In this document: one piece after another, positions 1 to 64,000 of the stretch | Numbering within the stretch: the first letter of the stretch is position 1 | How the letters are laid out: each line of letters starts with the position of its first letter | From: Escherichia phage VTCCBPA_211 | Sequence record: PP989838.1 | Direction: 5' to 3' (one strand) | DNA length: 64,000 nucleotides | Position numbers and translations under genes: made by a program | The notes under the pieces: generated by a model | What the model saw: only the letters and a program-made list of their open reading frames with translations | What the model was told of the DNA's origin: nothing | Databases searched by the model: none

Positions 1-239
1 GCGCTCGCCGCGTGTTTCTCAAAAAGGGGGAGTCCTCATTTAAAAAAAGGGTTATTGGCAATGCCTTTACCTTCCCTTTCAACGTTCCACCTTTCCCCGT
101 GCCTACTCCCCGTAATTATTCCCCCGTGTATACTACCCAATACATTACCTACCCGTTTATTTAGTTCCCCTTTACTGAGTGAGAGAAAGGCCAGCACTGT
201 ACAGGCCAACTGATTAGTCTGCTAATAATGCCATTAATG

Positions 240-500
240 ATGGTTGACAGCTACAGAGTAGCGTCGTATTCCCCCATAGTTACGTTGATAATAGTTTCAA
301 TAGTAATGATTATGAGTGCAATAATGATATATGTATTAATTAAGTGTATGATTGTATTTCTTTTAATTATTCTTTTAAGAATGATTGTTTTTATTTCTTT
401 TAATCTTTTCCTTTTTCAGCGTGCCTTTGTGAGCGTAGCGAACGTCTTTGATGTTTGAGTTAACGATTGATAGCTACGAAGTAGCGTTATACTAATTATT
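240..500. promoter_or_regulatory. AT-rich segment (approx 280-420) flanked by AGTAGCG-containing repeats; candidate origin or regulatory region
   Basis: Read directly: agctacagagtagcgtcgtat (approx 247-267), gagcgtagcgaacg (approx 436-449), agctacgaagtagcgttatac (approx 473-493) flank a very AT-rich stretch with no convincing ORF. Confidence 0.25.
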
Positions 501-649
501 TAAGTGGTATATTATTACCGCACTATCTGGCTATGTTCCCCCGTGGTCTGTTCTGCGGTTGTATGCCCCGTCCTATATAGTAGAAATAGTTTACCCGTGG
601 TCGCTTGTCTTCCTTGTTAAGTAATAGTAAATTGAAGCCTATCAATTGA

Positions 650-841
650 GTGATTGGAGTGATAGAAATGATTATTCTAGTAATGATGGCAATGGCTGTA
701 GTGTTTCCTTTACTTGTTCTGATCGTTTGTGAAGTAGTGGAATTGTTCACTGATAGCAAGTTAAGCCCAAGAAACAAACCTAGTAAGTTTGATGGCGCTA
801 CTTTTAGTAGAAAGAAAGTTAGAAAGATGGTTGCAATGTAA
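650..841 (+). CDS. small hydrophobic membrane protein (probable start ATG 668)
   Basis: ORF with one predicted TM helix (MIILVMMAMAVVFPLLVLIV); first + strand ORF of the early block. Confidence 0.3.
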   Translation: MIGVIEMIILVMMAMAVVFPLLVLIVCEVVELFTDSKLSPRNKPSKFDGATFSRKKVRKMVAM

Positions 842-894
842 GAAAGCGTGTCCTATTATATCCCTATCTGATACATATCAAAGAGGCTTCACAA

Positions 895-1386
895 ATGACT
901 AAACCAATGCAGATGATTAATCTGGCAAGTTATGCGCTAGTCGCCGCGATCGGTGTTAGCGCGCTGGTAACATCTCTTTCTGATAAGGCTATTGCTGGCC
1001 CTATTTCTGCAAATGATGCCGCTAGTGTTTTCGCTAGTTCCATCAATAAAGGTTGGATGATTTGCAATGGTGCGGATAGTGATGGAAGTGCCATTGTGTT
1101 AAAAGTGAAATTTAGCAACGTTACTAATGAGGGCGTTCTCTTTCAGTCTAAGACGTTGGACAATCAGCCGAACAATGATCTGGTACTCAAGCGCACTGAT
1201 AACGATGCGGATATGGTGACGTATGGCACTGTAAAACGTTATAAAGACGTTAAAGCTGTAACCAATCTAGTGAGTTATGGCCCGGTTAATCAGTCGATGA
1301 TTGCCACCACGGTTTACAATAACGCTGATAATGCTGTTTATACTGTTCACATTAATCTAGCCAACTGCATCAAGGCCAGTAAGTAA
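895..1386 (+). CDS. early secreted/periplasmic protein with N-terminal signal peptide, unknown function
   Basis: SD aaagagg before ATG; hydrophobic N-terminus ASYALVAAIGVSALV. Confidence 0.55.
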   Translation: MTKPMQMINLASYALVAAIGVSALVTSLSDKAIAGPISANDAASVFASSINKGWMICNGADSDGSAIVLKVKFSNVTNEGVLFQSKTLDNQPNNDLVLKRTDNDADMVTYGTVKRYKDVKAVTNLVSYGPVNQSMIATTVYNNADNAVYTVHINLANCIKASK

Positions 1387-1413
1387 ATAACCAATTTTCA
1401 GGAGTAACAAAAA

Positions 1414-1665
1414 ATGAGTAACGAAGCGATTAAATTATCCAGCGGTGTTTCTTGTTTTGTGTGTGATACTTTTATCTCGTTCGGCTTGGAAGAAGGTTGC
1501 GTTATAATCCCTACCGTTGCCTTTTGTTCCATGAGTTTTAGCGAGGCTAAAAGATGGCTCCAATTGGTGCGCATTGATATAAATCGCGATGACTTCCGTT
1601 CAATTTACAATGACGGTGGTTTGTCGCTTGCTGGTCTTCTGGATTGTGATTTGCCAAAATGGTGA
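1414..1665 (+). CDS. hypothetical early protein
   Basis: ORF with SD caggag upstream; Cys-rich. Confidence 0.5.
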   Translation: MSNEAIKLSSGVSCFVCDTFISFGLEEGCVIIPTVAFCSMSFSEAKRWLQLVRIDINRDDFRSIYNDGGLSLAGLLDCDLPKW

Positions 1666-1871
1666 TAAAAATGATTCATGATTATCTTTGGCGTTGCTTG
1701 TTCGTTGTTACAGTGGCGTTGTTCGTCGCTGATATGCTTTATTCTTACATCCTTTGAGGTCCGGTTGTGTTGTTTCTGTTTTTGTTTGCCATTGGCTTCA
1801 TTTCTTTAAATTATTTACTGATTGTTGCCGCTCTCGATGTTATTAATCTCACCATTAAAGGTTGATTGGCT

Positions 1872-1967
1872 ATGTGGTTTATTAGATTCGTCGTTAAAAC
1901 GGTTGTAGGCTTCTTTCTGGTCATTCTTCTGTTAGGTGTCCTTCTATCGGCTATGGGTAATGCTTAA
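1872..1967 (+). CDS. small hydrophobic peptide (31 aa), speculative
   Basis: ATG 1872, TAA 1965-1967; translation MWFIRFVVKTVVGFFLVILLLGVLLSAMGNA is one TM helix. Confidence 0.2.
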   Translation: MWFIRFVVKTVVGFFLVILLLGVLLSAMGNA

Positions 1968-2359
1968 ATCCATAGGCTTAATCTTTCTCCTGTATTGTGC
2001 CGTGGTCATGCCTATGGTCATAATCTATCTGATGCTCTAATCCTTCCTATAAGCGCCGCTATGGCGCTTTTCTGTTTTCTAAGGTGATTGTATTCCTTAC
2101 TCCCTTTTAGTTCGCTGTAGTGCGTTTTAGGCCGTTAAATATCGATTTACAAGCCGTTTCCTATGATGTACCGCGTGCGTGCGCTCTTTTACTCTCCCAC
2201 TATGAAAAAAGTTTAAAATATTTTGCTTTACCCTATTGCATCCCTCACTGATTAATGTATACTTCATTTCATCGGGTACGATGTAAAACATACAAGGCAA
2301 GAAATTGCCCCGCTCTTTAAAAATCAGGCTAGAAAGTGAAAATATTCTTAAAAAGAGTA

Positions 2360-2388
2360 TTGACACCAGAAAAAGCCTGATACATAAT
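2360..2388 (+). promoter_or_regulatory. sigma70-type early promoter P1
   Basis: TTGACA (2360-2365), 17-nt spacer, CATAAT (2383-2388); A-rich UP-like tract upstream. Confidence 0.6.
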
Positions 2389-2509
2389 TAGCACACAGTC
2401 AGCGATGACTTGAAAAATCCCGCTCTTTAAAAACTTATCATCTTGCCCTTTCGCACAGAATCACGCGAGAAAGAGGGATAGAAAAGAAAAGAAGATGATA
2501 AAAAAGAGA

Positions 2510-2538
2510 TTGCAAACGTGGTTAAAGTAGTTCATACT
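2510..2538 (+). promoter_or_regulatory. sigma70-type early promoter P2
   Basis: TTGCAA (2510-2515), 17-nt spacer, CATACT (2533-2538); upstream aaaaagaga tract. Confidence 0.5.
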
Positions 2539-2814
2539 AACCACAAGTTAGCAAAACATCGCTAACTAGTTCCCAAATCAACGTATCGCGGGAAAGGTGG
2601 CACATAGTGCAGCGAGTAGTTCGGGATTAGGCGCCCCGTTAATGAATAAGTAAGCCTTTAATGATGCAGTGATTAGCAGACACTATAAAAGGCTAAAAAC
2701 GCTCTTTAACAAAATGAATCATGAGTTAAGCCTTATCGCTTAATCTTCAACCCAACAAAGCGGGTTGATATATCCTCCCAATAGAGGGAACGACGAAAAA
2801 GATTAAAAAAGTGG

Positions 2815-2843
2815 TTGACGGCGAAAACATCATGGTCCATAAT
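2815..2843 (+). promoter_or_regulatory. sigma70-type early promoter P3
   Basis: TTGACG (2815-2820), 17-nt spacer, CATAAT (2838-2843); A-rich tract upstream. Confidence 0.6.
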
Positions 2844-3615
2844 GAGCACACTCAAGCAAAACACCGCTTCAGTGAAAAGCGAAACAACGGCTTACAGTTG
2901 CGTAGTGTGAGAAAGCACACTGACAGATTTACCGCTCTTTAATAATTTAAACATTCTCCTATATCGGTTGCATATGCTGGAAGATAATAACCATCGGAAA
3001 GCATACCAGATAAAACGGTGTAAGGCCCCTAAACTATCAGGGTAAACAGTCTTACAATCCCTTAACTGGAAACGTCACCACTGTTAAACGGATTCATTGA
3101 GTACACGCAACGGCTTAAACTAATCGCCCACGGTTAAAGGGTAGCGGCGGCCATCGCTAACAAGGTGCTACAATGAAAGAAGTTTATCAGGGTAGGCAAG
3201 TCCGACAAATTAACGCCCAATTGAGGGCGGCGGGGGATGGTTAAAAAGTGGCAAATTGCTATTTAACAATAAGGTTTAATGCGAACGTTTACGATGTGAA
3301 CGGCTTGAGATTCGTCTTATGACGGAAGTACATAGTCGGGTTATGTAGTAAACCCGCCGAAAGATATAAAACGCCGGAATATTAGGCGGTCAATGATCTC
3401 TTTCCGCAATAACCTCCCGTAGTGGGCGATGGTTAGCGGTTAGGAGTTGGCACAAAGGATAAGCGGGAGCGAAAACAAAGTAGACGATATTGCCGACGGT
3501 TACAGCAATGTAATTAAATAGAGTCGGACGCATAGCCTTATTGTGATGATTGATCATCGCTATCAGGTCGGCTTCGTTTATAGCGACTAATTAAAGATAC
3601 CAGATGAAACATCAC

Positions 3616-3664
3616 GGATAAGGGGGCGGCAAGGTTAACTCCTGATAAGACCGCCCCGCTTATC
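3616..3664. repeat. imperfect inverted repeat (about 13 bp arms, 21-nt spacer)
   Basis: ggataagggggcgg ... ccgccccgcttatc read directly. Confidence 0.35.
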
Positions 3665-3765
3665 AATAATTACTTAACAATGAGTGGTTATCGATAAGTC
3701 AACAGTGACTTAAAAAGCTCATAGAGAGCGGGGCATAGTGCCCTTACAATTGAAAGGTGAATATC

Positions 3766-4665
3766 ATGGCTAAAATCTTTACTCTGGTTAACGAATCTGG
3801 TTTTAATGCTCTGGCTAACAATATCCGTAGCAATAATGCAGCGATCAAACAGGATGTTTCTAATTTTCTGTTAGGGCACTTACAGCACTTCCGTAGCAAC
3901 GGTAAAAAGTTAGACGTATTGCAGTCGGCGGTTGATTTTCTGTTAACCGAACGTTTCCGCGATATGGATGTTATTGCTACCGCAATCACTTTCTTAACTC
4001 CTATCAAGTTTAACACTGATGCGGCGAATGGTCGTAAGAAGTGGATTAATCTGGAAGGTGAAGCGAAAGCGAAAGAAGATGCGAAAGAAGCGCAAATTAA
4101 AACCAAAATGGAGCAAAACCGCGCTCGCTGGTCAAACGCTTTCGAAAACTTCGCGTTAGGTCGTGAAATTGAAGTCGATAACCCTAACTTCTTCAAAGGT
4201 TGCAATGACAACGTAGCGGCACACCTGCAAATTCCGGCAAAGAATAAAGAAGACTTTAACCAAGATATTTACGCTTTGGTTGAACGCTTGAATGCAATCC
4301 GTATTGAAGCCAAATTACTGGCTGATGAGCGCAACGGCGCAACCAGTGATAATACTATCGCCTTAAGTGAAGAAGTGGGCAAGGTTAAAAAGTCCTTTGA
4401 TTCACTCATCAAGAAAGTCACGGCATCGACGGTAGCGATCTCAGATGATTATCTGATGAACGCATCAAGCAAGGAGCTGGAATCACTCGATTCATACGCT
4501 GATGAAATGGAAAAGACTGTTGCAGCTATGCAGGAGAAGTTAGAAAGTCTGCGCGGTCGTATCTCTTCAACGGTTGCTACCCGTACCGAACAAGCTGCGA
4601 AAGAAGAAGAGGAAGAAGTATTGCGTAAAGCTGCTGAAATTATGGCGGCACGTCAGGCGGCATAA
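3766..4665 (+). CDS. early protein, unknown function (acidic/coiled C-terminal half)
   Basis: ATG 3766 preceded by SD gaaaggtga; 299 aa ORF followed by intrinsic terminator. Confidence 0.7.
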   Translation: MAKIFTLVNESGFNALANNIRSNNAAIKQDVSNFLLGHLQHFRSNGKKLDVLQSAVDFLLTERFRDMDVIATAITFLTPIKFNTDAANGRKKWINLEGEAKAKEDAKEAQIKTKMEQNRARWSNAFENFALGREIEVDNPNFFKGCNDNVAAHLQIPAKNKEDFNQDIYALVERLNAIRIEAKLLADERNGATSDNTIALSEEVGKVKKSFDSLIKKVTASTVAISDDYLMNASSKELESLDSYADEMEKTVAAMQEKLESLRGRISSTVATRTEQAAKEEEEEVLRKAAEIMAARQAA

Positions 4666-4688
4666 GTAAGACAATCTAAATAAACATA

Positions 4689-4720
4689 AGGCGCTATCTT
4701 AACGGGTAGCGCCTTTTCTT
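4689..4720 (+). terminator. rho-independent terminator
   Basis: ggcgcta...tagcgcc hairpin followed by ttttcttt. Confidence 0.6.
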
Positions 4721-4766
4721 TATCAGTGCATTGATTCAGTGCATTAATCAAAGAATCTAATCAAAG

Positions 4767-4994
4767 GTGACGATCATGTTAATTACACATACCACGATTT
4801 ATCGGAATCTTGTCAACGGTCAACATTACCGCCTATCTAAAAAGTATGGCGTTGAATGTAAATGCGTTATTACCGGTGAATGGTATCCGTCACCAATGAA
4901 GATTGAAACGTTGGAACGTGAAGCGATCAGCTATATTATCACGCAAGAAACAACGTTAGGCCGTATCTTAAGAAAGCTGGGATTGAGAAAATGA
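4767..4994 (+). CDS. hypothetical small protein
   Basis: ORF; stop overlaps next start (ATGA) indicating translational coupling. Confidence 0.55.
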   Translation: MTIMLITHTTIYRNLVNGQHYRLSKKYGVECKCVITGEWYPSPMKIETLEREAISYIITQETTLGRILRKLGLRK

Positions 4995-5215
4995 TATTCA
5001 GTAATAATTTTGGCAAGTGTCCTATTTGTGAGAAGCATCGCAGCACGGGAAACCATCGCAAGTGTAGTAAGATATTACAGCGCCAACGTGATAACAACCA
5101 TTGGGATACTGTGCACACTAACCAGCGTAAAGAAGAAGTTAGGAAAATGGCTGTTAAAGCGTCGTTTGCTCAATCAACCCGTATCGAACATATTCAAAGG
5201 TATCAAGCATTATGA
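4991..5215 (+). CDS. hypothetical small protein with CxxC motif
   Basis: ATGA overlaps at both ends; GKCPICEKH. Confidence 0.5.
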   Translation: MIFSNNFGKCPICEKHRSTGNHRKCSKILQRQRDNNHWDTVHTNQRKEEVRKMAVKASFAQSTRIEHIQRYQAL

Positions 5216-5421
5216 TCACTAATATTTCAGAGTTTAAGAAAGCGCCATCTCGTTTGTTAGGTCGTCGTGTTATATATCTTTACAGCAATAAAGGTAAATG
5301 TACAACCGGACAAATTACAACGGTGAGTAGTACCAACAAAACATTACTAAAATTATGCGTAACTATGGATGATGGTACAATCCTGCTACGTAGTTGGAAG
5401 TCATTTAGTTTACTCGATTAA
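5212..5421 (+). CDS. hypothetical small protein
   Basis: ATGA overlap with upstream gene. Confidence 0.5.
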   Translation: MITNISEFKKAPSRLLGRRVIYLYSNKGKCTTGQITTVSSTNKTLLKLCVTMDDGTILLRSWKSFSLLD

Positions 5422-5490
5422 GTTATTTGTTCAAGCCTATCGCCTTGGTGGGCTTGCCCGATATAACTTATCACTGAAAGGAGTGAGATT

Positions 5491-5934
5491 ATGGCTAAAT
5501 CTAAAATCAGTATGAAGGGCGGGCGTTGTTTTTCTATCTCTGAACTGGAGAAAGAGAAGCCGAAGGCAACCAATTACATTAGTAAGCGCAGTTTAAAACG
5601 TCGTGCTGCAAAGGCTGAAGCTGAATCCTATATCCCTTCTAGTGTGGCAAAACGTGTAGGTCATCGCGTCCATCGTGCTGATGCGTTGTTGTTAGCTGAT
5701 CATAAACGTTCTTTGTTAAAGAGCGGGGGAGCTAAAACAGAAGAAGAGAAGAAATTAGAAATATTCTGTAATGGTCGCACCCGTGGTAAACAGAAGTTTA
5801 AGGGTAGCACGAAAGACCCTCAGGCTTTCCCTAAGACAAGCCAGTGTGCACCTGATGTTTTCTACGCAGACAGTAAACACAAGTGGGGCGTTGAAAAATA
5901 CATTGACCCTATCAAAGAGGCGAGGGTTAAGTAG
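5491..5934 (+). CDS. basic (Lys/Arg-rich) early protein, unknown function
   Basis: SD gaaaggag; 147 aa ORF. Confidence 0.6.
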   Translation: MAKSKISMKGGRCFSISELEKEKPKATNYISKRSLKRRAAKAEAESYIPSSVAKRVGHRVHRADALLLADHKRSLLKSGGAKTEEEKKLEIFCNGRTRGKQKFKGSTKDPQAFPKTSQCAPDVFYADSKHKWGVEKYIDPIKEARVK

Positions 5935-5947
5935 TAGGAATATATCC

Positions 5948-5979
5948 CCTCTTTTAGTACTATGACGCTCTTTCTGTAG
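5948..5979 (+). promoter_or_regulatory. conserved intergenic motif CCTCTTTTAGTACTATGACGC (copy 1; copy 2 at 11708-11740)
   Basis: Near-identical roughly 30-nt block immediately after stop codons at two loci. Confidence 0.35.
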
Positions 5980-6013
5980 CGTCGTGCCCTCTCCCCATTT
6001 GAAGCTTCCGCAT

Positions 6014-6037
6014 AGCCGCCTTTGAGCGGCTTTTTGC
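6014..6037 (+). terminator. putative intrinsic terminator
   Basis: agccgc...gcggct hairpin followed by ttttt. Confidence 0.45.
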
Positions 6038-6098
6038 GTTGCTGTAAGTGCATTTGCGAGTGTATTTATAGCAACGGTCATGTGTTGCTTTCAGGTTT

Positions 6099-6126
6099 GC
6101 CCCGGCTACGGCTGGGGCTTTTTTAT
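6099..6126 (+). terminator. intrinsic terminator
   Basis: gccccggc tacg gctggggc hairpin followed by tttttta. Confidence 0.6.
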
Positions 6127-6173
6127 GCCCGTAAAACAGGAGGTAGCAAGTTCTGATAACAACGGCACAGCTA

Positions 6174-6563
6174 ATGTTGACATTGACTATTTATTATGAG
6201 GCAGGGAATCAGCCAACCGCATGTAAAGCTATGGTTGCGGATACCGTGATAAATAGAATGGCCCAACGAAAACTGACCGCTGAACAGGTGATAAGACAAA
6301 AGAACCAGTTTGAGTGGATTCCGGTACTATTAAAACAGGAGAAACCTTATAAACGTTATGTAAAGCTGATTCGTGATAAAAATCCGATGACTAAGCAAGC
6401 CATTGGAGAAAGCGAGCGACTTGCTAAACGTGCCCTTAAGAAGAATTATGTTCCGCTGTACAGTGGGACTTACTTTCAGAGTAAGAGCGAAGGGGTGCCA
6501 AAATGGTATGCCAATCCCATGTATTGTGGTGATTTAGTGTTCGATAATAGCTCTAGGGAATAA
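6174..6563 (+). CDS. putative SleB-like cell-wall hydrolase domain protein
   Basis: Motifs EAGNQPTACKAMVADTVINRM and QKNQFEW resemble the SleB/Hydrolase_2 family (recollection). Confidence 0.45.
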   Translation: MLTLTIYYEAGNQPTACKAMVADTVINRMAQRKLTAEQVIRQKNQFEWIPVLLKQEKPYKRYVKLIRDKNPMTKQAIGESERLAKRALKKNYVPLYSGTYFQSKSEGVPKWYANPMYCGDLVFDNSSRE

Positions 6564-6762
6564 TCACTAGTGCCAGATTTGACAAACTAAATTCCTTTAT
6601 AAACCAACCACTTAGTAAATTTATTGAAAAAGATGGTAGTATTCTGGGACTATGAGTAATGCTCTGTATATAGACCCTTTGAAAATTTCTTAGAAAATAA
6701 GTTTACTAAATATAACTTACTTAAATAATATTACTTTTAATCTCTGATAAAGGGTAAATAAT

Positions 6763-7059
6763 ATGACTTTAGAAGTATATAAATTCCTTTTTGTAAGCTG
6801 TTTAACTATCAGCGTTATAGGATTTATTATCCTTAGAAACAAAGCAGCAAGCTGGGAGAGAATGTATAAATCCCTAGTCCGAGTGGATGAGATGTATAAT
6901 GAGAAAGTTAAAGTGACTCTTAACGATCTTATTATGCAAGTTGAAGACAGAAACAAACGTCTTCAGAACCTCAATCATGAAGTATTGCGCCTTGCTCGTG
7001 CTAATGAAGACTTGCGAGTGGCTATTGCTAAGCAGCAGGAGATTAACAGTGATAATTGA
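6763..7059 (+). CDS. membrane-anchored coiled-coil protein, unknown function
   Basis: N-terminal TM (FLFVSCLTISVIGFIIL) then helical region. Confidence 0.5.
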   Translation: MTLEVYKFLFVSCLTISVIGFIILRNKAASWERMYKSLVRVDEMYNEKVKVTLNDLIMQVEDRNKRLQNLNHEVLRLARANEDLRVAIAKQQEINSDN

Positions 7060-7060
7060 T

Positions 7061-7285
7061 ATGAACCATCCACCAAAGAAGTTAACTCTTGGGGATCTAG
7101 ATTCAGGTGATGTGTTCCAATTCTTTGTGAACTCTGATGATTTTTATATGGCTTCCTGTAGATTTAACAAATCGGATGGTTGTAGAAATTATATGAACCT
7201 TTCGAACGGTGTGATCTCAGCAGATCGTAATACTGTGGTTGTTAAGAAGATTAACAATGCTCGACTTACAGATAAGGTGGATTAA
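7061..7285 (+). CDS. small-protein paralog family A, member 1
   Basis: ATG 7061 right after upstream stop; motif LTLGDLDSGDVFQF shared with six other ORFs. Confidence 0.55.
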   Translation: MNHPPKKLTLGDLDSGDVFQFFVNSDDFYMASCRFNKSDGCRNYMNLSNGVISADRNTVVVKKINNARLTDKVD

Positions 7286-7287
7286 CA

Positions 7288-7524
7288 GTGAAAGTTAATA
7301 TTAAATCTGATCGTACAATGCTTCGATTAAATAACATGAAGCCGGGCGTTCTGTTTGAGCGTAAAGAGTCCCTTTATATTAGAACTGACACATTGTACGC
7401 AGATAACTATGTGAACTGTGTTGATGTGGTAACTGGAAAGCTAATGCCTATTAAACGAGATGAAGTCTGCCAAGTACGCAGTGATCTCCACATAACAAAC
7501 ATAGAGGCTAAAGATGAAGATTGA
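7288..7524 (+). CDS. small-protein paralog family A, member 2
   Basis: Tandem with 7061 and 7514 genes; similar size and motif layout. Confidence 0.5.
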   Translation: MKVNIKSDRTMLRLNNMKPGVLFERKESLYIRTDTLYADNYVNCVDVVTGKLMPIKRDEVCQVRSDLHITNIEAKDED

Positions 7525-7768
7525 TCTGAACCTTAAAGCTAAAGAATTGCGTGTGGGTGATTTGAAACTTGGTGATGTGTTCCAAGTTAAGGCAACATGT
7601 ATTGATTATTACATGATTGTTCAGCTATACACACCACATGTGTCAGAGACTGATCTTCGGAATGGTTGTGTAGTTCTTAGTTTAAGCACCAATCAAGTAA
7701 TGAAGCTAGATTCAAACTTACCTGTTTCAGTCATCCATGATGTAGTAATTACTAATAAAGAAAAGTAA
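7514..7768 (+). CDS. small-protein paralog family A, member 3
   Basis: LRVGDLKLGDVFQV motif. Confidence 0.55.
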   Translation: MKIDLNLKAKELRVGDLKLGDVFQVKATCIDYYMIVQLYTPHVSETDLRNGCVVLSLSTNQVMKLDSNLPVSVIHDVVITNKEK

Positions 7769-7776
7769 CATCGACT

Positions 7777-7880
7777 TATAGCCCTTGTGTTTATCAGAGG
7801 GCTATGTGAGGGTGTTCCTCATTAACTTATTAATTCAGGCATATGCCACACCGCTAGGGAGAGCTTGCTCGAACATCCGG
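7777..7880 (+). promoter_or_regulatory. conserved intergenic element (hairpin + GTGAG + GCTAGGG...AACATCCG), copy 1
   Basis: atagccct...agggctat hairpin at 7777-7805 then gctagggagagcttgctcgaacatccgg at 7853-7880; near-identical copy at 12041-12150. Confidence 0.4.
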
Positions 7881-8126
7881 TGTTAGACTAAAACCTGTTA
7901 ATTTTCGAAAGACTTTCTGATATGTAGGGGTACATATTGGTTTGGGATTCAGGAGACTTCCTAGGGGTAGGGAGTCTTCACCAGTTGGGATAAGAGATAG
8001 CTCTAGAACCTGAACTCTTAGGCAGAGAAGGTCGGCAATGAGTACGCGGTCAGAATTAGTCTACTGACTAGGGCTATCCCTTATATCAACTGGCAATAAT
8101 GCCTCCACTAACAAAGAGAGATAGAT

Positions 8127-8267
8127 ATGAAAGTATCAACCAAACGTATGAACCGCCCTGAACGTATGGATGCAGTAGCTAATGGTGCTCTGAAACTGGA
8201 AGGCTTCTGGATTCATGCGATGTCAGCCATCCGTAACAAGCAAGGCAATTGGACCTATGGTAACTAA
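8127..8267 (+). CDS. small ORF (46 aa), speculative
   Basis: SD aaagagag before ATG 8127. Confidence 0.3.
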   Translation: MKVSTKRMNRPERMDAVANGALKLEGFWIHAMSAIRNKQGNWTYGN

Positions 8268-8457
8268 CAAAGAACAAAAAGCTATCTGTCGTTGTGCTCC
8301 TTTCTTCTTTGCAGAAGACGGGGATGTGTTCAGTAAGCTTGCACAAGAGTTAGGTTGTTCTCGAACTGGTGCTAAGGTAGTCTTTCATAAGTGGCTTATC
8401 TATTCTGACTCTTACGTGGCTATCAAATTAAGAGAACTGCAAATACACACGCTTTGA
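8215..8457 (+). CDS. hypothetical small protein (start uncertain, possibly ATG 8257)
   Basis: ORF overlapping previous small ORF; contains GDVF like family A. Confidence 0.35.
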   Translation: MRCQPSVTSKAIGPMVTNKEQKAICRCAPFFFAEDGDVFSKLAQELGCSRTGAKVVFHKWLIYSDSYVAIKLRELQIHTL

Positions 8458-8538
8458 ATAAAAGGCTGCCCAATCGGGTGGCCTTTGTTGTTTTAATTAA
8501 GGGTCAGCTCTTACTTAAACTAACAAGAGGAAGCTCAA

Positions 8539-8715
8539 ATGTCTAAGCAAACAATCAAACATACGCAAGCTGGTTACTCTTATGTTAACTCTCCTTGTTG
8601 TGGCGCTCGTGTCAATATGGTTAAGGAAGAGGTTCGTATCGTTCAGCGTGGCGCTACTGTTGTTCGTTCATGCTGTGTCTGTGGTAATGATATTTTTATC
8701 AAAGGTAAAGTATGA
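8539..8715 (+). CDS. small zinc-ribbon-like protein (58 aa)
   Basis: SD aagagga; CC..., ...CCVC cysteine pairs; ATGA overlap with next gene. Confidence 0.45.
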   Translation: MSKQTIKHTQAGYSYVNSPCCGARVNMVKEEVRIVQRGATVVRSCCVCGNDIFIKGKV

Positions 8716-8963
8716 AAAACTTTCAAGCTGCACCAATTACTAAAGTGATTGCAGTTAATGATGTGATGATGGCTGTTCCTCTGAACACTCGTTACATTGC
8801 AATTGACAAGATGGGTTATGTATGGGCTTGGAAGATTAAGCCTAGCTATAACGCACTGTTTGATGAGTTTGTTTGTACTGGTACTTACAGTCCTACATTC
8901 TTGGGTTTGTTTAGTGAGTTTGATGGTCAGTATAAAATCATCACACTCCCTGCTTGTGCTTGA
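8712..8963 (+). CDS. hypothetical protein, paralog of 8971-9204
   Basis: YIAIDKMGYVWAWKIKP vs YLATDSNGEVYGFTHKPEI. Confidence 0.5.
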   Translation: MKNFQAAPITKVIAVNDVMMAVPLNTRYIAIDKMGYVWAWKIKPSYNALFDEFVCTGTYSPTFLGLFSEFDGQYKIITLPACA

Positions 8964-8970
8964 GGTTCTG

Positions 8971-9204
8971 ATGGAGACTAAAGAGGTTAAATATTTTGGT
9001 GAAGTTGTTAAAGTAGGTAACTCTATAAGATATTTAGCAACTGATAGCAACGGCGAAGTGTATGGCTTTACCCATAAGCCAGAAATTCGTGGATATGCTT
9101 GGGCACTCCCTTATGGAACTCCATTCGAGACTGGAGGAGCTGTTTATCTTAATGATAATGGACCTATGTTTGCATGGAAAACATCTCTCGTTGAGGTAGT
9201 GTAA
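8971..9204 (+). CDS. hypothetical protein, paralog of 8712-8963
   Basis: ATG 8971 in frame of the longer track ORF; shared motif with upstream gene. Confidence 0.5.
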   Translation: METKEVKYFGEVVKVGNSIRYLATDSNGEVYGFTHKPEIRGYAWALPYGTPFETGGAVYLNDNGPMFAWKTSLVEVV

Positions 9205-9206
9205 TT

Positions 9207-9371
9207 ATGTTCAAGTGGTTTAAACGTCTATTCCATCTGCACGATTGGGTAATCCTTGAAAAGTATACACTAAAGATCACTGATGATTATGGCGATACGA
9301 AACATAAAGGTTTACGCTACATCATGCAGTGTAAAACGTGTGGTCATATCACCAAGCGAGATATGATCTAA
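9207..9371 (+). CDS. small CxxC protein (54 aa), speculative
   Basis: ATG 9207 3 nt after upstream stop; CKTCGH. Confidence 0.35.
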   Translation: MFKWFKRLFHLHDWVILEKYTLKITDDYGDTKHKGLRYIMQCKTCGHITKRDMI

Positions 9372-9379
9372 ATAATTCT

Positions 9380-9456
9380 GCGCCCTTAGTTCAATTGGAC
9401 AGAACATCGGATTTCTAATCCGTCGGTTACAGGTTCGAATCCTGTAGGGTGCGCCA
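9380..9456 (+). tRNA. tRNA-Arg (anticodon UCU)
   Basis: Hand-folded cloverleaf: acceptor GCGCCCT/AGGGTGC, D-arm GTTC..GAAC, anticodon loop TTTCTAA, T-arm ACAGG TTCGAAT CCTGT, 3' CCA encoded. Confidence 0.8.
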
Positions 9457-9475
9457 AATCGAATAGGAGGTAGCC

Positions 9476-9775
9476 ATGAGTTGGGGTGGTGTAATATCCT
9501 TAATCTGTATCTTCCTTGTCTGCATAGCCCTTACAGGCTGCGTACAGAGCCGTCCTGATGGATGGTGTGCAGTAGCAGTGGATGGTATTTGTGTATCTCG
9601 CTGGCATAAGGGTGAGAAGATTCCTTCTGGTGAGATTAATATGCGCTGGAACGGAGCAACCTGTTCTAATGCTAACCCTTCTATCAACGAAGAGAAGTCT
9701 ACACCGGATAATGTTGTTATTGATACAGCATTGTGGTGTGGTGGCTCTACGATTACAACCGGTAAGGAGTGGTGA
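9476..9775 (+). CDS. lipoprotein (lipobox LTGC), possibly superinfection-exclusion-like
   Basis: SD aggaggt; signal peptide plus lipobox ALTG|C; Cys-rich mature part. Confidence 0.55.
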   Translation: MSWGGVISLICIFLVCIALTGCVQSRPDGWCAVAVDGICVSRWHKGEKIPSGEINMRWNGATCSNANPSINEEKSTPDNVVIDTALWCGGSTITTGKEW

Positions 9776-9776
9776 T

Positions 9777-9974
9777 ATGAATTACACATCTACAAAGGTG
9801 TTAATTGATTCAATTAATAGCTCCTCAGAAGCTGTACAGGAGCGTTTAATACAAGATGTTAGCAATGACATTAAGTTCTTTGTTAAACGACGCCTGTTAG
9901 GTTCTAAGGCTTATTACAGAGCTAAAGCAGAGCTTACAAAGAGGGTGTTTCTCTTACACGGATTAGTGTATTAA
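9777..9974 (+). CDS. hypothetical small protein
   Basis: ATG 9777 just after upstream stop, SD ggagtgg. Confidence 0.45.
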   Translation: MNYTSTKVLIDSINSSSEAVQERLIQDVSNDIKFFVKRRLLGSKAYYRAKAELTKRVFLLHGLVY

Positions 9975-10268
9975 GAGCTTATCGTGAAGGATTCTTACGA
10001 GAGTCCTTTGAGATAGGACTTCAGATCTCCTATCAAACTAACATTCATGTAACTAGCCCATAAGGGCGTTACCCTTTAATAACCCAGCCCACTAAGGGGG
10101 CGGGAGTTTAGTGCTGGATTGGCTTTACGCTTATCCCTACAAAGGCAACCGATTGTTAGATCTTACATGCAATATTAACTAATAGGATAAGGGAGGATTC
10201 GTCCCCTCCCCCTATTTATTGAATCTTTATCTAAGCAAGTCTTATATAAATGTTTAATTGGAGGGTAT

Positions 10269-10580
10269 ATGAAACCTGAAAGAATTAGATGGACTCCTGA
10301 AGTTATAAAACAGCTAGAAGTCTTGGTTAATAATTATTCTTTAGAAACAGTTGCAGATATTATGGAAACAAACAAATCAGTTATTAGCAGAGCCTGCTCT
10401 AGTTTCCAGATAAAACGTAAACGTCAAAGAAAAGTCTGGTCTGAAGAAGAAGATCAGTTCCTTATCCGTAATGCTGGGTTCATGCCCATTCAGAGAATGG
10501 CTGACATGCTCGGTAGAAGTTATGCTGCTGTACAGAACAGGGCATGTATGCACCTTAACATTAGCCTAAAACTTAAATAG
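10269..10580 (+). CDS. putative DNA-binding (HTH/Myb-like) protein
   Basis: W..EE.. motif and basic KRKRQRK stretch. Confidence 0.45.
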   Translation: MKPERIRWTPEVIKQLEVLVNNYSLETVADIMETNKSVISRACSSFQIKRKRQRKVWSEEEDQFLIRNAGFMPIQRMADMLGRSYAAVQNRACMHLNISLKLK

Positions 10581-10588
10581 GAGTCAAG

Positions 10589-10819
10589 ATGAATTTTGAA
10601 CTAGTACCAAAAAGCAAAACACCCTCCAAGACTTTCTCTGACTTGGAGAATGGAGATGTTTTTCGTTTTATTGGTGACGATGTAGTCCCTAAATTCTGGA
10701 TAAAAACAGGGGAACATTCTGCAATGTGTGTTCGGAACCCTAAAGATATTTTCTTTCCGGTCCCTTTGTCCAATACTGTTGATCTGTTCGAATCTAAACT
10801 TATTATTCAGGGTAAATAG
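10589..10819 (+). CDS. small-protein paralog family A, member 4
   Basis: TFSDLENGDVFRF motif. Confidence 0.55.
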   Translation: MNFELVPKSKTPSKTFSDLENGDVFRFIGDDVVPKFWIKTGEHSAMCVRNPKDIFFPVPLSNTVDLFESKLIIQGK

Positions 10820-10820
10820 T

Positions 10821-11069
10821 ATGAAGATTACTCACAAGAAAGAAGAAGTGACTACGGTTGATCTCAACTCCCTTCCCAGCGGAGCAGTATTTAAATTCCC
10901 TGAGAGTGCTACTCTCTATGTTAAAGGGTCTGTGTCTGAAAGTCCTCATGTAACCGTTAACTCTGATCGAGCAATTACCCTTCGTTTATCCGATGGTAAC
11001 GTAACAGCACCTTCTATCTGGTGCCGAGTTGTTCCTGTGTCGGCAGAACTTTTGGTGGATAACACATAA
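10821..11069 (+). CDS. small-protein paralog family A, member 5
   Basis: ATG 10821 immediately after upstream stop; LNSLPSGAVFKF. Confidence 0.55.
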   Translation: MKITHKKEEVTTVDLNSLPSGAVFKFPESATLYVKGSVSESPHVTVNSDRAITLRLSDGNVTAPSIWCRVVPVSAELLVDNT

Positions 11070-11314
11070 TGAAAATCATCCCAAAGAAAAAGGATAATAC
11101 GGTACGATTGGAAACAATCATTCCTGGAAATCCTTTCGTGGTTCAGAACGGAAGTGCTTCTCCTCAATATTACATGAGGGTTGAAAATGCTTCTTGTAAC
11201 ATCCGTATAGCCAGTGGTTGGGTTCCTGTGGTAAACCTTTTCACAGGTGTACTATCTGTTAAAGGTCTTGACGATCAGGTAGAAATGATTCGTATGTCTG
11301 TGGTTCAGGAGTAA
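11069..11314 (+). CDS. small-protein paralog family A, member 6
   Basis: RLETIIPGNPFVVQ. Confidence 0.5.
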   Translation: MKIIPKKKDNTVRLETIIPGNPFVVQNGSASPQYYMRVENASCNIRIASGWVPVVNLFTGVLSVKGLDDQVEMIRMSVVQE

Positions 11315-11321
11315 CAAGTAG

Positions 11322-11570
11322 ATGAGCACCATTAGTATTAAAGTTAAGCATAAGAAAGAGAACATCCTCAGGGTTATGGATTTATTCAGAGCCGACGTCT
11401 TTACTTTAAAACAGTGTCCAACTTCCCATACCTACATGCTAACGAACCCGAGCAATGGTCTTAAGCCCGCTGGGGCGGTTAATCTGGGAACTGGAGAACT
11501 TCGGACAATTGCTGGTGATATGGTTGTTGATGAGAAGTTTAGTAAAGTCGAAATGATCTTAACTCCTTAG
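11322..11570 (+). CDS. small-protein paralog family A, member 7
   Basis: RVMDLFRADVFTL. Confidence 0.5.
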   Translation: MSTISIKVKHKKENILRVMDLFRADVFTLKQCPTSHTYMLTNPSNGLKPAGAVNLGTGELRTIAGDMVVDEKFSKVEMILTP

Positions 11571-11801
11571 GAAAACAAATGAGACTTAAAGCATATTCTT
11601 ATGACGATATGATTAACCAAAAAGGCTTCGGTCAACGACAGCCTGATGGTTCAATTATCTGGTTCGTAAACGGACAGAAAAAGGTAGCTAAATAAGCCCT
11701 CTTCTCTCCTCCTTTTAGTACTATGACGCCTCTCTGTGGGCGGCCCAATTTGCGTAGGGAATTCCCTCTACGCAGCCATGACTTTTTAAGGAATTTCCCC
11801 T

Positions 11802-12035
11802 ATGTCTAAAGTAAGCGCAATTGATGCAATCCGTCAACCATTCCAGTTCCAATCTAAATCAACCCAAACCTTCAGTGAGCCTAAGCAAATTCGCTTGGGC
11901 GGCACAGAAAAAACTGTGTTTGATCTGGCTAAAAATAAGAGCGTTACCGTAGTTGATGGTGGCACTCTGGTTAACGTTTCCCATCGAATCCGAACTGGCA
12001 AAACTGCCAAAGATCGTGCTAAGAAAGGCGAGTAA
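11802..12035 (+). CDS. hypothetical protein
   Basis: ORF followed by the conserved hairpin element. Confidence 0.5.
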   Translation: MSKVSAIDAIRQPFQFQSKSTQTFSEPKQIRLGGTEKTVFDLAKNKSVTVVDGGTLVNVSHRIRTGKTAKDRAKKGE

Positions 12036-12040
12036 CGCCT

Positions 12041-12150
12041 ATAGCCTTCTTCGGAGGGCTATGTGAGTTATTCTGACTCAACTAACCTAATCTTAATATA
12101 TTTCCCGTATGGGGCCGATGCTAGGGCGAGGAGTGTTCCTCAAACATCCG
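12041..12150 (+). promoter_or_regulatory. conserved intergenic element, copy 2
   Basis: atagccttcttcggagggctat hairpin then gctagggcgaggagtgttcctcaaacatccg. Confidence 0.4.
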
Positions 12151-12217
12151 TCGGATAGATATTTTAAGAGCAGGTTATCCACAGATATTGGGTAATATCT
12201 TTTTGTATTTAAAGCTT

Positions 12218-12246
12218 GACTCTTTTCGGAGAGTCCTTTTTTAAAT
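12218..12246 (+). terminator. intrinsic terminator
   Basis: gactct...agagtc hairpin followed by cttttttaaatt. Confidence 0.55.
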
Positions 12247-12261
12247 TCAACGAGAGGAAAT

Positions 12262-12414
12262 ATGTCTAAATTAGATTTAAAACTGCTAGCAGCAGCGGTA
12301 GTGATTTGTGCACTAGCACTGGTAACGCAGAGAACATCTGGATTTATTCAGTGTTTCTTTTCTGGGCAATCCACTTATCAGTGGGTTATTGACGAGTGTA
12401 AACAACAGGAGTAA
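12262..12414 (+). CDS. small membrane/secreted peptide (50 aa), speculative
   Basis: SD gagagga; hydrophobic LLAAAVVICALALV. Confidence 0.35.
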   Translation: MSKLDLKLLAAAVVICALALVTQRTSGFIQCFFSGQSTYQWVIDECKQQE

Positions 12415-12416
12415 GT

Positions 12417-12779
12417 ATGAATACACGTCCCATCAAGGGCAACGTTAATATTGAAACTCTGAACAAGGTTGCATCAAACCTCGGTGGAATGTCCAACGAT
12501 GAGCTTGAGCAAGAACTTGCTTGGATTGCAAATGGTATCAAAGTTGCTAAAGGTAAGATTGCTCGTGAGCAAAGCAACATGAAAGCTCACAAGTATATCA
12601 TCCGTCGTGCAAATGTGTTACCAGAGCGGGTTGTACATCTTGCCCGTAAAAACTACGCAGAAGCAAAGAAAGCTCTGGAAGAAGCTACTTTCCAGAAGCA
12701 CCAATTTATGAACAACTATCGAAACTTCCGAGATATTCTTTATATCCGTAAGTCGATTGAGTTGATTAAAAACCAATAG
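12417..12779 (+). CDS. hypothetical protein, first gene of the ligase operon
   Basis: ATG 2 nt after upstream stop. Confidence 0.55.
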   Translation: MNTRPIKGNVNIETLNKVASNLGGMSNDELEQELAWIANGIKVAKGKIAREQSNMKAHKYIIRRANVLPERVVHLARKNYAEAKKALEEATFQKHQFMNNYRNFRDILYIRKSIELIKNQ

Positions 12780-12790
12780 AGGTTGGTATA

Positions 12791-13984
12791 ATGTTTCCAG
12801 TAACATTAGAAGATACTGAAGGTAATGTTTTAACGGTTAGTCCTCCTTGTTATGGGTTCCTTCAGCTTCGCAACTATAATGGTGGCGTTGATGAAGACGA
12901 CGAATATGATGACTACTTCGACCCTAACATGTATGAGGCAACTCATGGATGGAACATGCACGTTCGAGTGTGGCATGAAGATGCTAACGTTCGTAGTGCT
13001 GATGGGGAAGAGTTCTTATTAAGTCGAGAGATGGATATGAGCAGTATTAAGCATATCTGGAACTCCGGAACTCACATGAAGATGTTAGGTTTTAGACGTT
13101 GGCGTGATGAAAAACCTGTATCCGCAGCTTTAGGTTGGGGTGCTATTGATTACGAAGGCGAGCTTAAAAACAACATCGAACGTTGGAACGACAAAAACCC
13201 TGAACACCGAACCACACCTCGTGCTGTACTGGAAGCTATGGAAGCATTTGTGGACAAAGATCGTCCCTCCTGTTTACGCTGGCACGATAAAGGTTTTATG
13301 GGGGTAGCAACTGAGAACATCCCTGCTGATCGTTGTCTGTTCTATTTGATGTTAGATCGAACCTTCTATTGTGAAGATGAAGAGAGTCAGGTTGAAACCT
13401 TCCTTCATAAATGGTTAGTTGAAGGCTGGACAATCCTTCAGGCTTACGTTTACTCACGAATGGTTAGTACCTACACTAACCTCTTGGGTGAAACGAAAGC
13501 TACTTTGGTTGGTAACGATTGGGATGCTTGTATCTTCCCAGCGTCGCTGTTTACAGTTGGCATGGCTAATAAATATGCTGAAGCATTTCAAGTGCCTTGG
13601 CGTCAACAGTCATATAGAGATGGGTGTGGTCATTTCCGTGATGAAGATTTTAAGTGGATTCATTATGAGAATGATGAAACAGCAGAATTACGAGTTAATA
13701 ACTCGATGTTCTTGCCGGTGATGCACCCCGACTTAGTAGAAAGTGAATCAGAAATCCTGAAATGTGACAACCTTCTGATTAACTTTGCTCGTCGGGTATC
13801 TAAAGATGAAAGAACAGCTGACAGATTAGTCTACGCTTATCGCGCTGAGACTAAAGATATGTTCAATATTTATAACATTATTCAGCGATTTAGTAGTGGA
13901 ACTCTGGACCAAAGTTCGGAGTATTCAGTGATTCCATCCTCTGAGTGGGATGGTATTATGAGCGGATTATTTTTAGGAAAATAA
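12791..13984 (+). CDS. operon protein of unknown function (397 aa)
   Basis: SD gaggttgg; no family recognised by eye. Confidence 0.7.
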   Translation: MFPVTLEDTEGNVLTVSPPCYGFLQLRNYNGGVDEDDEYDDYFDPNMYEATHGWNMHVRVWHEDANVRSADGEEFLLSREMDMSSIKHIWNSGTHMKMLGFRRWRDEKPVSAALGWGAIDYEGELKNNIERWNDKNPEHRTTPRAVLEAMEAFVDKDRPSCLRWHDKGFMGVATENIPADRCLFYLMLDRTFYCEDEESQVETFLHKWLVEGWTILQAYVYSRMVSTYTNLLGETKATLVGNDWDACIFPASLFTVGMANKYAEAFQVPWRQQSYRDGCGHFRDEDFKWIHYENDETAELRVNNSMFLPVMHPDLVESESEILKCDNLLINFARRVSKDERTADRLVYAYRAETKDMFNIYNIIQRFSSGTLDQSSEYSVIPSSEWDGIMSGLFLGK

Positions 13985-13994
13985 AAGGTTAGTT

Positions 13995-14966
13995 ATGTCA
14001 ATCTCCACAACGATCGTACCTCTGAATCTTCAACAAGATTTAGGGGAACAGAAGTTCTTAGGTCGTGGATGCTTCGGTATCCACAACTACATGCAAGCCC
14101 AGTGTGTAAATGACATTAATGGTGAAGTTATCATGGGAGAAGAGCATTATCGACGCTTCAACCGTGATATCAACTTGCAGCTGGAGATGTTGAATTACTG
14201 GACTCACTCTTTTTATAATCACCTTCCATCTGATATTGAAAAGAACTTGATTGAAACAGCAGACATTATGAACTCCATGTCTTGCTATCGTGACGTATTT
14301 ACGATCACTTCAGCGAATAGTGTTGCTGTCAACCTTCGTGAGCATCCAGCAGATCAGATCTTCACAGGACTTATGCTCTTTCGTAGTATTCTGGAAGGGC
14401 AATATCGTGGAATGGATTTCCTAGCAGAAGGAATTGAAGACAGGGAAGAGTGGCTGAAGCGTAAACGCATCGGAATCGCTCTAGTGTTAGCTGGGTTGGG
14501 TCGTGACTTCTTCGGTGGATGGTCTCAACGAGGAAGAGCCAATGGGAGTAGTGAAAGCACCTCTATTGTTATTAACAACAATATGTCAGCAGCAGCTTTC
14601 CTTCCTTTGGTTGTAGACTCTGATGAATACACGAAACAAGTATGGGTTCAAAACCCCTTCGGTGTTGGCGACAACGAGAATGGTTATGTTCGTAACCATA
14701 ACCAAGAAGCCTTACGAAGATTTGCTCGTGCTAAAGATCAAGACCCGGACGAGTATGAAACAATGTCAGAGTGGTTAAGACTCTGGTCCAACTGTCATGG
14801 TCACAAACGTGAAGCAATAGATAATAAGTTGGAAAACATTACAGTCCAAAACTTTACAGCCCGACTGATTCAACGTACTGGACCAAACTCTGGTCTTACT
14901 ACTGAAGAAGTTGGTAACACAATCTCATCTCTCTTTTCTGAACTAGTGGAGTATTACAATGACTAA
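13995..14966 (+). CDS. operon protein of unknown function (323 aa)
   Basis: SD aaaagg; no family recognised. Confidence 0.7.
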   Translation: MSISTTIVPLNLQQDLGEQKFLGRGCFGIHNYMQAQCVNDINGEVIMGEEHYRRFNRDINLQLEMLNYWTHSFYNHLPSDIEKNLIETADIMNSMSCYRDVFTITSANSVAVNLREHPADQIFTGLMLFRSILEGQYRGMDFLAEGIEDREEWLKRKRIGIALVLAGLGRDFFGGWSQRGRANGSSESTSIVINNNMSAAAFLPLVVDSDEYTKQVWVQNPFGVGDNENGYVRNHNQEALRRFARAKDQDPDEYETMSEWLRLWSNCHGHKREAIDNKLENITVQNFTARLIQRTGPNSGLTTEEVGNTISSLFSELVEYYND

Positions 14967-15765
14967 GCGCAAATTCCTTATTGGGAGCGATCCCGAGATG
15001 TTCGTTCGTACCAGCAATGGCATTATCACCTCTGTAGCTGGTCTGTTAGGTTGTTCTAAGGACGATAAGATCACTCTGGCTAAGGATGTACGTCTTCAAG
15101 AGGACAATGTACTGGCTGAGTTTGATATCGACCCACAGAGCGGTTTTGACGCGTTTAATGATAACATGCAACGTGGTATTGATCTTACCAATAATGTCCT
15201 GAACAAACTGGACATGGAAGCAGCTCCGGGTGTTAGCTCTCACATCTTCACTGAAGAAGAGATGAAGACTTTCAATGAATCAGCGTTCATCTTCGGGTGT
15301 ACTCCTGATTTCAACGCTTTCACTGGTCAGAAGAATCCATCCCCGACTTCTCAGAATAAGGGACTTCGTACTGCCGGTGGTCACGTACATCTTGGCGTGG
15401 TTGGTGCTTTGGATATCACTCTGCAAACTCAGATGATGCTTGGTGTGCTGTGTGACTACTTCCTGTCTCTCCCAGCAGTGATTATGGACAAAGATACTCG
15501 CCGTAAAGAACTCTATGGCAAAGCATCTGCAATCCGCTATAAAGACTACGGTATCGAATACCGTTCACTGTCTAACTTCTGGATTAGCGATCGTGAAAAC
15601 CGTAAGTTTGTTTACGATCAGGTTGACAAGGTTGTTCAGCAGTGTGATATGTCCACTCTGATGGCATTGCACTCTCGCCTTCCGATTGAGAAGCTTCATG
15701 AAATCATTAACGGGAACAATGTTAAAGAAGCTGACCAGCAGATCAAACTCCTTCAGGTAGCATAA
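14959..15765 (+). CDS. putative GS/GCS2-like amidoligase (carboxylate-amine ligase), paralog 1
   Basis: Motifs GSDPEMF, GGHVHLG, GIEYRS fit the E-x-E / H-V-H / E-x-R pattern of YbdK-like ligases (pattern level only). Confidence 0.5.
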   Translation: MTKRKFLIGSDPEMFVRTSNGIITSVAGLLGCSKDDKITLAKDVRLQEDNVLAEFDIDPQSGFDAFNDNMQRGIDLTNNVLNKLDMEAAPGVSSHIFTEEEMKTFNESAFIFGCTPDFNAFTGQKNPSPTSQNKGLRTAGGHVHLGVVGALDITLQTQMMLGVLCDYFLSLPAVIMDKDTRRKELYGKASAIRYKDYGIEYRSLSNFWISDRENRKFVYDQVDKVVQQCDMSTLMALHSRLPIEKLHEIINGNNVKEADQQIKLLQVA

Positions 15766-15774
15766 GAGGTTATC

Positions 15775-16392
15775 GTGAGCTTAGTATCTGATTTTTCTCA
15801 TTACTATAATGGTACATGGATTGCTAAACGAGCAGGTAATATCAACCTTCCGTGTTTTGTGATTGGTGTTGAGCAGAGCGGTAACTTCCGCAGCGATGAC
15901 TTCTCGCATGAAGCAGAGCAGGCTCTGTATTTTGTTGTAGAGCAGTGGTACAAGAACGAGCATGGGAATCTCCGAAACACTACAATGAATATTCCAGTGT
16001 TCGACCCAACCTTGATTCTTGAATCACCTGACGTTGGTTATCTGTTTCACAACGGTAATACTGTAAGCTGGACTCATATTAACCCTGTTCGTCAGAGAGC
16101 GAAGGGTTTGATGGGTAACAAGATTCGAAACGCTCCGGGGATTGGTCGTTCGATCTCTGGTGAAATGGTTTACAGTCTGTTCAATCCTGAATTCGAAGGA
16201 TTGGTTACTCGTTATATTTACATCAACCCTACGGATGGTAAGGTGCATTATAAAGGTGCACTGGTAGGACAAGTAGATCTGGAAGCGCCTCGTGACTCTT
16301 ACGGTCAGCAATCAATGCGACTTCTGGAACACTTTCATCATATTTCTGAAAACCTTAGCAATTACAATATTACGTTGGTGGATTCGTTATGA
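15775..16392 (+). CDS. operon protein of unknown function (205 aa)
   Basis: GTG start with SD aagaggt; ATGA overlap with next gene. Confidence 0.6.
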   Translation: MSLVSDFSHYYNGTWIAKRAGNINLPCFVIGVEQSGNFRSDDFSHEAEQALYFVVEQWYKNEHGNLRNTTMNIPVFDPTLILESPDVGYLFHNGNTVSWTHINPVRQRAKGLMGNKIRNAPGIGRSISGEMVYSLFNPEFEGLVTRYIYINPTDGKVHYKGALVGQVDLEAPRDSYGQQSMRLLEHFHHISENLSNYNITLVDSL

Positions 16393-17492
16393 CAACTGTA
16401 GCGCAAACTTTTGGATATCGAGAAGGTCGTTTAACTGAGGAGCATAGTTCAATTGCACTTCAGTGCGGTGTCGGTATTGAACTTGAACTCGAAGGTTCCG
16501 ATCATATCGAAGCAGATATGTGGGATTGTACAGAGGATGGTTCCCTGCGTAATGGTTGTGAAATGGTATGTTCACGACCTTACAATGGACAGGAGTTGTT
16601 AGACGCTATCAACAACCTGAGTGAAGCAGTAGCTGAATCGCACGCCGAGGGGACTTGGCGTTGCTCTACTCACGTTCATATGGATATGAGGGATGCTGAT
16701 AGTAATATCCTCAAGAAAACCATTCTCGCTTGGACCTTCTATGAAAAGATGTTGTTCAAGTGTTCAGGCTATCATCGTTACCGTAGCAACTTCTGCCCTG
16801 CTTTTGCAGTGGTACAAGCACAGGTAATGAATGCCTCTGATGCATTTAACTACGATGGTGAAGAGTTCTTCAACCGTCTGGTGCGTTCATGGGATAAGTA
16901 TACATCCCTGAACCTTCTGCCACTTGCCCAATACGGTTCGATTGAGTTCCGTATCAGTGAGCCTAAGTGGAAACGTGGTCAACTTCTCAATCTGGTTAAC
17001 CGCTTCTTGATGTTGAAGAAGCTGGCTTTAGATAACGCAGATATGAGCAATGATCAGTTTATTGAGCACTTAAATACTGTACGATTCGCCCCAATGCTTC
17101 CTTATCTTCCTCTAGATTACAATCTGGATGAATCTGATTTGCATTCAGGGTATTGTATGGCCCGTGATGTTTTGTATTGCCGTTCTCATGAAGTAGAACA
17201 GTCTGGTCGTATTCGTTTACGTAGAACTAACTCCAACGGAGATGTTCTTGTTGACTTACGTCTTATGTCAGACTTCTATGGATTCCTTGGGTATGTCCGA
17301 GGGAACGCTAACAACTTGTACCAAGAGATTTTGGTTATGCTTCGTACAGCAGACCTATCTCAAGTAAGACACGCTCCAGAGCAACGTATTCGTGCTATTT
17401 TTGACTTACTACGTGAGTCAGGTCATAGTGATAGCAATATCACAGGGTACATTCCAGATCATCTGGAAAATCAGTTAGAGCAAGCGCTGTAA
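16389..17492 (+). CDS. putative GS/GCS2-like amidoligase, paralog 2
   Basis: GVGIELELEG, STHVHMD, GSIEFRIS motifs resemble YbdK/GCS2 carboxylate-amine ligases. Confidence 0.6.
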   Translation: MTTVAQTFGYREGRLTEEHSSIALQCGVGIELELEGSDHIEADMWDCTEDGSLRNGCEMVCSRPYNGQELLDAINNLSEAVAESHAEGTWRCSTHVHMDMRDADSNILKKTILAWTFYEKMLFKCSGYHRYRSNFCPAFAVVQAQVMNASDAFNYDGEEFFNRLVRSWDKYTSLNLLPLAQYGSIEFRISEPKWKRGQLLNLVNRFLMLKKLALDNADMSNDQFIEHLNTVRFAPMLPYLPLDYNLDESDLHSGYCMARDVLYCRSHEVEQSGRIRLRRTNSNGDVLVDLRLMSDFYGFLGYVRGNANNLYQEILVMLRTADLSQVRHAPEQRIRAIFDLLRESGHSDSNITGYIPDHLENQLEQAL

Positions 17493-17538
17493 TCAATGGG
17501 TGCCTCTGACAAAGGGGCACAATTTAAAGGTTAATTAG

Positions 17539-17568
17539 ATGAAAGGGTTTACCCTTCAGGTGGATTAG
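17539..17568 (+). other. 9-codon leader mini-ORF ending 3 nt before the GATase initiator
   Basis: ATG AAA GGG TTT ACC CTT CAG GTG GAT TAG; its codons contain the SD-like AGGTGGA for the downstream AUU. Confidence 0.3.
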
Positions 17569-17571
17569 AAA

Positions 17572-26848: not shown

Positions 26849-27382
26849 ATGAGTTTACTAGGAAGTATTGAACTGCACGATGTAATTGACAATGGCTATC
26901 TGAATGCGGAGCATAAATATGTTAACGCTGCTAGTGTGGATATCCGTATTGGTGATACTATCCTTGTTGAAGAACAGGCTGATGGCATCGTTGATATTGA
27001 TGCGAAAGAGAATCTTCAGTGGAAGGAAGTAAAGATTCCTGAAGAGGGTTTGGTTATCACTCCGGGTCAGTTCTTCTTGGCTCACTCCATGGAGGAGTTT
27101 AATCTTCCAGATAACATCTCAAGTCTGTTTGTCCTACGTTCATCTATGGCTCGTTGTGGTTTGAACCACCTCCACGCCGGGTGGGCAGACGCAGGGTTTA
27201 ACAGCAGTAAGCTGACATTTGAGTTCCATAACGTAACCAAGCATCATAGCTTACGAGTTCGTGCTGGTATGCGTGTTGGTCAGATGGTGATGTTTGAGCA
27301 CTCTCATGCAGGGGAACATTCCTATGCAGTGAAGGGTCGTTATAATAACTCTGAAGGTGTAGTTGCATCTAAAGGTGTGTAA
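26849..27382 (+). CDS. dcd: dCTP deaminase (dUTPase fold)
   Basis: VLRSSMARCGL and overall similarity to Dcd-family signature. Confidence 0.75.
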   Translation: MSLLGSIELHDVIDNGYLNAEHKYVNAASVDIRIGDTILVEEQADGIVDIDAKENLQWKEVKIPEEGLVITPGQFFLAHSMEEFNLPDNISSLFVLRSSMARCGLNHLHAGWADAGFNSSKLTFEFHNVTKHHSLRVRAGMRVGQMVMFEHSHAGEHSYAVKGRYNNSEGVVASKGV

Positions 27383-27589
27383 ATGACTGAAGAAGAGTTC
27401 CAAGAACTGAAAGGTTTGACTACCGAGGTTCAATTAAAAGCTATGACATTTGGTCGAGCATGTCATCGATTTGATACTTGTGATGAAAGCAGTAAAGAAG
27501 CTTGTAAGAGTTATATGGATAAGAAGCACCTTGAATGGGGTAAAGCTTCTAATGATCTTTATGACTACATGAAGGGTTTAGTAAAATGA
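27383..27589 (+). CDS. hypothetical small protein
   Basis: ATG overlaps upstream stop. Confidence 0.5.
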   Translation: MTEEEFQELKGLTTEVQLKAMTFGRACHRFDTCDESSKEACKSYMDKKHLEWGKASNDLYDYMKGLVK

Positions 27590-27783
27590 AAAAGTGGATT
27601 GTTCGTGTACATGATAACACGACTGGAGAGTTAGTAGCTGTAGATTTTGTTAATACTCGAGACCACGCCCGTAGGGTCAAAAACCAATACAAGTCTACTT
27701 TTAGACTCAATAAGGTTACAATAGGAAAAGCTTTCGTAAACAGTGAAGGTGCTTTTCTTTCCAATAGTAAGGTTTATTATTAA
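27586..27783 (+). CDS. small-protein paralog family B, member 1
   Basis: W.V...T.....F.TR.(E/H)AR..K..(K/Y) pattern, ends in YY. Confidence 0.55.
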   Translation: MKKWIVRVHDNTTGELVAVDFVNTRDHARRVKNQYKSTFRLNKVTIGKAFVNSEGAFLSNSKVYY

Positions 27784-27992
27784 TGAGACCAATCACTATG
27801 AGAAAATTTTGGTTAGCAAAGATTGAGTGGGCATCAGGTGGCATGACTATGACTGCACTACCCACTCGCCAACAAGCTCGAGATTTTAAAAAGACTATGC
27901 TTACTGGTGACGTGGTCAATAGTATCAGTATCCATAAGGCCAAGGAGTATTCTTCTGGTCGTGTTTATATCAGCGGAAAGGTGCATTACTAA
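27783..27992 (+). CDS. small-protein paralog family B, member 2
   Basis: PTRQQARDFKK; ends HY. Confidence 0.55.
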   Translation: MRPITMRKFWLAKIEWASGGMTMTALPTRQQARDFKKTMLTGDVVNSISIHKAKEYSSGRVYISGKVHY

Positions 27993-28201
27993 TGAAAAAG
28001 ATGTGGGCTATTCATGTTGTTTGGGATCTTGAGCAACACATGAGAAAAGATAGCATCAAATTGTTTGACACTCGCAAAGAGGCTCGTATTGCTAAGAAAC
28101 AGTTGAAGACTCTGGGCACAATAGTAAAAAGCGCTGACATACATCGCTGGTATGAAGGCCCTAACACTGGTTCTTTTATGTCTAAAGTAATTTACTACTG
28201 A
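27992..28201 (+). CDS. small-protein paralog family B, member 3
   Basis: DTRKEARIAKK; ends YY. Confidence 0.55.
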   Translation: MKKMWAIHVVWDLEQHMRKDSIKLFDTRKEARIAKKQLKTLGTIVKSADIHRWYEGPNTGSFMSKVIYY

Positions 28202-28273
28202 TTGGTAGTAGATATGATAACTCTCAAATGTATATAGAGTACAATAAGAATTTGTATTTTACAGGAGAGAGTT

Positions 28274-28603
28274 ATGTTAGATTTGAGTAAAGTGGCCCCG
28301 CCCACTGAAGAGATTACAAAATCCAAGGTGATGCAACAGTTTTATCATCGTGATATGCTTGGTCGCTTTATCAAGAATCGTGATGTTGTTGCTTGGTCTA
28401 TTGGTAATCAGGGGTATCTGTTGAAGGTTCTTCAGGTTACAGGTTCAACTGCTAAGCGAGTTAAGGTGTATGACCCTGAAATGGGGCGTTCTAAGTCAGT
28501 AGACCCACAGAACTGCATCGTAATTACCCAGCAGGTAATGGATAATATTGCACGTAACGTTGCTAACTCAGTTGAACTTGATGGAGAAAACCCAAATGCA
28601 TAA
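28274..28603 (+). CDS. hypothetical protein
   Basis: ORF; stop overlaps Dps-like start (ATGCATAA). Confidence 0.55.
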   Translation: MLDLSKVAPPTEEITKSKVMQQFYHRDMLGRFIKNRDVVAWSIGNQGYLLKVLQVTGSTAKRVKVYDPEMGRSKSVDPQNCIVITQQVMDNIARNVANSVELDGENPNA

Positions 28604-29159
28604 GAATGTCTTTGATTTACCTGAGATTGGTCGTGACAGTTATAGCATGTTAGACCGGTCCGACCTATCAATCTCTCGCCTTGAAACGATGCAAGGTATG
28701 ATTAGTGGAAACAGCCTAGAACACATCCTGAGCTGCTTACAAGCTAACATGGAACTCTTGCATATCAAAGCTAAAAACTACCACTGGAACGTCTCTGGTG
28801 CAGGATTTCAGGGTGTTCATGGTATGTTTGACGAGCTGGAAGATTACGCACGACAGGTAGGAGATCGTATTGCTGAACGTATGCGTTACCACTGTGTTAA
28901 AGTGGATGCTACAGCAGCTAACTACCTCTCTCATGCTTGGTTCTCAGAGGGTAATGCTGATCTAGACATGGACGGTATGCTCTCTGATATGTGCATGACC
29001 TTGATGTGTATTATTGAGAAGATGGATGAGTTTGATGGCGATTTAGCCACCTACCCTGTCGATCAGAGTATGCTTCAAGAAATTAATGAAGGTCTTGGCA
29101 AGTATTGCTACTTCGTCAAGAGCAACATGTCCCACTCAAGTGGTGATGTGTCTTACTAA
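28596..29159 (+). CDS. Dps/ferritin-like protein
   Basis: NYHWNVSGAGFQGVHGMFDELEDYA matches the Dps ferroxidase-site signature HWNV.G..F..LH..F.E. Confidence 0.7.
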   Translation: MHKNVFDLPEIGRDSYSMLDRSDLSISRLETMQGMISGNSLEHILSCLQANMELLHIKAKNYHWNVSGAGFQGVHGMFDELEDYARQVGDRIAERMRYHCVKVDATAANYLSHAWFSEGNADLDMDGMLSDMCMTLMCIIEKMDEFDGDLATYPVDQSMLQEINEGLGKYCYFVKSNMSHSSGDVSY

Positions 29160-29219
29160 AACCTCCGCCCTGTCTCCTAACCCGAGGTGGGGCGAACTTA
29201 TTTATAAGGATATAGATAT

Positions 29220-29399
29220 ATGTTATCAGCAATCGTATGGGGTATTTGGGCTATCTTTATTGGTGGTGGTATTTATTGGGCTTCTGGTAAGCTTATTGAA
29301 GAAACCCCTGATAAGAAAGGTGAGATTCAAACAGCATCAACTATCATGGTTATCGTAGCTGTTGTTATCCCATTCCTGCTTCACCTCCTGACTGCATAA
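29220..29399 (+). CDS. small two-TM membrane protein (59 aa)
   Basis: ATG 29220, TAA 29397-29399; two hydrophobic segments. Confidence 0.4.
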   Translation: MLSAIVWGIWAIFIGGGIYWASGKLIEETPDKKGEIQTASTIMVIVAVVIPFLLHLLTA

Positions 29400-29407
29400 G
29401 GATTTAC

Positions 29408-29680
29408 ATGACTAAAGTAATTAAGTTTTATAGTGATCAGTGTGCTCCATGTAAAGCAATGGCTCCTACCTTTGAGAAGGTTGTTAAGGAGTTTGATGTA
29501 GAAGTGGAAGAGATTAACATCCTTGAAGGTGATGGTCGTGAACAAGCTGTTAAGTATGGTGTACGAAGTATCCCTGCTTTCGTTGTACCTGACCGTAACA
29601 GTGGTGCACACTACAGCCTCTCTGGTATGCAGACCGAAGCAAACCTGAAAGCATTCTTAACTACTGCCCTAGGTGTTTGA
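29408..29680 (+). CDS. thioredoxin-like protein (CAPC active site)
   Basis: KVIKFYSDQCAPCKAMAP; thioredoxin-fold length (90 aa). Confidence 0.75.
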   Translation: MTKVIKFYSDQCAPCKAMAPTFEKVVKEFDVEVEEINILEGDGREQAVKYGVRSIPAFVVPDRNSGAHYSLSGMQTEANLKAFLTTALGV

Positions 29681-29886
29681 TTATGAAAAAATATTGGACG
29701 GTGGTATATTACCTCTACCAAGACCCGGCTATACCTGTTACAGAGCACTTTGCTACTCGTAAAGATGCTCGCCGTTTTAAGAAGGCTCTTAAGATGGCCC
29801 CAAAGATTTATAGTAAAGTAAGCTTACATAAATCAACATTGTCAGAGATGGGAACCTTAGTGGTTTATTATGTAAAAGAATATTAA
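29677..29886 (+). CDS. small-protein paralog family B, member 4
   Basis: ATRKDARRFKK; ends EY. Confidence 0.55.
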   Translation: MIMKKYWTVVYYLYQDPAIPVTEHFATRKDARRFKKALKMAPKIYSKVSLHKSTLSEMGTLVVYYVKEY

Positions 29887-29901
29887 TAAGGAAATTCACG
29901 G

Positions 29902-30558
29902 ATGAATGAACAATTACAAGCAACATTAATCGAAGCTATGGGAAGTGATCGTAGCGTAGTAAACGCAGCTCGAGTTTCCTTTGGCGTAACCCGTGAAGGT
30001 GATTTAAATGAACGTGATGAACGTCTCATCAACTTCCTCGCAAGAGAGAAGCATGTTACTCCATTCCGACACCCACAAGTCAGTTTCCGATGCAAAGCAC
30101 CTATCGCAATTGCGAGACAGTTGGGCAAGCATCAGGTTGGATTCTCGTGGAACGAAATGTCCCGGCGGTATAAAGATGGAGCAGTTGAAGTCTTCATCCC
30201 TAAAGAGATTTTTGCGAGACCTTCGGACCTCCATGCAGGTTCAGGGGTTCAACTCATCGATGGAGAACGAGCTGAAGCGTTAATGTTGATTAATGATGCA
30301 TATGAAGCTTCTCTAGCAGCATATGACAAGTTGATTGAATTCATTGCACCAGAGCAAGCTCGATTTGTTCTTCCTCAGGGGATGATCACTGAGTGGGTAT
30401 GGACTGGTTCTTTGTATGGCTGGTTTGAGTTATGTCGTCAGCGACTCTCCTCTCACGCTCAATATGAAGTTCGAGTGTTTGCTAAATCTCTGGATGAAGA
30501 GATGGCTAAACTTTACCCAATCTCATGGGCAGCTCTGAAGAAAACTTTGGAGAATTAA
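29902..30558 (+). CDS. thyX: FAD-dependent thymidylate synthase ThyX homolog with variant signature (KHQ in place of RHR)
   Basis: Collinear with ThyX as I recall it (AARVSF, TPF.H, KAPI..ARQ, S.NE.S.RY, SHAQ); RHR position reads KHQ. Confidence 0.8.
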   Translation: MNEQLQATLIEAMGSDRSVVNAARVSFGVTREGDLNERDERLINFLAREKHVTPFRHPQVSFRCKAPIAIARQLGKHQVGFSWNEMSRRYKDGAVEVFIPKEIFARPSDLHAGSGVQLIDGERAEALMLINDAYEASLAAYDKLIEFIAPEQARFVLPQGMITEWVWTGSLYGWFELCRQRLSSHAQYEVRVFAKSLDEEMAKLYPISWAALKKTLEN

Positions 30559-30692
30559 TGTTGGAAGAAGATGACGATGTGTTCTGCACCAAGTGTGGGA
30601 TGACAGTTGATGATGCATATGACCCAAGTGTAGAAATCTGCCCTTGTTGTGGAGTATGTGAATATTGCTGTTCCCACAACTCAGAGGATTAG
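30558..30692 (+). CDS. small zinc-ribbon peptide (44 aa), speculative
   Basis: ATG overlaps thyX stop; CTKCG...CPCCGVCEYCC. Confidence 0.3.
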   Translation: MLEEDDDVFCTKCGMTVDDAYDPSVEICPCCGVCEYCCSHNSED

Positions 30693-30704
30693 CAGGAATT
30701 TCTG

Positions 30705-30938
30705 ATGAAAATCAAACATATTACAGATATTCAGGAGGCATTTAGGATGCTTCCTCGAAGAGAGAAGGATAAGATTAAAAAGCTTATTCAAGTTTATGGT
30801 CATACATCTAAAGATGATGTAGACTATATGCCTTCTACTTTCGTAGAGTGTGGGATTGCTCGCGGTTTCACATTCGACCATAAAGTGTTTCAGCAATTCG
30901 TTGACCACTGGAGAAAAGATGGAAAAGAAAGTCTGTAG
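30705..30938 (+). CDS. hypothetical protein
   Basis: ORF. Confidence 0.5.
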   Translation: MKIKHITDIQEAFRMLPRREKDKIKKLIQVYGHTSKDDVDYMPSTFVECGIARGFTFDHKVFQQFVDHWRKDGKESL

Positions 30939-31104
30939 CTTCTGTAAGAAAGAAAAGCCGATCATCAATTTTAAGCCCAATCCTGTGACTGGTTTGTCTC
31001 ATGTTATGTGCCACTCCTGTAGGACATACCTTGAAACAAAGCACACTATCAATAGGTTGCACTATTATCACCCAACAACATTCAAATTTAAGGTTGTGAA
31101 ATGA
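30919..31104 (+). CDS. small CxxC protein
   Basis: ATG 30919; CSFC...CHSC. Confidence 0.45.
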   Translation: MEKKVCSFCKKEKPIINFKPNPVTGLSHVMCHSCRTYLETKHTINRLHYYHPTTFKFKVVK

Positions 31105-31304
31105 AAACTTTGTGGACTCTTGACTGCCAAGACGAGGACGGAGAGCGTTGGACTTGGAAATATTTCCTAGGGAAACCGACACCTGATAATCCTGCTTTGG
31201 ATTGTGCTTCATATGAAGACGCCAAGAAATTGGTAAACGGAGAGAAAGTTCGGTCTCCGGATAATGAAGTTATGTACTTTTTAACAGAACGGAAATTTTC
31301 ATAA
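31101..31304 (+). CDS. hypothetical small protein
   Basis: ATGA coupling with upstream gene. Confidence 0.5.
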   Translation: MKTLWTLDCQDEDGERWTWKYFLGKPTPDNPALDCASYEDAKKLVNGEKVRSPDNEVMYFLTERKFS

Positions 31305-31627
31305 TGATCGATGGTAATACATTTAGGACTTCAAATGGAAGTGAAATAAGTCCCGCTGAAGTAATCAATCGGCATAGAAGGCAATTGATCATCCATTCCT
31401 ATTTGTATTACTGGTTGGATGACCCTATCTGGTCTGATGATAAATGGCAACAAGTTGCTAATGATCTAGTGGAGCTACAAGCCCTGTATCCAGAACCTAC
31501 CGGAGTCTTTGACAACGAGTTTAAAGATTGGGATGGTTCTACAGGTATGCATCTCCCACATAACGAAGCTGTTGCTTGTATGGCGACAGCTGTTTACAGA
31601 CTTCATAAAGAGGTTAACGTCGCATGA
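31304..31627 (+). CDS. hypothetical protein
   Basis: ORF. Confidence 0.55.
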   Translation: MIDGNTFRTSNGSEISPAEVINRHRRQLIIHSYLYYWLDDPIWSDDKWQQVANDLVELQALYPEPTGVFDNEFKDWDGSTGMHLPHNEAVACMATAVYRLHKEVNVA

Positions 31628-31807
31628 GCGTAGTTTATGTTCTAGAAAGATACGCTGAAGATCGCAACAGTATTGTTGCCATATTTAAATATGCCCGGAT
31701 GTTGAGGACATTTTGAATGTGACTCACTTAACTGATGTTGATAAAATCAAAGACCTCATCAGGAATGACAATGCCCACATAGGTGACTCTCTGTGGTCTC
31801 TTACTGA

Positions 31808-32005
31808 ATGGACATTGTGGTGAAGTGCTCTAAATGTGAAGGAACAAACCTTCATTTAAGTAACAAGGTTATCAGAGAGCTTGCCAAAGGCTCTCCAACC
31901 AAAGGGAAGAACAAACGATTTACTAACGTCAGGGTTTACACAGCAATCTGTAAAGATTGTTTAACTACTGAGTGTCATTACGAAGAAATTGGAGAGCGTA
32001 AATGA
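31808..32005 (+). CDS. small CxxC protein (start uncertain)
   Basis: CSKCEG...CKDC; stop overlaps phoH start. Confidence 0.4.
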   Translation: MDIVVKCSKCEGTNLHLSNKVIRELAKGSPTKGKNKRFTNVRVYTAICKDCLTTECHYEEIGERK

Positions 32006-32745
32006 GTCGTCGTCAATCACGGAAAGAATCACGGAAAGACCTTCGTCGGGAAGCACTTGTCACTCGTAAGGGTAAGCGAGAGTTTGAAGAGGTGGTTTTA
32101 GCAAAGCCTGTAGTCCCTCAGAACCAGTTTCAGTCTGAGCTACTCAATGCTATTAAGACTAAACAAGTTGTGTTCACAGACGCTCCTGCGGGCTGTGGTA
32201 AGACCTTTGTAATCACTTCCACAGTTATTGATGCACTGAAGAGCGGTAAGATTCAGAAGATCATTCTGAGTCGACCTTCGGTTGGCATGGGCAATTCTCT
32301 TGGGCTACTTCCGGGAGGAATGCGTGAGAAGTTTGAACCATACCTGATGCCTATCATTGATGTTATCACTCAGCGATATGGTAAGGGGTTCTATGAATGC
32401 CAACTTGGTAACAGTAACATTGAGTTCGTACCTCTGGAATATCTCCGTGGTCGTTCTTTCAATGATGCTATTGTTATTGTTGATGAGTTCCAGAATACCA
32501 CTAAAGATGAAGCCTTCTCAATCATGACTCGATTGGGAGAAACCTCTCAGCTGTTCTGCATGGGTGATACAAACCAGCATGATATGCGTGGTCGTGAGAG
32601 TGGTCTTACTTGGGCTACTAATTTTATTGATGAACACGATCTGTATGAGTTCGCTGAGATTGTAGACGGCGAATCAGATGACATTGTTCGTTCTGGTTTC
32701 TGTAAAGCCATTGTTAAAGCTATGGAAAAGGAACAAGATAAATGA
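32002..32745 (+). CDS. phoH: PhoH-like ATPase
   Basis: Walker A DAPAGCGKTF and PhoH-family collinearity. Confidence 0.85.
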   Translation: MSRRQSRKESRKDLRREALVTRKGKREFEEVVLAKPVVPQNQFQSELLNAIKTKQVVFTDAPAGCGKTFVITSTVIDALKSGKIQKIILSRPSVGMGNSLGLLPGGMREKFEPYLMPIIDVITQRYGKGFYECQLGNSNIEFVPLEYLRGRSFNDAIVIVDEFQNTTKDEAFSIMTRLGETSQLFCMGDTNQHDMRGRESGLTWATNFIDEHDLYEFAEIVDGESDDIVRSGFCKAIVKAMEKEQDK

Positions 32746-32927
32746 AAGTCGCTTTAGTTATCCGAGATTGTGGTGATGGTTCAGCAACCATCGACTTCTA
32801 CAAAAATATCGAACGAGCGTGTTTTGAGTGTGAAGAGTTCAATGAAGACACCTGCATGAATGATGGAGAACCTACTATCATTGACGTTCCTGATGATTTT
32901 GTACCACCGGGAGGGTGGAGTGAATAG
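32742..32927 (+). CDS. hypothetical small protein
   Basis: ATGA coupling with phoH. Confidence 0.45.
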   Translation: MKVALVIRDCGDGSATIDFYKNIERACFECEEFNEDTCMNDGEPTIIDVPDDFVPPGGWSE

Positions 32928-33108
32928 CACTCAAGAGTTAGTGATAGAAGAGATTAAAGCTCAGATAGTTGATAAACTCTCTATCAGGGTTGATTCTAAA
33001 GACACCAAATGCTCTGGTATATTGAAGATAGAACTTCTTTACAATGGAGAAGTTATTTCCTTTGATGAGGTATATGCCTCTGATATTAAATACTTAGCAG
33101 AGTTTTAA
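32920..33108 (+). CDS. hypothetical small protein (GTG start)
   Basis: GTG 32920 preceded by SD gggaggg. Confidence 0.4.
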   Translation: MNSTQELVIEEIKAQIVDKLSIRVDSKDTKCSGILKIELLYNGEVISFDEVYASDIKYLAEF

Positions 33109-33117
33109 TAGCATCCA

Positions 33118-33126
33118 TAATGTATA
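33118..33126 (+). promoter_or_regulatory. TAATGTATA motif, candidate phage-sigma-dependent promoter element
   Basis: Exact TAATGTATA(CT) about 37 nt upstream of ATG 33163; same 9-mer at 39661 and on - strand at 49285. Confidence 0.4.
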
Positions 33127-33162
33127 CTCCTTAGTGTACACTGATATATTAAGGAGTTTTAA

Positions 33163-33486
33163 ATGGCAGATCATGTAGGAAAGAGAGATTATGCACAAGA
33201 AAGACGTACCGCAATTGCCCGTGGTGAAACAGGCGTTGGGAGCAAGAGCGGAGATGCTCAGCGCCACCGTGCACGTCGCATCGTTGAAAAGCGCGATGGA
33301 AAAGCTGCTGTCAGAGGTAAAGATGTTGGACACAAACGAGCCATCAAGTCAGGAGGCTCTAATGCGTCAAGCAACTTACGTGTTGAAACAGTCAGCGGAA
33401 ATCGTTCAGCTGGCGGCAAAAGTGGAGATCGAGCTGGGAAGGCAGCTGGTGCTGCTAAGCGAAAAGGAGCTTTAAGCTCATCGTAA
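33163..33486 (+). CDS. highly basic Gly/Lys/Arg-rich protein, unknown function
   Basis: Strong SD aaggag; RNY codon periodicity favours this frame over overlapping 33191 ORF; terminator follows. Confidence 0.55.
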   Translation: MADHVGKRDYAQERRTAIARGETGVGSKSGDAQRHRARRIVEKRDGKAAVRGKDVGHKRAIKSGGSNASSNLRVETVSGNRSAGGKSGDRAGKAAGAAKRKGALSSS

Positions 33487-33490
33487 TATA

Positions 33491-33520
33491 AGGCTACCCA
33501 AATGGGTGGCCTTTTCTTTT
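33491..33520 (+). terminator. intrinsic terminator
   Basis: aggctaccc...gggtggcct hairpin followed by tttcttttat. Confidence 0.6.
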
Positions 33521-33554
33521 ATATAAACCAAATTAAACTTCTTAGGTAATAAAT

Positions 33555-33806
33555 ATGTCTATTGTAAAATCTGTAAATATCATTGATGTAATGTCTAACA
33601 ATCGTATGGTTAAATGGAAGTTCACCAATAATCACGGCATTGCTAATATCATTGCAAACCAGATTAGTCATAACCCAAAAACAGCTCGTACTAACGTAAT
33701 CCTACGTGGTGCTGATGGTAAATTCATTTCTTATAAGAATAAAGGTGTAGAGAAAGAATTCCGTGTTGCAGTAGAAAACCTCATCCCATTCCCTAAAGGA
33801 TTTTAA
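33555..33806 (+). CDS. hypothetical protein, paralog pair C member 1
   Basis: KTARTNVILRGADGKFISYKNKG...LIPFPKGF. Confidence 0.55.
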   Translation: MSIVKSVNIIDVMSNNRMVKWKFTNNHGIANIIANQISHNPKTARTNVILRGADGKFISYKNKGVEKEFRVAVENLIPFPKGF

Positions 33807-33807
33807 T

Positions 33808-34092
33808 ATGAATAAATTAGCTATGGTTCAAATTCGAGACACTTTCCCTCTGCGTGAGAATATGAAACCACGCACTTGGTCTTACCTGCTAGCTGAGAGT
33901 AAGACTATCAACAAATATTTTGTAGAGATTGGTTGTATCCCAACCAGTATTACTTTGCTTCCTCATAAAACAGCTAGAACTCATGTGATGCTACGTGACA
34001 GCAAAGGTAAGTTTATCTCTTACCGTGATGAACGAATCAATAGCGATATCAAAAATGCTATGGAATCTTTAATGCCGTTCCCAAAAGGTTAA
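33808..34092 (+). CDS. hypothetical protein, paralog pair C member 2
   Basis: KTARTHVMLRDSKGKFISYRDER...LMPFPKG. Confidence 0.55.
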   Translation: MNKLAMVQIRDTFPLRENMKPRTWSYLLAESKTINKYFVEIGCIPTSITLLPHKTARTHVMLRDSKGKFISYRDERINSDIKNAMESLMPFPKG

Positions 34093-34095
34093 GTT

Positions 34096-34254
34096 ATGAA
34101 AGAGTACATCTATGTAGGACAGCGCTGGTTTGGTGATGAATGGGAAGGTGGTTACAGCGTTGTGAAAGCTTTTAAGTCTGAAGAAGATGCCAAGGCATGG
34201 GTCTTAAAAGATGACGTTGGCGAGAGAACTTACATTGAAGTAGAGGTGGAGTAA
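34096..34254 (+). CDS. small ORF (52 aa), speculative
   Basis: ATG 34096; tight spacing to neighbours. Confidence 0.35.
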   Translation: MKEYIYVGQRWFGDEWEGGYSVVKAFKSEEDAKAWVLKDDVGERTYIEVEVE

Positions 34255-34255
34255 A

Positions 34256-34678
34256 ATGCCATTACCAACTAGACACCAAAACCGTTTCCTAGTTCTTAAG
34301 TGGGATGATATCGAAATGAATCTCACTGAACATGAACTGGATTTGTTCCATGAGCTTTTGTCAGAGATTCGCTCTGGTATTCCTGAACGTCAGTATGTAG
34401 TTATCAGTGATAAACATCCTCAAGAGTTTGAAGAAGCTTGGGGTATGAAGTTAGCTTACATTCAGAGAGCTATCCGAGAAAGAGAAGAAGTCGCTAACCA
34501 AAGGGTTGTGGCTCATTTAGTACGAGAGCAACCTCGTGAAGCTAGGGCTAACCATGCACCACCTCCACCTACTCCTCGGATAGTTGTTAACGGGGCGGTT
34601 AGGGCTTACAGTTATGAAGCTACCATATCAGATATGATAGAAGATAACCAAGCATTTACAGATTTACTTTACCAATAA
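34256..34678 (+). CDS. hypothetical protein
   Basis: ORF. Confidence 0.55.
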   Translation: MPLPTRHQNRFLVLKWDDIEMNLTEHELDLFHELLSEIRSGIPERQYVVISDKHPQEFEEAWGMKLAYIQRAIREREEVANQRVVAHLVREQPREARANHAPPPPTPRIVVNGAVRAYSYEATISDMIEDNQAFTDLLYQ

Positions 34679-34694
34679 TTTAAAGGAGTATAAA

Positions 34695-36071
34695 GTGAGC
34701 AACCCGGACGCTCTTCCATTTTTGACAGAGATGACTGTCGCTGATATAATCTCTAAGCAAGCAAAGCACGGAGTGAGTTTCAACCGAAGAAATGCTCGGT
34801 GGTATGTTCACCTCCTTAAAGAGATTATTGTTAATATTGACAGAGAGTTGATTCCTCTCTTACCTAAGATGAGATTAGACGGCTCTACTTATATGAAGCC
34901 GTTTAAGAAGTCTGGAGCTTTACAGAAGTGGCCTCAAGCTTATTGTGATAGGGTTGGGCTGAAGAGAGAAGATATTGGTGGAGCTTTCACCTGTGTCGAA
35001 TATGTAGACTTTGACCCATCGAAAGATGCACGAGTTAAAGAAGCTCTTATGGATGAGGGCTTTCTTCCTCCAGAGTTTAATGTATCTAAGAAGCCTTGGA
35101 ATACTTTCGAAATTAAGAAAGATATGAGAAAGTATGGAACATACCAAGCATGGTATACTGCTTGGATGCGAGGCAATGCTAAGCAGAAGCAGACAGCCGA
35201 GATGGTTGACGCTGATATTAAGAAGTTCTTAGAAAAGCATTTCAGGTTTAAAACTAAGAACTATATGAAGGCTTACGTATTTGGTTTGGGATTAAACCCT
35301 AATCGTCGTAATCCTGTAACGTTTGATGAGATTAAGAAAGCGCTAGCCACATCAAACAAGTGGCCTACAGCTCCTACAAACCTCGAGGAGACTCTTGAAG
35401 AAGGGTTAGGGGGTGAGCTAGGGAGTGTCGGAAGTTTGCTTAAGAGACGCGTTGTAGCGGCTCACAGGCTAGGTCTTATCAGTGGACTTATAGCAAAGGA
35501 ACGCGAAGATGGTAAACTTTCGGCAGAAGCTAACAGCTGCGCTACGCCGACTTTTCGATTCAAACATCGTATCGTGGTTAATATTCCCTCCCGTGGTCTG
35601 TTTGGTCACGAGTGTCGCAGTTTGTTTGAGTCTGACTATAACTCAGACAGTGATCACTCTCGTCCTTTCGTTATTACTAACGCTGTTCCTGATGGTTGTT
35701 ATATACGAAAAGGTACTAACGTAATTTACGAGAAAGGTAAGCCGGGGAAGAAAGACAAACCTGTAGGCGCTTACAAATATTACATACCCGCTGGTAAAGA
35801 AGTATTCTTAGGGTATGATGGTTCTGGACTTGAACTTCGTATGTTAGTGCATTATCTTGTGAAAGAGTGCCTTGACATGATGGAAGAAGCCAAAGCAGAG
35901 AACGATAAAATTAAGTATCTAAGGGCTGAGAAAGGTTTAGAGGCTGCTTATACTTATCGAGAGGTTCTTCTCTCAGGTGATATCCATTCCCACAACCAGA
36001 AACTAGCTGGCCTACCAACTAGAGATAATGCAAAGACGTTTAACACAATGGGCGTCTATAAATTCCTTTAA
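34695..36071 (+). CDS. family A DNA polymerase, polymerase-domain 5' exon (coding likely ends near 36040-36041)
   Basis: Motif A GYDGSGLELRMLV; ORF ends ...PTRDNAKTF then runs into insertion. Confidence 0.8.
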   Translation: MSNPDALPFLTEMTVADIISKQAKHGVSFNRRNARWYVHLLKEIIVNIDRELIPLLPKMRLDGSTYMKPFKKSGALQKWPQAYCDRVGLKREDIGGAFTCVEYVDFDPSKDARVKEALMDEGFLPPEFNVSKKPWNTFEIKKDMRKYGTYQAWYTAWMRGNAKQKQTAEMVDADIKKFLEKHFRFKTKNYMKAYVFGLGLNPNRRNPVTFDEIKKALATSNKWPTAPTNLEETLEEGLGGELGSVGSLLKRRVVAAHRLGLISGLIAKEREDGKLSAEANSCATPTFRFKHRIVVNIPSRGLFGHECRSLFESDYNSDSDHSRPFVITNAVPDGCYIRKGTNVIYEKGKPGKKDKPVGAYKYYIPAGKEVFLGYDGSGLELRMLVHYLVKECLDMMEEAKAENDKIKYLRAEKGLEAAYTYREVLLSGDIHSHNQKLAGLPTRDNAKTFNTMGVYKFL

Positions 36072-36729
36072 TTCGGTGGACATCTAGAACAGATAATACC
36101 GAGCCAAGCCATCCAATCTGCCTTGAAGACAAGGAGGTGGATTATGATTTGCAGGATTTGTAAAGAAGATAAAAGCGAAGACAATTTCCACAGAAACAGA
36201 ACAAACGTGACTGGACTAGACTACAGGTGTAAAGCTTGTAGGAGAGAAGAAGCACGAATTGGAAGAGAGAGCAATTACTTCCAACACTACTGTAGAGGAA
36301 AGAAATCTGAATGTAAGATAAAGGGTTATGATTTTGACTTAACTCCAGAGTTCTTAGAAGAGATTTGGACAGGATATTGTCCAATATTTGGTGTAGAAAT
36401 CTCAAGAGCTTCGGAAGGAAGAGGATCTCACAACTCAGCACATTTGGACAGAATAGATTCAAGTAAGGGTTACCTAATAGGTAACGTATCTTGGATTAGC
36501 GGCAGAGCAAACCGTATAAAATATGATGCTACTGCTAAAGAGCTTAGATCTATTGCAGATTGGATGGAAGGTGTAACGACTAGTCGTGATGAGTTTAGCG
36601 ACGTAGGGCCAAGCGGCTCGAAACAAGGAACCTCTTAAAAGAGGAAGAGATAGTCTGCTCTGCATGGGGACATGCAGCAGTTCATAAGAGAACGGGGGGA
36701 GTGGTAGCGTACTCCCTTGAACATCAGGT
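36041..36729 (+). mobile_element. putative group I intron with HNH ORF splitting DNA polymerase motif B (boundaries approximate)
   Basis: Upstream exon ends RDNAKTF, downstream frame resumes IYGFLYGAGAAKIGEIVGGG, i.e. the contiguous T7-type motif B as I recall it. Confidence 0.5.
36144..36638 (+). CDS. HNH homing endonuclease
   Basis: SD aaggaggtgg; Cys-rich N-terminus and HLDRIDSSKGYLIGNVSWISGRAN. Confidence 0.8.
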   Translation: MICRICKEDKSEDNFHRNRTNVTGLDYRCKACRREEARIGRESNYFQHYCRGKKSECKIKGYDFDLTPEFLEEIWTGYCPIFGVEISRASEGRGSHNSAHLDRIDSSKGYLIGNVSWISGRANRIKYDATAKELRSIADWMEGVTTSRDEFSDVGPSGSKQGTS

Positions 36730-37227
36730 ATCTATGGATTTCTATATGGGGCAGGCGCAGCTAAGATTGGAGAGATTGTTGGAGGAGGCGCTCAAGAGGG
36801 TGAAATTCTCAGAGAACGTTTCTTAGCAGAATGCCCTTGTATCCCAATTGTCTTGGAGAGAGTACAAGCTCGTGCAGAAACAGGCACTCTTGAAGGTGTG
36901 GATGGTCGTAAGTTGACCATGAGACGGGATGCCACTGGTAAAGTTATGGTTCATAAAGCACTAAACACTTTACTTCAGAGTGCGGGTGCTATTGTCATGA
37001 AATATTCTATTCTCTTCACAAACAAGTGGGTAGATCAGCAGAACATTAGGGGTAACAAAGTAATTGACTACCATGATGAAGCTCAGTGGTCTGTTAACCG
37101 TAACGATGTTGATAAGATGAAAAAGATAGCTGAGACTTGTGTCAAGAAGGCGGGTGAGTACCTAAACATGCACTGTGAGCTAGCTTCTGATTGTAAAATC
37201 GGACTGAATTGGATGCAAACTCACTAA
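36709..37227 (+). CDS. family A DNA polymerase 3' exon (motif B remainder, motif C); splice acceptor likely near 36729
   Basis: Frame open from 36709: GIYGFLYGAG...VIDYHDEAQW (motif C HDE). Confidence 0.8.
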
Positions 37228-37397
37228 ACACAGAACTGAAAGAATAGAATACAAATGAACTAGTCTTATTGATTAGTTCATAATAAGGAGATTGAAGTGG
37301 AAGAGATGCCATCGGATTGGTGTTATCGTCAGAGCGCCATCTGTAATGAACAAGGACGTCCTGATGAAGCTGAGTTTTATTTAGAACTAGCTGAACT

Positions 37398-37592
37398 GTG
37401 GAAAGAACGAGAGGAGAAAGAGTGATGGAAGGTATCTACCGTAAGCCACCTCCGAAGTATAACATCCTTTACACTGACGCAACAGGTGAGTTTAGAAGTG
37501 TGTTAGTTTACACGGATGAAGAACGAAACCAAATGGTTGCTGCTATTGAAGCCAATGGTGGTACAATCATGCGAATTTATAACATAACATAA
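37398..37592 (+). CDS. hypothetical small protein (start uncertain)
   Basis: ORF. Confidence 0.4.
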   Translation: MERTRGERVMEGIYRKPPPKYNILYTDATGEFRSVLVYTDEERNQMVAAIEANGGTIMRIYNIT

Positions 37593-37601
37593 GGAATATC
37601 A

Positions 37602-37778
37602 ATGACTGCTTCTGAATTAAAAGAAACCCTATCCACCGAAGAAGGTAAAGCTTTCTTCTTATCTCAAGTACACTCTATGGGTAAAGATGCCCTTCGCCAA
37701 GCAGTCGTTGAGCTTACTGGTGTAGTGATTGACTTGAGTATTGAAAACGAAACACTTGAAGCTAAAGTGAACAGTTAA
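37602..37778 (+). CDS. small ORF (58 aa)
   Basis: SD aaggaa; followed by terminator. Confidence 0.4.
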   Translation: MTASELKETLSTEEGKAFFLSQVHSMGKDALRQAVVELTGVVIDLSIENETLEAKVNS

Positions 37779-37784
37779 ATAAGA

Positions 37785-37808
37785 AGCTGCCTTCGGGCGG
37801 CTTTTCTT
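37785..37808 (+). terminator. intrinsic terminator
   Basis: gctgcc ttcg ggcggc hairpin followed by ttttctt. Confidence 0.5.
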
Positions 37809-37824
37809 GTCTAAAGGATTTGAC

Positions 37825-38217
37825 ATGAATATTGGTTTAGATTACGATGACACTTACACCTCAGATAAAAAGCTGTGGCGCTCTGTGGTGGCATTAATGC
37901 AAGAAAAGGGCTACGATGTACGCTTTGTAACTTATCGCTTTGCAGAGCCTAATGGGTATGATAATTATGACATTAAGATTGATGCAGAGTGTTTGCAGAT
38001 TCCTATCATCTTTTGTAATGGTGTGCAGAAGGATGAGGTGTGTCGACAGTTAGGTTTCTTCGTCGATATCTGGATTGATGACTTCCCTGTTGGAATCCCC
38101 AAAAAGGACCACCTAGACGGTATGCTGAAGGGCGTAAGACTTAATGACCTTAGGGCAGCACCTCCTGTAGAAATAGCCGCTCCTGTGTACTCTGAAGAGC
38201 CTCTGGTTATACGTTAA
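37825..38217 (+). CDS. possible HAD-like phosphatase/nucleotidase
   Basis: N-terminal IGLDYDDT resembles HAD motif I (DxDxT); SD aaagga before ATG 37825. Confidence 0.4.
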   Translation: MNIGLDYDDTYTSDKKLWRSVVALMQEKGYDVRFVTYRFAEPNGYDNYDIKIDAECLQIPIIFCNGVQKDEVCRQLGFFVDIWIDDFPVGIPKKDHLDGMLKGVRLNDLRAAPPVEIAAPVYSEEPLVIR

Positions 38218-38229
38218 TAAGGAAATTAA

Positions 38230-38451
38230 ATGATTTGGATTCACACTTATAGAATTGGGAAGAAAGGGCTTACTACTATTCACACATCTGAAGATAGTGC
38301 TAAAGCATCTCAGGCTGTACTGAAAGGAAAAATCACACCTTATGTAGTCGCTGAAGAAAAGAAGAGTCCTCCAGTTCTGGAATACTTAGGAACAGGTAAA
38401 GCTTATACAGCACTGGATGTTATTAACAATAAACAAGGAGATGTGGCATAA
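38230..38451 (+). CDS. hypothetical small protein
   Basis: ORF. Confidence 0.5.
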   Translation: MIWIHTYRIGKKGLTTIHTSEDSAKASQAVLKGKITPYVVAEEKKSPPVLEYLGTGKAYTALDVINNKQGDVA

Positions 38452-38453
38452 AA

Positions 38454-38669
38454 ATGGAATACATTGATAAATACTCAAGTGAAGATTCAACAGACGCTGA
38501 AGTTTTGTTCATACTAAAAACTGACTGTCTTGAACATGGTCAACTTATCAATTTCATTGAGTTGGCAAAACTTAAAGAAGAGATAGATCAACTATACAGT
38601 GATGAGCAATCCAGATTACTTTCTCTATCCCTTCTAGGTGATTTAACTTGCGACGGGTGCACTATCTAA
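38454..38669 (+). CDS. hypothetical small protein
   Basis: ORF; C-terminal CDGC. Confidence 0.5.
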   Translation: MEYIDKYSSEDSTDAEVLFILKTDCLEHGQLINFIELAKLKEEIDQLYSDEQSRLLSLSLLGDLTCDGCTI

Positions 38670-38678
38670 GAGGTCTTT

Positions 38679-39182
38679 ATGGCTGAAGTTTATTTTGCAG
38701 GGGATGGTCACTTAGGCCATCGCAACATCTGTAGTTTTCGTAAGCAATTTAAAACCATCGAAGAACACGACAAAGCAATCCTAGCTGCATTTGATCATGT
38801 AACTAAGCGTGATAAAATCTTCTTTACCGGTGATTGGGTGTTTGAAAAGTATGCCCTTGATATCATCGCTGAAGTAAGAGGAGAGAAGCATCTAGTCTTA
38901 GGGAACCATGACAGGTTAGAACTTCTCCCTGATATGATGAAAGTCTTCCGTAGAATCTCTGGTGATTATAAATATAAAGAGTTTTGGGTAACTCATATTC
39001 CTATTCACACTGATGAGATGAGAGGGAAGTTTAATATTTATGCTCATACTCATAACCACGTAATTGATGATTGGAGATATTTCTGTACATCAATGGAGCA
39101 AATTAACTATAAAGCTGTTTCTCTGCAAGAGATTAGGAAGGTCTTTGATGAAAGAAGAAAAGAACAAGATCTCATTATTTAA
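38679..39182 (+). CDS. calcineurin-like metallophosphoesterase
   Basis: Motifs AGDGHLGH, FFTGDW, LGNHD, AHTHNH. Confidence 0.7.
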   Translation: MAEVYFAGDGHLGHRNICSFRKQFKTIEEHDKAILAAFDHVTKRDKIFFTGDWVFEKYALDIIAEVRGEKHLVLGNHDRLELLPDMMKVFRRISGDYKYKEFWVTHIPIHTDEMRGKFNIYAHTHNHVIDDWRYFCTSMEQINYKAVSLQEIRKVFDERRKEQDLII

Positions 39183-39588
39183 AGAACCTGTAGTTTATAA
39201 AGACTCTATCAGAGATCAGTATAATGAGATGTTAAAGAAACAATCTGATTCTAATCTTCGTTATCAGAGGATAGTAGAACAAACTAACTTTAAAGGTTTA
39301 CTTGAATGGTAACTTATATCCTTTACTTTTTAGCTTTCTTAGGAATAATCTTTTTATCTATTATTCTTGAATTTGGTTTAAGTAAGTTAGTTAATTATTT
39401 AGGTAATAAGTAATTATTATTCTTTTAAATAGAGAATCAAAGTCCCTAGGAGTCCCTACAACCTAAATCAAGGATTCCTTAATTCTCTATTTTTATCTCG
39501 CAGGTGGCTCCTGCCCTTCGGTACTTGCAAGGGATTCTGTGAATTGCCCAATATACAAGCCTGCAATAACTTTATCAGCTATACAATA

Positions 39589-39597
39589 TATACATTA
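39589..39597 (-). promoter_or_regulatory. reverse-orientation TAATGTATA motif (function unclear)
   Basis: + strand tatacatta; would drive antisense transcription. Confidence 0.2.
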
Positions 39598-39660
39598 CTA
39601 GTGTGATATATCTACTACCAAAGATACTTATATTATATAGTACTCTTATCGGTATAAGCG

Positions 39661-39669
39661 TAATGTATA
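39661..39669 (+). promoter_or_regulatory. TAATGTATA motif upstream of SSB gene, candidate phage-sigma promoter element
   Basis: Exact TAATGTATA(CT) about 60 nt upstream of ATG 39729. Confidence 0.4.
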
Positions 39670-39728
39670 CTATACATAACCGCTCAAAGAGAGCAACAAT
39701 CTTTCAAATTAAATAAGGAAATTAAAAT

Positions 39729-40475
39729 ATGTCTATGATTCCAACTATCGCAACTGCTTCCCGTAAATCCAACTACGATGTAATCCCTGATGGTGAGTAC
39801 GAAGCACGTATCGTTCGTGTAGTAGGTTTGGGTGTTCACAATCGTGACCCTTGGATTGACCCGAAGACCAAAGCAGTAACTCCTAAGAATCCGGCTTTCC
39901 GTATGGATTTAGCTTTCGAGCTGATTGGTGTTGATGCTACTGGTAAAGATTCCGATGGTAAGGCATTAGAACCACGTCCGGCTTGCCAGTTCAAGAGCTA
40001 TGATGTAAACCCACGAGCTAAGAACTCTGGTATTCTTGATCTTTGCAAGATGATTGACCCAAGTATTCAAGCACTGAAAGGTGATCTGTCTTGGTTCAAG
40101 GATGTTCTGTTAGGTCAGCCTGTTAACATTCTGGTTAACTCTTACACTAACAAAGCTGGTGAAGTTAAAAACTCCATCAAGACCATTTCTCCAATCCCAA
40201 CCAAATATCGTGCAGCAGTTGGTGAAGCTCGTAGTCCTCTGGTATTCTTCGAACCATATGCTGAAACCGACGAGAACGTAGCATCCTATCAACTGATGTT
40301 CCCGTTCCAGCGCAACCTGCTTACTCAAGCTAATGACGCTAAGAACATGCCTCTGGCTGGTCGTGAAATTACTCGTGCTTCTGAAACAGAGCAGAAAGAA
40401 GCTACTCCTTCAATCCCTACGATTGATAAAGAGCCTGCTTCTACTTACGAAGACGACAACGATAGCCCATTCTAA
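39729..40475 (+). CDS. single-stranded DNA-binding protein (acidic C-terminal tail)
   Basis: C-terminus ...YEDDNDSPF resembles the SSB acidic tail; flanked by promoter motif and strong terminator. Confidence 0.6.
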   Translation: MSMIPTIATASRKSNYDVIPDGEYEARIVRVVGLGVHNRDPWIDPKTKAVTPKNPAFRMDLAFELIGVDATGKDSDGKALEPRPACQFKSYDVNPRAKNSGILDLCKMIDPSIQALKGDLSWFKDVLLGQPVNILVNSYTNKAGEVKNSIKTISPIPTKYRAAVGEARSPLVFFEPYAETDENVASYQLMFPFQRNLLTQANDAKNMPLAGREITRASETEQKEATPSIPTIDKEPASTYEDDNDSPF

Positions 40476-40495
40476 GTAACTCTCCTTGTTATAGC

Positions 40496-40521
40496 TTAGC
40501 CACCTTCGGGTGGCTTTTTTC
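40496..40521 (+). terminator. intrinsic terminator
   Basis: agccacc ttcg ggtggct hairpin followed by tttttt. Confidence 0.65.
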
Positions 40522-40795
40522 GTTGGAGACAATATGCAAAGTACATTAAGTGATAATGTAGGGTTTATCATTTTCTCAGCTCTTGTATTCTTTGGTGGTA
40601 TGAAGTTTAACGAGTACCAAACAGACAGCAGTAATCTGGACAAAGAGAAGCACCAGCAAGAGTTAGAGATTGAAAGAAGTAGGGCAGCTGATGAAGTTGC
40701 TCAGAGGGTTCTTACCGGTTTGTCTAACTGGAAGAAGAACACGGAAACTATTTATAAAGAGATGCATTATGAGAAAACTAAACCAGTTTTTTATA

Positions 40796-42052
<1,257 letters not shown>

Positions 42053-42062
<10 letters not shown>

Positions 42063-42952
42063 ATGAAGAAGTAAAAGCTTTAAAGAAAGCTCTTGCAATT
42101 AAAATCAAACATTTAAATTTCATCAGAGATGAGTTGGAGGAGCTATCCAACTTATCAGGGTATGAGTTACAGAATGAGCTTGTAGAGTTTCAAATCAATA
42201 TTGATGGCGGTAAATACGTAGAAACAACTAGAGCGATTTTACCTAAAGTTACTGGTAACAAAACTTCTCCAGTAGACTACTCACATGACCACACGGAGCA
42301 ATTAGAAATGGAATCTCAAGGCAATTCAGCACTGACTAATATGGTGGAATGCTCCCAATATAAACCTTTAGTGGTAATTCTTAATGGGCCTCCGGGTTGT
42401 GGTAAAGATACGATAGCTAGTGCTTGGGTAAATGCACACTCACACCATCATGGATATTCAACCAAGTCTTTCAAGGAGCCGATGTATAATGTAGCTGCTG
42501 CTGCATTGGGTATGCCTATAGAAAACTTTCTAGCACTCTATGAAGATCGTGAATGGAAAGAAAAGCCTAGACCAGAATGGGGAGGGAAGTCTGTAAGAGA
42601 TTTGATGATCTCCACAAGTGAAGACTTCTTAAAACCTATGTTTGGCAACAACCATATGGGGAATCTTGCTGTAGAGAGCATCAAACAAGAAGGGCTGGGT
42701 CAGGACGACATTATTGTTTTCACTGACGGAGGCTTTGATGCAGAGGTACGAGAACTAGAAAAGAATTTCAATGTCCAAGTTGTCCAAGTGTTGAGGGATG
42801 GTTGTTCTTTCGATGGAGACTCTCGCTCGTACATTGAAGGAGAGCAGAGAAAAACATATCTGCTATTTAATGACTCAACTGTTGAATCAGCAGTGTCAGA
42901 TTTAGATTGGATTGTCGCTCAAGCTCAGGATGATATTTATGGAAGAAGTTAA
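42053..42952 (+). CDS. P-loop kinase/NTPase-like protein
   Basis: Walker A LNGPPGCGKDT in C-terminal two-thirds. Confidence 0.45.
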
Positions 42953-43757
42953 GCTCCCTGAAATTGCTCTAGTGGATGCTGACGTTCTTCGATATGAAGT
43001 AGGTGCTCTTACTCAGGAGCATCCCTTTCTTGACACAGGACGTGTTCCAGTTGATTACAATTTCATGATTGAACGGCTTCAGTATAAGATTGATACAATC
43101 ATAGCTCGGTCAGGTTGTAGTAAGGTTGTGTTCTACTTCAGCGAAGGTGGTAACTTCCGTTTCGATGTTGCTAAGCAACAAGACTACAAGGCAAACAGAC
43201 CTCCCGGAGAAAGACCTTTTCACTGGCAAAACGTTGGTGATTACATTAAAGGTAAATATGAATACATAGACGTATTTGGGAGAGAGGCTGATGATGCACT
43301 AGCTGAAAGGCAACGCAGAGATAAGAACACTATCATCTGTACTAGAGACAAGGATTTGTTGATAACTCCCGGATGGCACTACCGTTGGGCTTGTGGAGAA
43401 AGACAGAAAGAAGTTCCTCCTCACTATGTATCTGATTTAGTTTCATGGCAAAACTTCTTCTATCAAATGTTGATTGGAGATGGTACAGATAATATCCCCG
43501 GATGTGGAGAACGTAAAGAAGTTATGTGGGGTGGTAAGCTCCAGCTTCGACGTCAAGGAATAGGGAAGAAAGCAGCAGCTAAACTGTTGGCTGGTGTTAC
43601 AGATAAGTGGACCATGTATCATATAGTACGAATGGAATATTATAAGAAGTTCGATACTGAAGATGAAGAGAAGATGCTTGAGAATGCTCGGCTGCTCTTT
43701 GTTGGTCAGACTCCGGAAGACCTATTTGATTGGTCGTGGTTAAATAAATCTTGGTAA
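42939..43757 (+). CDS. 5'-3' exonuclease / flap endonuclease (FEN family)
   Basis: GREADDAL, YKANR, H3TH-like GDGTDNIPG...GIGKKAAAKLL. Confidence 0.75.
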   Translation: MEEVKLPEIALVDADVLRYEVGALTQEHPFLDTGRVPVDYNFMIERLQYKIDTIIARSGCSKVVFYFSEGGNFRFDVAKQQDYKANRPPGERPFHWQNVGDYIKGKYEYIDVFGREADDALAERQRRDKNTIICTRDKDLLITPGWHYRWACGERQKEVPPHYVSDLVSWQNFFYQMLIGDGTDNIPGCGERKEVMWGGKLQLRRQGIGKKAAAKLLAGVTDKWTMYHIVRMEYYKKFDTEDEEKMLENARLLFVGQTPEDLFDWSWLNKSW

Positions 43758-43770
43758 TAAGGATATTATA

Positions 43771-43950
43771 ATGGGTAAATTTGATTATCGTTCATATGAT
43801 GAAAACTCCTCCAATCGTGAATCTCGTAAAGACCAAAAAATCAAGCATCAACTGTTTGATCAGCGTACTGGTCGTATCCCTCGTGAGGGGAAAGTGAGTC
43901 ATCGTGTAAACAAACGAGTTTGGGAAGAAGCTGATTATGGCGAAGTCTGA
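43771..43950 (+). CDS. small ORF (59 aa)
   Basis: ATG 43771; stop overlaps next start. Confidence 0.4.
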   Translation: MGKFDYRSYDENSSNRESRKDQKIKHQLFDQRTGRIPREGKVSHRVNKRVWEEADYGEV

Positions 43951-44335
43951 GAAGACTCGTTGTAGTGGAATGTGGACTGAAGCTCGTTACAACTCTTTCA
44001 TCAAGTCAGGGATTCGCTCTCTGACTAGAAAGTGGAAGCCCATGTTCGATGCACTAGCAGACGCCAAGACAGAGCAGAAGGTTAATCCAAAGACAGGCAG
44101 ACTGGCAATGCACTTTAAGTGTGCCATGTGTGGTTCTGACCACCCTGTAAAGGATATGGCTATTGACCACATAGAGCCTATAGTTCCTCTTGACCATGAA
44201 GCAACTTGGGATGAAATCATCTCTCGTGCTCTGTGTGAGAAAGAAGGTTTTCAGGTTCTGTGTAAAGACCCTTGTCATAAGATTAAAACTAAGATGGAAA
44301 ATGATGCAAGAAAACAATTCAAAAAAGGAAATTAG
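43937..44335 (+). CDS. HNH nuclease
   Basis: CAMCG...AIDHIEPI...CKDPCH motifs. Confidence 0.65.
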   Translation: MAKSEKTRCSGMWTEARYNSFIKSGIRSLTRKWKPMFDALADAKTEQKVNPKTGRLAMHFKCAMCGSDHPVKDMAIDHIEPIVPLDHEATWDEIISRALCEKEGFQVLCKDPCHKIKTKMENDARKQFKKGN

Positions 44336-44558
44336 TGATGATCAAAAATCTACGCAACAAGTGCTTCGCTTTCGCTATCGCAATTGGAGAGGCGAGGTTG
44401 CTGACCGGTCCGTTATTCCACTCCGAACCTCCGTTGCTAGCTCCCGTTTTCATAACGGTGGCAAACCTTGTTGGATTATGACAGCAATAGATGTAGAGAA
44501 AGATGAGATTCGAGAGTTCAAGCTCTCAGATATTATTCAATATTATGATTTAATTTAG
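44301..44558 (+). CDS. hypothetical small protein (start uncertain)
   Basis: ORF overlapping end of HNH gene. Confidence 0.3.
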   Translation: MMQENNSKKEISDDQKSTQQVLRFRYRNWRGEVADRSVIPLRTSVASSRFHNGGKPCWIMTAIDVEKDEIREFKLSDIIQYYDLI

Positions 44559-44619
44559 GAGGGTATATGATTGAAGAATGCTGGGATGTATGACGAATTT
44601 GATGGTTTTTAAAACTTAG

Positions 44620-44662
44620 AAACAATAAAGCCCTCTTGGATTTCTCCTTGAGGGCTTTTCTT
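44620..44662. terminator. putative bidirectional terminator at convergent junction
   Basis: agccctc...gagggct stem with T-runs on both strands. Confidence 0.4.
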
Positions 44663-44665
44663 TTA

Positions 44666-47600
44666 TCACTCCTTAGGTCGAACTCTTACACGGAGTCTCG
44701 ATTGACGCTTACTGCGTTCAAGCTTCTCTGACAATGAGCCACGTTTAATCTTCGGCTTCCCTTCGTCATTAAACTTCTCCAAGAACTTCAAGTACTCAGT
44801 ACGATTCGTTGTCTTGTAAGAAGGAATCTTAACATCAGGGTTCTCTTCGATTACACGTCTCATCTTCGCTACATCATCCCTACCAAGCAACTTACTCTTA
44901 GCCTGTTCAGCTGTAGAACCAAAGATCTTCTCCAGTGCCCTAGATTTGTTACCACCTGCGGAAGAAGCACCAAGTTTAGCAATGGCAGAGTAATCATCAG
45001 CACTAAACCAAGCTACTGGATTATCACCATACTTCTTCTTGTTTTCAGCAGCAGTCTGCAATGCACGCACAAAGCGACGGTTGTTACCAGCCTTATCTGC
45101 ACCATGAACCCTGTCTAAAACTTCAGCCACACTAGCCAACTCATCCAAGCTCTTCCCACTCAAGAAAGCTTTCTCTACTTTATCAGCAAAGACCTCTTCT
45201 TGTTGTTTAATGCTTTCCAAGATATCAGAATTTGCTTGAGATTTTTCATCATCAGGCAGAGCAGAACGAATCTTCTCCATCTCCAACTCTTCCTCTTGCA
45301 GTTTCTTAATATCAGAGTCAACCTTCTGAGCCTCCTCAACAGCCTTCCTAGTATCCGAATCCAAGTTATCAAGCTTACCTTCAGTATTTCCAGTAACCTT
45401 AACAATCTCTTTCTCGATAGGAGTCATTGATTCGTACTTCTTAGCGAACTTCTCAACATCAGCTTCGATACGAGAGCGAGCATTCTGATGTTCAGTCGGA
45501 GTCATAGGCTTCTCAAGAAGTGCATAACGGTTATCCATATAGGAACCAGCAAACGCTTCAGCATCCTCTCTAGATATGCCCTTATCTTCCATAGTACGCA
45601 TCAGGCGGCGATGAATGTCATCACGTTGACGTTGTACTGCCATAAGGTCATTCTCACGCTCTTGGGCCGCTTTAAGCTCTTCACTGCGCTTAACTCTCTT
45701 GTCCACATCAAACTTACGGTTCATCTCTTCCGCTTGCTCATACATCTTGTTCCACTTAGCCTGACGAGCATCTTCCTCTGCATCAGTTAAACGACGCTGA
45801 CGATCAAGGTAATCTGACTCGGCGTTGTGGATACGTTCAATATAACTACGGAACTTCTCTGGAGGAACTGGAGAGTTCTTATCGTGGTGAGCAGCCAACT
45901 GTTTCAGTGTACGAGATTCCTGAGCCTTACGAACAGGTTTAGGTAAACCTTCCATCATCTTCTCAATCTCACTCTTCTGAGCTGCAATAGCCTCTAGAGT
46001 TTTACGTTCATTCTCAACAGCAGCTTTAGCATCCGAACGAGCCTGAGCCTTTTTCCTGAGTGTAGCAAGACGTTCTTCACGAGCCTGTAAATGCTTAGCA
46101 GCAGCTTCGTACTGAGAGTTCTTGTTAGCTTTGTTGAAGGCATTCACTTCTCTGTTATAGGTGTTAATAAACCCATCCCAAATATCCTTCATCTGACCAA
46201 CTTCCAAAGCCTCTTCCCTACCAGCCTTCTCTGAAGATTTAAACTTTCCATCTACAAAGTCATTCATCAATTTACGCATAGCGTCTTTCTGAGCAGGACG
46301 TAAAGGTTCTGCATCAATCAAAGTATCAATCTCAGACTGAAGCTCTTTCTTCTGGTCAACCAGCTTAGGAGCATTCTTGTTATCGAAAGCTTTATTCTCT
46401 TCTAGAGCTTGTTGGTACAGTCTATCAAACTCATCTTCACGCTGCTTCTGATACAACCTTTCAGCACGACGTTTCAGACTATCCAAGTTAGTTACGTTCC
46501 CACCTAAACCTTTCTCTTCAGCACGTAATGCCTTAGTAGCAATGTCTTCTGGCAGACCACGTTCTTTAACCCATTCAGCAAAGTTAGTTCGTACAGTGTT
46601 GTTCTTAGCAGTAGCAATACCTTGCTGAGAAGCCAGCTGGTTACGAGCCATCTCTTCATGACGTTCAGTGTTGATAGCATTATCTTCCCGACGAATACGC
46701 CGCATCAACTCCAAAGGGTCTCCCTTGTAAGCCAAGAAGTTTTCAGCAGTAGCTTTAGCTTTAGCAGCCTTAGAGTATAAAGATTTAGCAAAACGTGTTG
46801 CACGATCTTTAGCAACTTGACGAGCAGTGCTTGACATAGCAGCTAGGAATTCTACACCACTTTCCGGTTTAACATCCTGTACAGCTTCCTGAGGAGCTTT
46901 AGGGGAACGGGTAGGTAATGGATCAGCTTGTCTTAGAGAACTAGCTTTGACCATATCATTTGAGTCAACCAAATTATGGTTACGCAAAAACTGTTGCTCA
47001 GCCGGGGTGAACTGATTTAGGCGAAGGGCAATGTTGCCATTTAAATCTTGAGAAAGTATCCCATCTTCAGCATAGTGAGAGAGAGATTCTTTAGTAACAG
47101 AAGATGCATCCTCTGATGAAGCCTTTTGGCCCTCTTCTTGAGCACGTTGCTGCTCTGTTGCACGGCGCTCCTCTAAAGGATTACGAGCAGGAAGAGGTTC
47201 AGCCTGTGGAGCTTGTTCAACAGGAGCTTCTTGAGCAGCCAATGCCTCTTCTTCAGCGCGACGCTGTTCAGCCTGACGGATAGCACGTCTTTGAGCAACT
47301 AAATCACGAGCCGTAAGAGGGGCTTCTTGAGGAGCAGAAGAAGGAAGATTTTCTTCCGTCACAGTACTAGAAGAAGGCTCCCGAACCGGTTCGGTTTCCA
47401 CGTCATTTTGCGTCTTAAAATTAATGTCATCAACAGCTGGTTCTTCTTCCATCTTAGTGCGAGCTTCATCAGCAGCGGATTTAGCACGAGCAACTTCCAA
47501 ATCACCACGAGCTAGAGAGCGGATAGCTTCACTGTTAGATTCTTGTTGCTTAACACGTTGAGAGCGAGCACGCTGAGAAGAGAAGCGATTCAGAGCATAT

Positions 47601-49246
47601 TTAGCAGCACCAAGAGTGTTCATTACCAGACTAGGTGAAGAAGCCTCACGGAAGCCATCATCAGTCAGGGAAGTCCAGCCACGATCTTGGTTGCTCATGA
47701 ATTTAGCTGTATTGTTCAGAGTGTAAGCATCTTGGATAGGATTAAAACCTTCAGGCATACCTTTCAGTTTCTTCAACCCACCAATAGCTTTCTTCATCTC
47801 TGGAGAAACATTATCAGCCATCTTCTGTAGTTCAGCAGCTTTCTCTACAAAGTTATTAAAGTCTTCACCATCACGAGCTTTGAATCGATTTGCTTCATTA
47901 TAGAAAGTCTTGTAAGCATCAATGAAATCACGGTCAGCTTGTGTGCGATTCTTAACGTCAAGTGGACTACCGGTGAAGTGCCCAGATGCTCTAAGAGAAG
48001 TTAATTCACGATCTAGGTTGTCTAGAACATCTGTAAGGGCTTTCGTGTTGTCTTTGGTGTAATCAGCCATTGCATCCTTCATAGCAACAGCCTGCTTCTG
48101 GTTGTGCTCGTTATCAGCGAATGCTTTACCACGAGTCTTAGCAGGAGAAGCTAAAGGGTTGAGGCCCGGAATGTTGGAATGTTCTTTCTGAACGGAAGCA
48201 GCTTTCTCAGCACGAGCTTGGTCAGTATTAAGAATACGCTGAGCAGCAGGAGAATCTACAGCAACAGCATCTGTAATACGGAATCCATTCTCATCTAGAA
48301 GGTTCAGAGCAGAAGCAGCGTTAGCAGTTTCAGCTTTAGAGTAAGCCTCTTTCAGCTCATCAATATTCTTAGCACTACGAATCAGTTCATCATCAGCAGC
48401 AATATCAGTCTTCGCATACTCTGGAGTGTTCCTGAAGACAGCAGAATCCGGACGGCTAATCAAACCATGAACCCCACCAACTGCACCACCAAATGCAGCA
48501 CCCATAGCTCCTTCTTCGATAACACCTTCCAATGTCTTAGCTAGATCATTGTCATCACCATACTTGTTCTGCGCTTCAGCAGCACCTATAAGAGCTCCGC
48601 CCTTAGCACCAGCCACTGCGTTAGTAGCAACGTTCTGACCAATACGTCCAAGTGTGGACTCAGCTGTACCAACAGCACCCGGAAGGATTCTCATAGCCGC
48701 GTAGTTAGCACCACCAACTAAAGCTGCATCTAGAATAGACTTATCTTCTCCCTCTTCAGGGGTTTGGTCTGCATACGCACGACCTGTCTCACGACCTGCG
48801 ATGATAGCAGCAGCCGCCAATGGGTTAGCAACAGTCATGCCGATATCACCAGCAACGCCAGCATACTGACCAACAGTTTTACCAATCCCATCCTCAATCT
48901 TATCCATACGTTCTTTCAGAAGGTTCTGAGAGTTCTCTTGGATACGCTTACCATAACTAGTTTGTGCTCCAGCTAGATTCTCACCAATCTCAACTAAACC
49001 ACCAATACCTTTAGCAGCACTAGCTGCGATGTTTGCACCACCAGATTGAAGAGCATTTGACACACCTTGAGCAAACTCACCTATAGCACCACGTTCTTCT
49101 TGTTGTGGTTGTGCTGCTGGTTGTTCCTCAGGAATAGAGCCACCTGCTGCCTTATATTGTTCTCTCATTTGAGCCTGCTGCTCTGGAGAGGCATTCAGAT
49201 ACGCAGGAGCTTTGGAAGCTTCTTCCCACGGTTTAATGTTAGCCAT
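44666..49246 (-). CDS. large virion protein (internal/ejection or tape-measure-like), 1526 aa from ATG 49246
   Basis: Gly/Ala-rich N-terminal third then long coiled-coil-like region; SD aaggag before ATG 49246-49244. Confidence 0.7.
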   Translation of the reverse strand: MANIKPWEEASKAPAYLNASPEQQAQMREQYKAAGGSIPEEQPAAQPQQEERGAIGEFAQGVSNALQSGGANIAASAAKGIGGLVEIGENLAGAQTSYGKRIQENSQNLLKERMDKIEDGIGKTVGQYAGVAGDIGMTVANPLAAAAIIAGRETGRAYADQTPEEGEDKSILDAALVGGANYAAMRILPGAVGTAESTLGRIGQNVATNAVAGAKGGALIGAAEAQNKYGDDNDLAKTLEGVIEEGAMGAAFGGAVGGVHGLISRPDSAVFRNTPEYAKTDIAADDELIRSAKNIDELKEAYSKAETANAASALNLLDENGFRITDAVAVDSPAAQRILNTDQARAEKAASVQKEHSNIPGLNPLASPAKTRGKAFADNEHNQKQAVAMKDAMADYTKDNTKALTDVLDNLDRELTSLRASGHFTGSPLDVKNRTQADRDFIDAYKTFYNEANRFKARDGEDFNNFVEKAAELQKMADNVSPEMKKAIGGLKKLKGMPEGFNPIQDAYTLNNTAKFMSNQDRGWTSLTDDGFREASSPSLVMNTLGAAKYALNRFSSQRARSQRVKQQESNSEAIRSLARGDLEVARAKSAADEARTKMEEEPAVDDINFKTQNDVETEPVREPSSSTVTEENLPSSAPQEAPLTARDLVAQRRAIRQAEQRRAEEEALAAQEAPVEQAPQAEPLPARNPLEERRATEQQRAQEEGQKASSEDASSVTKESLSHYAEDGILSQDLNGNIALRLNQFTPAEQQFLRNHNLVDSNDMVKASSLRQADPLPTRSPKAPQEAVQDVKPESGVEFLAAMSSTARQVAKDRATRFAKSLYSKAAKAKATAENFLAYKGDPLELMRRIRREDNAINTERHEEMARNQLASQQGIATAKNNTVRTNFAEWVKERGLPEDIATKALRAEEKGLGGNVTNLDSLKRRAERLYQKQREDEFDRLYQQALEENKAFDNKNAPKLVDQKKELQSEIDTLIDAEPLRPAQKDAMRKLMNDFVDGKFKSSEKAGREEALEVGQMKDIWDGFINTYNREVNAFNKANKNSQYEAAAKHLQAREERLATLRKKAQARSDAKAAVENERKTLEAIAAQKSEIEKMMEGLPKPVRKAQESRTLKQLAAHHDKNSPVPPEKFRSYIERIHNAESDYLDRQRRLTDAEEDARQAKWNKMYEQAEEMNRKFDVDKRVKRSEELKAAQERENDLMAVQRQRDDIHRRLMRTMEDKGISREDAEAFAGSYMDNRYALLEKPMTPTEHQNARSRIEADVEKFAKKYESMTPIEKEIVKVTGNTEGKLDNLDSDTRKAVEEAQKVDSDIKKLQEEELEMEKIRSALPDDEKSQANSDILESIKQQEEVFADKVEKAFLSGKSLDELASVAEVLDRVHGADKAGNNRRFVRALQTAAENKKKYGDNPVAWFSADDYSAIAKLGASSAGGNKSRALEKIFGSTAEQAKSKLLGRDDVAKMRRVIEENPDVKIPSYKTTNRTEYLKFLEKFNDEGKPKIKRGSLSEKLERSKRQSRLRVRVRPKE

Positions 49247-49284
49247 AACGTCTCCTTTTATAAATAAAAATGTCCTACCCCCTA

Positions 49285-49293
49285 TATACATTA
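49285..49293 (-). promoter_or_regulatory. TAATGTATA motif upstream of large virion gene
   Basis: - strand TAATGTATA about 39 nt upstream of ATG 49246. Confidence 0.4.
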
Positions 49294-49313
49294 TAGAAGG
49301 CAGGACTTAGGTC

Positions 49314-50993
49314 TTATTGAGTGAACCAGCTAGTATCTGAAGAATCGGATAAAGCACCACCCTTCAATTTAGGAGGCTTGTCATCAGGGAATGTTTTATC
49401 ATGAACTTTACTGTGTCCACGAGACCATTCTTTAAACTCTTCAGTAGTGAGTCGAACAGAGCCAGGAGCAAAAATAGAGTTAGCAGCTCTGATAGCATTT
49501 TCAGGAGCCAAACCACTGTCAAGAATCAAAGATTCCACTAGAGGGGCTACTTGGTATTTAGTTGCCTCTTTATCAATTTCTTGAATCTCTGTACCAAGTG
49601 CTTTAAGCCACTTAATGTTTGCTTCGGTTGGGCCTTGACCTGCCATCATCTGAATCTTGTTCAACTTGTTGTTAACCCAATCTGGATCACCTGTAAGCTC
49701 ATTCATAACTTCTCCGTTAATAGAAGCTAAACCACCCTGAATAAGTTTAGTCAAGTTCTCAATAGCAGCACGTTGCTGAGCTGAGTTCTCTTGAGAGTTT
49801 GCACCAGTTCCTAGTTTAGAAATAGCAGCTTCTGTAGGAGCCATCCACTTGTTTCGAGAAGCTAGGACATTAATAACAGGACGATAAGATTGCTGTAGCT
49901 TATCTCGTAAGTTAGGGGTAATACCACCAAGCTCCTCTGTTTTTTCCCACTTGGGAGATGTTCTACGAACATTGTGTTCCTTCTTGAACAAAAGGTTGTC
50001 ACGAACAATCTCACCACGAGCTTCTGCCAGAGCTAATTGGTTTTCCAAAGTAGCCTTACGATTTCTCTCAGCAGATTCTTCACTGATAGCTTGACGTCTA
50101 TCCCACTCAGCATTCTGACGTCTTTCACGCTCAGCGTATAAAGCTTCCTGTTGAAGAGGGTCTTTAGCTCTCATCTTCAGAAGAGAAGGGTCTCCGCTTG
50201 CGATAGCAGCAGCAATGGAGTCTTGAGAGAAACCTTGTTCAACCAATGCATCACGGTTAGCTTCTAGTTGTTTCTTAGTCTCATCTTGGTTAGCCATACC
50301 TTGACCAATTTGGAAAGCTTCAATTGGAGACTTACCTGACATGATTGAAAGACCTACACCCATTAAGCCTGTGTAGAAACTAGAGTTCTGATAGAACGGC
50401 TCTTTCTGTAACTTATTCCAAGCCTCTGAAGGGTCTTTAGCTTTTGCAATCTGCATGATATCAGAGTTAACACGTTCTTGATCTTTTGCACGAGTAGCCC
50501 CAGCCATGCCTTCACTAGTGTCCTGACTTTGAGCAAGAGTGGTAACAACACCTTGTGCCTGCTCTACTTGAGAAGGAGTAAACTCTGTAGGACCATCTTC
50601 GAGAGGCTTAGTCGGAGGCGTCACCGGAAGAGGGTCGCTAGGCATAAGTCCCGCATCTTGTAAACCTTGATCAGTGGATAGGTTAGGATTAGCTGCTACA
50701 GGAGCTGGTTCCCCAACATCAATGCCCTGAAGGCTTGTTGGAGTTCCTCGATTCTGTTGTTCCATAAGACGTTGCTGGAATCCCGGATTCACCATAGCAT
50801 TCTGATCTTCTTCTGCCTGAGAGACAAGGCCAGCAAGAGATGAAGGTACAGCAGGACGTTGGTACATAGAAACATCTGATGTCTGAATAGGTCTAGCCAT
50901 ATAAGGAGAGGCCGAAGCCGCTCCCGGATTAACACCATAGAAAGTATTTCTCGGGTCACGACTCCTGACCTGAGCGTAAGTTGTCTGTTGCAT
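49314..50993 (-). CDS. virion-associated protein, Q/P/A-rich
   Basis: SD aggag before ATG 50993; part of contiguous - strand block. Confidence 0.65.
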   Translation of the reverse strand: MQQTTYAQVRSRDPRNTFYGVNPGAASASPYMARPIQTSDVSMYQRPAVPSSLAGLVSQAEEDQNAMVNPGFQQRLMEQQNRGTPTSLQGIDVGEPAPVAANPNLSTDQGLQDAGLMPSDPLPVTPPTKPLEDGPTEFTPSQVEQAQGVVTTLAQSQDTSEGMAGATRAKDQERVNSDIMQIAKAKDPSEAWNKLQKEPFYQNSSFYTGLMGVGLSIMSGKSPIEAFQIGQGMANQDETKKQLEANRDALVEQGFSQDSIAAAIASGDPSLLKMRAKDPLQQEALYAERERRQNAEWDRRQAISEESAERNRKATLENQLALAEARGEIVRDNLLFKKEHNVRRTSPKWEKTEELGGITPNLRDKLQQSYRPVINVLASRNKWMAPTEAAISKLGTGANSQENSAQQRAAIENLTKLIQGGLASINGEVMNELTGDPDWVNNKLNKIQMMAGQGPTEANIKWLKALGTEIQEIDKEATKYQVAPLVESLILDSGLAPENAIRAANSIFAPGSVRLTTEEFKEWSRGHSKVHDKTFPDDKPPKLKGGALSDSSDTSWFTQ

Positions 50994-51006
50994 ATTTATC
51001 TCCTAA

Positions 51007-51975
51007 TTAAGAACTAGCCATCCCGCCAATCACCCCTCCAGCCAAAGCACCCCAAGGACCAAAGGAAGAGCCAGCTGCTGCACCACTCATAGCTCCACCA
51101 AGGAAACCACCACTCCCACCAGATGTTTTAGTAGTTGTAGTTTGTCCGAGAGCACCGTTAAGTACACCTGCTGCACCGAGTTGGTTGTTGATATCTTGCC
51201 ATCCCCAATTAGCTGCGTTCTGAGCATTCTGGTAGGCATTATCATATTCATTCTGTTGTTGCTGTTGTTGCTGCAACCCAGCCTTCCATTGGTTTAATAT
51301 TTGCTGTTGAGATAAATCAGCACCTTGTTGACCTAAGTTGGAAAGGTTAGAACCGATAGTAGAAAGACCTGATAGAGCAGCTGCCTGATTCTGTCTATTA
51401 CCAGATAGGATGCTTTCAGCTTGACTGATAGCTGAGTTATAGGCACTGTTGGTAATATCTGTTGCTTGACTTTGCATCTGATTCAGAGCATCGCCTTGGG
51501 CAAAAGATTTAGCCATACGAGCACCTGAACCTTGTTGACCGGCAAACTGTTGAGCCAACTGAGGAAGAGCATTACGTGCCAAGTTCTGTTGAACCTGTTC
51601 ATTATTAGCTGTAATGGCTGCTTGCACAGCGTCATCATCATACAGTTGACCAGCGAGAGCACCAATCTGTTCTCCAGTAATCCCACCTTGTCCAGAGAGG
51701 CTCTGATAGCCTTTATAGGCATTATCTAGATAACCCAAGCCTTGACCTGCTGCATCCATGTATTGCTGTGAGAGAGTGCCTAGAGCGCCAGATTGTGCTA
51801 GGTTATTAAGTGCCTCTGTCTGATTGTTATTAAACCCTACATTATCTCGATAAACATAATCCCCTGAACTAGTATTGCCAATTTGCTTGTTAAGCTGGTC
51901 GATATACTGTTGAATGTATTCAGGGCGAATCATTTGGGAAGTAGTTTTACTACCTCCGCCTCCGAATAAAGCCAT
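51007..51975 (-). CDS. Gly/Gln/Ala-rich low-complexity virion protein
   Basis: ORF; low-complexity composition. Confidence 0.65.
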   Translation of the reverse strand: MALFGGGGSKTTSQMIRPEYIQQYIDQLNKQIGNTSSGDYVYRDNVGFNNNQTEALNNLAQSGALGTLSQQYMDAAGQGLGYLDNAYKGYQSLSGQGGITGEQIGALAGQLYDDDAVQAAITANNEQVQQNLARNALPQLAQQFAGQQGSGARMAKSFAQGDALNQMQSQATDITNSAYNSAISQAESILSGNRQNQAAALSGLSTIGSNLSNLGQQGADLSQQQILNQWKAGLQQQQQQQNEYDNAYQNAQNAANWGWQDINNQLGAAGVLNGALGQTTTTKTSGGSGGFLGGAMSGAAAGSSFGPWGALAGGVIGGMASS

Positions 51976-51987
51976 ATTAAATCTCCT

Positions 51988-53040
51988 TTAGTTTGCTCCG
52001 AATGCCCCTAAGACACCGCCTAAGATATTATTACCCGTTGTGGATAACCAGTTAGACTGACCTCTCTGTTGAGAAAGATTAGAACCTCCAATCATAGGTC
52101 CAGCCATTCCAGATTGCCCACCTGAGTTGTTATAGGAACTCCAAGCATTCTGAGTCTGTTGATTAGGAGAGAAAGCACCCATACGACCTGCAATACCTAA
52201 CCCAGTGATACCAGCACCGAGAATCTGCTGCCCTGTGTTAATGCCCGGAGCGGCATTCTTAATTGTGTACCCAGCCATCGGGCTTACACTGTTTAATACA
52301 TTAAGTTGGTTGTTAAGCTGATTCCACCCATACTGTTGAGAGCCAATAGCGTTCTGCCAATTAATATCAGCTTGAGCCTGAGCTTGTTGCTGTTGTAGAT
52401 TACCAGCCATGAGTTGATTCTGGATAGCTTGTTGAGTTGCCTGAACACCTTGAGCACCAAGATTGAGATTCTGTCCAGCCAATCCTGACTGAGCACCAAG
52501 TAACCCTCTCTGGAAGTTTTGGTCTTGTTGAAGAGCGTTGATTCCCATATTCTTGCCGCTAATAGTACGAGCTAAGTTTGTATTAGCACTATTCAGAGCA
52601 GCACCTTGAGCAGCAGCTCTACGGAGAGAACCTGAATCAGAACCATTTCCGAGAGACACGTTGGAAGCTGCCTTACTAGTAGCTTGGGCAAGAGCTGAGC
52701 TATTCAAACCTTTACTAAAGTTATTAACCCCTTCAGCCGTTACTCCACCACCATTGACAATATTTTGATACTGCTGTGCAAGAGAGTTTAATTGGTCCAA
52801 CCCTTGCTGTGTACGTGGTGTATACATATCAGCCAATTGCTTTTGAGTAGTAGAAGCTGCTAAGTTGTTCAGAGCACCTTGTTGGTTGCCATTAAACCCA
52901 GCCAGCTGTTGGGAGATGAATCCCGGATCGTTGTTCTGCATATTCTGAGCATTAGCAACAATCTGCTTCAGCAGGGCATCAACCTGAGAGGAAGGAGCCA
53001 CTGTGGTTTTGCTAGAAGCCGATTTTCCAAATAAAGACAT
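51988..53040 (-). CDS. Gln/Asn/Gly-rich low-complexity virion protein
   Basis: ORF; compositional similarity to neighbour. Confidence 0.65.
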   Translation of the reverse strand: MSLFGKSASSKTTVAPSSQVDALLKQIVANAQNMQNNDPGFISQQLAGFNGNQQGALNNLAASTTQKQLADMYTPRTQQGLDQLNSLAQQYQNIVNGGGVTAEGVNNFSKGLNSSALAQATSKAASNVSLGNGSDSGSLRRAAAQGAALNSANTNLARTISGKNMGINALQQDQNFQRGLLGAQSGLAGQNLNLGAQGVQATQQAIQNQLMAGNLQQQQAQAQADINWQNAIGSQQYGWNQLNNQLNVLNSVSPMAGYTIKNAAPGINTGQQILGAGITGLGIAGRMGAFSPNQQTQNAWSSYNNSGGQSGMAGPMIGGSNLSQQRGQSNWLSTTGNNILGGVLGAFGAN

Positions 53041-53059
53041 AAGTCCTCCTTAATGACTA

Positions 53060-53842
53060 TTACTTAACACCAATGCTAGCCAAACGTCTAAGCACTGCTT
53101 GTGTTTGTGGACTGTACTGAGAACCTGCCGCATGTGGTGCACTTGCTCTCTGAACTGTTTGAGAAGTAGGAGGTTTACCAGCAAGCATAGCAGCTACTCC
53201 TAATACTGCATTACCAAAGTTCTGTTGGGGCTTCTGGTCTTCACCTTCCTGCACTTCATCAGAGTAAAATTCTACTGGATTTCCACCTAAAGCGCCTGTC
53301 TTAGAAGCAGCAATCTCTGCCTGAGTTGGAGCTTGTGCGGCCTTCTCTCTATCTAGCAAGTCAGGGCTAAATTGATTGGCTGGTTGAACAGCTTGTAAAG
53401 CCCCTACAGGGTTAGCAATCTGAGAAGCTGCATCACCATAGAAAGGAAGAAAGTGTTTATTGTTCATGGAGTCAAGAGCCTGAGGGGTAAACCCTTTCTT
53501 ACCAGCGAACATCTGCTTAGCACCACCAGTTCCCTCTGAGTAGCCAACCATTGCCTTCTTAACATCGCCATTAAAAGCTTTCAGGTTGTCTCTGATGTAA
53601 CGAGCACCCATATCGATATTCTTGGCTGGGTCAAGCCTATCTTCTAACTTGTAACCATAATCTTTAGCTAACCCTTTACTGATCTGCATCAAACCAACAG
53701 GACCAGTTCCGGAAGCCACCTTAGGACGACCACTAGACTCCCTTTGAATTACAGCATGAATCAAAGCAGCTGGAATACCATACTTCTTTGAAGCCTGTTG
53801 AACCATCGGGTCTAGTTCTTCTATACCCATTCTAATTGCCAT
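53060..53842 (-). CDS. lytic transglycosylase (SLT domain), likely virion-associated
   Basis: QRESSG...GLMQI signature near N-terminus. Confidence 0.75.
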   Translation of the reverse strand: MAIRMGIEELDPMVQQASKKYGIPAALIHAVIQRESSGRPKVASGTGPVGLMQISKGLAKDYGYKLEDRLDPAKNIDMGARYIRDNLKAFNGDVKKAMVGYSEGTGGAKQMFAGKKGFTPQALDSMNNKHFLPFYGDAASQIANPVGALQAVQPANQFSPDLLDREKAAQAPTQAEIAASKTGALGGNPVEFYSDEVQEGEDQKPQQNFGNAVLGVAAMLAGKPPTSQTVQRASAPHAAGSQYSPQTQAVLRRLASIGVK

Positions 53843-53851
53843 AAGTTCTCC

Positions 53852-54886
53852 TTATTGTATGCTTCTAAAAATTTTCCTAGCATCTAGGACTGGAACCTGA
53901 AGGGAGATAGCCCCACCACCACCCATATCGTAGTTTCTATCCCACTGGAACATATATCGACCATACCCTGTACCAAAAGAAGAGCCGTTCATCGTATGAG
54001 ATCTAGCATGTTGGAAATACCAACTCCCCGCCTGACCTCTAATAGAACCTGCTCCGTTTGTCAGAGGTATCATAGGATATGTAAGTCCAGTATTCCCTCC
54101 ACTCATAGCCATAAAACGATCAACCATAAAAGGTGTTCTGTAAGTAGAAAATACACACTGAGAACCATTAGGTGAATATATGTTTAATCCACCATTGTGA
54201 GTAGGAACACCAGCCCCATTACAGAACACTGCAACTCTCACATTATTGATTGTTCCTGTTTGGTTGTTGTTTCCGTTATTGTAGGTTCTGTTTTGGTAAA
54301 CCCTGATATTACGACTCCCAGCATCATAGAGTAAACCTTGTCCTCCAGACCAGTTAGCAAATACGGAAGCTCTAGACATATCAAAACCACTGATTGCTGG
54401 TATTTTCATAGAGCCATTAATATTTCCTTCCCAAGCCCAAATACATTGACCAACAACTCCAGCATCTGATATAGAGAAGTAATCAGCTGTGTTTGAAAAT
54501 GTTATCCCGTAGTTTCTATTAGCTCTGGGCCATATTTGATATACATTGAAAGCCACGTCAAACAATGGGTTACTTCCCGGATTCATATTTAAACTAACCC
54601 TGAAAGTCGAGTTATTAATGATGCTGATGTTATTCACAACATACACATCAGGGACAAGGTTAGGAGGAACCTCCCATTGCCAACACAGAGAGCCAGTAGG
54701 GACTACAACTATTTGACCTGAGCCATTCCATCCAGAAATAGGGAAATCCCTACTTCCTCCGTTAAAGTTATAATTACCGCTTACTCTGTTCTTAAATTGA
54801 GGGAAAGTAGAACCACTGTCAATAAAAAGCTCAGCCGGAGAAGCTGGTCCCGGCCCGGCTGGCGTTGTCCATATTCCATATGCCAT
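53852..54886 (-). CDS. tail-associated protein, unknown function
   Basis: ORF in tail module. Confidence 0.55.
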   Translation of the reverse strand: MAYGIWTTPAGPGPASPAELFIDSGSTFPQFKNRVSGNYNFNGGSRDFPISGWNGSGQIVVVPTGSLCWQWEVPPNLVPDVYVVNNISIINNSTFRVSLNMNPGSNPLFDVAFNVYQIWPRANRNYGITFSNTADYFSISDAGVVGQCIWAWEGNINGSMKIPAISGFDMSRASVFANWSGGQGLLYDAGSRNIRVYQNRTYNNGNNNQTGTINNVRVAVFCNGAGVPTHNGGLNIYSPNGSQCVFSTYRTPFMVDRFMAMSGGNTGLTYPMIPLTNGAGSIRGQAGSWYFQHARSHTMNGSSFGTGYGRYMFQWDRNYDMGGGGAISLQVPVLDARKIFRSIQ

Positions 54887-54887
54887 A

Positions 54888-55859
54888 TTACCAAGTCCCT
54901 ATTCTAATACGAAGCGTACCACTTCCATCATAGAAGTCTATACGGCTACCATTCATCCACAACCGGTTACTACCAGAACCAGCCCCTAATTGGAAATCAC
55001 CACCAACAGTCAGTCTCCAGTTTGTACCACTCATGGCCCCTGCTGTAATCTTATTAGCTGATAGGCTTACAATCTGAGCATTCTGTATTGATACATTATC
55101 AATCTGTGCCCATTGAATCCTAGCATTAGCAATCATAGCAGTTGTGATATTGACATTCTTTATGTCAGCGAACTCCATTCTAGCTCTTCCATTCTCAAAT
55201 ACAAAAGGGGTATTCCCTGTCGTACCATTACCTACGATGAACTTGTTAGCTGTTACTTGGAATTGGCTGTTTGTTCCATTGTTAGTTAACTTGACCCCAG
55301 CATATCTTCCGTTGACTGTAGAGTTAACACCCCACGTAGCTTCATACTCAGAAAGCTTCATATATTGAGAGAGGCTTCCATTAATATTTTGAATCTCTGT
55401 CTGAACTAAAGCAATCTCTTGACCTTGGTCGTTGACAATACCTTCTACCGTTTGAATCTTAGTTGTGTTACCTTCAATACTTGTTTTAAAGCCAGATACA
55501 GTGCTTTCTAATTTTACAGGAGGTTGAACAGAATTATCCCAAATATCTTCAGTGGAGAGATTCCCCATCTGTGTTATAATATCTGCGATAGCTGTTTCAA
55601 TCTCTGTGGTAATTCTGTTCTCAAGCTCATCAAATTGTAGATTCATCGCATGAAGAGCTTTGATACGAACATCAATCTCATCGTGAATCTCATCAATAGC
55701 TTGGAACATTTGGTTAGTAGCTGTACTGACTTTCTGTAGCTCGTCATATACGGCTACGTTATATGTTTCTGTGTCCTGTACATTATTGAGAAACCCAACG
55801 TTGTACGGGAGTGTGGTGTTATTACGACCAGTGTTCTTACGAAAACCACCTGCACCCAT
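54888..55859 (-). CDS. tail fiber-like protein (start at ATG 55859)
   Basis: SD ggagg before ATG 55859-55857; track N-terminal extension overlaps upstream gene and a hairpin. Confidence 0.55.
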   Translation of the reverse strand: MGAGGFRKNTGRNNTTLPYNVGFLNNVQDTETYNVAVYDELQKVSTATNQMFQAIDEIHDEIDVRIKALHAMNLQFDELENRITTEIETAIADIITQMGNLSTEDIWDNSVQPPVKLESTVSGFKTSIEGNTTKIQTVEGIVNDQGQEIALVQTEIQNINGSLSQYMKLSEYEATWGVNSTVNGRYAGVKLTNNGTNSQFQVTANKFIVGNGTTGNTPFVFENGRARMEFADIKNVNITTAMIANARIQWAQIDNVSIQNAQIVSLSANKITAGAMSGTNWRLTVGGDFQLGAGSGSNRLWMNGSRIDFYDGSGTLRIRIGTW

Positions 55860-55880
55860 AAGTTCCTCCAAAACAATAAA

Positions 55881-55897
55881 AGGGGCACGAAGCCCCT
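55881..55897 (-). terminator. terminator/attenuator-like hairpin inside tail operon
   Basis: ggggcttcgtgcccc followed by ttttattgtttt on - strand. Confidence 0.4.
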
Positions 55898-55902
55898 TGT
55901 TG

Positions 55903-58900
55903 TTATCTCCGTCCGCCAACAGCAAACTCTATCGTTAACCCATTGATAGCAGCATTACTGTTAACATCATTATCTATAACATTATAGAAAAGGTATGGAT
56001 GGTTCAGTCTCACTGAGACATGCCTGTCAACACCGATTGTATAAGTCTTAGATATGTGTGGGTGTCCATATTCATTTGAGAATTGACTACCTCCAGCTTC
56101 AAAGGTATAAGTGCCTGAGCCGGTTGTCTGAGGACGGAATCTGTTAATATGCTTCTGATTCCACTCATTTGTCACATTATCAAAATCTAGACCAGTTCTC
56201 TCCAACCTCATCTCCAGAGGCTTCTCTATAACAACATCATTTAACCTGTCATAGAAATAATCAAGAGCACCTACATCCACTTGGTAGAATCCCCTCAAGA
56301 ACGAACCTACTACCGTAACCCTCTGTCTAAAGTTTGTTGCATCCTTTCTCCAAACAAGCTCTTTGATGGATTGGTCATCCCAAGTGATTTCTTGGAAGTC
56401 AGACCAGATTGGACCTCTTTCTAAAACAGGAGGATCAACCAGACCAATACACTGAGCATATGGGATAGTACGGAAAGACCAGGTATCAAACTCATAATTC
56501 CATACAGCAGCTTTGGTGCAAGCGAAGCTTTCTTTTGGTTCTCCCGGACCTACATACAGAACCCAAACTTCTTTTTTATCCTGATGCAAGTGTACTCGAG
56601 TTGCTAGAGGGTTAACCAGACACACCTCGTTAATCAGCATGTTCTTGACACGATTAGATGCAATTGACTTCTTGGTTGCACCATTGTGTAAGATTACATC
56701 GTTCTGAGTAACTACGAAGTGGCTACCTTCTACTTCAACCACACACTCAGGAGCAAGGATACCAGAATCGTTAAAGAGCTTCTTGAACATTAGAGGCTGG
56801 TACGTGTTATTAGTCGGAGAACCAATATACGTTTCAAACTCTGTATAAACGAACAAGTAGTCTTTAAGAGGTAAGATATCAATCAAGCTGCCGTTAGAGT
56901 CAGCTAAGTCAATGTAACCAGCATATCCATTTTCTAAAGCCTGAGTCTGTCCTACGATGTTAGAAGCTAAGTCTGAAGACACAACTCGATCATAGGCAAA
57001 GTCATCCCACAGTGTAGGGGCTTTGTTCTCGTTGGCAAAGTTAGACCAACGAAGACGAAGCGGGTAGTTAGTGGTAACACCAGAAGCATTAGCCTCTCTC
57101 ATATTCAGAGCAAAAAGACGGTTGTTAAAAGATCTTACTCTCTCACATTTCCAGTTAAACTTCTTGACTGAAGGGTTTCCATCATTATCAACAACTGTTT
57201 GCTCACCCCACCCCGGAAGGTCTACAAAGTATTCTGATTCGAATTCTTTTACCTGAGGAGTTTCATAGTGAGTTGTAGCAACTGCACAGTTAGAGATAAC
57301 AGCGTGATACCAAGGATAGTCATCAAAAGCATCGTAATCCTTCTGAGTCATCTGACTGACAGTACATGTTACGTTAATCTCTCCTTTACGAAGAGCAACC
57401 AGTTTGATAGATTTACCAGTAACTGAGGTTGTAGAAACATAACCAGTTTTATCAACAGACCACTGATAAGAGTAATCACCTTCTGGAGAAGCCGTAGCTG
57501 TAATGACAATCTCTTCACCAACGTCAAGAGAAGCGCTGACAATATCTAAGGTTACAGATGACAGAGGGGTTGCCAGTAAAGAAGCTCTTGCAAAACCTTC
57601 AATGTCATTCACGTTAGAGTAATCATAGAAGTTGTTACCTTCATACATCCCTGACGTATCTATACCAGATGTAGGCTCAGCAAAATAGGTTACTTCCTCG
57701 CTTTCAGGAGGAGTTACTACTTCCTCGTCTTGAGTTTCTACTGACTCTGGCACAGGAGCAGCAAATGCCATAGCACTTGTTCTCATTGCCCTTCCAGCTA
57801 AATCCACACGTACAGTACAGACAGCAACTCTGTTACCTTCTTCAGTGGTAGCTGTAATCTCAGTAAAGCCAGCAAGTAAAGCATTTATTGTCCCTTGTGT
57901 GCTAGTCCCCGATACTGTTGCAATATTTGGATTAGAAGAGGTCCAAGTAATATTTTGATTAGGGGCGTTAGCAGGAGAAAGGGTAGCAGTTAAGATGTAC
58001 TGAGAACCTCTACTCACAGTAACATCTGACTGGCTTAAAGAGATACTATCAATCTGAGGGATAGAAACAATCTCACAAGAAGCAGTCTTAGTCCCGTTAT
58101 CAGCAGTGATTGTTACATTACCTTCTCCATTCGCTGTAATGACAGCAGTTAAAGAGTTGGCGTTAGGAGTTACAGATACAATAGAAGCGTTATTGCTGGA
58201 CCAAGTTACAGGAGTTTTGCCAGTAACAGCCGTGAGAGTAGTAGTCCCTCCTTTACGAATTGTAACAGTGTCTTGACTCAAGAAGATGCCTGAATCACCA
58301 TCGATGATATTAACAGCAATCTGAGCCACTACAGAGTCATCAGCAGTAGAGATAGTTACTACAAGATTACCTTCTCTCTCAAAAGATGTTAGAGTAGCAA
58401 GTTTAGAATCGTTAGGGTCTACTGTAATACTTCCATAAGATGAGTTACTAACTTCCCAAACAAGATCGATATTATTAGCATCAGCAGGAAGAAGAGAAAC
58501 CTCTAGATTCTTGGTCTGATTGAAGTTCATTGAGATAGTTGATTCTTTAGGAACGATCTGAGAAACAACTGGATAAATCTTAATTGAGGCAGAAGCCTTC
58601 TTAGTGACTGTAGCAACCTTACGGCTAATATCAGTCAAGCTTTCATCTGTCAGTTTGTATAACTTCTTATCCGTACCTACAACAAGAAAGCTATTACCTG
58701 CGCTATAATAATCGAAAGGCATAGAAACGAAAGACAGAGGGGTTAAATCCTTATCTTCATCTACATAAGAAAGAGGGGCATTGCCCCCCGTCTTAAATAC
58801 TCTCTGCTCAACAAATCGAGCATTTATAGCATTAGTGAAAGCATTAGGAGCTAAGTCTGTCGGAGCCTGATCAGCGATAACGCCTACAGCACCTAGTGAC

Positions 58901-58920
58901 TTTATTGGATACAGCGCCAT
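55903..58920 (-). CDS. large structural protein with bacterial Ig-like (Big_2-type) repeats; putative adhesin/tail spike
   Basis: Several roughly 80-aa Ig-like repeats in the middle region. Confidence 0.65.
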   Translation of the reverse strand: MALYPIKSLGAVGVIADQAPTDLAPNAFTNAINARFVEQRVFKTGGNAPLSYVDEDKDLTPLSFVSMPFDYYSAGNSFLVVGTDKKLYKLTDESLTDISRKVATVTKKASASIKIYPVVSQIVPKESTISMNFNQTKNLEVSLLPADANNIDLVWEVSNSSYGSITVDPNDSKLATLTSFEREGNLVVTISTADDSVVAQIAVNIIDGDSGIFLSQDTVTIRKGGTTTLTAVTGKTPVTWSSNNASIVSVTPNANSLTAVITANGEGNVTITADNGTKTASCEIVSIPQIDSISLSQSDVTVSRGSQYILTATLSPANAPNQNITWTSSNPNIATVSGTSTQGTINALLAGFTEITATTEEGNRVAVCTVRVDLAGRAMRTSAMAFAAPVPESVETQDEEVVTPPESEEVTYFAEPTSGIDTSGMYEGNNFYDYSNVNDIEGFARASLLATPLSSVTLDIVSASLDVGEEIVITATASPEGDYSYQWSVDKTGYVSTTSVTGKSIKLVALRKGEINVTCTVSQMTQKDYDAFDDYPWYHAVISNCAVATTHYETPQVKEFESEYFVDLPGWGEQTVVDNDGNPSVKKFNWKCERVRSFNNRLFALNMREANASGVTTNYPLRLRWSNFANENKAPTLWDDFAYDRVVSSDLASNIVGQTQALENGYAGYIDLADSNGSLIDILPLKDYLFVYTEFETYIGSPTNNTYQPLMFKKLFNDSGILAPECVVEVEGSHFVVTQNDVILHNGATKKSIASNRVKNMLINEVCLVNPLATRVHLHQDKKEVWVLYVGPGEPKESFACTKAAVWNYEFDTWSFRTIPYAQCIGLVDPPVLERGPIWSDFQEITWDDQSIKELVWRKDATNFRQRVTVVGSFLRGFYQVDVGALDYFYDRLNDVVIEKPLEMRLERTGLDFDNVTNEWNQKHINRFRPQTTGSGTYTFEAGGSQFSNEYGHPHISKTYTIGVDRHVSVRLNHPYLFYNVIDNDVNSNAAINGLTIEFAVGGRR

Positions 58921-58929
58921 AATTCCTCC

Positions 58930-59733
58930 TTAGCTAATACGTCTCCAAATGTGAGCTGCTCTGAATGGTGGCAAAGTGTTAATAGGTTGACGAGAGATAT
59001 CATCACGACCAAGACTTACACTACCAGAGATTGTATGAGTGTGAGTATCATTATCAGTTCTCTGACTATATCCACCACCCGGACTATACCAGTTTGGCGA
59101 GCTGTTATGACCACTAGCATCTCCACGACCAAATACCATATTGTGACTGTGAGTATTACTGGATAGAGAGAAGCTGGAGCCATTAACTGTCATCAAAGGT
59201 ACGTTCTCAGTTCGAATGGTATTGAAGACACGACCACCAGTACCACCTGCTTGGAACTCAACTCTCTGAGCATTAGGAACAGAGCCATCAGGGTTTACTA
59301 CACCAGTACCCATAATGACACCAGTCACTTTAGCCCAAGAACCAAACCCTAAGGAGATTGAGTCACCGGGGTTAATATCTTCTTCAGTGATGTAGTAAGA
59401 ACCAATTCGATAGAGCTTATTCTCCATCCAGTTCTTCATGAACGCTTCCATCTGACCTTTAGTAACAACGTCCTTGTCACCAGTTCCCGGAGTAACGTTC
59501 TTGATCATAAGACCACCAACATCCATTGCATCACCAGTAAACTTGAGCTTCTCTGACATAATCTTAAAGGTGTCAGAATCTATATCAACCGGTTCTGTAA
59601 CATTGGGGAATGTGTTCTGTAACGTTTGTTTAATGAGGCGGATTTGAGCCGCCCCTTCGTAGATGTAATCCCTGTCTCTAGGATAGAGTGGGTTTAAGTC
59701 GGTAATAACTACCGCATTAGTTTCGATAGCCAA
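58930..59733 (-). CDS. tail fiber protein with phage tail-collar-like motif
   Basis: TDNDTHTHTISGS and LPPFRAAHIW resemble the tail collar domain (recollection). Confidence 0.6.
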   Translation of the reverse strand: MAIETNAVVITDLNPLYPRDRDYIYEGAAQIRLIKQTLQNTFPNVTEPVDIDSDTFKIMSEKLKFTGDAMDVGGLMIKNVTPGTGDKDVVTKGQMEAFMKNWMENKLYRIGSYYITEEDINPGDSISLGFGSWAKVTGVIMGTGVVNPDGSVPNAQRVEFQAGGTGGRVFNTIRTENVPLMTVNGSSFSLSSNTHSHNMVFGRGDASGHNSSPNWYSPGGGYSQRTDNDTHTHTISGSVSLGRDDISRQPINTLPPFRAAHIWRRIS

Positions 59734-59745
59734 AAGGCACCTCCA

Positions 59746-60237
59746 TTAATATTTACCTTCGGTGTAAAGATTAGCTTCTGCAACTCTTCTATTATGAAGA
59801 CCCTGACTTCTCTGCTTCTCTCCCTTGACCGTTATTTTATCCCAACGAAGAAATTCGGAATAAACATCCCCCTTAACATCTCCATTGATTACCTTCCTTA
59901 ACTTAGATGTGCTCAAAGCCCCACTGCCAACATTGAAGTTGAAAGAAGTGAGTGCATCAAACTCATGAACTAGTAAAGGAACCTTTATGTTCTTCTGAGT
60001 AGCACGAACAGAGTCTTGTGTGTCTCTATCTAGCAGAGCTAGACAATCCTCTATAGAATACGTTAATCCTTGTCTAACCGGATAACCATTCATATCGCGC
60101 GTAGCCCCTACACATATAGTCCAGATACCTGCGGAATCTTTATAAGCCTTGGTTCTCATACCCTCATGCTTCATGATGAATTCCATTCCAGCTGGGCTTA
60201 AGTTTAGTTGTACAGGTGGCAATGCGACGTTATCCAT
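59746..60237 (-). CDS. endolysin, GH24 phage lysozyme
   Basis: EGMRTKAYKDSAGIWTICVGAT and VPLLVHEFDALTSFNFNVG match P22/lambda-type lysozyme motifs. Confidence 0.85.
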   Translation of the reverse strand: MDNVALPPVQLNLSPAGMEFIMKHEGMRTKAYKDSAGIWTICVGATRDMNGYPVRQGLTYSIEDCLALLDRDTQDSVRATQKNIKVPLLVHEFDALTSFNFNVGSGALSTSKLRKVINGDVKGDVYSEFLRWDKITVKGEKQRSQGLHNRRVAEANLYTEGKY

Positions 60238-60266
60238 TTCTAACCTCCTTTTGTAGTCCCTTTAAA

Positions 60267-60485
60267 TTAAGGTAGTATCTTTCTCAGAGCGTTAGATTCA
60301 GCATCAGGGCAAATAACAACCAAGTTGTTTTGAATAGTTCTCTGCTTACATTGAGAACTAAGCTTCTCAACAGGAGCTGGTGCTGTGACTAATGGATGGA
60401 CTGCGTTAACAGGAACTGCTGTAGAAACCACAACCCCTGCACCTAAACAGACTAAACCGTAAACAGCTTGTTTCATCATTTTCAT
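60267..60485 (-). CDS. small membrane/secreted protein next to endolysin (possible holin or lysis accessory)
   Basis: Hydrophobic N-terminus AVYGLVCLGAGVVVSTAV. Confidence 0.35.
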   Translation of the reverse strand: MKMMKQAVYGLVCLGAGVVVSTAVPVNAVHPLVTAPAPVEKLSSQCKQRTIQNNLVVICPDAESNALRKILP

Positions 60486-60558
60486 TTACGTATCTCCTAT
60501 GTATTAACCTCTTGGGATATATTAGTTTCATTACCTACTAGCTCTAGTTACTACTAAA

Positions 60559-60573
60559 GCCCCCGAAGGGGCA
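60559..60573 (-). terminator. stem-loop after tail fiber gene
   Basis: gcccc cgaa ggggc hairpin 3' of gene stop at 60579. Confidence 0.35.
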
Positions 60574-60578
60574 ATAGA

Positions 60579-62759
60579 TTATTTACCAGATTTTAACTCT
60601 GATACCTCTTTCTTAAGATCTTCGATCTGTTTCATAAGTTCGAGGATAGCTTCGTGATGGAGGGCGGCAGCAACACCATAAGTATCAACTGCTTTAGTGT
60701 CTTCTACAACTGTACCATCAACAAGTTCTGTCTCCCCAATATTCTTAACTGCATCAGGGAATACAGTTTCAACATCCTGAGCAACAAAGCCAAAACCAGT
60801 AGGGTTGCCAGTAGTTTTGAGGTTCCAAGAAACACCTTTAATCTGCTTCATCTTATCCAGAGGGTTATCTATCCGTTGGATGTTCTCTTTAATTCGAATA
60901 TCAGAAGAAGGGTTTACTGTAGCGTACACAGCACCAGCAAAACGAGTCTGGTACGTACCATCGCTCATCAGCTGAGAGTAATAAGCATAGCTGCTACCAA
61001 TCTTCAATTCTACAACTGAGACTCGAGTTTTGTCAGCACCTGTACCAAAACTATTACCCCAATGTTCAAACCAAGCTTGATCTCTAGCTCTGCTCCCTCC
61101 AGGTATTACTGACATACCTAAAGTCTGGGTTCCGGGTTCCGTACTCGTAATTCTCAGTCTCCCTGTGCCTACATAAATCTCATTGGTACTATTAGAGAAG
61201 TCAAACTTCATATTACCACTTCGAATAGAACCACCACTTGGGAGTACGAAAACTCCACCATCGGTAAAATCATAAACCTGAGTAACATTCTTGGTTTTAT
61301 TAAAGACGTTCATACGTCCTACGTAAGTACCGCCAACCTCACCATTAGCTCTTAAAGAAACCTGAGCTTCAGTGTCCCCACCTACTAGGTACTGAGAACG
61401 CAGTTCTCCACCATTTACAGTTGTTCCAGAATTAGGAAGGGTAGTATCTTGATTAATAACAGCCCAAGACGTATTAGCAGCAGTAAATCCACCGTGTGCA
61501 CGGATAGTCCAAACACCAACAACGTGACTTGGGTAAACTTCGGTTGTAGAATCACGCCCGTATACGGAGTTGCCGTCGGATAGCTTGAATGTAACGGAAC
61601 CTGTGGCGATCGTCCCTCCGCTGGTTATATGTGCGGTGTTAAGCAGTCCTGGTTTGAATGCCCCGCTGGCTGCCGATGGACCCATGGTTTGGAATAGCCC
61701 TGCTACATTGGGAGCAGCGTTCTCCCTAATCATACCATTGTTATTCGACACACCACCGTCACCACGAGCAAACAGGCCAGAGACAGAATCAGCCCCCGTG
61801 AACCCGTTAACGCCGTTCTTCTGAACACCGTTCCTGTCAGGTACACGGAACGTTGTTTCTCCGTCACCAAGTGAATACTTGCCGCGATTGGCTGGGTCTG
61901 CAAGCCACTCCGCATCACTGACAGGAGTTAGAAGCTGTGCATAAGCCCACAAGTCAGGGTAATCAGCACGATTAAGAAGTTGTCCATCAGACAGCACTTC
62001 AAAAGCTGGGATAAAAGCTCGACTATCTCGTAAGTGGAAATCACCAATACCAAAGTTAGAGATACCACTCATCGTAGGACCACCAGAGCCACCACCACTG
62101 TTTCGAAGCTGTCTCAAAGTAACCGCATCACAATCACCAACTGCATCAGGGACGGTTACTGGTTGAGTGAAAGTAACTTTCTGTGTGAGCTGTTTGATAT
62201 CAGAGTTAATTCCTGTACGAGTAACACCAATAGTCCGACCTTTGGAGTCTTTAACGTAAGAACCAATCGCAGCGAAAGGTAAATCCTCAATCTCAGGGCG
62301 GTATCGTTTAGAATAAACAGGGTACTTAGTTTCTACCCCAGAGTCATTCTGGTCAACAACCTGAAGACGACCAGCGGAATGAATCTCTACACCTTGAACT
62401 GAAGAGGCATAACTACCAATCTTGATTGAGTTATCAGTAGTCACTTTCATCATATCCACAGACTCTACACCATTAGCACCAGTAGAGCGGAATGGAGTAT
62501 CATTAACAACCCAAGGGTCTTCTCGGAACAAAGCACCGGACATGATAGGTTGAATTGAATCCAGCACAAAATCTTTAGATGCACCTTCTGCTTTAGTTTG
62601 GTAAGTAGCAGCTGCGTCAGTTTTCTGTAAATATTTTCCGGTGAGATCAACAGCACCAGCCTGTCCATCTACAGTAGAAACACCAACAACAGCCGCATCT
62701 CTGGTTACAACTACATGAGGCATCATTATGCCAGATTTGGGCATTAATTCTCTAGACAT
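60579..62759 (-). CDS. tail fiber with C-terminal intramolecular chaperone (peptidase S74-like) domain
   Basis: C-terminal SDIRIKENI...GVSWN...GFVAQDVETVFPDAV; collar-like LLNRADYPDLWAYA. Confidence 0.8.
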   Translation of the reverse strand: MSRELMPKSGIMMPHVVVTRDAAVVGVSTVDGQAGAVDLTGKYLQKTDAAATYQTKAEGASKDFVLDSIQPIMSGALFREDPWVVNDTPFRSTGANGVESVDMMKVTTDNSIKIGSYASSVQGVEIHSAGRLQVVDQNDSGVETKYPVYSKRYRPEIEDLPFAAIGSYVKDSKGRTIGVTRTGINSDIKQLTQKVTFTQPVTVPDAVGDCDAVTLRQLRNSGGGSGGPTMSGISNFGIGDFHLRDSRAFIPAFEVLSDGQLLNRADYPDLWAYAQLLTPVSDAEWLADPANRGKYSLGDGETTFRVPDRNGVQKNGVNGFTGADSVSGLFARGDGGVSNNNGMIRENAAPNVAGLFQTMGPSAASGAFKPGLLNTAHITSGGTIATGSVTFKLSDGNSVYGRDSTTEVYPSHVVGVWTIRAHGGFTAANTSWAVINQDTTLPNSGTTVNGGELRSQYLVGGDTEAQVSLRANGEVGGTYVGRMNVFNKTKNVTQVYDFTDGGVFVLPSGGSIRSGNMKFDFSNSTNEIYVGTGRLRITSTEPGTQTLGMSVIPGGSRARDQAWFEHWGNSFGTGADKTRVSVVELKIGSSYAYYSQLMSDGTYQTRFAGAVYATVNPSSDIRIKENIQRIDNPLDKMKQIKGVSWNLKTTGNPTGFGFVAQDVETVFPDAVKNIGETELVDGTVVEDTKAVDTYGVAAALHHEAILELMKQIEDLKKEVSELKSGK

Positions 62760-62773
62760 TTAAATCTCCTTAA

Positions 62774-62790
62774 AGCTCCCCGAAGGGAGC
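62774..62790 (-). other. intercistronic stem-loop between tail fiber genes
   Basis: agctcccc gaa gggagc hairpin followed by SD aaggag and ATG 62759. Confidence 0.3.
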
Positions 62791-62799
62791 GTTGTTAGT

Positions 62800-64000
62800 T
62801 TACTCAGAAGGCATTTCAACACGAACTGAGATAAAAGCATCACTCGGGATATCAATAGGATCACCGTCAGAGAAACCTTCTATCTCATTTCTAGCAAAAA
62901 CCGGAGAGGTTGGATGGGTTCTGTGATAGGTTTTAACTAAAATAGAACCATCTTCTTTAATCCCATAATCCAGCCAAACCCTAGGTTGTTTGTTGCGATC
63001 AGTAGGAATTTCAAAGCCGCCGTCGATGCCTCCCCATTTTGCATCTGCGTTTAAGCCAAGGCAGCCGGTAATCAAGTACTCACCAACACCTTGCCGAATG
63101 ACATTAACCCCCTCAGATTCCTCGTTCGTCTCATATCGACCGTTTGAGTAAATATTAACTATCGGAGATGCCGCTTTGATAAATCCGTTTACATCAGTAG
63201 TGGTGTTTTTGTTTGTAAGACAATGGACATATTTTATTGTTCCGTCTGCAATCTTTATTGCGTAAGATATACGACCATATCCTGAGGCTTCGCCACCAGA
63301 TCCTGCATAGGACACACCGTGGGCAATCCAGAAGTTAGTATCCTCTGGCTGCATATACCAGTAGCAGTTAAACATATCTAAAGTAAACAGGCCATTCCCG
63401 GAGGCATGTTGGACACGATCACCAGCACCACCTACGCCTGAATTTGCTGGAGTGTTACTTAGCGCTCCAATATTGAACCTTGCACCAGCAGCATCTCCAG
63501 CCCCTGTCCCACCATTAGCAACAGGTACATTATCCAGAGTAGAAACACTTCCCAACCCTAAATTAGATCGGGCACTAGCAGTATTATTCGCTCCAGTACC
63601 ACCATTGGCAATTGGTATGATATCTAGAGTAGCTGTTGGACCTAAACCAAGGTTAGCAAGTGCCTCACTGGCTGTAGATGCTCCAGTACCACCCGCTTCT
63701 ATAGATACTGGATTAGGTGTCCAGCTCTCAGAGGAGAGATCACTTCTCTCTTGTACAATAAAGTACCCATCATCCCTTAATACAATCCTGTTTAACAGGT
63801 TCGGGGAGAAGATAAATGCATGATTGTTTTGACTGGTAAATGGGTTTATTTTTAAAACATCACGAATCCCATCTACGGTTGTAGATCCAGTCCCTCCTTG
63901 AGAGATGGATAACGGCGTTGTGAGTCCAGATAAAGATGTAATGTCAGAGTTTGCACCAGAAGCGGCAGCACCTAAGATAGATCTGGAGATGTTTACGTTT
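62800..64000 (-). CDS. tail fiber with tandem phage tail-fibre repeats; 5' end lies beyond window
   Basis: - frame has no stop from 63556 to 64000 (checked codon by codon); repeats STLDxxPxANGGTGAxxxAxARxNLGLG. Confidence 0.6.
   Translation of the reverse strand, partial: NVNISRSILGAAASGANSDITSLSGLTTPLSISQGGTGSTTVDGIRDVLKINPFTSQNNHAFIFSPNLLNRIVLRDDGYFIVQERSDLSSESWTPNPVSIEAGGTGASTASEALANLGLGPTATLDIIPIANGGTGANNTASARSNLGLGSVSTLDNVPVANGGTGAGDAAGARFNIGALSNTPANSGVGGAGDRVQHASGNGLFTLDMFNCYWYMQPEDTNFWIAHGVSYAGSGGEASGYGRISYAIKIADGTIKYVHCLTNKNTTTDVNGFIKAASPIVNIYSNGRYETNEESEGVNVIRQGVGEYLITGCLGLNADAKWGGIDGGFEIPTDRNKQPRVWLDYGIKEDGSILVKTYHRTHPTSPVFARNEIEGFSDGDPIDIPSDAFISVRVEMPSE

Follow-up and report, generated by a model that had tools for sequence, protein, structure and literature searches.

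The window, by which we mean the whole stretch of 64,000 nucleotides analysed here (Escherichia phage VTCCBPA_211, sequence record PP989838.1), comes from a phiEco32-like Kuravirus with ~95% nucleotide identity to phiEco32. Between the early small genes and a primase/helicase gene it carries a phiEco32-type module, complete in one block: type-2 COOH-NH2 ligase, Amidoligase_2, class-II glutamine amidotransferase (GATase), ATP-grasp ligase and gamma-glutamyl cyclotransferase (GGCT) (Table 1). The earlier note on this DNA had singled out three sizeable ORFs as tightly coupled to ligase genes and without a recognisable family. All three are present on the plus strand with the sizes claimed, and the genes that flank them are indeed ligases. 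They are the orthologs of phiEco32 gp88, gp87 and gp85, annotated as 'hypothetical protein' in ~100 sequenced phages. The lack of a recognisable family holds for Pfam, NCBIfam and the PDB (searched by sequence and by profile), where none of the three has a match, but not for phage-specific resources: they match PHROGs 13063, 13102 and 4877, respectively, all of 'unknown function'.

Table 1. Genes of the phiEco32-type module in the window and their assignments
Gene	Product	Coordinates	Strand	Assignment or remark
gp89-like	Small protein, 120 aa	12417..12779	+	PHROG 11370 (unknown function); opens the tight block
gp88 ortholog	397 aa, ATG start	12791..13984	+	Superfamily member 1; predicted alpha+beta protein
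gp87 ortholog	323 aa, ATG start	13995..14966	+	Superfamily member 2
gp86	Type-2 COOH-NH2 ligase (glutamine-synthetase-like carboxylate-amine ligase)	14959..15765	+	PF14395, E = 2e-8; PHROG 3815
gp85 ortholog	205 aa, GTG start	15775..16392	+	Small protein, predicted beta-rich; conserved basic loop
gp84	Amidoligase_2	16389..17492	+	PF12224, E = 5e-8; PHROG 7469
gp83	Class-II (Ntn) glutamine amidotransferase, long Cys-rich C-terminal region	17572..19602	+	GATase_6, 1e-14, full length
gp82	DUF7195 small protein	19607..19840	+	PF23825, E = 2e-17
gp80	RimK-like ATP-grasp ligase with C-terminal extension	20048..21241	+	PHROG 2599
gp77	Gamma-glutamyl cyclotransferase (AIG2/GGACT-like)	21748..22167	+	PF06094, E = 4e-16; phiEco32 annotation

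The first six genes are packed closely. Junctions from the gp89-like gene to gp84 measure, in order, +11, +10, –8, +9 and –4 nt: the gp89-like gene ends 11 nt upstream of gp88, gp86 begins within the last 8 nt of gp87, and the gp84 ATG overlaps the stop of gp85 (junction ATGA). A divergent relative has a 119-aa gene at the gp89-like position. Each of gp88, gp87 and gp85 has a Shine-Dalgarno-like site, and dN/dS values against phiEco32 are 0.08, 0.32 and 0.04, respectively. The three are real genes under purifying selection; gp87 is less constrained, which we count against our main explanation. Further downstream, gp83 starts with ATT followed by the codon for the Cys nucleophile (ATT-TGT-GGC) in a frame open from 17572, and the phiEco32 annotation of gp83 uses the same ATT start. 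The next gene, gp82, aligns across Kuravirus, 7-11-like and LUZ24-like phages, and in all three groups it separates the GATase gene from the ATP-grasp gene. We dismissed the idea that gp82 might be a small carrier, since it belongs to DUF7195 and its pattern resembles, by eye, that of a ribbon-helix-helix protein. For gp80, the Pfam RimK and Dala_Dala_lig_C matches are weak, and the NCBIfam models MptN and rimK_fam score below their cut-offs. The last recognisable enzyme of the module is gp77, after which the primase/helicase gene follows.

Profile comparisons indicate that gp88 and gp87, encoded in tandem, are divergent paralogs within a single superfamily not defined before, a relationship missed in the earlier note, which was a first reading from the sequence only. 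Compared directly, gp88 and gp87 do not reach significance (hhalign, E = 0.14), so the link needs the 7-11-like phages as intermediates. There, the proteins at positions 88 and 87 match each other strongly (hhalign, Prob 98.4, E = 1e–14), and the merged 7-11-like profile matches both gp88 (Prob 95.3, E = 2e–8) and gp87 (Prob 95.2, E = 3e–8). A combined profile of gp88 and the 7-11-like proteins likewise recovers gp87 (hhalign, E = 1e–7). Negative controls run with hhalign gave E = 0.014–0.56 for gp85 profiles and E = 0.12–0.71 for reversed sequences. In HMMER searches, the 7-11-like profile found phiEco32 gp87 (1e–7) and gp88 (1e–5), with the next match at 0.24. Searching for related loci with this profile returned two loci. 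Beyond these, CVT22 gp67 is a weak candidate member (hhalign E ∼0.02; Foldseek E = 0.35), and neither PA11 ORF009 nor a 422-aa protein of Pseudomonas phage JB8 shows similarity to the superfamily. The LUZ24-like proteins encoded upstream of the type-2 ligase have an N-terminal C-[FWY]-G motif in common with it and nothing more; as their profile matches are not significant (E at least 0.017), we do not claim them as members.

The superfamily is recognisable by a beta-hairpin at the N-terminus, a Cys that never varies and directly precedes a helix, an Arg, likewise invariant, within a helix, and WxQ…G[Y/H]xR. Across the 26 aligned members the Cys and Arg are invariant, and the G, G and R are nearly so. 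The Cys stands in a C-[FYW]-G context and corresponds to C20 in gp88 and C26 in gp87. The remaining invariant residues are Arg190, W270-R-Q272 and G280-H-x-R283 in gp88, and Arg130, W217-x-Q219 and G230-Y-x-R233 in gp87. Residues 33–47 of gp88 form a variable acidic insert. Such a pattern of invariant Cys and Arg fits catalytic or ligand-binding proteins.

The gp88 structure model was the sole superfamily query in our fold searches. In the model, strands 4–8 and 13–16 precede C20 and a helix (21–24) follows the Cys directly. It has no fold match in the PDB, and the predicted alpha+beta fold is thus absent from that database. Among viral models (BFVD), Foldseek recovered a Proteus phage homolog (E = 4e–6) and both GAP52 paralogs (E = 1e–4 and 4e–4); TM scores in these matches to predicted structures, which include both 7-11-like paralogs, were 0.39–0.57. 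Homology suggests that gp87 would adopt the same fold. The alpha-beta-beta-alpha four-layer fold of Ntn hydrolases, with the nucleophile at a processed N-terminus, was not found in the superfamily.

Searches place gp85 in a family that is small and phage-only. It comprises 64 clusters among 1.84 billion proteins and shows no domain fusions, and among 185,579 species genomes its single match lies on a phage contig that was binned in error. The sole long match (781 aa) is a repetitive 'YINSSDGKxYYKG' protein, which we judged spurious. The most conserved part of gp85 is a loop at residues 84–127, in which 22 of the 44 residues are invariant and the net charge is +5; it is modelled with low confidence and predicted to be disordered. 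Around this basic loop, the model, itself of moderate confidence, gives weak scores for an SH3/Tudor-like barrel. An invariant basic loop would fit a catalytic or ligand-binding role. The C-termini vary by lineage (…VDSL, …VIEE, …STS and …LQNT).

The coupling to ligase genes that the earlier note had read from this one stretch is borne out by recurrence of the gene order across phage groups with 20–50% protein identity. The order [paralog][paralog][type-2 ligase][gp85][Amidoligase_2][GATase]…[ATP-grasp]…[GGCT] is found in Kuravirus and in 7-11-like phages, including six 7-11-like (Grimontviridae) phages, as well as in Aeromonas phage APT65 (Aquaneticvirus) and a metagenomic relative that is 31% identical. 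LUZ24-like phages have the same positions filled, with homology proven for gp85 alone. In Kuravirus, 7-11-like and LUZ24-like phages (E = 5e–17 for the last), and more weakly in Zobellviridae, a gp85-family gene separates the type-2 ligase from the amidoligase; the rest of the module is arranged differently in Zobellviridae. The type-2 ligase itself was found in 306 phage records (tblastn). In PA11 (Zobellviridae) and the crAss-like Cellulophaga phage phi14:2 the ligase set is present with no detectable relatives of gp88 or gp87. Hence, the pair is lineage-specific and not core to the ligase chemistry.

We consider gp88, gp87 and gp85 most likely to be dedicated accessory subunits of the ligase pathway. 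To the fuller reading of the three ORFs as conserved, phage-restricted, non-ligase parts of the module, with gp88 and gp87 as a pair and gp85 as an adaptor, we assign a probability of about 0.5. The earlier note had offered 'substrate-specifying, scaffold or catalytic' roles; we infer such roles, and the functional steps that follow, from conservation and gene order. The gp88 and gp87 proteins may act as a pair, probably a pseudo-symmetric heteromer, that would bind an anionic substrate through its Arg residues. The Cys might act on this substrate or hold a thio-linked intermediate, and the pair could feed the type-2 ligase encoded directly downstream. For gp85, we propose an adaptor or specificity subunit whose loop would become ordered only on binding a ligase or the substrate. 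What the module makes might be a small metabolite with amide linkages, or it might instead modify a macromolecule.

Alternatively, the ligases could have one or more of the three proteins as their target and not as their helper. Amino acids might, for example, be added to the conserved loop of gp85 or to the acidic stretch in gp88, much as RimK modifies ribosomal protein S6, and as in pupylation or with the LysW carrier protein. The module does encode three ATP-dependent carboxylate-amine ligases for which no acceptor has been identified, and the best-conserved segment of gp85 is predicted to be disordered, as peptide substrates often are. However, gp85 has no conserved C-terminal Glu/Gln of the kind seen in Pup- and LysW-like carriers, and its conserved loop is basic, not acidic. 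The Asp/Glu-rich insert that follows the Cys motif in gp88 and its 7-11-like counterparts might serve as an acceptor, but it is conserved neither in length nor in sequence and is absent from gp87; two paralogs of this size, well folded and with Cys and Arg invariant, also resemble enzymes more than tags. We regard a target role as unlikely. It seems similarly improbable that the three proteins have nothing to do with the ligases and are early or middle host-takeover, transcription or replication factors whose position reflects shared ancestry. Early and middle gene order among related phages can persist by descent alone, the block lies next to early and replication genes, it also encodes, scattered among its genes, a small DNA-binding-like protein of known type and small proteins like phiEco32 gp79, and some phages have the ligases without gp88 and gp87. 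Against this, order and tight junctions persist at 20–30% protein identity, and even LUZ24-like and Zobellviridae phages have a gp85-family gene separating the two ligase genes. Moreover, no search by sequence or fold linked the three to a family of replication, transcription or structural proteins; the earlier note had named homology to structural or replication proteins as evidence against its reading. That the three are virion structural or assembly proteins is scarcely credible: protein size aside, nothing favours it, the genes are on the early/replication side of the genome, well away from those for head and tail, and they have no structural PHROG, Pfam or fold match.

A further alternative concerns the chemistry of the module, which might modify phage DNA or nucleotide precursors. 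Here gp88 and gp87 would be enzymes that activate the base, with (Pro-)Cys as the nucleophile and the Arg residues clamping phosphate, after which the ligases would assemble a side chain derived from an amino acid. The motifs PPCYGF and PCFGF are reminiscent of the Pro-Cys that serves as nucleophile in thymidylate synthases and C5-cytosine methyltransferases. Pro-Cys occurs in gp88 and most 7-11-like members, but gp87 reads GCFG and has no Pro, and the superfamily shows neither fold similarity nor a Pfam match to thymidylate synthases or C5-pyrimidine methyltransferases. The enzyme set adjoins replication genes in five phage lineages and, in Cellulophaga phage phi14:2, has a uracil-DNA glycosylase as its neighbour, but the carbon-donor enzyme, DNA kinase and transferase of known hypermodification pathways were not seen. 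Restriction sites in the window point both ways: EcoRV, EcoKI and EcoP1 sites are plentiful, whereas CCWGG, GATC, BamHI and PstI sites are strongly avoided, which suggests that the DNA is exposed to at least some restriction. Gordonclarkvirinae are reported to resist restriction-modification systems remarkably well although no modification pathway or inhibitor is known in them (PMC11990801), but the authors of that work propose another locus, encoding a dCTP deaminase and a nucleotidyltransferase. A 2026 paper on 5-hydroxycytosine modification deals with phages other than these. We hold such modification of DNA or nucleotides, with gp88 and gp87 activating the base, to be quite unlikely. The broader proposal is less probable still; it makes the whole block a new pathway of covalent DNA or nucleotide modification, in which gp88 and gp87 would form a new base-activating class on a fold not seen before. 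In it, gp85 would serve as an adaptor that binds nucleic acid, while the side chain would be built and trimmed by the three ligases together with the GATase and the GGCT. If true, it would account for the unexplained resistance of Gordonclarkvirinae.

Hundreds of sequenced phages, among them therapeutic candidates against E. coli and Pseudomonas, carry the amidoligase/GATase/ATP-grasp block, and in the literature that we found no product or role has been demonstrated for it. Two of its largest uncharacterised genes make up a single paralogous family in which a Cys and an Arg are invariant and, judging by the gp88 model, the fold is absent from the PDB. The gp85 protein is a phage-only partner, always placed between two glutamine-synthetase-like ligases. 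Both the Cys/Arg family and the placement of gp85 offer defined targets for experiment. Should the block underlie the restriction resistance of these phages, it would represent a new chemistry against restriction; otherwise, new enzyme folds are still likely to come from it.

A phiEco32-type phage amidoligase gene cluster was reportedly described by Iyer, Abhiman, Burroughs and Aravind in 2009 (Mol Biosyst 5:1636), and the Pfam family PF14395 ('Phage phiEco32-like COOH.NH2 ligase-type 2') stems from that work. The block in the window has the same enzymes (type-2 ligase, Amidoligase_2, class-II GATase, ATP-grasp and GGCT), and gp88, gp87 and gp85 are the unannotated members of this cluster. Its enzymes are predicted to yield a peptide-like product or a cell wall modification, in the passage of PMC10580990 that cites the prediction. 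The paralogy of gp88 and gp87, the result on the gp88 fold and the mapping of where the gp85 family occurs come from the present analysis.

In papain-like, NlpC/P60 and transglutaminase-like enzymes a Cys stands at the N-terminus of a helix, as in the gp88 model, and the NCWGAF of the LUZ24-like counterpart is reminiscent of the CWAF of papain. However, the 26 superfamily members have no conserved His or Asp/Asn partner, and the gp88 model shows no papain-like fold match. The likeness of gp85 to SH3-like barrels (Tudor, BAH, KOW, HspQ/YccV) is weak, with a model of moderate confidence and no sequence relationship, and these barrels have no counterpart of its conserved basic loop. Compared with Pup (PafA/Dop) and LysW (LysX), gp85 is larger and mostly folded and lacks the C-terminal Glu or Gln by which these carriers are defined. 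Nevertheless, like them it is a small protein encoded beside glutamine-synthetase-like or ATP-grasp ligases, and with Pup it has in common a conserved segment that is, in gp85 by prediction, disordered.

Window positions 12400-21300 matched 98 phage records in a megablast search. The best matches, Escherichia phages MN05, NJ01 and phiEco32, are 95-96% identical over the full length, which makes the window a phiEco32-like Kuravirus (Gordonclarkvirinae). An ORF check confirmed the coordinates that the earlier note had assigned to three ORFs, which correspond to gp88, gp87 and gp85 of phiEco32 and are labelled 'hypothetical protein' in all records examined. Each is preceded by a Shine-Dalgarno-like site, junctions in the block are tight (+11, +10, -8, +9 and -4 nt, in order), and dN/dS values against phiEco32 are 0.08 for gp88, 0.32 for gp87 and 0.04 for gp85 (0.03-0.05 for the flanking ligases). 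On these three grounds, gp88, gp87 and gp85 are genuine genes.

The ligase neighbours claimed in that note are also real: gp86 is a type-2 COOH-NH2 ligase and gp84 an Amidoligase_2. Its statement that the three proteins belong to no recognisable family holds in Pfam and NCBIfam (no match) and among PDB sequences (zero matches, with single sequences or profiles); PHROGs puts them into three families, all of unknown function.

Coordinates of the features discussed (L003, L010 and L014, loci of relatives; L012, Aeromonas phage APT65; L021, an uncultured metagenomic relative)
Feature	Sequence	Position	Remark
gp88 ortholog	window	12791-13984	phiEco32 annotation
Asp/Glu-rich insert of gp88	window	12887-12931	residues 33-47, low confidence
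gp87 ortholog	window	13995-14966	phiEco32 annotation
gp85 ortholog	window	15775-16392	phiEco32 annotation
Imperfect hairpin	window	17497-17525	GTGCCTC…GGGGCAC
GATase start	window	17572	ATT-TGT-GGC
DUF7195 protein	window	19607-19840
DUF7195 protein	L003	10983-11204
DUF7195 protein	L014	11377-11595
Primase/helicase piece 1	window	22387-23637	profile positions 37-449
HNH endonuclease gene	window	23743-24273	between the pieces
Primase/helicase piece 2	window	24371-24916	profile positions 451-611
Third superfamily member	L012	6000-6797
Upstream pyrophosphokinase/phosphoribosyltransferase and Ter region	L010	2093-4656
Same region	L012	1627-4097
Same region	L021	1-1889

tblastn matches to gp88 and gp87 were limited to Gordonclarkvirinae of E. 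coli and Shigella. In alignments with metagenomic relatives, many polar residues are invariant at identities down to 31-35%. The 7-11-like phages (Grimontviridae) and Aeromonas phage APT65, with hosts among Cronobacter, Aeromonas, Salmonella and Vibrio, carry two genes (~290 and ~310 aa) at the same places upstream of the type-2 ligase. Profiles of the 7-11-like proteins at positions 88 and 87 match each other (Prob 98.4, E=1e-14, 233 columns), and the merged profile matches both gp88 (Prob 95.3, E=2e-8) and gp87 (Prob 95.2, E=3e-8). gp87 matches the gp88 plus 7-11-like profile at E=1e-7; direct comparison of gp88 with gp87 gives E=0.14 with the same motifs aligned. Controls gave E=0.014-0.56 (gp85-family profiles) and E=0.12-0.71 (reversed sequences). 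With plain HMMER, the 7-11-like profile finds phiEco32 gp87 at 1e-7, gp88 at 1e-5 and the next ORF at 0.24. Judged by these comparisons, gp88 and gp87 are paralogs in one new superfamily. Its 26-sequence alignment has one invariant Cys and one invariant Arg, three nearly invariant positions (G, G, R) and a commonly conserved WxQ; the signature runs from an N-terminal hairpin and C-[FYW]-G through a helix with (A)D-x7-M-x2-R(N) to WxQ…G-[Y/H]-x-R.

The AlphaFold2 model of gp88, built from an 18-sequence alignment, is confident (pLDDT 88.6, pTM 0.89) and well defined everywhere except in the acidic insert (residues 31-40); Cys20 directly precedes helix 21-24. Among predicted viral structures, Foldseek matched it to the EP335 ortholog, a Proteus phage protein (E=4e-6), both GAP52 paralogs (K4FBC0, 314 aa, E=1e-4; K4F9T7, 290 aa, E=4e-4) and both Aeromonas LAh_8 proteins. 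Obtained with a predicted model as query, these matches independently support, on structural grounds, a single family with two tandem members. The same model had zero fold matches in the PDB.

The variable Asp/Glu-rich insert follows the invariant Cys motif; a similar one occurs in 7-11-like position-88 proteins and is absent from gp87 and position-87 proteins. APT65 has a third, more divergent superfamily member, matched by the 7-11-like profile in HMMER at E=3e-10. Its gene lies upstream of those for the usual two, with a gene for a TerC-like membrane protein between.

Among the three proteins, conservation is highest in gp85 (98% identity within Kuravirus), and its family reaches wider than that of gp88/gp87. 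Profile comparison recovered homologs in 7-11-like phages (Prob 99.7, E=3e-27) and LUZ24-like Pseudomonas phages (Prob 98.8, E=5e-17), with weaker matches to CVT22 gp57 and PA11 ORF006. All these phages place the gene between those for the type-2 ligase and Amidoligase_2; in the window, the gp85 stop codon overlaps the start of gp84. The gp85 model is moderate (pLDDT 71.4, pTM 0.54), with beta-rich N- and C-terminal parts. Residues 84-127, below pLDDT 50, are the most conserved segment (22/44 invariant, net charge +5), and their R-x-x-x-K-G core is kept in 7-11-like and LUZ24-like homologs. When 1.84 billion representatives were searched exhaustively by HMM, the family came to only 64 clusters; almost all consist of the gp85-type protein by itself (180-205 aa), without a further Pfam domain. 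Across 185,579 species genomes the sole match was an 8-kb contig (CALKAR010000070.1), 97% identical to Kuravirus gp85 and deposited in an 'uncultured Peptococcaceae' MAG; it is almost certainly a mis-binned phage contig. As far as these searches reach, the gp85 family is phage-restricted.

Downstream in the window lie genes for a class-II GATase, a DUF7195 protein, an ATP-grasp ligase and a gamma-glutamyl cyclotransferase. The order gp89-like, gp88, gp87, type-2 ligase, gp85, amidoligase, GATase, DUF7195, small gene, ATP-grasp is kept in an uncultured relative with gp88 identity of 31%. LUZ24-like phages have a matching layout, with two ~285-aa proteins preceding the type-2 ligase; these carry SCFGY or NCWGAF close to the N-terminus and were not counted as gp88/gp87 members because no profile match was significant. 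In Zobellviridae phages and the crAss-like Cellulophaga phage phi14:2 the enzyme set adjoins replication genes, and gp88/gp87 relatives there amount to a weak candidate at most.

The GATase gene starts with ATT, 8 nt after AGGTGGA, and its second codon therefore supplies the catalytic N-terminal Cys. Mechanical ORF calling yields a truncated 563-aa ORF from TTG 17911; this short form is annotated in some GenBank records, and phiEco32 annotates the full 676 aa. The imperfect hairpin lies in the 79-nt amidoligase-GATase gap, the only sizeable one within the block, and was not flagged by a consensus terminator scan. The DUF7195 protein (~72-77 aa) is conserved in Kuravirus, 7-11-like and LUZ24-like phages, where its gene lies after the GATase gene and before that for the ATP-grasp ligase. 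It has a conserved pattern (xLxxxVxxRxxPMTxxGxDxLR) that by eye looks like a ribbon-helix-helix DNA-binding protein. A ribose-phosphate pyrophosphokinase and nicotinamide phosphoribosyltransferase pair, and likewise Ter (tellurite-resistance-type) genes, lie a few kb upstream of the module in 7-11-like and metagenomic relatives and are absent from Kuravirus. Further along the window (22387-24916), the primase/helicase gene, one 596-aa ORF in phiEco32, is in two pieces, probably through a homing-endonuclease or intron insertion.

From the tandem paralogs with their invariant Cys and Arg and, for gp88, a new predicted fold, from the small phage-only gp85 with its conserved basic loop and its place between two glutamine-synthetase-like ligases, and from strict co-location with five amide-bond enzymes, we infer two roles at a probability of about 0.5. 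The gp88/gp87 pair would bind an anionic substrate, and act on it or tether it, at a step before the type-2 ligase, and gp85 would serve the ligases as an adaptor or specificity subunit. That the three proteins are instead targets of the ligases seems unlikely to us, and equally so that they are unrelated neighbours of the ligase genes; a structural role is scarcely credible.

A DNA or nucleotide modification pathway encoded by the block is quite improbable. It would fit the resistance of Gordonclarkvirinae to restriction-modification systems, whose mechanism is not known (BASEL report, PMC11990801), and the abundance in the 64-kb window of EcoRV (29 observed versus 15 expected), EcoKI (7) and EcoP1 (86) sites. 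However, no fold similarity to base-modifying enzymes was found, and other sites are markedly avoided (observed versus expected: CCWGG 5 versus 86, PstI 0 versus 17, BamHI 0 versus 10, GATC 142 versus 250, GGCC 51 versus 116).

The genes and the enzyme cluster themselves are already in databases and literature. New here are a predicted gp88 fold unmatched in the PDB, the gp85 family in both its definition and its distribution, how far the synteny extends, and the gp88-gp87 paralogy.

What the first reader, a model, noticed from the sequence alone, without database searches (positions are those of the whole stretch)
27586..29886. Four-member paralog family of 65-69 aa proteins with a TR(K/D/Q)xAR...KK core
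27586-27783, 27783-27992, 27992-28201 and 29677-29886 all start with a W-containing hydrophobic beta-like segment, carry (T/D)TR.(E/H/D/Q)AR..KK and end in aromatic dipeptides (YY, HY, YY, EY). Three are tandem and translationally coupled; the fourth sits next to thioredoxin and ThyX. Function unknown.
Basis: seen in the sequence. Interest (0 to 1): 0.5.

Follow-up and report, generated by a model that had tools for sequence, protein, structure and literature searches.

The report
Four small basic paralogues, phiEco32-like phage
Four short genes in this phiEco32-like E. coli phage are true, anciently duplicated copies of one small, positively charged protein family found only in this phage group; its function is untested, and my best guess is that it binds nucleic acid.

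Summary
The window is a Kuravirus (phiEco32-like) phage genome. ORFs A 27586-27783, B 27783-27992, C 27992-28201 and D 29683-29886 are significantly related. Five of six pairs have shuffle z above 6. A profile built from three paralogue groups finds the fourth at E 3e-7 to 1e-9. All four match one catalogued but uncharacterised family, PHROG 4939 (E about 1e-26).

The family is tiny: 26 clusters at 50% identity among 1.84 billion representatives, all stand-alone proteins of 65-79 aa. Every member whose genomic context I read (5 of the 26 clusters, plus the annotated phages) lies in a phiEco32-like phage. Each genome examined has 3-4 copies, nearly all in two fixed slots: dCTP deaminase to the 109-aa gene/Dps, and thioredoxin to ThyX. 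phiEco32 itself lacks D.

The only conserved residues likely to be exposed are a basic stripe on the helix (R28, R32, K35, K36, K39). From this I infer polyanion binding, most likely nucleic acid (confidence about 0.4). The main rival is inhibition of host proteins.

This is a real, ordinary orphan family of modest interest. Small corrections: D most likely starts at ATG 29683, and A carries KN rather than KK.

The parts
27586..27783 (+). Paralogue A (65 aa, pI 10.2). Orthologue of phiEco32 phi32_71. ATG overlaps the stop of the upstream 68-aa ORF (ATGA).
27783..27992 (+). Paralogue B (69 aa; 64 aa if it starts at ATG 27798). Orthologue of phi32_70. TAATG overlap with A.
27992..28201 (+). Paralogue C (69 aa, pI 9.9). 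Orthologue of phi32_69. TAATG overlap with B. Last gene before the early/middle promoter region. This is the paralogue that was modelled.
29683..29886 (+). Lies between thioredoxin (29408-29680) and ThyX (29902-30558). Accessory gene, absent from phiEco32.
28191..28234 (+). Context: promoter-like region just downstream of C. It holds a sigma70-like TTTACT-16-TATGAT (28191-28218) and AATGTATA (28227-28234), which matches the phiEco32 gp36 sigma motif tAATGTAtA. It marks the early/middle boundary, so A-C are the last early genes and D is a middle gene.
   Evidence: PMC8948821; PMC4281155

Best explanation
A-D are anciently diverged paralogues (23-30% identity) of a small, basic, stand-alone alpha/beta protein family, catalogued as PHROG 4939. 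Every member whose genomic context I could read comes from a phiEco32-like phage (Kuravirus/Gordonclarkvirinae or a metagenomic relative). Probable very distant members occur in GAP52-type phages.

Each genome examined keeps 3-4 copies, nearly all in two fixed slots inside the replication/nucleotide-metabolism module.

Shown here: the paralogy; the restricted distribution as far as context was read; the conserved slots with variable copy number; purifying selection; and a confident predicted beta-beta-alpha-beta-beta fold.

Inferred: W5, A31, the hydrophobic helix positions 34 and 38, and the C-terminal Tyr form the core, and T27 caps the helix. That leaves R28, R32, K35, K36 and K39 as a continuous, conserved (three invariant or nearly so) basic stripe on the exposed face of the helix. 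K/R8 and K/R52 on the sheet are also conserved.

Proposed mechanism: this stripe binds a polyanion, most likely RNA or DNA backbone, during early (A-C) and middle (D) infection. The variable beta1-beta2 loop and C-terminal hairpin would give each paralogue its own specificity. The stop/start overlaps of A-B-C allow, but do not show, co-production in fixed proportions.
For: - Paralogy and family.
- Distribution: 90 word-index hits were all orthologues of A-D. Only 26 clusters at 50% identity were found in 1.84e9 representatives, all 65-79 aa. No close relative was found in 185,579 bacterial and archaeal species genomes.
- Fixed slots and copy-number variation.
- Purifying selection: dN/dS is 0.05-0.30, against 0.01-0.09 for dcd, Dps, Trx, ThyX and PhoH.
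- Fold: pLDDT 83.6 with elements b2-11, b21-25, a28-39, b45-56, b60-63. Independent BFVD models that, by length and identity, look like the other paralogue types superpose at TM 0.66-0.87.
- Conservation map: R28 and R32 are invariant and K35/K36 are 93% basic. K39 is 67% basic, K/R8 78% and K/R52 89%. Positions 31, 34 and 38 are hydrophobic. By helical periodicity the basic residues share one face and the hydrophobic residues the opposite face (inference).
- All 27 diverse members have pI 9.5-11.1.
- Context is always replication genes, including the marginal GAP52 member next to DNA polymerase.
Against: - There is no experimental datum on binding, expression or phenotype.
- No significant sequence or structure match to any characterised nucleic-acid-binding family.
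- About half of the other small proteins in the same phiEco32 region are also basic, so charge alone discriminates poorly.
- Invariant Arg residues could be structural, through a salt bridge to E30 or the C-terminal carboxylate, or through cation-pi contact with W5.
- I could not inspect model coordinates, so exposure is inferred from periodicity only.
- None of the orthologues was detected in the SU10 lysate proteome.
- No repeated DNA or RNA motif that could serve as a target was found nearby.
Confidence: 0.4

Rival explanations
1. Host-takeover or anti-defence inhibitors. Each paralogue would bind and block a different host protein, such as a defence or housekeeping factor. The conserved residues would only maintain the scaffold, and duplication and divergence would reflect an arms race.
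For: - The genes are small, phage-restricted and multi-copy, with variable copy number and an accessory fourth copy.
- They evolve faster than neighbouring enzymes.
- A-C belong to the early class, which is described as host-takeover rich (PMC8948821; PMC4281155).
- Gordonclarkvirinae are unusually resistant to restriction-modification systems, with no known inhibitor or DNA modification (PMC11990801).
Against: - The genes sit inside the replication/nucleotide module rather than among the diverse far-early genes.
- dN/dS is well below 1, with no sign of positive selection at whole-gene level.
- Residues conserved across 23-30%-identical paralogues include five likely surface basic positions. 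That fits a shared ligand class better than unrelated protein targets.
- Known DNA-mimic restriction inhibitors are acidic, whereas these proteins are basic.
- A-C lie about 30 kb into the early transcription unit, which is late for blocking restriction at DNA entry (inference).
Confidence: 0.3
2. A very divergent phage branch of the bacterial DUF2188 (PF09954, 'YdaT-like') family, itself of unknown function. The two would share the W-A-V-K strand, the T-x-x-E-A helix cap, the I-H strand, a Gly turn and a late Tyr.
For: - The motifs are collinear.
- hhalign aligns W/W, T/T, EA/EA, IH/IH, G/G and Y/y in register, with P 0.004-0.006.
- Only 1 of 200 column-permuted templates reaches the observed score.
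- The DUF2188 model is b-b-b-a-b-b, which is the family's topology plus one N-terminal strand.
Against: - hhalign probability is only 6-8%.
- There is no Pfam hit at E <= 1 for any of 27 members.
- The DUF2188 model searched against BFVD does not return any kuravirus member among its listed top 50 (E up to 1.1). The family model returned no DUF2188-named protein in its top 50.
- I chose DUF2188 from memory because of the same motifs, so the test is partly circular.
- The DUF2188 template alignment was shallow (Neff about 2).
Confidence: 0.15
3. Substrates or carriers for the phage's ATP-grasp/amidoligase peptide-modification genes (RimK-like phi32_80 and its neighbours), with the near-invariant C-terminal Tyr as the ligation site.
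For: - The C-terminal Tyr is present in 25 of 27 members.
- The family co-occurs with the ATP-grasp, GATase and GGACT genes in all loci seen.
- RimK-type enzymes modify protein C-termini (general knowledge, not tested here).
Against: - The co-occurrence is not independent, because all carriers are related phages.
- The hydrophobic periodicity of the last strand suggests the Tyr is a core residue.
- The genes are not adjacent to the ATP-grasp gene.
Confidence: 0.03
4. The ORFs are not functional genes, that is, they are chance or decaying ORFs.
For: They were not detected in the SU10 proteome, and no direct expression data were found.
Against: - They are conserved across about 98 phage records and divergent metagenomic relatives, with dN/dS 0.05-0.30.
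- Shine-Dalgarno elements sit at correct spacing.
- The predicted fold is confident.
- Family profile E-values are about 1e-26.
Confidence: 0.02

Closest known systems
PHROG 4939 (phage orthologous group, function unknown); orthologues phi32_71/70/69 of phage phiEco32
   Same: There are full-length profile matches for all four genes and for 15 of 15 distant metagenomic members. The size, gene order and genomic slot are the same as in phiEco32, Paul and NJ01.
   Different: Nothing differs. This is the family. It has no assigned function, and I found no paper that discusses it.
Pfam DUF2188 (PF09954), small bacterial proteins of unknown function
   Same: The size is similar. The order of conserved motifs is collinear (WAVK strand, Thr-capped EA helix, IH strand, Gly, Tyr). 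The topology is b-b-a-b-b, with one extra N-terminal strand in DUF2188.
   Different: There is no Pfam hit, hhalign probability is 6-8%, and reciprocal Foldseek does not link them. DUF2188 lacks the R..R..KK basic stripe and has a conserved C-terminal DP.PP tail that is absent here.
RRM / ferredoxin-like split beta-alpha-beta domains (for example CELF1 RRMs, bS6, cyclase and polymerase palm domains)
   Different: The first beta-alpha unit and the RNP1/RNP2 aromatic motifs are missing. The connectivity differs (b-b-a-b-b, not b-a-b-b-a-b). No RRM appeared among the Pfam hits at E <= 1.
Arginine-rich helices of phage antiterminators (lambda/P22 N peptides)
   Same: Both have a Thr-Arg start followed by spaced Arg/Lys on one helical face. 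In this family the pattern is T-R-x-E-A-R-x-x-K-K. The comparison is from memory and is a lead only.
   Different: Here the helix is part of a folded domain, not a free peptide. No boxB-like target is known, and nothing was tested.
Small phage-encoded inhibitors (T4 Dmd, AcrIIC3, T7 Gp2)
   Different: There is no sequence similarity, the scores are in the noise range for 60-70-residue folds, and the charge character differs.

Membership tests
PHROG 4939 | Full-length match to the family profile HMM | tested here: met
   A-D match at E 1.8e-26, 5.1e-28, 6.3e-28 and 9.5e-26, covering profile positions 1/2-67 of 67. Of the distant members, 15 of 15 hit only this PHROG.
PHROG 4939 | Orthology and synteny with phiEco32 phi32_69-71 | tested here: met
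   A, B and C are 86%, 86% and 96% identical to phi32_71, 70 and 69, in the same order after dCTP deaminase. D has no phiEco32 orthologue.
DUF2188 (PF09954) | Pfam HMM score above the gathering threshold (22 bits) | tested here: not met
   No DUF2188 hit at E <= 1 for any of 27 members. A bona fide DUF2188 control sequence scores 110.9 bits.
DUF2188 (PF09954) | Profile-profile similarity | tested here: inconclusive
   hhalign probability is 6-8% with P 0.004-0.006. The motifs align in register, and 1 of 200 permuted controls reaches the score.
DUF2188 (PF09954) | Reciprocal structural similarity of the models | tested here: not met
   The DUF2188 model (pLDDT 85.7) searched against BFVD lists no kuravirus family member in its top 50. 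The family model lists no DUF2188-named protein in its top 50.
RRM (RNA recognition motif) | b-a-b-b-a-b topology with RNP1 and RNP2 motifs | tested here: not met
AP2 / integrase-type three-stranded-sheet DNA-binding domain | b-b-b-a fold and a Pfam AP2 match | tested here: not met
Known anti-defence proteins (Dmd, AcrIIC3 and similar) | Significant sequence or structure similarity to a characterised inhibitor | tested here: not met
Nucleic-acid-binding proteins (functional class) | Demonstrated binding to DNA or RNA | not testable with these tools
   Only indirect evidence exists: a conserved basic helical stripe and pI 9.5-11.1.

The most novel reading that the evidence does not exclude
The family is a previously unrecognised class of mini nucleic-acid binders: an RRM-like half-domain presenting an arginine-rich helix. 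On this reading phiEco32-like phages have expanded it into 3-4 specialised copies. These could coat or mark phage DNA or transcripts during replication, and could contribute to the unexplained broad resistance of Gordonclarkvirinae to restriction-modification systems.
Probability: 0.07. Interest if true: 0.7.

Novelty: new member of a known kind. Interest (0 to 1): 0.3.

Why it matters
phiEco32-like phages are common and are candidates for phage therapy, yet most of their early and middle genes have no known role. Their resistance to restriction systems is also unexplained (PMC11990801). This family is kept in 3-4 copies, is confined to this lineage as far as context could be read, and sits inside the replication module. 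That makes it a reasonable, cheap target for deletion and binding experiments in the K-12-infecting BASEL isolates. As it stands, this is a well-supported description of an orphan gene family, not a new mechanism.

Tried and rejected
- Pfam, NCBIfam and PDB sequence searches gave nothing significant. The only hits were CELF1 RRM at E 0.02 and scattered hits at E > 0.03.
- The Foldseek afdb50 library was unavailable.
- The DUF2188 lead was recalled from memory. I tested it with hhalign, permutation controls, a DUF2188 model and a reciprocal Foldseek search. It is suggestive in sequence but not confirmed in structure.
- The AP2/integrase-type domain idea arose from a weak HMM hit to an HNH endonuclease tail in L004. 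It has no support.
- The search for a fifth member in the window found none.
- The search for iterons or repeated DNA or RNA targets near the genes gave only chance-level repeats and no nucleotide similarity between paralogues.
- Rfam found only a tRNA.
- Uniformly basic pI turned out to be a weak argument, because about half of the neighbouring small proteins are also basic.
- The phiEco32 papers with macroarray data (PMC3275717, PMC2587145) were not held. The expression class therefore rests on the SU10 and 7-11 papers' summaries.
- Literature searches for the PHROG id, the phi32_69-71 names, and Kuravirus transcriptomics or toxicity screens found nothing on these genes.
Full report
**What the window is.** A 6-kb stretch around the finding is 93-96% identical at DNA level to about 98 phage records. 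These include Escherichia phages Paul, NJ01, 172-1 and other members of Kuravirus, Gordonclarkvirinae, the phiEco32-like podophages. In the annotated relatives the four genes are 'hypothetical protein'. The exception is NJ01, where the orthologue of D is labelled 'putative ABC transporter', which is clearly a mislabel.

**Checking the observation.** The four ORFs are present as described. They align over their whole length, with M1, W, T-R, A-R, K and the terminal Y invariant.
- Pairwise Smith-Waterman scores against 2000 shuffles give z of 6.2-10.6 for five of six pairs and 2.8 for A/C.
- I built profiles from the orthologues of three paralogue groups and searched all 785 six-frame ORFs of the window. 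The omitted paralogue scored E 3e-7 to 1e-9, with the best noise at E > 0.5.
- All four match one PHROG (phrog_4939, unknown function) at E about 1e-26.
- The pattern TR..AR..K occurs only in these four ORFs in the window, and there is no fifth member.
- The junctions ATGA, TAATG and TAATG, and Shine-Dalgarno-like elements 8-10 nt upstream, are visible in the sequence.
Orthologues begin MKKYW, so D is 29683-29886.
- B may start at 27798, as in some orthologues.

**Distribution.** A word-indexed search of 5.8 billion proteins returned 90 hits. All were orthologues of A, B, C or D at 59% identity or more. An exhaustive HMMER search of 1.84 billion 50%-identity representatives, using a 14-sequence profile, found only 26 clusters at E <= 1e-3. 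All were stand-alone proteins of 65-79 aa. Across 27 diverse members, W5, T27, R28 and R32 are invariant, and A31, K35 and the terminal Y are nearly so. No close relative was found in one genome for each of 185,579 bacterial and archaeal species. I read contigs for three of the distant clusters, and two further clusters turned up as neighbours on those contigs. All of these contigs are phiEco32-like phage genomes with the same gene order; the context of the remaining clusters was not examined.

**Copy number and position.** A family HMM run over all fetched loci shows that nearly all copies sit in two slots.
- Slot 1 lies between dCTP deaminase and the conserved 109-aa gene/Dps-like gene, and holds 2-3 copies.
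- Slot 2 lies between thioredoxin and ThyX, and holds 0-2 copies.
- One contig (L004) has a further weak member just upstream of thioredoxin.
- phiEco32 has only A-C (phi32_71, 70, 69) and nothing between thioredoxin and ThyX.
- D-type genes at 76% identity or more occur in about 19 of the roughly 98 records, so D is accessory.
- Foldseek against viral models also links proteins of Salmonella phage SE131, Cronobacter phages GAP52 and CsaP_009, and Aeromonas phage LAh_8.
- In GAP52 the candidate (gp065, 80 aa) is only marginal in sequence (E 0.009). It lies directly next to the DNA polymerase gene.

**Selection.** Against Paul, NJ01 and phiEco32, dN/dS is 0.05-0.30 for A-D. The genes are therefore maintained by purifying selection. 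They change faster than dcd, Dps, thioredoxin, ThyX and PhoH, which show dN/dS 0.01-0.09 and 98-100% protein identity, against 72-97% for A-D. There is no nucleotide-level repeat between the paralogues, so the duplications are old.

**Expression class.** Just downstream of C lie a sigma70-like promoter match (28191-28218) and AATGTATA (28227-28234). AATGTATA matches the tAATGTAtA element recognised by the phiEco32 gp36 sigma factor (PMC8948821). In phage SU10, CDS 25-68 are classed as middle genes and CDS 69-125 as early genes, by homology with the phiEco32 macroarray data. Promoters sit upstream of CDS68, the 109-aa gene, and no terminator ends the early unit (PMC4281155). By synteny, A-C are the last three early genes, and D lies in the middle unit. 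None of the orthologues was among the 34 proteins detected in the SU10 lysate proteome. Expression is therefore inferred, not shown.

**Structure.** AlphaFold2 on C, with a 14-sequence alignment, gives mean pLDDT 83.6 and pTM 0.66. The elements are beta 2-11, beta 21-25, helix 28-39, beta 45-56 and beta 60-63. Independent BFVD models that, by length and identity, look like the other paralogue types superpose at TM 0.66-0.87.
- A profile search of PDB sequences gives only the strand-plus-helix region of the CELF1 RRMs at E 0.02.
- I read this as a generic split beta-alpha-beta sandwich with no identifiable characterised relative.

**A lead that did not hold up.** From memory, the motif order (WAVK strand, Thr-capped E-A helix, I-H strand, Gly, late Tyr) resembles Pfam DUF2188.
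- A control sequence confirmed my recollection of that family.
- hhalign aligns all motifs in register, but with probability 6-8% and P 0.004-0.006. Only 1 of 200 column-permuted controls reached the score.
- A DUF2188 model (pLDDT 85.7) has the same topology plus one N-terminal strand.
- Searched against the viral structure library, that model did not return any kuravirus member in its listed top 50. The family model had not returned any DUF2188-named protein either.
- The link is therefore unproven. DUF2188 has no known function in any case.

**Mechanism.** The column-by-column conservation map shows hydrophobic residues at 5, 6, 7, 31, 34, 38, 48, 50, 62, 63 and 69. Basic residues are conserved at 2, 8, 28, 32, 35, 36 and 52, and less strongly at 39 and 47. 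E/D at position 30 is also conserved.
- On a helical wheel, A31, position 34 and position 38 share one face, presumably packed on the sheet.
- R28, R32, K35, K36 and K39 share the opposite face. This is inference from periodicity, because I could not inspect coordinates.
- The only conserved residues that look exposed thus form a basic stripe. All 27 members have pI 9.5-11.1.
- The simplest reading is binding of a polyanion, most likely nucleic acid. This fits the constant placement among replication and nucleotide-metabolism genes.
- About half of the other small proteins of the region are also basic, so charge alone is weak evidence. The invariant arginines could also be structural.
- I put this model at about 0.4.

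**Rival explanations.**
- The main rival, at about 0.3, is a set of protein-binding inhibitors of host factors. It is favoured by the copy-number variation, the faster evolution, the early timing of A-C, and the unexplained restriction resistance of Gordonclarkvirinae (PMC11990801). It is disfavoured by the shared basic surface, the position within the replication module, and dN/dS well below 1.
- A role as substrates of the phage ATP-grasp peptide ligase, through the C-terminal Tyr, is conceivable but unsupported.

**Verdict.** The genes are new instances of an already catalogued but wholly uncharacterised, lineage-restricted phage family. This is a modestly interesting finding. It is useful as a target for experiments, but it is not evidence of a new kind of system.

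Noticed in passing
window 29683-29886; NC_018835.1 NJ01_076: The NJ01 orthologue of D, which is 100% identical, is annotated 'putative ABC transporter' in GenBank and RefSeq. A 67-aa soluble basic protein cannot be one, so this is a misannotation that may propagate.
   Followed up: partly
window 31304-31627: This 107-aa protein consists only of the NAD+-binding Ia domain of NAD-dependent DNA ligase (Pfam Nlig-Ia, E 2.7e-35). Relatives annotate it as 'DNA ligase' although it lacks the ligase core. A stand-alone NAD/NMN-binding domain in a phage could be interesting in its own right.
   Followed up: partly
window 28191-28234: The intergenic region after paralogue C carries a sigma70-like promoter match and AATGTATA, the phiEco32 gp36 sigma-factor motif. 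The motif occurs 8 times in the window, against 2.8 expected by chance.
   Followed up: partly
window 27383-27589: A 68-aa acidic ORF (phrog_2347, unknown function) sits between dCTP deaminase and paralogue A and overlaps A's start (ATGA). It is present in Paul and NJ01 but absent from phiEco32 and the metagenomic relatives.
   Followed up: partly
window 30705-30938: A 77-aa ORF is annotated 'anti-restriction nuclease' in the RefSeq records of Paul and NJ01, but it has no Pfam hit here. The basis of that name is unclear.
   Followed up: no
L004 5539-6759 (orthologue of window 25412-26839): The nucleotidyltransferase upstream of dCTP deaminase has a faint precomputed Pfam hit to Gad2 (anti-Gabija) in one metagenomic relative. 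The window copy shows only a weak PolyA_pol head-domain hit (E 0.02). The BASEL paper speculates that this enzyme is involved in DNA modification.
   Followed up: partly
window 29166-29194: A terminator-like GC-rich hairpin (11 pairs) followed by a T-rich tail lies directly after the Dps-like gene, within the middle transcription unit and upstream of thioredoxin and paralogue D.
   Followed up: no
window 9380-9456: A tRNA-Arg (anticodon TCT) gene lies in the early region.
   Followed up: no
window 30525-30692: A 55-aa Cys-rich ORF (CxxC...CPCCGVCEYCC) overlaps the end of ThyX, with a weak zinc-ribbon hit (E 0.04). In Paul a shorter 43-aa version is annotated as 'membrane protein'.
   Followed up: no
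L012 38271-38513 (Cronobacter phage GAP52 gp065): This 80-aa protein lies next to DNA polymerase I. It has W...TRKAAR and a Foldseek match to the family (E 3e-3) but only a marginal HMM score (E 0.009) and no PHROG hit. It is probably a very distant family member in Grimontviridae.
   Followed up: partly

Follow-up and report, generated by a model that had tools for sequence, protein, structure and literature searches.

A Dps-family mini-ferritin gene in the nucleotide-metabolism block of a Kuravirus coliphage

Organization of the locus

The open reading frame examined here lies in a stretch of 64,000 nucleotides from Escherichia phage VTCCBPA_211 (the window), in a region sharing 93-97% nucleotide identity with Kuravirus (Gordonclarkvirinae) coliphages, a group of podophages whose C3 heads are prolate. 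As read directly from the sequence, it runs for 187 codons from an ATG at 28596 to a TAA at 29157-29159, and its ATG overlaps the stop codon of the upstream gp68-like ORF (ATGCATAA), an arrangement that is typical of translational coupling and that predicts such coupling for this gene pair. The encoded protein is 100% identical in amino acid sequence to phiEco32 gp67 (ABY52868.1), which has been annotated in GenBank since 2008 as "DNA-binding protein; member of the Dps family"; thus, the Dps assignment made in an earlier note on this DNA was correct but already known. phiEco32 and its Gordonclarkvirinae relatives (CDS67 in SU10) carry the same gene in the same place, between gp68 and the gp66, thioredoxin and ThyX genes, and the window differs from phiEco32 only in nearby features, such as an additional phrog_4939 ORF between thioredoxin and ThyX.

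Table 1. Features at and around the Dps-family gene, with positions counted from the first nucleotide of the window.
Feature	Position	Strand	Basis or remark
dCTP deaminase, upstream member of the nucleotide-metabolism block	26849..27382	+	PF22769, 3.7e-34
gp68-like gene (phiEco32 gp68, phrog_10984), predicted to be translationally coupled to Dps	28274..28603	+	predicted SH3-like beta-barrel
GGAG Shine-Dalgarno / ribosome-binding site	28583..28586	+	9 nt 5' of the ATG; direct sequence reading
Dps-family (mini-ferritin) gene, 187 aa	28596..29159	+	profile, PDB, fold and phiEco32 gp67 matches
Clade-specific N-terminal extension, residues 1-44	28596..28727	+	net charge -3; predicted helix 23-37
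Segment with the ferroxidase-centre residues	28782..28877	+	codons read (H63 28782-84; W64 28785-87; H75 28818-20; D79 28830-32; D90 28863-65; E94 28875-77); alignment to 1dps; invariance in the clade
Terminator-like hairpin, 11-bp stem (7 G-C pairs) and T-rich tail	29166..29204	+	7 nt 3' of the Dps stop codon
59-aa hydrophobic small ORF (phiEco32 gp66, phrog_9296)	29220..29399	+	between Dps and thioredoxin
Thioredoxin	29408..29680	+	PF00085, 2.5e-13
ThyX flavin-dependent thymidylate synthase	29902..30558	+	PF02511, 1.8e-43

The gene belongs to a co-directional block made up of primase/helicase, exonuclease, dCTP deaminase, three paralogous ORFs, the gp68-like gene, Dps, the 59-aa ORF, thioredoxin, a fourth paralogue and ThyX. 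It had been described as sitting next to thioredoxin and ThyX; both genes were found by Pfam and are indeed neighbors, but strict adjacency did not hold, as they lie 250-750 bp away with small ORFs in between. The hairpin downstream of Dps has stems that were invariant in six phages and a loop that differs in ECBP2, and it exceeded shuffled sequence in stability by only a modest margin (z = -1.5). It is the invariant stems and variable loop, and not the folding energy, that suggest that this element may be a terminator or an mRNA-stabilizing element.

The gp68-like protein had no match in Pfam or NCBIfam, and a search with its predicted fold returned only generic SH3/KOW/PWWP/Tudor matches (E of at least 5e-3); residues H25-R26-D27, W41, Q87 and N91 are invariant among its homologues. 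Its gene lies immediately 5' of Dps in Privateer, GAP52, LAh_8, APT65 and metagenomic contigs, and the position between dCTP deaminase and Dps/NrdD is kept across several C3 podophage genera. One relative (L013) has the gp68-like gene followed directly by NrdD, without Dps, which indicates that gp68 is not strictly tied to Dps and, together with the generic fold matches, weakens the idea that it is an obligate Dps partner.

Other members of the block also drew our attention. The four paralogous ORFs of 65-69 aa (phrog_4939; 27586..27783, 27783..27992, 27992..28201 and 29677..29886) share the pattern K-x-W ... T-R-x-x-A-R-x-x-K ... Y; three stand in tandem 5' of gp68 and the fourth lies between thioredoxin and ThyX, where phiEco32 has no ORF. 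The primase/helicase gene, a single intact gene of 1791 nt in phiEco32, is split in the window (22387..24916) into ORFs of 416 aa (22387..23637) and 181 aa (24371..24916, a DnaB_C fragment), with an HNH/NUMOD4 homing-endonuclease ORF (23743..24273) between the halves. Because the 416 and 181 codons add up to the 597 of the intact phiEco32 gene, the split suggests an intron or the insertion of a homing endonuclease. The 475-aa ORF at 25412..26839 (phiEco32 gp73, 'hypothetical') matched the poly(A) polymerase / nucleotidyltransferase head domain only weakly and below threshold (E = 0.021).

Family membership, predicted fold and ferroxidase centre

Profile searches placed the protein in the ferritin superfamily and, within it, among Dps proteins. 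Its sole Pfam match was PF00210 (Ferritin), at 31.1 bits against a gathering cutoff of 24.5, and it was assigned to phrog_3636 (2.6e-55). A single-sequence phmmer search of the PDB matched 59 chains, all but one of them Dps, and a profile built from the phage clade matched 55 chains, every one a Dps. Neither search of the PDB gave a genuine match to a classical ferritin or bacterioferritin; the chains named 'non-heme ferritin', 'putative bacterioferritin' or 'Dps,Bacterioferritin' proved to be Dps-sized proteins or a Dps fusion.

The AlphaFold2 model (106 sequences; mean pLDDT 89.7) has the Dps architecture, a four-helix bundle (A 41-65, B 71-98, C 125-146, D 154-176) with a short BC helix (107-112) in the long cross-over loop, plus an extra N-terminal helix (23-37) predicted with lower confidence. 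The fifth (E) helix of ferritins is absent from the model. With Foldseek, only Dps structures were retrieved from the PDB, among them B. anthracis Dlp-2 (1jig; rmsd 1.1 Å over 135 columns), M. smegmatis Dps2 and S. aureus Dps, at rmsd values of 1.1-1.5 Å. Neither its nearest relatives nor its fold, which has no E helix, places the protein with the 24-mer ferritins or bacterioferritins, and we regard its identity as a Dps as virtually certain. Against the NCBIfam Dps equivalog model NF006975, whose curated cutoff is 114 bits, the protein scored 34.5 bits over an alignment confined to residues 52-96; it should therefore not be presumed to function as E. coli Dps does. Dps-fold domains also occur in other settings in the BFVD library of viral structures: three uncultured Caudovirales entries (A0A6J7XDU5, A0A6J7WPK9 and A0A6J7WIS1) carry them in 'prohead protease' proteins of 333-763 aa, and others lie inside long phage proteins of 290-679 aa. 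These models suggest that some phages may target a Dps domain into the capsid.

The earlier note had pointed to a ferroxidase-site signature (NYHWNVSGAGFQGVHGMFDELEDYA), which corresponds to residues 61-85 and was found intact. In an ungapped alignment to E. coli Dps (1dps), residues 56-95 of the phage protein correspond to residues 44-83 of the chain, an offset of -12, so that H63, W64, H75, D79, D90 and E94 map onto H51, W52, H63, D67, D78 and E82. The literature gives H51, H63, D67, D78 and E82 of E. coli Dps as the ferroxidase ligands and W52 as the adjacent tryptophan, and the ligand numbering for E. coli and Listeria follows it. None of the six residues varied among 15 Kuravirus-like homologues with identities as low as 48%, nor did the ferroxidase residues vary among 12 phage Dps proteins that represent five host genera and include one from a Streptomyces phage; each of the ligands His, His, Asp and Glu was kept in 90 of 91 other Dps proteins. 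Thus, proper alignment left no ligand unaccounted for, and the reading of this segment as a ferroxidase site was upheld. The predicted inter-subunit ligand set (H63, H75 and D79 / D90 and E94, with W64) is complete and has the canonical spacing.

The bacterial Dps proteins compared (Dlp-2, 1jig; MsDps2, 2z90; B. subtilis MrgA, 2chp; S. aureus, 2d5k; Listeria, 1qgh; E. coli, 1dps) share with the phage protein the four-helix bundle with its BC helix, the identity and spacing of the ligands and the adjacent tryptophan. However, they are only 22-27% identical to it, and the phage protein is much more acidic and carries the 44-residue acidic N-terminal extension. Its clade also has substitutions that set it apart from most Dps proteins, such as D156 in place of threonine, and W115.

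E. coli Dps requires its lysine-rich N-terminal tail to bind DNA. The phage subunit has a pI of 4.7 and a net charge of -15, its C-terminal end is neutral, and its N-terminal extension is acidic, so that neither a Lys/Arg-rich tail nor a positive surface, as expected of a DNA-binding Dps, was found. Homologues outside Kuravirus have short N-terminal tails rich in K, R and P (GAP52, MIPTKPKSSSKSS; SE131, MLGARPKRPAPES; Privateer, MARDMIRSRPSLRRES), and such basic tails occur in the Grimontviridae homologues and in Aeromonas phage APT65. The comparison indicates that the Kuravirus branch has apparently exchanged the basic tail of related phage Dps proteins for the acidic extension, in which the motif S-[ILM]-x-R-[LM]-[ED]-x-M is conserved and R28 is invariant. 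The acidity of both the subunit and the extension makes the "DNA-binding" part of the annotation doubtful, and that label is probably wrong for the acidic Kuravirus variant.

Distribution, constraint and gene order in relatives

Dps-like genes had been called uncommon in phages. This is true overall, as tblastn matched only 167 of 50,697 phage records, but not within the phage's own lineage, where Dps is a core gene: 97 records matched at 80% identity or more, virtually all Gordonclarkvirinae carry the gene, and other podophages with prolate (C3) heads have more distant copies. Selection on the Dps core (residues 45-187) is strongly purifying, with dN/dS values of 0.03-0.04 (Nei-Gojobori, against ECBP2, Bas86 and Bas89). 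The first 44 residues change more quickly, though still under constraint, with a dN/dS of 0.18 obtained from SU10 only, synonymous sites being saturated against the other comparison phages.

This constraint on the extension also argues against translation from the downstream candidates M18, M32 and M35, which we rejected because the MH(N/K)N start and the extension are kept down to 48% identity. Published work on SU10 agrees: its orthologue, CDS67, was seen by mass spectrometry, with 35.8% of its sequence covered, and is entered at 21.2 kDa, the mass predicted for the full-length protein, and we conclude from these proteomic data that it is translated at full length. The same paper counts CDS67 as a middle gene, a class assigned from genome organization and similarity to phiEco32, and reports it in all five C3 phages compared.

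When the clade profile was run against a library of 1.84 billion proteins, 3394 relatives were found, just 7 of them at E <= 1e-30, and in the single-sequence search E. coli Dps was among the weakest PDB matches (E = 0.18). Both results rule out recent capture of the gene from the host; the Kuravirus proteins instead form an old, divergent, phage-specific branch of Dps. In the representative library, a protein of 1156 aa (P0032) matched profile positions 63-98, the ferroxidase segment, in 20 separate stretches; this is an unusual repeat protein or else an artefact.

The C3 podophage homologues (Salmonella 7-11/SE131, Proteus Privateer, Cronobacter GAP52 and Aeromonas LAh_8/APT65) are 30-45% identical to the Kuravirus protein and share with it the ligands, the gp68-like upstream partner and the block of replication and nucleotide-metabolism genes. 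They differ in being shorter (132-156 aa), in their basic tails and in having an NrdD or ATP-cone neighbor, whereas in Kuravirus the extension is long and acidic and NrdD is not a neighbor. In relatives, Dps is as a rule followed by the gene for the anaerobic ribonucleotide reductase NrdD or for an ATP-cone protein, one or the other adjoining Dps in GAP52, Privateer, LAh_8, SE131, APT65 and metagenomic contigs. Kuravirus, Grimontviridae, Lahexavirus and metagenomic relatives share the gene order dCTP deaminase, gp68-like, Dps, NrdD/ATP-cone, ThyX, thioredoxin, and we regard the NrdD neighborhood as ancestral. Neither NrdD nor NrdG is annotated in bases 1-51,500 of the phiEco32 record, and any link between Kuravirus Dps and oxygen-sensitive chemistry therefore rests on the relatives.

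Proposed role and alternative readings

Oxidative protection and the sequestration or supply of iron had been proposed as roles for this protein, and they are reasonable suggestions given its sequence. We favor the view, as moderately more probable than not, that the gene encodes a functional Dps-type mini-ferritin whose cage oxidizes Fe2+, stores Fe3+ and so suppresses Fenton damage. Twelve subunits would assemble into a hollow cage, two Fe2+ would bind at each two-fold interface and be oxidized, preferentially by H2O2, and the resulting Fe3+ would be kept inside. The cytoplasm would in this way be cleared of both Fenton reagents during phage DNA replication and during dNTP synthesis by the neighboring dCTP deaminase, thioredoxin and ThyX and, in relatives, by the oxygen-sensitive NrdD as well. 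Given the strong acidity of the subunit and the acidic extension that stands in place of the basic tail, the protein would probably protect by chemical means, through removal of iron and peroxide, and not by coating of DNA. Why a fast lytic phage would need to control iron or peroxide is not obvious. The gene bears on whether lytic phages manage the two during replication, and it belongs to the strongly constrained core of a group of E. coli phages that is abundant and relevant to therapy. Dps-like genes are also known from Lactobacillus plantarum myophages and from the gut 'Gratiaviridae' and 'Flandersviridae', where they lie near DNA-metabolism genes and where the authors propose a role in oxidative stress or iron; these belong to unrelated lineages with distant sequences and, as here, are known from annotation only. 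The literature that we searched contained no experimental study, biochemical or genetic, of any phage Dps.

A rather different function, implied by the database label 'DNA-binding protein', in which the cage attaches to DNA of the phage or to the nucleoid of the host, condenses DNA or rides with the particle and ferroxidase activity is secondary, would be in keeping with several observations on relatives. The paper on Privateer, which notes the Dps homologue and calls its function unverified, reports its detection by mass spectrometry in virions purified by CsCl step and equilibrium gradients, in a list that includes ten predicted virion-associated proteins, and this hints at a different or additional role there. 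Moreover, the short basic tails of the non-Kuravirus homologues resemble the DNA-binding tail of E. coli Dps, and the viral structure library holds Dps-fold domains fused to 'prohead protease' proteins. For the protein studied here, however, the acidic subunit and N-terminal extension and the neutral C-terminal end are the opposite of known DNA-binding tails. SU10 CDS67 was detected in a lysate prepared with PEG only, in which DNA polymerase and thioredoxin were also present, and gp67/Dps is missing from the structural-protein list of the SU10 cryo-EM study; a dense, iron-loaded cage could also co-band with phage in CsCl. We therefore consider a DNA-binding, DNA-condensing or virion role unlikely as the main function.

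Intact ferroxidase ligands and the repeated juxtaposition of Dps with NrdD/ATP-cone genes would also suit a cage that serves as an iron reservoir or donor for enzymes of dNTP synthesis, such as the [4Fe-4S] activase NrdG in relatives, or for host enzymes. Dps cages store only a few hundred iron atoms and have a better-established role as protectors than as providers of iron. In addition, Dps is strongly constrained in Kuravirus even though phiEco32 has no annotated NrdD or NrdG in the bases given above, and L013 keeps the gp68-like gene beside NrdD without a Dps. In our judgment iron donation is thus improbable as the primary function, and we retain detoxification of iron and peroxide as the preferred reading. 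As for the extension, its acidic helix could conceivably dock the cage on another component of the phage, be it the SH3-like gp68, the procapsid or the replication machinery, in which case the protein would act not as a general antioxidant but as a localized sink for iron and peroxide at the site of replication or packaging, or would be carried in the virion as reported for Privateer; we offer this as a speculation with a low chance of being right.

Many GenBank records give the gene yet another name. It is labeled 'integrase' in IME267, ES17, 172-1, EcoN5, IMEP8, XT32, PE006 and other Kuravirus/Suseptimavirus records, and nothing beyond these product names speaks for a recombinase. The sole Pfam match is Ferritin, no recombinase catalytic domain was found in Pfam or NCBIfam, and the fold obtained with AlphaFold2 and Foldseek is the Dps four-helix bundle. 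These results refute the integrase reading, to which we give practically no credence, and we conclude that the name is a propagated annotation error. To the existing Dps label the present analysis makes modest additions: the ligand-by-ligand confirmation of the ferroxidase centre, the charge argument, the clade-specific extension, the coupling to gp68, the ancestral NrdD neighborhood and the recognition of this mis-annotation. The last is of practical consequence in phage therapy, where screening for lysogeny genes could mistake strictly lytic Kuravirus phages for temperate ones on the strength of the 'integrase' label.

Follow-up and report, generated by a model that had tools for sequence, protein, structure and literature searches.

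The window analysed here, a stretch of 64,000 nucleotides from Escherichia phage VTCCBPA_211 (PP989838.1), derives from a phiEco32-like phage (Kuravirus), showing 89–94% nucleotide identity to phages of this type and synteny around gp58. On its plus strand, an ORF with its ATG at 33163 and its stop at 33486 encodes a protein of 107 amino acids, the ortholog of phiEco32 gp58 (phi32_58), SU10 gp56, NJ01_067 and ECBP2_0054 (PHROG 4590; match of the window protein to phrog_4590, E = 1.4e-38). Residues 1–80 are 88.8–98.8% identical to the orthologs of the Kuravirus group (tblastn), and full-length identity to the nearest clusters is approximately 86–95%. The product has a mass of 11.07 kDa, a pI of 11.47 and 26 Lys and Arg residues against 10 Asp and Glu, so that the initial annotation was right to call it very basic; equal basicity is found in only one other window ORF of at least 80 amino acids. 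It contains 17 Gly, 17 Ala and 12 Ser and is devoid of Cys. The same annotation described a low-complexity protein with repeated GxK/R. Six G-x-K/R triplets are indeed present, but only the C-terminal tail (approximately residues 84–107), whose length differs among relatives, is genuinely of low complexity, whereas strong conservation spans residues 8–88. Sixteen positions are invariant in 102 homologs: R8, E13, R20, E22, T23, G26, S29, D31, R34, H35, A37, H57, G64, N71, N80 and G85. A Pfam search with the window protein returned only a spurious match to Arteri_Gl (E = 0.46), and in the literature examined, in which no paper on gp58 and phiEco32 was found, no function has been published for the family, whose members are listed as 'hypothetical protein'.

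An overlapping ORF of 94 amino acids (33191–33475, +1 frame) is present as the initial annotation described it, which raises the question of which frame is translated. Variable sites are distributed 21/10/51 over the three codon positions of the 107-amino-acid frame, and the ratio of synonymous to nonsynonymous codon differences is 450:172 for this frame and 51:556 for the overlapping one, so purifying selection is clear in the former while nearly all differences between relatives are nonsynonymous in the latter. No close relative interrupts the +1 frame, and a stop-free run of this length arises in only 4% of codon shuffles; the GenBank entry for LUZ24 gp26 corresponds to the equivalent alternative frame. 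Its product has no PHROG or Pfam match, its ATG is absent from the corresponding position in three relatives, and homologs at 55–60% identity are found for the 107-amino-acid frame only. The SU10 ortholog gp56 has previously been detected by mass spectrometry with two peptides, and the 10.8 kDa given in the table of that paper agrees with the mass of 10.83 kDa computed from the 107-amino-acid frame. Because substitutions concentrate at third codon positions and the ortholog has been detected as a protein, the 107-amino-acid frame is the right one, and the chance that the overlapping ORF is the translated product is close to nil. In this phiEco32-like coliphage, 33163–33486 is a genuine middle gene that is expressed, and the product of its SU10 ortholog is detectable.

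What the SU10 peptides say about function is a different matter. The initial annotation suggested that an abundantly made product might condense DNA, reside inside the virion or bind RNA, and a pI of 11.5, a composition rich in Gly, Ala, Ser, Lys and Arg, a strong expression cassette and the presence of the peptides in a PEG-precipitated phage preparation could all be read in this way. However, the SU10 preparation was made without CsCl purification, and its authors class gp56 among the middle-gene products carried over. The gene is located in the middle/replication module and not in the structural (late) module, and the core of the protein is an enzyme-type motif in which His and Asn are invariant. 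In CsCl-purified virions of the related phage Privateer ten virion-associated proteins have been reported, among them the portal, the capsid proteins and a tail tubular protein. A DNA-condensing or virion role, or one in RNA binding, is not supported and is highly unlikely, whereas the broader expectation of a nucleic-acid-binding role is consistent with the HNH-type findings described below.

The element TAATGTATA is located at 33118–33126 on the plus strand, 37 nt ahead of the ATG. The window contains it in five exact copies where 0.65 would be expected, and none of 100 shuffles reached five. It has previously been shown that tAATGTAtA is the consensus of promoters dependent on gp36 and that it lies upstream of phiEco32 genes 6, 13, 26, 40, 58 and 68. 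The element in the window matches this consensus exactly; phiEco32 carries the same element in the orthologous place (42937, minus strand), and it is also kept in EcoN5, SU10, EK010, EP335, NJ01, ECBP2 and KBNP1711. The motif that the initial annotation placed here and called promoter-like was therefore correctly located but understated: judged by sequence and position, it is the middle promoter P58 of the phage sigma factor gp36. Transcription from phiEco32 promoters of this type starts 6–8 bp 3' of the element, which predicts a start at approximately 33132–33135 in the window.

This predicted start falls inside the left arm of a 13-bp RNA hairpin (33126–33157, plus strand; left arm 33126–33138, loop 33139–33144, right arm 33145–33157), and the strong Shine-Dalgarno sequence AAGGAG (33151–33156, read from the sequence, 6 nt ahead of the ATG) is contained in the right arm. 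The hairpin has a calculated stability of -14.7 kcal/mol (RNAfold; z = -4.2), equalled in none of 200 shuffles, while a transcript beginning at 33133 folds at just -1.6 kcal/mol and leaves the Shine-Dalgarno sequence unpaired. Six phages from three genera, unrelated in their upstream flanks, share without any difference the 42 nt that comprise promoter, hairpin and Shine-Dalgarno sequence. Owing to this invariance, covariation lends the hairpin almost no support; in one relative a U-A pair is changed to U-G with pairing retained, and in L029, which carries a 75%-identical homolog, a different stem immediately 3' of TAATGTAATA is likewise paired with its own Shine-Dalgarno sequence. Downstream of the gene, a terminator scan identified an intrinsic terminator (33490–33522, plus strand) with a 10-bp stem containing six G-C pairs at 33490–33513, followed by a T-run. 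It is kept in phiEco32 and EP335 with changes in the loop only; EcoN5, SU10 and EK010 have inserted genes instead. It closes the P58 unit, for which a monocistronic mRNA of about 390 nt is predicted, and the expression unit of promoter, Shine-Dalgarno sequence and own terminator that had been proposed is thus borne out in each of its parts. The arrangement is reminiscent of T4, where a late promoter inside a hairpin gates the translation of genes e, 49 (endonuclease VII, a beta-beta-alpha-metal resolvase) and I-TevI, and where such gating serves nucleases that are harmful if expressed early. As in T4, the Shine-Dalgarno sequence would be hidden in long early transcripts and released by a later start inside the hairpin, but the later promoter requires gp55 in T4 and an ECF-like phage sigma factor, gp36, here. 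Region 33126–33157 therefore has the appearance of a T4-like translational gate, and a 13-bp hairpin predicted to conceal the Shine-Dalgarno sequence in read-through transcripts, with the P58 start within its left arm, appears to be new.

Codons 28–42 (KSGDAQRHRARRIVE; 33244–33288, plus strand) are invariant at the nucleotide level, all synonymous sites included. Across 11 Kuravirus-like phages none of them shows a second form, whereas more than half of the remaining codons vary; among more distant homologs this stretch varies as well. RNAalifold applied to ten transcripts supported no structure in the coding region (covariation term 0.08), and a search of 32500–37500 against Rfam yielded no credible match at this locus, the hits to RsaD and Phe_leader lying far under their gathering scores. 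Co-conversion by adjacent homing endonucleases was considered as a source of the invariant nucleotide blocks and is unlikely, as these blocks are short and alternate with stretches that have diverged.

Residues 53–86 (33319–33420, plus strand) have the characteristics of a beta-beta-alpha-metal (HNH) core. H57, the putative general base, is located at the end of strand 1 and is present in 98% of 247 sequences; N71 and N80 would occupy the other motif positions, G64-G65 form a conserved turn, and H57, N71 and N80 are conserved at 95–98% in the same set. The conservation of N71-L72 is 0.95/0.84 and that of N80 is 0.96, and the residue spacing agrees with DH-x6-GG-x5-NL-x7-N. In the AF2 model this region folds as two strands and a helix with a pLDDT of approximately 80–85 (mean of the whole model 69–71). 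Pfam HNH (PF01844) gives weak matches in 20 of 26 homologs (best E = 0.0015) and HNH_3 in 7 of 26 (best E = 7.5e-5), and two distant members of the family, P0232 and P0197, score above Pfam's curated thresholds (24.1 against 21.4 bits and 25.8 against 24.8 bits, respectively). Some sources label homologs 'HNH endonuclease' or 'McrA'. The window protein itself has no match to the Pfam HNH models at E ≤ 1, the family profile finds no chain among PDB sequences at E ≤ 10, and the Foldseek matches in the PDB are nearly all HNH but individually non-significant (E ≥ 2). In five larger proteins (P0210, P0217, P0220, P0228 and P0263) the domain recurs at the C-terminus, and none of them has a Pfam domain that hints at function. 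In HNH enzymes, the Asp preceding the catalytic His (D839 of Cas9, D40 of T4 endonuclease VII) helps in metal binding. At this position, 56, homologs have Asp in 78% and His in 4%, whereas the window protein and the whole Kuravirus group have Gly; most homologs combine D56 with R75, and the window protein combines G56 with E75. The orthologs of LUZ24 (15622–15933) and SE131 (gp085) are of the D56 type. The two positions are coupled: G56 is accompanied by Glu or Gln at 75 in 23 of 27 clusters, and D56 by R75 in 116 of 193. Because of this coupling, the active-site carboxylate or amide seems to have been relocated rather than lost by decay, and Glu or Gln at 75 might compensate for G56. Taken together, these features suggest that the 107-amino-acid protein is a tiny, basic, Cys-less HNH-type nuclease-like protein and not a DNA-packing protein.

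The gp58 family belongs to about 24 genes reported as common to all eight phiEco32-like and 7-11-like phages, and it is the best conserved among the core proteins, with a mean identity of 61.5% (primase-helicase 46%, DNA polymerase 37–51%, TerL approximately 40%). In every lineage examined, a gene for an exonuclease-less family-A DNA polymerase is located 0.6–2 kb downstream of the gp58-type gene, and the neighbourhood is that of a replication module, with exonuclease, primase-helicase and nucleotide-metabolism genes nearby.

A second conserved feature of these phages is a short DNA motif. In Pseudomonas phage tf, 'localized single-strand interruptions' have been mapped at TACT/RTGMC by authors who preferred to link the nicks to packaging and did not name the enzyme. 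Physical nicks at the motif have been reported for tf and Rembedalsseter, and published reports of the motif itself are restricted to a group of about 61 Pseudomonas phages, including UFV-P2 and the LUZ24-like phages. TAC(T/G)RTGAC(G) is present in all 10 complete or near-complete gene-carrying genomes that were checked, the window included, and it is restricted to one strand, or nearly so, except in three Kuravirus-like genomes (2:1). By strand, the counts are 9:0 for TACTRTGMC and 7:0 for GTACTATGAC in LUZ24, 12:1 for WACTRTGMC and 14:1 for CTACTGTGA (0.36 expected) in SE131, 7:1 for ACTACGGTGACG and 8:1 for its core GTCACCGTAG (approximately 0.01–0.05 expected) in A24, 5:0 for ACTACGGTGA in APT65, 10:2 for ACTACGGTG in 4_4572 and 8:0 for ACTACTGTGACG in PJNS034. 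The possibility that the motif is a sigma promoter of the 7-11 type was ruled out, as the copies in SE131 and PJNS034 share neither an upstream GTAA-N16 element nor a flank, and the promoter-pattern sites of these two genomes are located away from the motif copies.

In the window, GTACTRTGACG occurs in three exact copies against 0.04 expected, a number reached in none of 100 shuffles. Two are on the plus strand in the early region and have the form GTACTATGACG: the one at 5957–5967, between ORFs, is orthologous to phiEco32 70583 and EP335 69745 (both minus strand), with the core retained and the flanks diverged, and the one at 11718–11728 is orthologous to phiEco32 63061 and EP335 62266 (both minus strand), which fall between annotated genes. 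The third, GTACTGTGACG, is on the minus strand at 47357–47367 in the ortholog of phiEco32 late gene 26, and it corresponds to EP335 28241 and to phiEco32 27940 (both plus strand), the latter within gene 26. All three positions are thus conserved in phiEco32 and EP335, where two of the three copies are intergenic with respect to the annotated genes and stand behind a pyrimidine tract. Scanning the window for WACTRTGMC with one mismatch gave no enrichment (65 matches against 90 expected), and Markov, masked and exact k-mer scans found in it no high-copy one-strand 9–12-mer of the LUZ24/SE131 type, only codon-periodic patterns (GAAGAAG, GCTGCTG).

Several observations connect the protein with the motif. 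Among the genomes checked, which share common descent, no phage was found with the motif and without the gene or with the gene and without the motif; this co-occurrence is confounded by that common descent. The tf homolog is 59% identical, provided that contig L018 is tf. Residue 30 of the protein tracks base 4 of the motif, phages with G30 having TACT and those with K30 TACG, and two predictions set beforehand from residue 30 both held (TACG for 4_4572 and TACT for PJNS034). The nearest neighbour of a K30 sequence is also K30 in 21 of 38 cases, and one switch during evolution may account for the link. The top conservation of the protein has its parallel in a motif that is nearly invariant. 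Expression timing fits a nickase role: the gene is middle in phiEco32, while in phage 7-11 a validated late promoter, P69, is located one gene upstream of the homolog gp068, and in SE131 a GTAAGT-N16-ACTA site matching the 7-11-type promoter is found approximately 290 nt upstream of the homolog. Because an HNH-like gene travels with a conserved one-strand nick motif, we infer that the gp58-family protein is the leading candidate for the tf-type nicking enzyme. The co-occurrence of gene and motif in phages outside Pseudomonas, with two motif variants correctly predicted from residue 30, is new.

The following course of events is proposed. The gene would be transcribed from the gp36-sigma promoter P58, as known from the literature for phiEco32 and suggested here by identity of sequence and position. 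Transcripts reading through from upstream would fold the 13-bp hairpin and bury the Shine-Dalgarno sequence, as folding and conservation indicate, whereas P58 transcripts begin within the left arm and would therefore be translatable; if only these are translatable, the protein would be made only after the phage sigma factor has become active. The protein might then bind the asymmetric TAC(T/G)RTGAC(G) via its HNH core and basic N-terminal module and cut one strand, yielding tf-type interruptions at TACT/RTGMC; the fold, the co-occurrence, the parallel conservation and the two confirmed predictions all point to this step. In Kuravirus-like phages the system may have been reduced to three positionally conserved sites, with the G56/E75 variant of the active site replacing D56/R75, and activity in these phages is the least certain step of the mechanism. 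The best explanation of the locus, which we consider to have about an even chance of being correct, is that the gp58 ortholog is a small HNH nuclease of the replication module, gated by sigma factor and hairpin, that nicks one strand at TAC(T/G)RTGAC(G). The wider reading, to which slightly less than an even chance is given, holds that the gp58 family is the nickase behind the tf/LUZ24-like interruptions, that these are a trait of the whole supergroup (LUZ24-like and prolate (C3) podoviruses of Pseudomonas, Salmonella, Cronobacter, Aeromonas and Escherichia hosts), that protein and site co-evolve in specificity, and that Kuravirus retains three fixed, hairpin-gated sites.

On the other hand, the protein could be an HNH-fold replication or recombination factor that has nothing to do with the motif, for example a non-specific or structure-specific nuclease that degrades host DNA or trims branched intermediates of replication, or an accessory of a split exonuclease/polymerase, with the nicks made by another enzyme such as the terminase during packaging. 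The constant position of the gene 0.6–2 kb upstream of the exonuclease-less polymerase and near replication genes suits such a role, as do the preference of the tf authors for packaging and the precedent of a hairpin-gated nuclease in T4 endonuclease VII (gene 49), and other shared nucleases (TerL, the 5'-3' exonuclease and the T7 endonuclease-I-like enzyme) could also make the nicks. This view leaves unexplained why so small a protein has the top conservation and why the motif variant can be read from residue 30, as in the two confirmed predictions; a T7 endonuclease-I-type 'endonuclease' is annotated in tf and in its prolate relatives SE131, A24, APT65 and 4_4572. It is rather unlikely, though to be taken seriously.

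Specifically for the Kuravirus clade with G56/E75, loss of catalysis has to be considered, which would leave a sequence-specific DNA-binding pseudo-nuclease acting at three sites, perhaps in replication origin function or in regulation. The putative metal-holding Asp is replaced by Gly in the window protein and, without exception, in its close relatives, the window protein lacks a Pfam HNH match, and the motif has contracted from 8–15 copies to three, two of them intergenic behind a pyrimidine tract (phiEco32, EP335). However, the pairing of G56 with Glu or Gln at 75, the invariance of H57, N71 and N80 and the clear purifying selection speak against decay, and we regard this as distinctly unlikely. 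Small size, an HNH motif and the frequency of homing-type genes at the same spot in relatives are also what a selfish, free-standing HNH homing endonuclease would display, but the gp58-type gene is a single-copy syntenic core gene in all lineages from Pseudomonas to Escherichia phages, and within the core of about 24 genes shared by eight phages it has the highest conservation. Neither sporadic distribution nor a shifting position, which are traits of homing genes, was seen in the lineages examined, and the mobile endonucleases inserted alongside are different proteins, canonical HNH_3 or Endonuclease_7. A homing endonuclease is thus scarcely credible.

That packaged phage DNA can carry nicks at specific sites was recognised about 50 years ago in T5 and in 2012 in tf-like phages, and the papers on the tf-type nicks state that the function is unknown and name no enzyme for the motif. 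A candidate gene of 100 amino acids makes the question of the nickase directly testable. If confirmed, the protein would be among the smallest sequence-specific nicking enzymes, recognising approximately 9–12 bp, with natural variants of specificity and a potential use as a reagent; the nick system would extend across several phage families and hosts; and annotation would need correcting, since the frame given for LUZ24 gp26 is wrong and those Kuravirus orthologs that were examined carry the name 'hypothetical protein'. Even if the assignment is wrong, the ORF first described as basic and of low complexity remains the supergroup's most conserved core gene, marked by an HNH signature and by what looks like a T4-like translational gate.

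Among known systems, the small stand-alone HNH nicking endonucleases of the GVE2 (5H0O), Geobacter Gme (4H9D) and HK97 gp74 type offer the closest comparison in kind, with similarity that stays under Pfam thresholds. In contrast to these, the window protein has neither CxxC zinc-finger pairs nor any Cys, possesses a distinct conserved N-terminal module (KRDY-QER-TA-RGETGVGSKSGDA), and is encoded next to the DNA polymerase gene and not next to the terminase gene. I-HmuI of SPO1, also an HNH nicking enzyme, is an intron-encoded, mobile homing endonuclease with extra DNA-binding domains, whereas the window gene is a core gene and its product is missing such domains. With the tf/LUZ24 nick system the group shares the same motif core, and the homolog carriers outside Kuravirus share the one-strand bias; beyond Pseudomonas phages, the motif is found here also in Salmonella, Cronobacter, Aeromonas and Escherichia phages and in a TACG variant, while the window, where the motif is known from sequence, has only three copies that are not all on one strand. 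The direct counterpart is phiEco32 gp58, which shares with the window gene the placement between PhoH and polymerase, the P58 promoter, the hairpin and the terminator, and from which it does not differ in any material respect.

The window belongs to a phiEco32-like coliphage (Gordonclarkvirinae, Kuravirus), and its segment 32700-34200 shares 89-94% identity with O18-011, phiEco32 and relatives. The ORF at 33163-33486 (+) and phiEco32 gp58, which carries the annotation 'hypothetical protein', are orthologs; the product of the ORF (107 aa, 11.07 kDa, pI 11.47; 26 K+R, 17 G, 17 A, 12 S, 0 Cys) matches PHROG 4590, function not assigned, at E = 1.4e-38. The initial annotation had described this ORF with a Shine-Dalgarno, a promoter-like motif and a terminator, and all were found in place: AAGGAG 6 nt 5' of the ATG, TAATGTATA at 33118-33126 and a 10-bp G+C-rich stem at 33490-33513. 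It had also raised the overlapping ORF 33191-33475 as the alternative frame to be considered. Among seven Kuravirus-group sequences, variable sites in the 107-aa frame are distributed 21/10/51 by codon position, and synonymous to nonsynonymous codon differences are 450:172 in this frame versus 51:556 in the overlapping one, which identifies the former as the coding frame. Nearly all substitutions alter the product of the overlapping ORF, for which neither homologs nor family matches (PHROG, Pfam) were found; it is open in relatives too, and an equally long stop-free run occurred in only 4% of codon shuffles. As to whether the protein is detectable at all, the mass-spectrometry table for SU10 has an entry, 'CDS 56, 10.8 kDa, 2 peptides, 18.3% coverage', that fits the ortholog gp56 (computed 10.83 kDa); the SU10 paper places CDS 56 among middle-gene products, the phage having been prepared without CsCl purification. 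In LUZ24 (AM910650.1; our sequences L003 and L031), GenBank gives gp26 (15668-15937, 'contains transmembrane domain') a wrong reading frame, and the conserved, HNH-like homolog is the 103-aa ORF 15622-15933, starting MEDCRLAKKRVRNYKRERELAIRRGETGVGSKSGDAQRHRARR.

Homologs of 90-115 aa, 55-70% identical, occur in phages of Escherichia, Pseudomonas, Salmonella, Cronobacter, Aeromonas, Vibrio and Proteus. Low complexity, earlier attributed to the whole product, holds for the variable C-terminal tail and not for the remainder; 16 positions are invariant among 102 homologs. When LUZ24 ORFs were compared directly with SE131, A24, APT65 and the window, the gp58-family protein was the most conserved of the shared proteins (mean 61.5% identity), against 46% for the primase-helicase, 37-51% for parts of the DNA polymerase, ~40% for TerL and 30-40% for the amidoligase-cluster enzymes. 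In the table of the 7-11 paper it is one of ~24 genes that the eight phiEco32-like and 7-11-like phages there have in common. In every lineage examined it lies 0.6-2 kb 5' of the gene for an exonuclease-less family-A DNA polymerase, on the same strand, near genes for a separate 3'-5' exonuclease, a primase-helicase and nucleotide metabolism.

The locus is an insertion hotspot. Canonical mobile endonuclease genes (HNH, HNH_3/NUMOD4, Endonuclease_7) repeatedly adjoin the homolog in relatives (L002 2281-2775, L007 921-1415, L009 1131-1511, L026 2841-3248, L029 2830-3321 and L030 1995-2492), and in EcoN5, EK010, Bas86 and L029 the inserted gene overlaps its start or stop codon. Such insertion is typical beside highly conserved target genes. 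The insertions also show that the mobile element is not this gene. Within the gene, the 45 nt of codons 28-42 (33244-33288) are invariant, including all synonymous sites, in 11 Kuravirus-like phages in which over half of the remaining codons vary; the +1 frame is invariant there too, and no RNA covariation was found in this stretch, which may be an element that acts at the DNA or RNA level, or the target of a homing endonuclease.

The nearby DNA polymerase gene, a single uninterrupted 614-aa gene in phiEco32, is interrupted in the window within 34695-37227. A first part of 458 aa (34695-36071) is followed by a 171-aa HNH-like ORF with the motif HLDRIDSSKGY...N...N (36123-36638) and by the C-terminus (36853-37227). 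A group I intron match at 36463-36677 is weak (19.4 bits, E = 0.11, under the gathering score); an intron or intein-like insertion with a homing endonuclease is the probable cause of the interruption, and a comparable insertion has been reported for LUZ24. A perfect sigma-70 promoter (34722-34750 (+), TTGACA-17-TATAAT, upstream TG, 12/12 matches) falls just within the start of the polymerase ORF.

With moderate confidence, an HNH-type motif and fold can be assigned to the gp58 family. The pattern reads R34-x2-A37-R38-R39 ... V55-(D/G)56-H57 ... G64-G65-x-N67 ... N71-L72 ... N80; weak PF01844 matches were obtained in 20/26 homologs and HNH_3 matches in 7/26 (best E = 7.5e-5). Searching 1.84 billion representatives with a profile gave 382 clusters, mostly of 80-115 aa, and two remote members exceed the Pfam curated HNH cut-offs. 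The AF2 model (mean pLDDT 69-71, about 80-85 across residues 30-80) has the order helix, beta-hairpin (53-57 + 72-76), helix (77-86), and some databases already name homologs 'HNH endonuclease' or 'McrA'. The window protein itself gave no HNH match in Pfam, the family profile no match among PDB sequences, and Foldseek E-values were all >= 2; a zinc finger is absent from the Cys-free ortholog. Residue 56, Asp in 78% of homologs, is Gly in the window protein (33328-33330), which has Glu in position 75 (33385-33387). G56 pairs with E or Q at 75 in 23/27 clusters and D56 with R75 in 116/193 (Fisher p = 5e-20, kinship ignored), which suggests that the active site has been remodelled and has not decayed; the G56/E75 variant may be active. 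Altogether, the family is probably a core component of the replication module, an HNH-fold protein resembling a DNA enzyme.

A candidate substrate is offered by the nicks of related phages. In tf, 14 nicks were mapped on one strand, within TACT/RTGMC; for Rembedalsseter the number is 13, and UFV-P2 has 15 motif copies; none of these papers identified a nickase, and the tf-like, LUZ24-like and UFV-P2 genomes carry a gp58 homolog. We scanned complete or near-complete genomes carrying the gene, counting one strand against the other: LUZ24 has TACTRTGMC 9:0 and GTACTATGAC 7:0 (expected 0.04 for the 10-mer), Salmonella SE131 WACTRTGMC 12:1 and CTACTGTGA 14:1 (0.36 for the latter), Cronobacter A24 ACTACGGTGACG 7:1 and the core 10-mer 8:1 (0.01-0.05), Aeromonas APT65 ACTACGGTGA 5:0 (0.06), Aeromonas 4_4572 ACTACGGTG 10:2 (0.29) and E. 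coli PJNS034 ACTACTGTGACG 8:0 (<0.01). The favoured strand is the early/middle-gene coding strand in all six, and no flanks common to the copies were found. A 7-11-type sigma promoter is ruled out as the nature of the motif, its copies being distinct from those promoters. The window holds exact GTACTRTGACG copies at 5957 (+), 11718 (+) and 47357 (-), three versus 0.04 expected (0/100 shuffles reached 3), and these have orthologous counterparts in phiEco32 and in EP335, of another genus, in which the core TACTRTGACG is preserved, with variation at R and with diverged flanks. LUZ24 also has a second strongly strand-biased repeat around ACCCTTGGG / CCCAAGGGT (masked pattern, 21-25 copies on one strand versus ~3 expected).

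That the gp58-family protein is itself a motif-specific nickase is a tentative reading, with a chance just short of even. Gene and motif co-occur in 10/10 genomes scanned, the window included, and this association is confounded by common descent; no motif-bearing genome without the gene was found, the scan having covered carriers of the gene. Other shared nucleases could be responsible for the nicks. Motif base 4 varies with residue 30 of the protein (KS-G/K-DA): G30 occurs with TACT (LUZ24, tf, SE131, Kuravirus) and K30 with TACG (A24, APT65), and two predictions written before testing, TACG for 4_4572 (K30) and TACT for PJNS034 (G30), both held. The K30 sequences cluster together, and the correlation may rest on one evolutionary event. 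Both the nicking activity and its target are proposed here as putative.

Expression of the gene appears to be tied to a phage-encoded sigma factor, gp36. The sole consensus element of gp36 promoters is tAATGTAtA; six have been reported in phiEco32 (5' of genes 6, 13, 26, 40, 58 and 68), where transcription begins 6-8 bp 3' of the element. Supplementary Table S3 of PMC8948821 classes P58 as a middle promoter, with conservation in NJ01, ECBP2, KBNP1711, SU10 and 172-1. Judged by its bases, TAATGTATA 5' of the ortholog is this known element, of which the window has 5 exact copies versus 0.65 expected. Two copies, at 39589 (-) and 39661 (+), diverge 72 bp apart, as do 36704 (+) and 36632 (-, P40) in phiEco32; the minus-strand partner is absent from the published set of six and lacks an obvious downstream gene, and the copy at 2253 (+) has no phiEco32 counterpart among matches to (T/A)AATGTA(T/G)A. 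In SE131 (L032), a 7-11-type late promoter pattern, GTAAGT-N16-ACTA at 43067 (+), lies ~290 nt 5' of the homolog (43361-43702) and agrees with the validated P69 of phage 7-11, so phage-sigma transcription of the gene is conserved though the promoter consensus differs.

Between promoter and gene, RNAfold predicts a hairpin with a 13-bp stem and 6-nt loop (arms 33126-33138 / 33145-33157; dG -14.7 kcal/mol, z = -4.2, 0/200 shuffles as stable), the right arm of which contains the Shine-Dalgarno. Transcripts from the predicted P58 start (~33132-33135, from the 6-8 bp spacing) lack the CUCCUU that pairs with it and fold with only -1.6 kcal/mol. No credible terminator between the upstream genes and P58 was found in a terminator scan, so read-through RNA should carry the closed hairpin. 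Six phages from three genera, with unrelated upstream flanks, have an identical 42-nt promoter-to-Shine-Dalgarno block, a U-A to U-G change in one relative preserves the pair, and in L029, with a 75%-identical homolog, TAATGTAATA is followed by a hairpin of other sequence (CCUUAUAU/AUAUAAGG) that also covers the Shine-Dalgarno.

The ORF, its promoter and the existence of the nick motif were already known, and a few database entries carry an HNH label. Within the literature searched, the following appear to be new: the top rank in conservation of this 'hypothetical protein' among the core proteins of the supergroup, and its association with the nick motif; the occurrence of that motif, TACG variant included, in phages of Salmonella, Cronobacter, Aeromonas and Escherichia; the three sites preserved in Kuravirus-like phages; the covariation of positions 56 and 75; and the predicted Shine-Dalgarno-sequestering hairpin. 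The hairpin would act as a translational gate, hiding the Shine-Dalgarno in read-through RNA and leaving it free in P58 RNA. T4 gates its genes e, 49 (endonuclease VII) and I-TevI by the same logic, and it is in this logic that the gp58-ortholog hairpin resembles them.

Follow-up and report, generated by a model that had tools for sequence, protein, structure and literature searches.

The window analyzed here, a 64,000-nucleotide stretch of Escherichia phage VTCCBPA_211 (PP989838.1), is part of the genome of a Kuravirus (phiEco32/SU10-like; Gordonclarkvirinae) infecting E. coli. Kuraviruses such as SU10, ES17, and phiEco32 are therapeutic and model coliphages. A family A DNA polymerase gene (34695-37227) in this genome is interrupted by a 688-nt insertion, which contains an open reading frame (ORF) of its own. 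Kuraviruses encode the 3′-5′ exonuclease domain as a separate gene, and the 3′ part of the polymerase gene is a divergent cassette of roughly 715 nt. The features of the locus, with the helices of the predicted intron, are as follows; counts out of ten refer to the homologous introns described below.

34695-36040, plus strand: DNA polymerase (family A) exon 1, ending with ...RDNAKT and the TT of the Phe codon
36041-36728, plus strand: predicted group I intron, subgroup IA2, td-like, 688 nt
36729-37227, plus strand: DNA polymerase exon 2, the T of the Phe codon and then IYGFLYGAG...; stop codon at 37225-37227
36034-36040, plus strand: P1 5′ strand, exon AGACGUU; the splice-site U36040 pairs with G36051, and 7/7 pairs form in 10/10 introns
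36051-36057, plus strand: P1 3′ strand, the internal guide sequence GGCGUCU
36063-36068, plus strand: P3 5′ strand, UUCCUU; 6/6 pairs change on both sides and are 100% paired
36069-36071, plus strand: in-frame UAA in J3/4, which would terminate exon 1 reading on unspliced RNA
36072-36103, plus strand: P4 (36072-78/36097-103), enclosing P5 (36082-85/36091-94)
36109-36121, plus strand: P6/P6a 5′ strand, CCAUCCAAUCUGC, of a 13-bp duplex around the ORF; present in 10/10 introns
36131-36138, plus strand: Shine-Dalgarno sequence AAGGAGGU, 5 nt before the nuclease ATG, read from the sequence
36144-36638, plus strand: intron ORF, 164 aa, PacI-like ββα-metal (HNH-superfamily) putative homing endonuclease
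36555-36567, plus strand: P6/P6a 3′ strand, GCAGAUUGGAUGG, doubling as the nuclease codons A-D-W-M
36576-36581, plus strand: P7 5′ strand, A-(C bulge)-GACU, holding the guanosine-binding G-C pair; invariant in 10/10
36583-36602, plus strand: P7.1 hairpin
36606-36619, plus strand: P7.2 hairpin, with compensatory changes relative to L013
36625-36630, plus strand: P3 3′ strand, AAGGAA
36631-36644, plus strand: P8 hairpin
36645-36656, plus strand: J8/7 (AAGAGAU) and P7 3′ strand (AGUCU), the group I core signature
36660-36717, plus strand: P9 (36660-66/36671-77), P9.1 (36680-83/36690-93), and P9.2 (36696-702/36711-17)
36728, plus strand: terminal guanosine (omega-G) at the 3′ splice site; 10/10 introns end with ...GG before exon UAU

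How exactly is the polymerase gene interrupted? The ORF at 34695-36071 runs through ...LAGLPTRDNAKTF and closes with NTMGVYKFL before its stop codon, and the polymerase reading reopens in frame 1 at 36730 with IYGFLYGAGAAKIGEIVGGG. The intronless Kuravirus polymerase genes (SDYTW1, SU10, ES17, Paul, and EK5) are 1845 nt long, which equals 2533 minus 688. Alignment to these genes locates the insertion within ...AAGACGTT[T/A]...CAGG[T/A]TCTATGG, with a boundary ambiguity of 1-3 nt, and among the ambiguous boundaries only 36041-36728 yields an exon ending with U and an intron ending with G. At the protein level, the insertion falls between F and I of RDNAKTF-IYGFLYGAG (motif B, O-helix). In the intronless alleles, the site reads AAAACTTTT-ATC in the SDYTW1 type (the hyphen marking the insertion point), and the corresponding motif is IYAFNYGAG in the SU10 type.

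The profile matches run across the junction. In the PHROG DNA-polymerase profile, exon 1 matches up to position 1068 and exon 2 from position 1069. Pfam DNA_pol_A aligns with the spliced protein in one stretch spanning the junction (residues 363-611, 74.8 bits), while exon 2 alone scores 59.2 bits and exon 1 alone has no match. A phmmer comparison with the T7 DNA polymerase also gives a single stretch (421-613 versus 490-697, E 2.5e-36), which includes the 19 residues LPTRDNAKTFIYGFLYGAG identical in the two proteins. The joined exons thus contain a contiguous motif B (R..K...F/Y...YG) and the complete palm and fingers of a T7 gp5-like family A enzyme, and both are open, with 98% protein identity to the intronless SDYTW1 polymerase. 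A sequence-only reading of this DNA had proposed that motif B is split by the insertion and that the joined RDNAKTF-IYGFLYGAG matches the T7-type motif; the exact 688-nt excess over the intronless genes and the identical residues within one phmmer stretch bear out both proposals. The start that it gave (36041) holds, while its end at 36729 and its length of about 690 nt are refined to 36728 and 688 nt.

What would the gene produce without splicing? Translation of exon 1 would stop nine codons into the intron, at the UAA in J3/4, and the exon 1-only product would comprise ~458 aa, as compared to 614 aa for the spliced polymerase. Exon 2 has neither a start codon nor a ribosome-binding site between the in-frame stop at 36718-36720 and the TTG at 36853, and the product starting from this TTG would be 41 residues short, with the distal half of motif B (IYGFLYGAG) among those missing. 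These features bear on the explanation that a free-standing homing-endonuclease gene split the polymerase into two chains, which assemble with no splicing at all. A split gene that retains its function is on record, according to a citation in PMC8351571: the nrdA gene of Aeromonas phage Aeh1, split by mobE (Friedrich et al. 2007). Moreover, the two polymerase halves are annotated as separate CDSs in many database records, among them PT2, PKM.Hi.22.6, BUCT695, phiEa100, Jarilo, and ULINTec4, and the separate exonuclease gene means that one domain of the Kuravirus polymerase is already encoded on its own. We nevertheless consider assembly from two chains very unlikely, given the missing translation signals of exon 2. 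A free-standing gene would also have no need of the covarying group I core with its U·G pair and terminal G, described below, and in all intron-plus alleles exon 1 retains an end that can pair with the guide sequence.

The reading frames likewise bear on an intein and on ribosomal hopping as in T4 gene 60. The interruption of a conserved catalytic motif is typical of inteins. However, 688 nt is not a multiple of three, in-frame stops occur at 36069-71 and 36718-20, and the ORF lies in a different register, with its own Shine-Dalgarno sequence and ATG and no intein motifs. The reading frames effectively refute both, and we know of no precedent for a 688-nt ribosomal hop; the probability of either is negligible. 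A group II intron was also considered, and was rejected on the basis of the reading frames and the structure.

We favor a group I intron. The insertion has all the hallmarks of subgroup IA2 in its sequence and structure: a U·G pair where exon 1 ends, the terminal G, P1, and P3 to P9.2, including P7.1 and P7.2, with the P6 helix closing around the ORF. P1, P3, P4, P7, and P9 consist of 100% standard pairs in the window. For the covariation analysis, the ten homologous introns at this codon, with that of the window phage included, were aligned with MAFFT. In the named structure, 92.1% of the cells are paired, as compared to 36-41% in the controls with slid partners, and 47 of the 75 pairs change on both sides; the observed values were reached by none of 500 shuffles. 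The contribution of P3 is complete, as listed above, while P1 and P7 provide no covariation evidence because they never vary. MAFFT misregistered the inner P6 and inner P7.1 pairs, as well as Vi06 in the P7.1-P3′ region, which lowered the pairing of these helices to 77-88%. Since the alignment was partly out of register there, P6 was tested separately by duplex folding, and each of the ten introns has a P6 duplex of 12-14 bp around its ORF, including those whose ORF is from another protein family.

The intron without its ORF folds with -98.2 kcal/mol (z = -5.97), and its minimum-energy structure includes P1, P3, P4/P5, P6, P7.1, P7.2, P8, and P9. Covariance models built only from the relatives, with the window excluded, match 36033-36118 (97.5 bits, E 1e-21) and 36568-36734 (131.9 bits, E 1.5e-32). 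A second intron, at 23635-24373 in the primase/helicase gene, was exposed by the same models. The J8/7 and P7 segment of the window, AAGAGAUAGUCU, is identical to the family consensus. Subgroup IA2 has two additional helices, P7.1 and P7.2, linked by G-U-A and located between P7 and P3′ (PMC3428280); both hairpins are present in the window intron, separated by GUA, and both covary. Rfam, run on the window in gathering and E-value modes, yielded nothing beyond a sub-threshold match to Intron_gpI (RF00028). Against the gathering score of 50, this model reaches 19.4 bits in the window (E 0.09, 3′ part only) and 24-39 bits in the relatives with shorter ORFs (E 5e-7 to 0.015). The low score is plausibly due to the ~455-nt ORF-bearing insert in P6a.

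Three further observations concern the helices. First, the exon 1 end AGACGUU, which pairs at all seven positions with the guide sequence, is present in all of the intron-plus alleles, while the intronless alleles read AAACGUU in most Kuraviruses and AAACUUU in SDYTW1. Second, the 90%-identical intron copy L013 has compensatory changes in both P3 and P7.2. Third, no convincing P10 was found between the exon 2 start and the P1 loop; the best candidate has 3 bp (AUG 36048-50/UAU 36729-31) and is lost in Vi06. For P9.1, a long-range GUUCA/UGAAC pairing was dropped, as the local hairpin covaries in PKM, BUCT695, phiEa100, and Vi06.

With a probability of about 0.92, the insertion is therefore a mobile IA2 group I intron, related to those in T4 td, nrdB, and nrdD, in the motif B of a Kuravirus polymerase. 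As judged from its sequence, this intron would actually splice. The earlier proposal that a functional polymerase requires precise splicing is supported by the IA2 hallmarks, the covariation, the same-codon homologues, and the Berlin polymerase gene, for which GenBank gives a joined CDS. The search for P1 to P9, suggested there as a check, yielded P1 and P3-P9.2, without P2. The predicted spliced RNA junction is ...AAGACGTT-TATCTATGG..., and the predicted junction peptide is (D)NAKTFIYGFLYGAGAAK, within the protein region TFIYGFLYGAGAAK.

Might the intron have decayed to poor splicing, with the polymerase left as a pseudogene, or might the genome be a defective or assembly variant? Homing elements do degenerate, as seen in the truncated ORFs of PKM.Hi.22.6 and phiEa100 and in the start codon lost from L013. 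In the window, however, every core helix is intact, the J8/7 and P7 segment follows the consensus, and the exons have stayed open and close to the SDYTW1 polymerase. Moreover, no other family A polymerase catalytic subunit was seen in the window, and the loss of this one would therefore probably be lethal. We hold decay to be very unlikely indeed, and retain the intact, mobile intron as the interpretation.

The ORF in P6a runs into the ribozyme core: its last ~27 codons overlap P6′, P7, P7.1, P7.2, P3′, and P8, and its stop codon falls within the loop of P8. Its PHROG matches are endonuclease, endonuclease VII, and HNH families (7e-33 to 2e-9). In contrast, Pfam and NCBIfam contain no match, even at E values up to 10, and a phmmer search against the PDB found no direct sequence match. 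A profile constructed from 68 homologues matches PacI over its full length (E 6.6e-4). In the AlphaFold2 model (pLDDT 88.8), a predicted ββα-metal fold is formed by β98-103, β115-119, and α120-124. The top Foldseek match of this model is PacI (3ldy; E 5.6e-4, probability 1.0), but with a low TM-score of 0.35-0.40, and the next matches, all weak, are the HNH domains of Cas9, Gme, Cap5, and ColE7.

The invariant residues D102, R103, Y110, N114, N123, and K126 align with D92, R93, Y100, N104, N113, and K116 of PacI, and the cysteines C3, C6, C29, and C32 of an N-terminal CxxC...CxxC zinc ribbon are nearly invariant. At the position of the catalytic histidine, at the end of β1, all 68 homologues have Arg103, so that Asp102-Arg103 replaces Asp-His. 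The absence of this histidine, together with the lack of any match to Pfam HNH, HNH_3, or Endonuclease_7, sets the protein apart from the canonical HNH enzymes, while the loop tyrosine, the Asp/Asn ligands, and the zinc ribbon are those of the PacI-like group (His-Me finger group 20). The profile and the model thus assign the ORF product to the PacI-type ββα-metal nucleases of the HNH/His-Me-finger superfamily. The HNH gene named in the sequence-only reading is therefore correct as to superfamily, although the protein lacks the name-giving histidine and is not a canonical HNH enzyme. Because this histidine is absent, the putative activity would depend on a PacI-like tyrosine mechanism.

The nuclease ORF is under purifying selection (pN 0.10 and pS 0.77, as compared to L012). 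Nonetheless, the gene can decay, since L013, the closest copy, has lost the ATG start, which is now ATA. In IMG/VR, a query with the single protein found no relatives, while an alignment query found more than 537 relatives in viral contigs. Among the best 80 of these loci, a simple motif scan detected a td-like core motif beside the ORF in only ~4, and the nuclease family is therefore mostly free-standing.

How would the intron act? In the pre-mRNA, the exon end and the guide sequence would form P1, with the U·G wobble at the splice site, and the P3-P9 core would fold around the 455-nt P6a loop carrying the ORF. An exogenous guanosine in the P7 binding site would then attack after U36040, and the freed exon 1 would attack after the terminal G36728. 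The ligated product, ...AAGACGUU-UAUCUAUGG..., would restore the Phe-Ile codons and encode the 614-aa polymerase. On unspliced RNA, ribosomes would halt at the conserved J3/4 UAA, while the nuclease would be translated from its own ribosome-binding site within the intron.

The nuclease would most likely cleave or nick the intronless polymerase alleles near the insertion site, and repair would then copy in the intron with the flanking exon sequence. The activity, the target, and this homing are predictions from the sequence. Indirect signs of homing are the purifying selection on the ORF, the occurrence of this intron in three phage families, and a tract (36540-36870) across the 3′ splice site that is nearly 100% identical in two backbones with ~90% identity elsewhere.

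The ten homologous introns, at an identical codon position, are distributed among Autographiviridae, Grimontviridae, and the window phage. In the phage collection, no Kuravirus isolate carries the intron found at 36041-36728, and no record matches at least 80% of it at more than 66% identity; two sequencing-run contigs carry the intron in a Kuravirus. One possible scenario, to which we give slightly less than even odds, is that the intron shuttles among unrelated phage families of E. coli and other enterobacteria (Autographiviridae, Grimontviridae, and Kuravirus), swapping its P6a cassettes and dragging T7-like exon sequence of motif B along, with an active homing nuclease that would be the first intron-encoded member of the PacI type. 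If this is true, then the exchanged cassettes would be the PacI-like and the Endo VII-like ones, and the shuttling could explain the divergent 3′ cassette of the polymerase gene.

Mobile group I introns are a well-known type of selfish element; to our knowledge, no self-splicing intron with a homing nuclease has been reported for Kuraviruses. Here and in many relatives, the polymerase is annotated as two genes, or as “hypothetical proteins” flanking an “endonuclease”, and recognition of the intron restores one single essential polymerase gene. The occupation of one codon in three phage families, with two unrelated nuclease genes, clearly illustrates how the intron and the nuclease evolve as independent modules. 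With introns in both the polymerase and the primase/helicase genes, this genome would offer a naturally occurring model of homing-driven exchange among phages in a mixed infection, and the PacI-like family, which has no Pfam model, might yield new long-site enzymes for nicking or cutting.

Among the known systems, Bonocora and Shub reportedly described, in 2004, group I introns that interrupt gene 5, the DNA polymerase gene, of the T7-like phages PhiI and W31. PMC3428280 locates them at “site 881 (E. coli numbering)”, a number that does not match motif B. Homologous introns in T7-like polymerase genes are present in Yersinia Berlin, Yepe2, and Yep-phi, Pectobacterium Jarilo, Salmonella Vi06, Aeromonas PT2, and Erwinia phiEa100. 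The introns of Berlin, Jarilo, Vi06, PT2, and phiEa100 share with that of the window the insertion point (AAGACGUU-U ... G-UAU), the guide sequence, the absence of P2, P7.1/P7.2, and an ORF in P6a that runs into the core, and their ribozyme parts are 69-77% identical to it. The nucleases of PT2, Vi06, ULINTec4, and BUCT695 belong to the same family as that of the window (54-65% amino-acid identity). In Berlin, Jarilo, and RCIP0053, the P6a loop instead houses an HNH gene of the Endo VII type that is unrelated to this family. The host genomes also differ: a Kuravirus for the window, and Autographiviridae for the T7-like polymerase introns.

The family A polymerase genes of the Bacillus phages SPO1, SP82, and Bastille, and of cyanophage Pf-WMP3 also contain IA2 introns (with I-HmuI, I-HmuII, I-BasI, and I-PfoP3I, respectively), which lie in conserved functional regions of lytic phage genes and encode nicking homing endonucleases of the HNH superfamily (PMC3428280). 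These introns occupy E. coli position 674, while that of the window is at about 760/761. The SPO1 ORF is located in P8 (PMC3073962), and the nucleases of the four are canonical His-containing HNH enzymes, unlike the window ORF.

For the nuclease, PacI (PDB 3LDY/3M7K; His-Me finger group 20, Jablonska et al. 2017) is the best match by both profile and fold. A loop tyrosine of PacI stands in for the catalytic histidine (PMC5714182, PMC3384342), and the two proteins have in common the zinc ribbon CxxC...CxxC, Asp-Arg, the loop Tyr, Asn, and Asn-x-x-Lys. The second zinc site of PacI (C109/C112) is not conserved, and the overall identity is 19%. PacI is a bacterial, homodimeric restriction enzyme with an 8-bp site, whereas the window protein is encoded by an intron in a phage; PacI-like phage genes have been reported only as rare free-standing genes in Skunavirus (PMC12724721).

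Finally, the 3′ core of the window intron (P7 to P9.2) is 72-75% identical to those of T4 td, nrdB, and nrdD (sunY), the archetypes of IA2 introns in phages, over ~125 nt, and also matches other phage IA2 introns. The T4 introns reside in other host genes and encode other nucleases: the GIY-YIG enzymes I-TevI and I-TevII, and I-TevIII. In addition, the td intron has a P2, which the window intron lacks. The T4 introns contain P7.1/P7.2 and loop out the ORF from P6a, with its 3′ end over the core helices (PMC3073962), and this architecture is that of the window intron.

The window genome is that of a Kuravirus-type (phiEco32/SU10-like) E. coli phage, and the top megablast match for 34695-37227, which contains the family A DNA polymerase gene, is Escherichia phage SDYTW1-F1-2-2_3 (95% identity), followed by about 90 further Kuraviruses. 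The ORF 34695-36071 runs to ...LPTRDNAKTF and then ends with NTMGVYKFL and a stop codon, and frame 1 reopens at 36730 (IYGFLYGAGAAKIG...) and continues to 37227. In the intronless Kuraviruses, the polymerase gene is 1845 nt long, which is exactly 2533 - 688. A three-way alignment located the insertion within AAGACGTT[T/A]...CAGG[T/A]TCTATGG, and an exon-final U with an intron-final G is satisfied only by the boundary choice 36041-36728. The insertion thus starts where the sequence-only reading had placed it, while its end, put at 36729 with a length of about 690 nt, is refined to 36728 (688 nt).

Features of the interrupted polymerase gene (window positions, + strand)
34695-36040: polymerase exon 1
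36041-36728: intron, 688 nt
36144-36638: intron ORF
36729-37227: polymerase exon 2

The polymerase profile of PHROG is covered by exon 1 up to position 1068 and by exon 2 from position 1069. The joined protein of 614 aa matches Pfam DNA_pol_A in one stretch over the junction (74.8 bits), as compared to 59.2 bits for exon 2 alone and no match to this profile for exon 1 alone. It also aligns with T7 DNA polymerase in one phmmer stretch (E 2.5e-36), with LPTRDNAKTFIYGFLYGAG identical across 19 residues. Because both halves match the polymerase profiles and T7 as one unit, the split is real, far beyond chance. The earlier claim that motif B (RDNAKTF-IYGFLYGAG, divided between F and I) is split by the insertion is borne out by the exact 688-nt surplus and these seamless alignments. 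The reading frames rule out both an intein and a translational bypass.

Next to the ORF, the conserved non-coding flanks of the insertion have the make-up of a group I intron of subgroup IA2, td-like and lacking P2.

Predicted elements of the intron fold (window positions, + strand)
36034-40 with 36051-57: P1, exon AGACGUU with guide GGCGUCU; splice-site pair U36040·G36051
36063-68 with 36625-30: P3
36072-36103: P4/P5
36109-21 with 36555-67: P6/P6a, 13-bp helix closing the ORF-holding loop
36576-81 with 36652-56: P7, with bulged C and G-C guanosine-binding pair
36583-602: P7.1
36606-19: P7.2
36631-44: P8
AAGAGAU: J8/7
36660-717: P9, P9.1 and P9.2
36728: terminal G

We scored this structure on an alignment of ten introns, the window copy and nine relatives at the same polymerase codon, with the ORF loop removed. 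Standard pairs occupy 92.1% of the cells, as compared to 36-41% in the control with the 3′ partners slid by 1-3 columns, and the observed values were reached by none of 500 shuffles. Both sides have changed in 47 of the 75 pairs, and the long-range P3 covaries at all six of its pairs and is 100% paired; P1 and P7 do not vary at all and are therefore uninformative for covariation. The P6 helix, 12-14 bp long, spans the ORF in every one of the ten introns (duplex folding, -18 to -28 kcal/mol), including those in which the ORF encodes a different protein family. Without its ORF, the window intron has a folding energy of -98.2 kcal/mol (z = -5.97), and its minimum-energy structure contains P1, P3, P4/P5, P6, P7.1, P7.2, P8 and P9 unaided. 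Covariance models built from the relatives only, with the window left out, match 36033-36118 (97.5 bits, E 1e-21) and 36568-36734 (131.9 bits, E 1.5e-32). Moreover, over about 125 nt the 3′ core shares 72-75% identity with the nrdB, td and nrdD introns of T4, and IA2 introns of many other phages match it as well. Rfam Intron_gpI gives 19.4 bits for the window and 24-39 bits for the relatives with shorter ORFs (E 5e-7 to 0.015), against a gathering score of 50, and we tentatively attribute the low scores to the large ORF within P6a. The P1-P9 structure that the sequence-only reading had proposed to look for is present as a complete IA2 fold without P2, with covariation in the ten introns.

How could a complete polymerase be produced from this gene? 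In the unspliced RNA, translation of exon 1 ends at the UAA in J3/4 (36069-71), which is conserved in frame among the relatives. No start codon for exon 2 occurs from the in-frame stop at 36718-20 to TTG 36853, so that exon 2 translated on its own would be short of 41 residues, among them the second half of motif B. This startless exon 2 and the intact ribozyme both contradict a polymerase of two chains encoded on either side of a free-standing nuclease gene; a dead intron is at odds with a core that is intact and exons that are open. As had been supposed, a functional polymerase probably needs splicing, given the stopped exon 1, the startless exon 2 and the intact ribozyme fold. From what is established for group I introns and homing, self-splicing started by guanosine would restore Phe-Ile, the nuclease would be translated independently, and intronless alleles would be cleaved or nicked and then acquire the intron by repair-mediated copying-in.

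Next, we considered the intron ORF. It encodes 164 aa behind a Shine-Dalgarno sequence, AAGGAGGU, at 36131-38. Direct sequence searches gave no match in Pfam, NCBIfam or the PDB, and none of its 202 homologues in a large protein collection carries a Pfam domain; among them, 81% identity is reached by the best full-length match. The ORF matches PHROG families labelled endonuclease, endonuclease VII and HNH (7e-33 to 2e-9). In an alignment of 68 homologues, C79, L101, D102, R103, G109, Y110, N114, A122, N123, K126 and E133 are invariant, and two CxxC pairs are nearly so. The profile of these homologues matches the restriction endonuclease PacI (PDB 3LDY) along its whole length (E 6.6e-4), aligning D102/R103/Y110/N114/N123/K126 with PacI D92/R93/Y100/N104/N113/K116. 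Foldseek with the AlphaFold2 model (mean pLDDT 88.8) returns PacI first (E 5.6e-4, probability 1.0) and then weak HNH-domain matches, with low TM-scores of 0.35-0.40. PacI lacks the HNH catalytic histidine, for which a loop tyrosine substitutes (PMC5714182, PMC3384342). On the profile match, the top Foldseek match and this literature, the product is predicted to be a PacI-type nuclease within the HNH superfamily. The HNH gene of the sequence-only reading is thereby retained at the superfamily level, but not as a canonical HNH protein. The ORF is under purifying selection (pN 0.10 vs pS 0.77, against the sequencing-run contig L012). Its last ~27 codons overlap P6′, P7, P7.1, P7.2, P3′ and P8, with the stop codon within the P8 loop; an ORF-core overlap of the same kind is described for the td intron (PMC3073962), and it is extended in the window.

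The cargo on this one intron scaffold varies. In addition to the intact PacI-like ORF, the P6a loop holds truncated PacI-like remnants in PKM.Hi.22.6 (78 aa) and phiEa100 (81 aa), and an unrelated Endo VII-type HNH gene in Berlin, Jarilo and RCIP0053. Elsewhere in the window, an 85-codon stop-to-stop ORF at 30847-31101 has weak nuclease-family profile similarity (E 3e-5). Among the PHROG families it hits phrog_15951 (9e-45, function unknown) and, at a weak level, phrog_2340 (endonuclease). Either a zinc-ribbon protein that stands alone or the remnant of a nuclease may be encoded here.

Searching with the insertion by blastn, we found homologous insertions within the family A polymerase genes of further phages. 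Among the carriers are T7-like phages (Yersinia Berlin, Yepe2 and Yep-phi, Pectobacterium Jarilo, Salmonella Vi06, Aeromonas PT2, Erwinia phiEa100, Escherichia ULINTec4 and Klebsiella RCIP0053) and two members of the Grimontviridae (Salmonella PKM.Hi.22.6 and Aeromonas BUCT695). In all nine relatives examined, the insertion falls at the identical nucleotide, after AAGACGTT and ending ...GG ahead of TAT. The Berlin polymerase record is a CDS joined from two pieces. Most records of PKM.Hi.22.6, phiEa100, Berlin, Jarilo and RCIP0053 annotate the polymerase halves as separate genes or hypothetical proteins. The same intron lies on a 1310-nt public sequencing-run contig, L013 (Logan SRR27212853), 90.5% identical to 36006-37314; it departs from the window by, among others, compensatory changes in P3 (U-A to C-G) and P7.2, and its nuclease start codon is ATA, not ATG. 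Contig L012 is 73% identical, with matching architecture. The viral contig IMGVR_UViG_3300010278_000156 (positions 2986 and 4034) has the motif B intron with a PacI-like ORF and, about 1 kb further downstream, a second group I core motif (GAUGAUAUAGUCC), a hint that two introns lie within its polymerase gene or close to it.

The occurrence of the intron in three phage families, a tract nearly identical to L013 and the mosaic polymerase gene are indirect signs of mobility. Over 36540-36870, across the 3′ splice site (the 3′ part of the intron and the first ~140 nt of exon 2), the identity of L013 to the window is almost 100%, with flanks at ~88-90%. Within the polymerase gene, nt 1 to ~1110 share 97-100% identity with SU10, ES17 and EK5, as compared to 57-86% from ~1126 to the end. 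The breakpoint at ~35805-35830 (gene nt ~1110-1140) lies ~215 nt upstream of the intron, and a long tract of co-conversion or recombination, linked to the intron, would be consistent with it. The 3′ cassette, a rare allele common to SDYTW1 (94%) and XT18, XT32 and XT73 (85%), encodes the T7-like IYGFLYGAGAA, while the usual Kuravirus sequence is IYAFNYGAGDA. All intron-bearing alleles keep AGACGUU at the exon end, pairing with the guide sequence at 7/7 positions; the same site is AAACGUU in most intronless Kuraviruses and AAACUUU in SDYTW1, the closest intronless allele. Around the insertion site (SDYTW1 4336-4350, window 36030-36041), the 35 nt before it are identical except for two synonymous changes, and the first 42 nt after it are identical. 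Both changes lie within the last 8 exon nt (AAAACTTT in SDYTW1, AAGACGTT in the window), where P1 forms and homing nuclease binding would be expected. The SDYTW1 allele may have arisen by loss of the intron together with escape of the target site, or may be a resistant allele that was never invaded.

Covariance models from the polymerase-intron relatives also detected a second IA2 group I intron of this family in the primase/helicase gene (R1, 49.5 bits, E 6.5e-10; R2, 53 bits, E 4.6e-12).

Features of the primase/helicase gene (window positions)
22387-23634: exon 1
23635-24373: second intron, 739 nt
23743-24273: ORF for a canonical I-HmuI-like protein with HNH_3 and NUMOD4
24374-24916: exon 2

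At 98.7% identity, the gene of phiEco32 is shorter by exactly 739 nt, and the spliced protein equals that of phiEco32 over the junction FLYDNFG-QNEWED. The splice-site U derives from a synonymous GGA to GGT change. This intron is absent from all records of the phage collection, whose coverage of it does not go beyond the ~90-nt core. The tRNA gene at 9380-9453 (67.6 bits) is the only Rfam match at gathering score across the whole window.

Group I introns with HNH-type homing nucleases are well known in phage family A polymerase genes, as in SPO1, SP82, Bastille, PhiI/W31, Pf-WMP3 and phiL7 (PMC3428280). The PhiI/W31 introns were placed at "site 881 (E. coli numbering)" (PMC3428280), while in our alignment and numbering the Berlin-type introns of T7-like phages lie in motif B at about E. 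coli 760/761, or T7 F524/I525; either PhiI/W31 differ from Berlin, or the published numbering is off. The phage collection holds no record of this polymerase intron in a Kuravirus, and a full-text literature search for Kuravirus and intron returned nothing relevant; the host lineage is new for this intron. PacI-like genes in phages have been described as rare free-standing genes only (PMC12724721), and the predicted PacI-like character of the intron nuclease is the second new feature.
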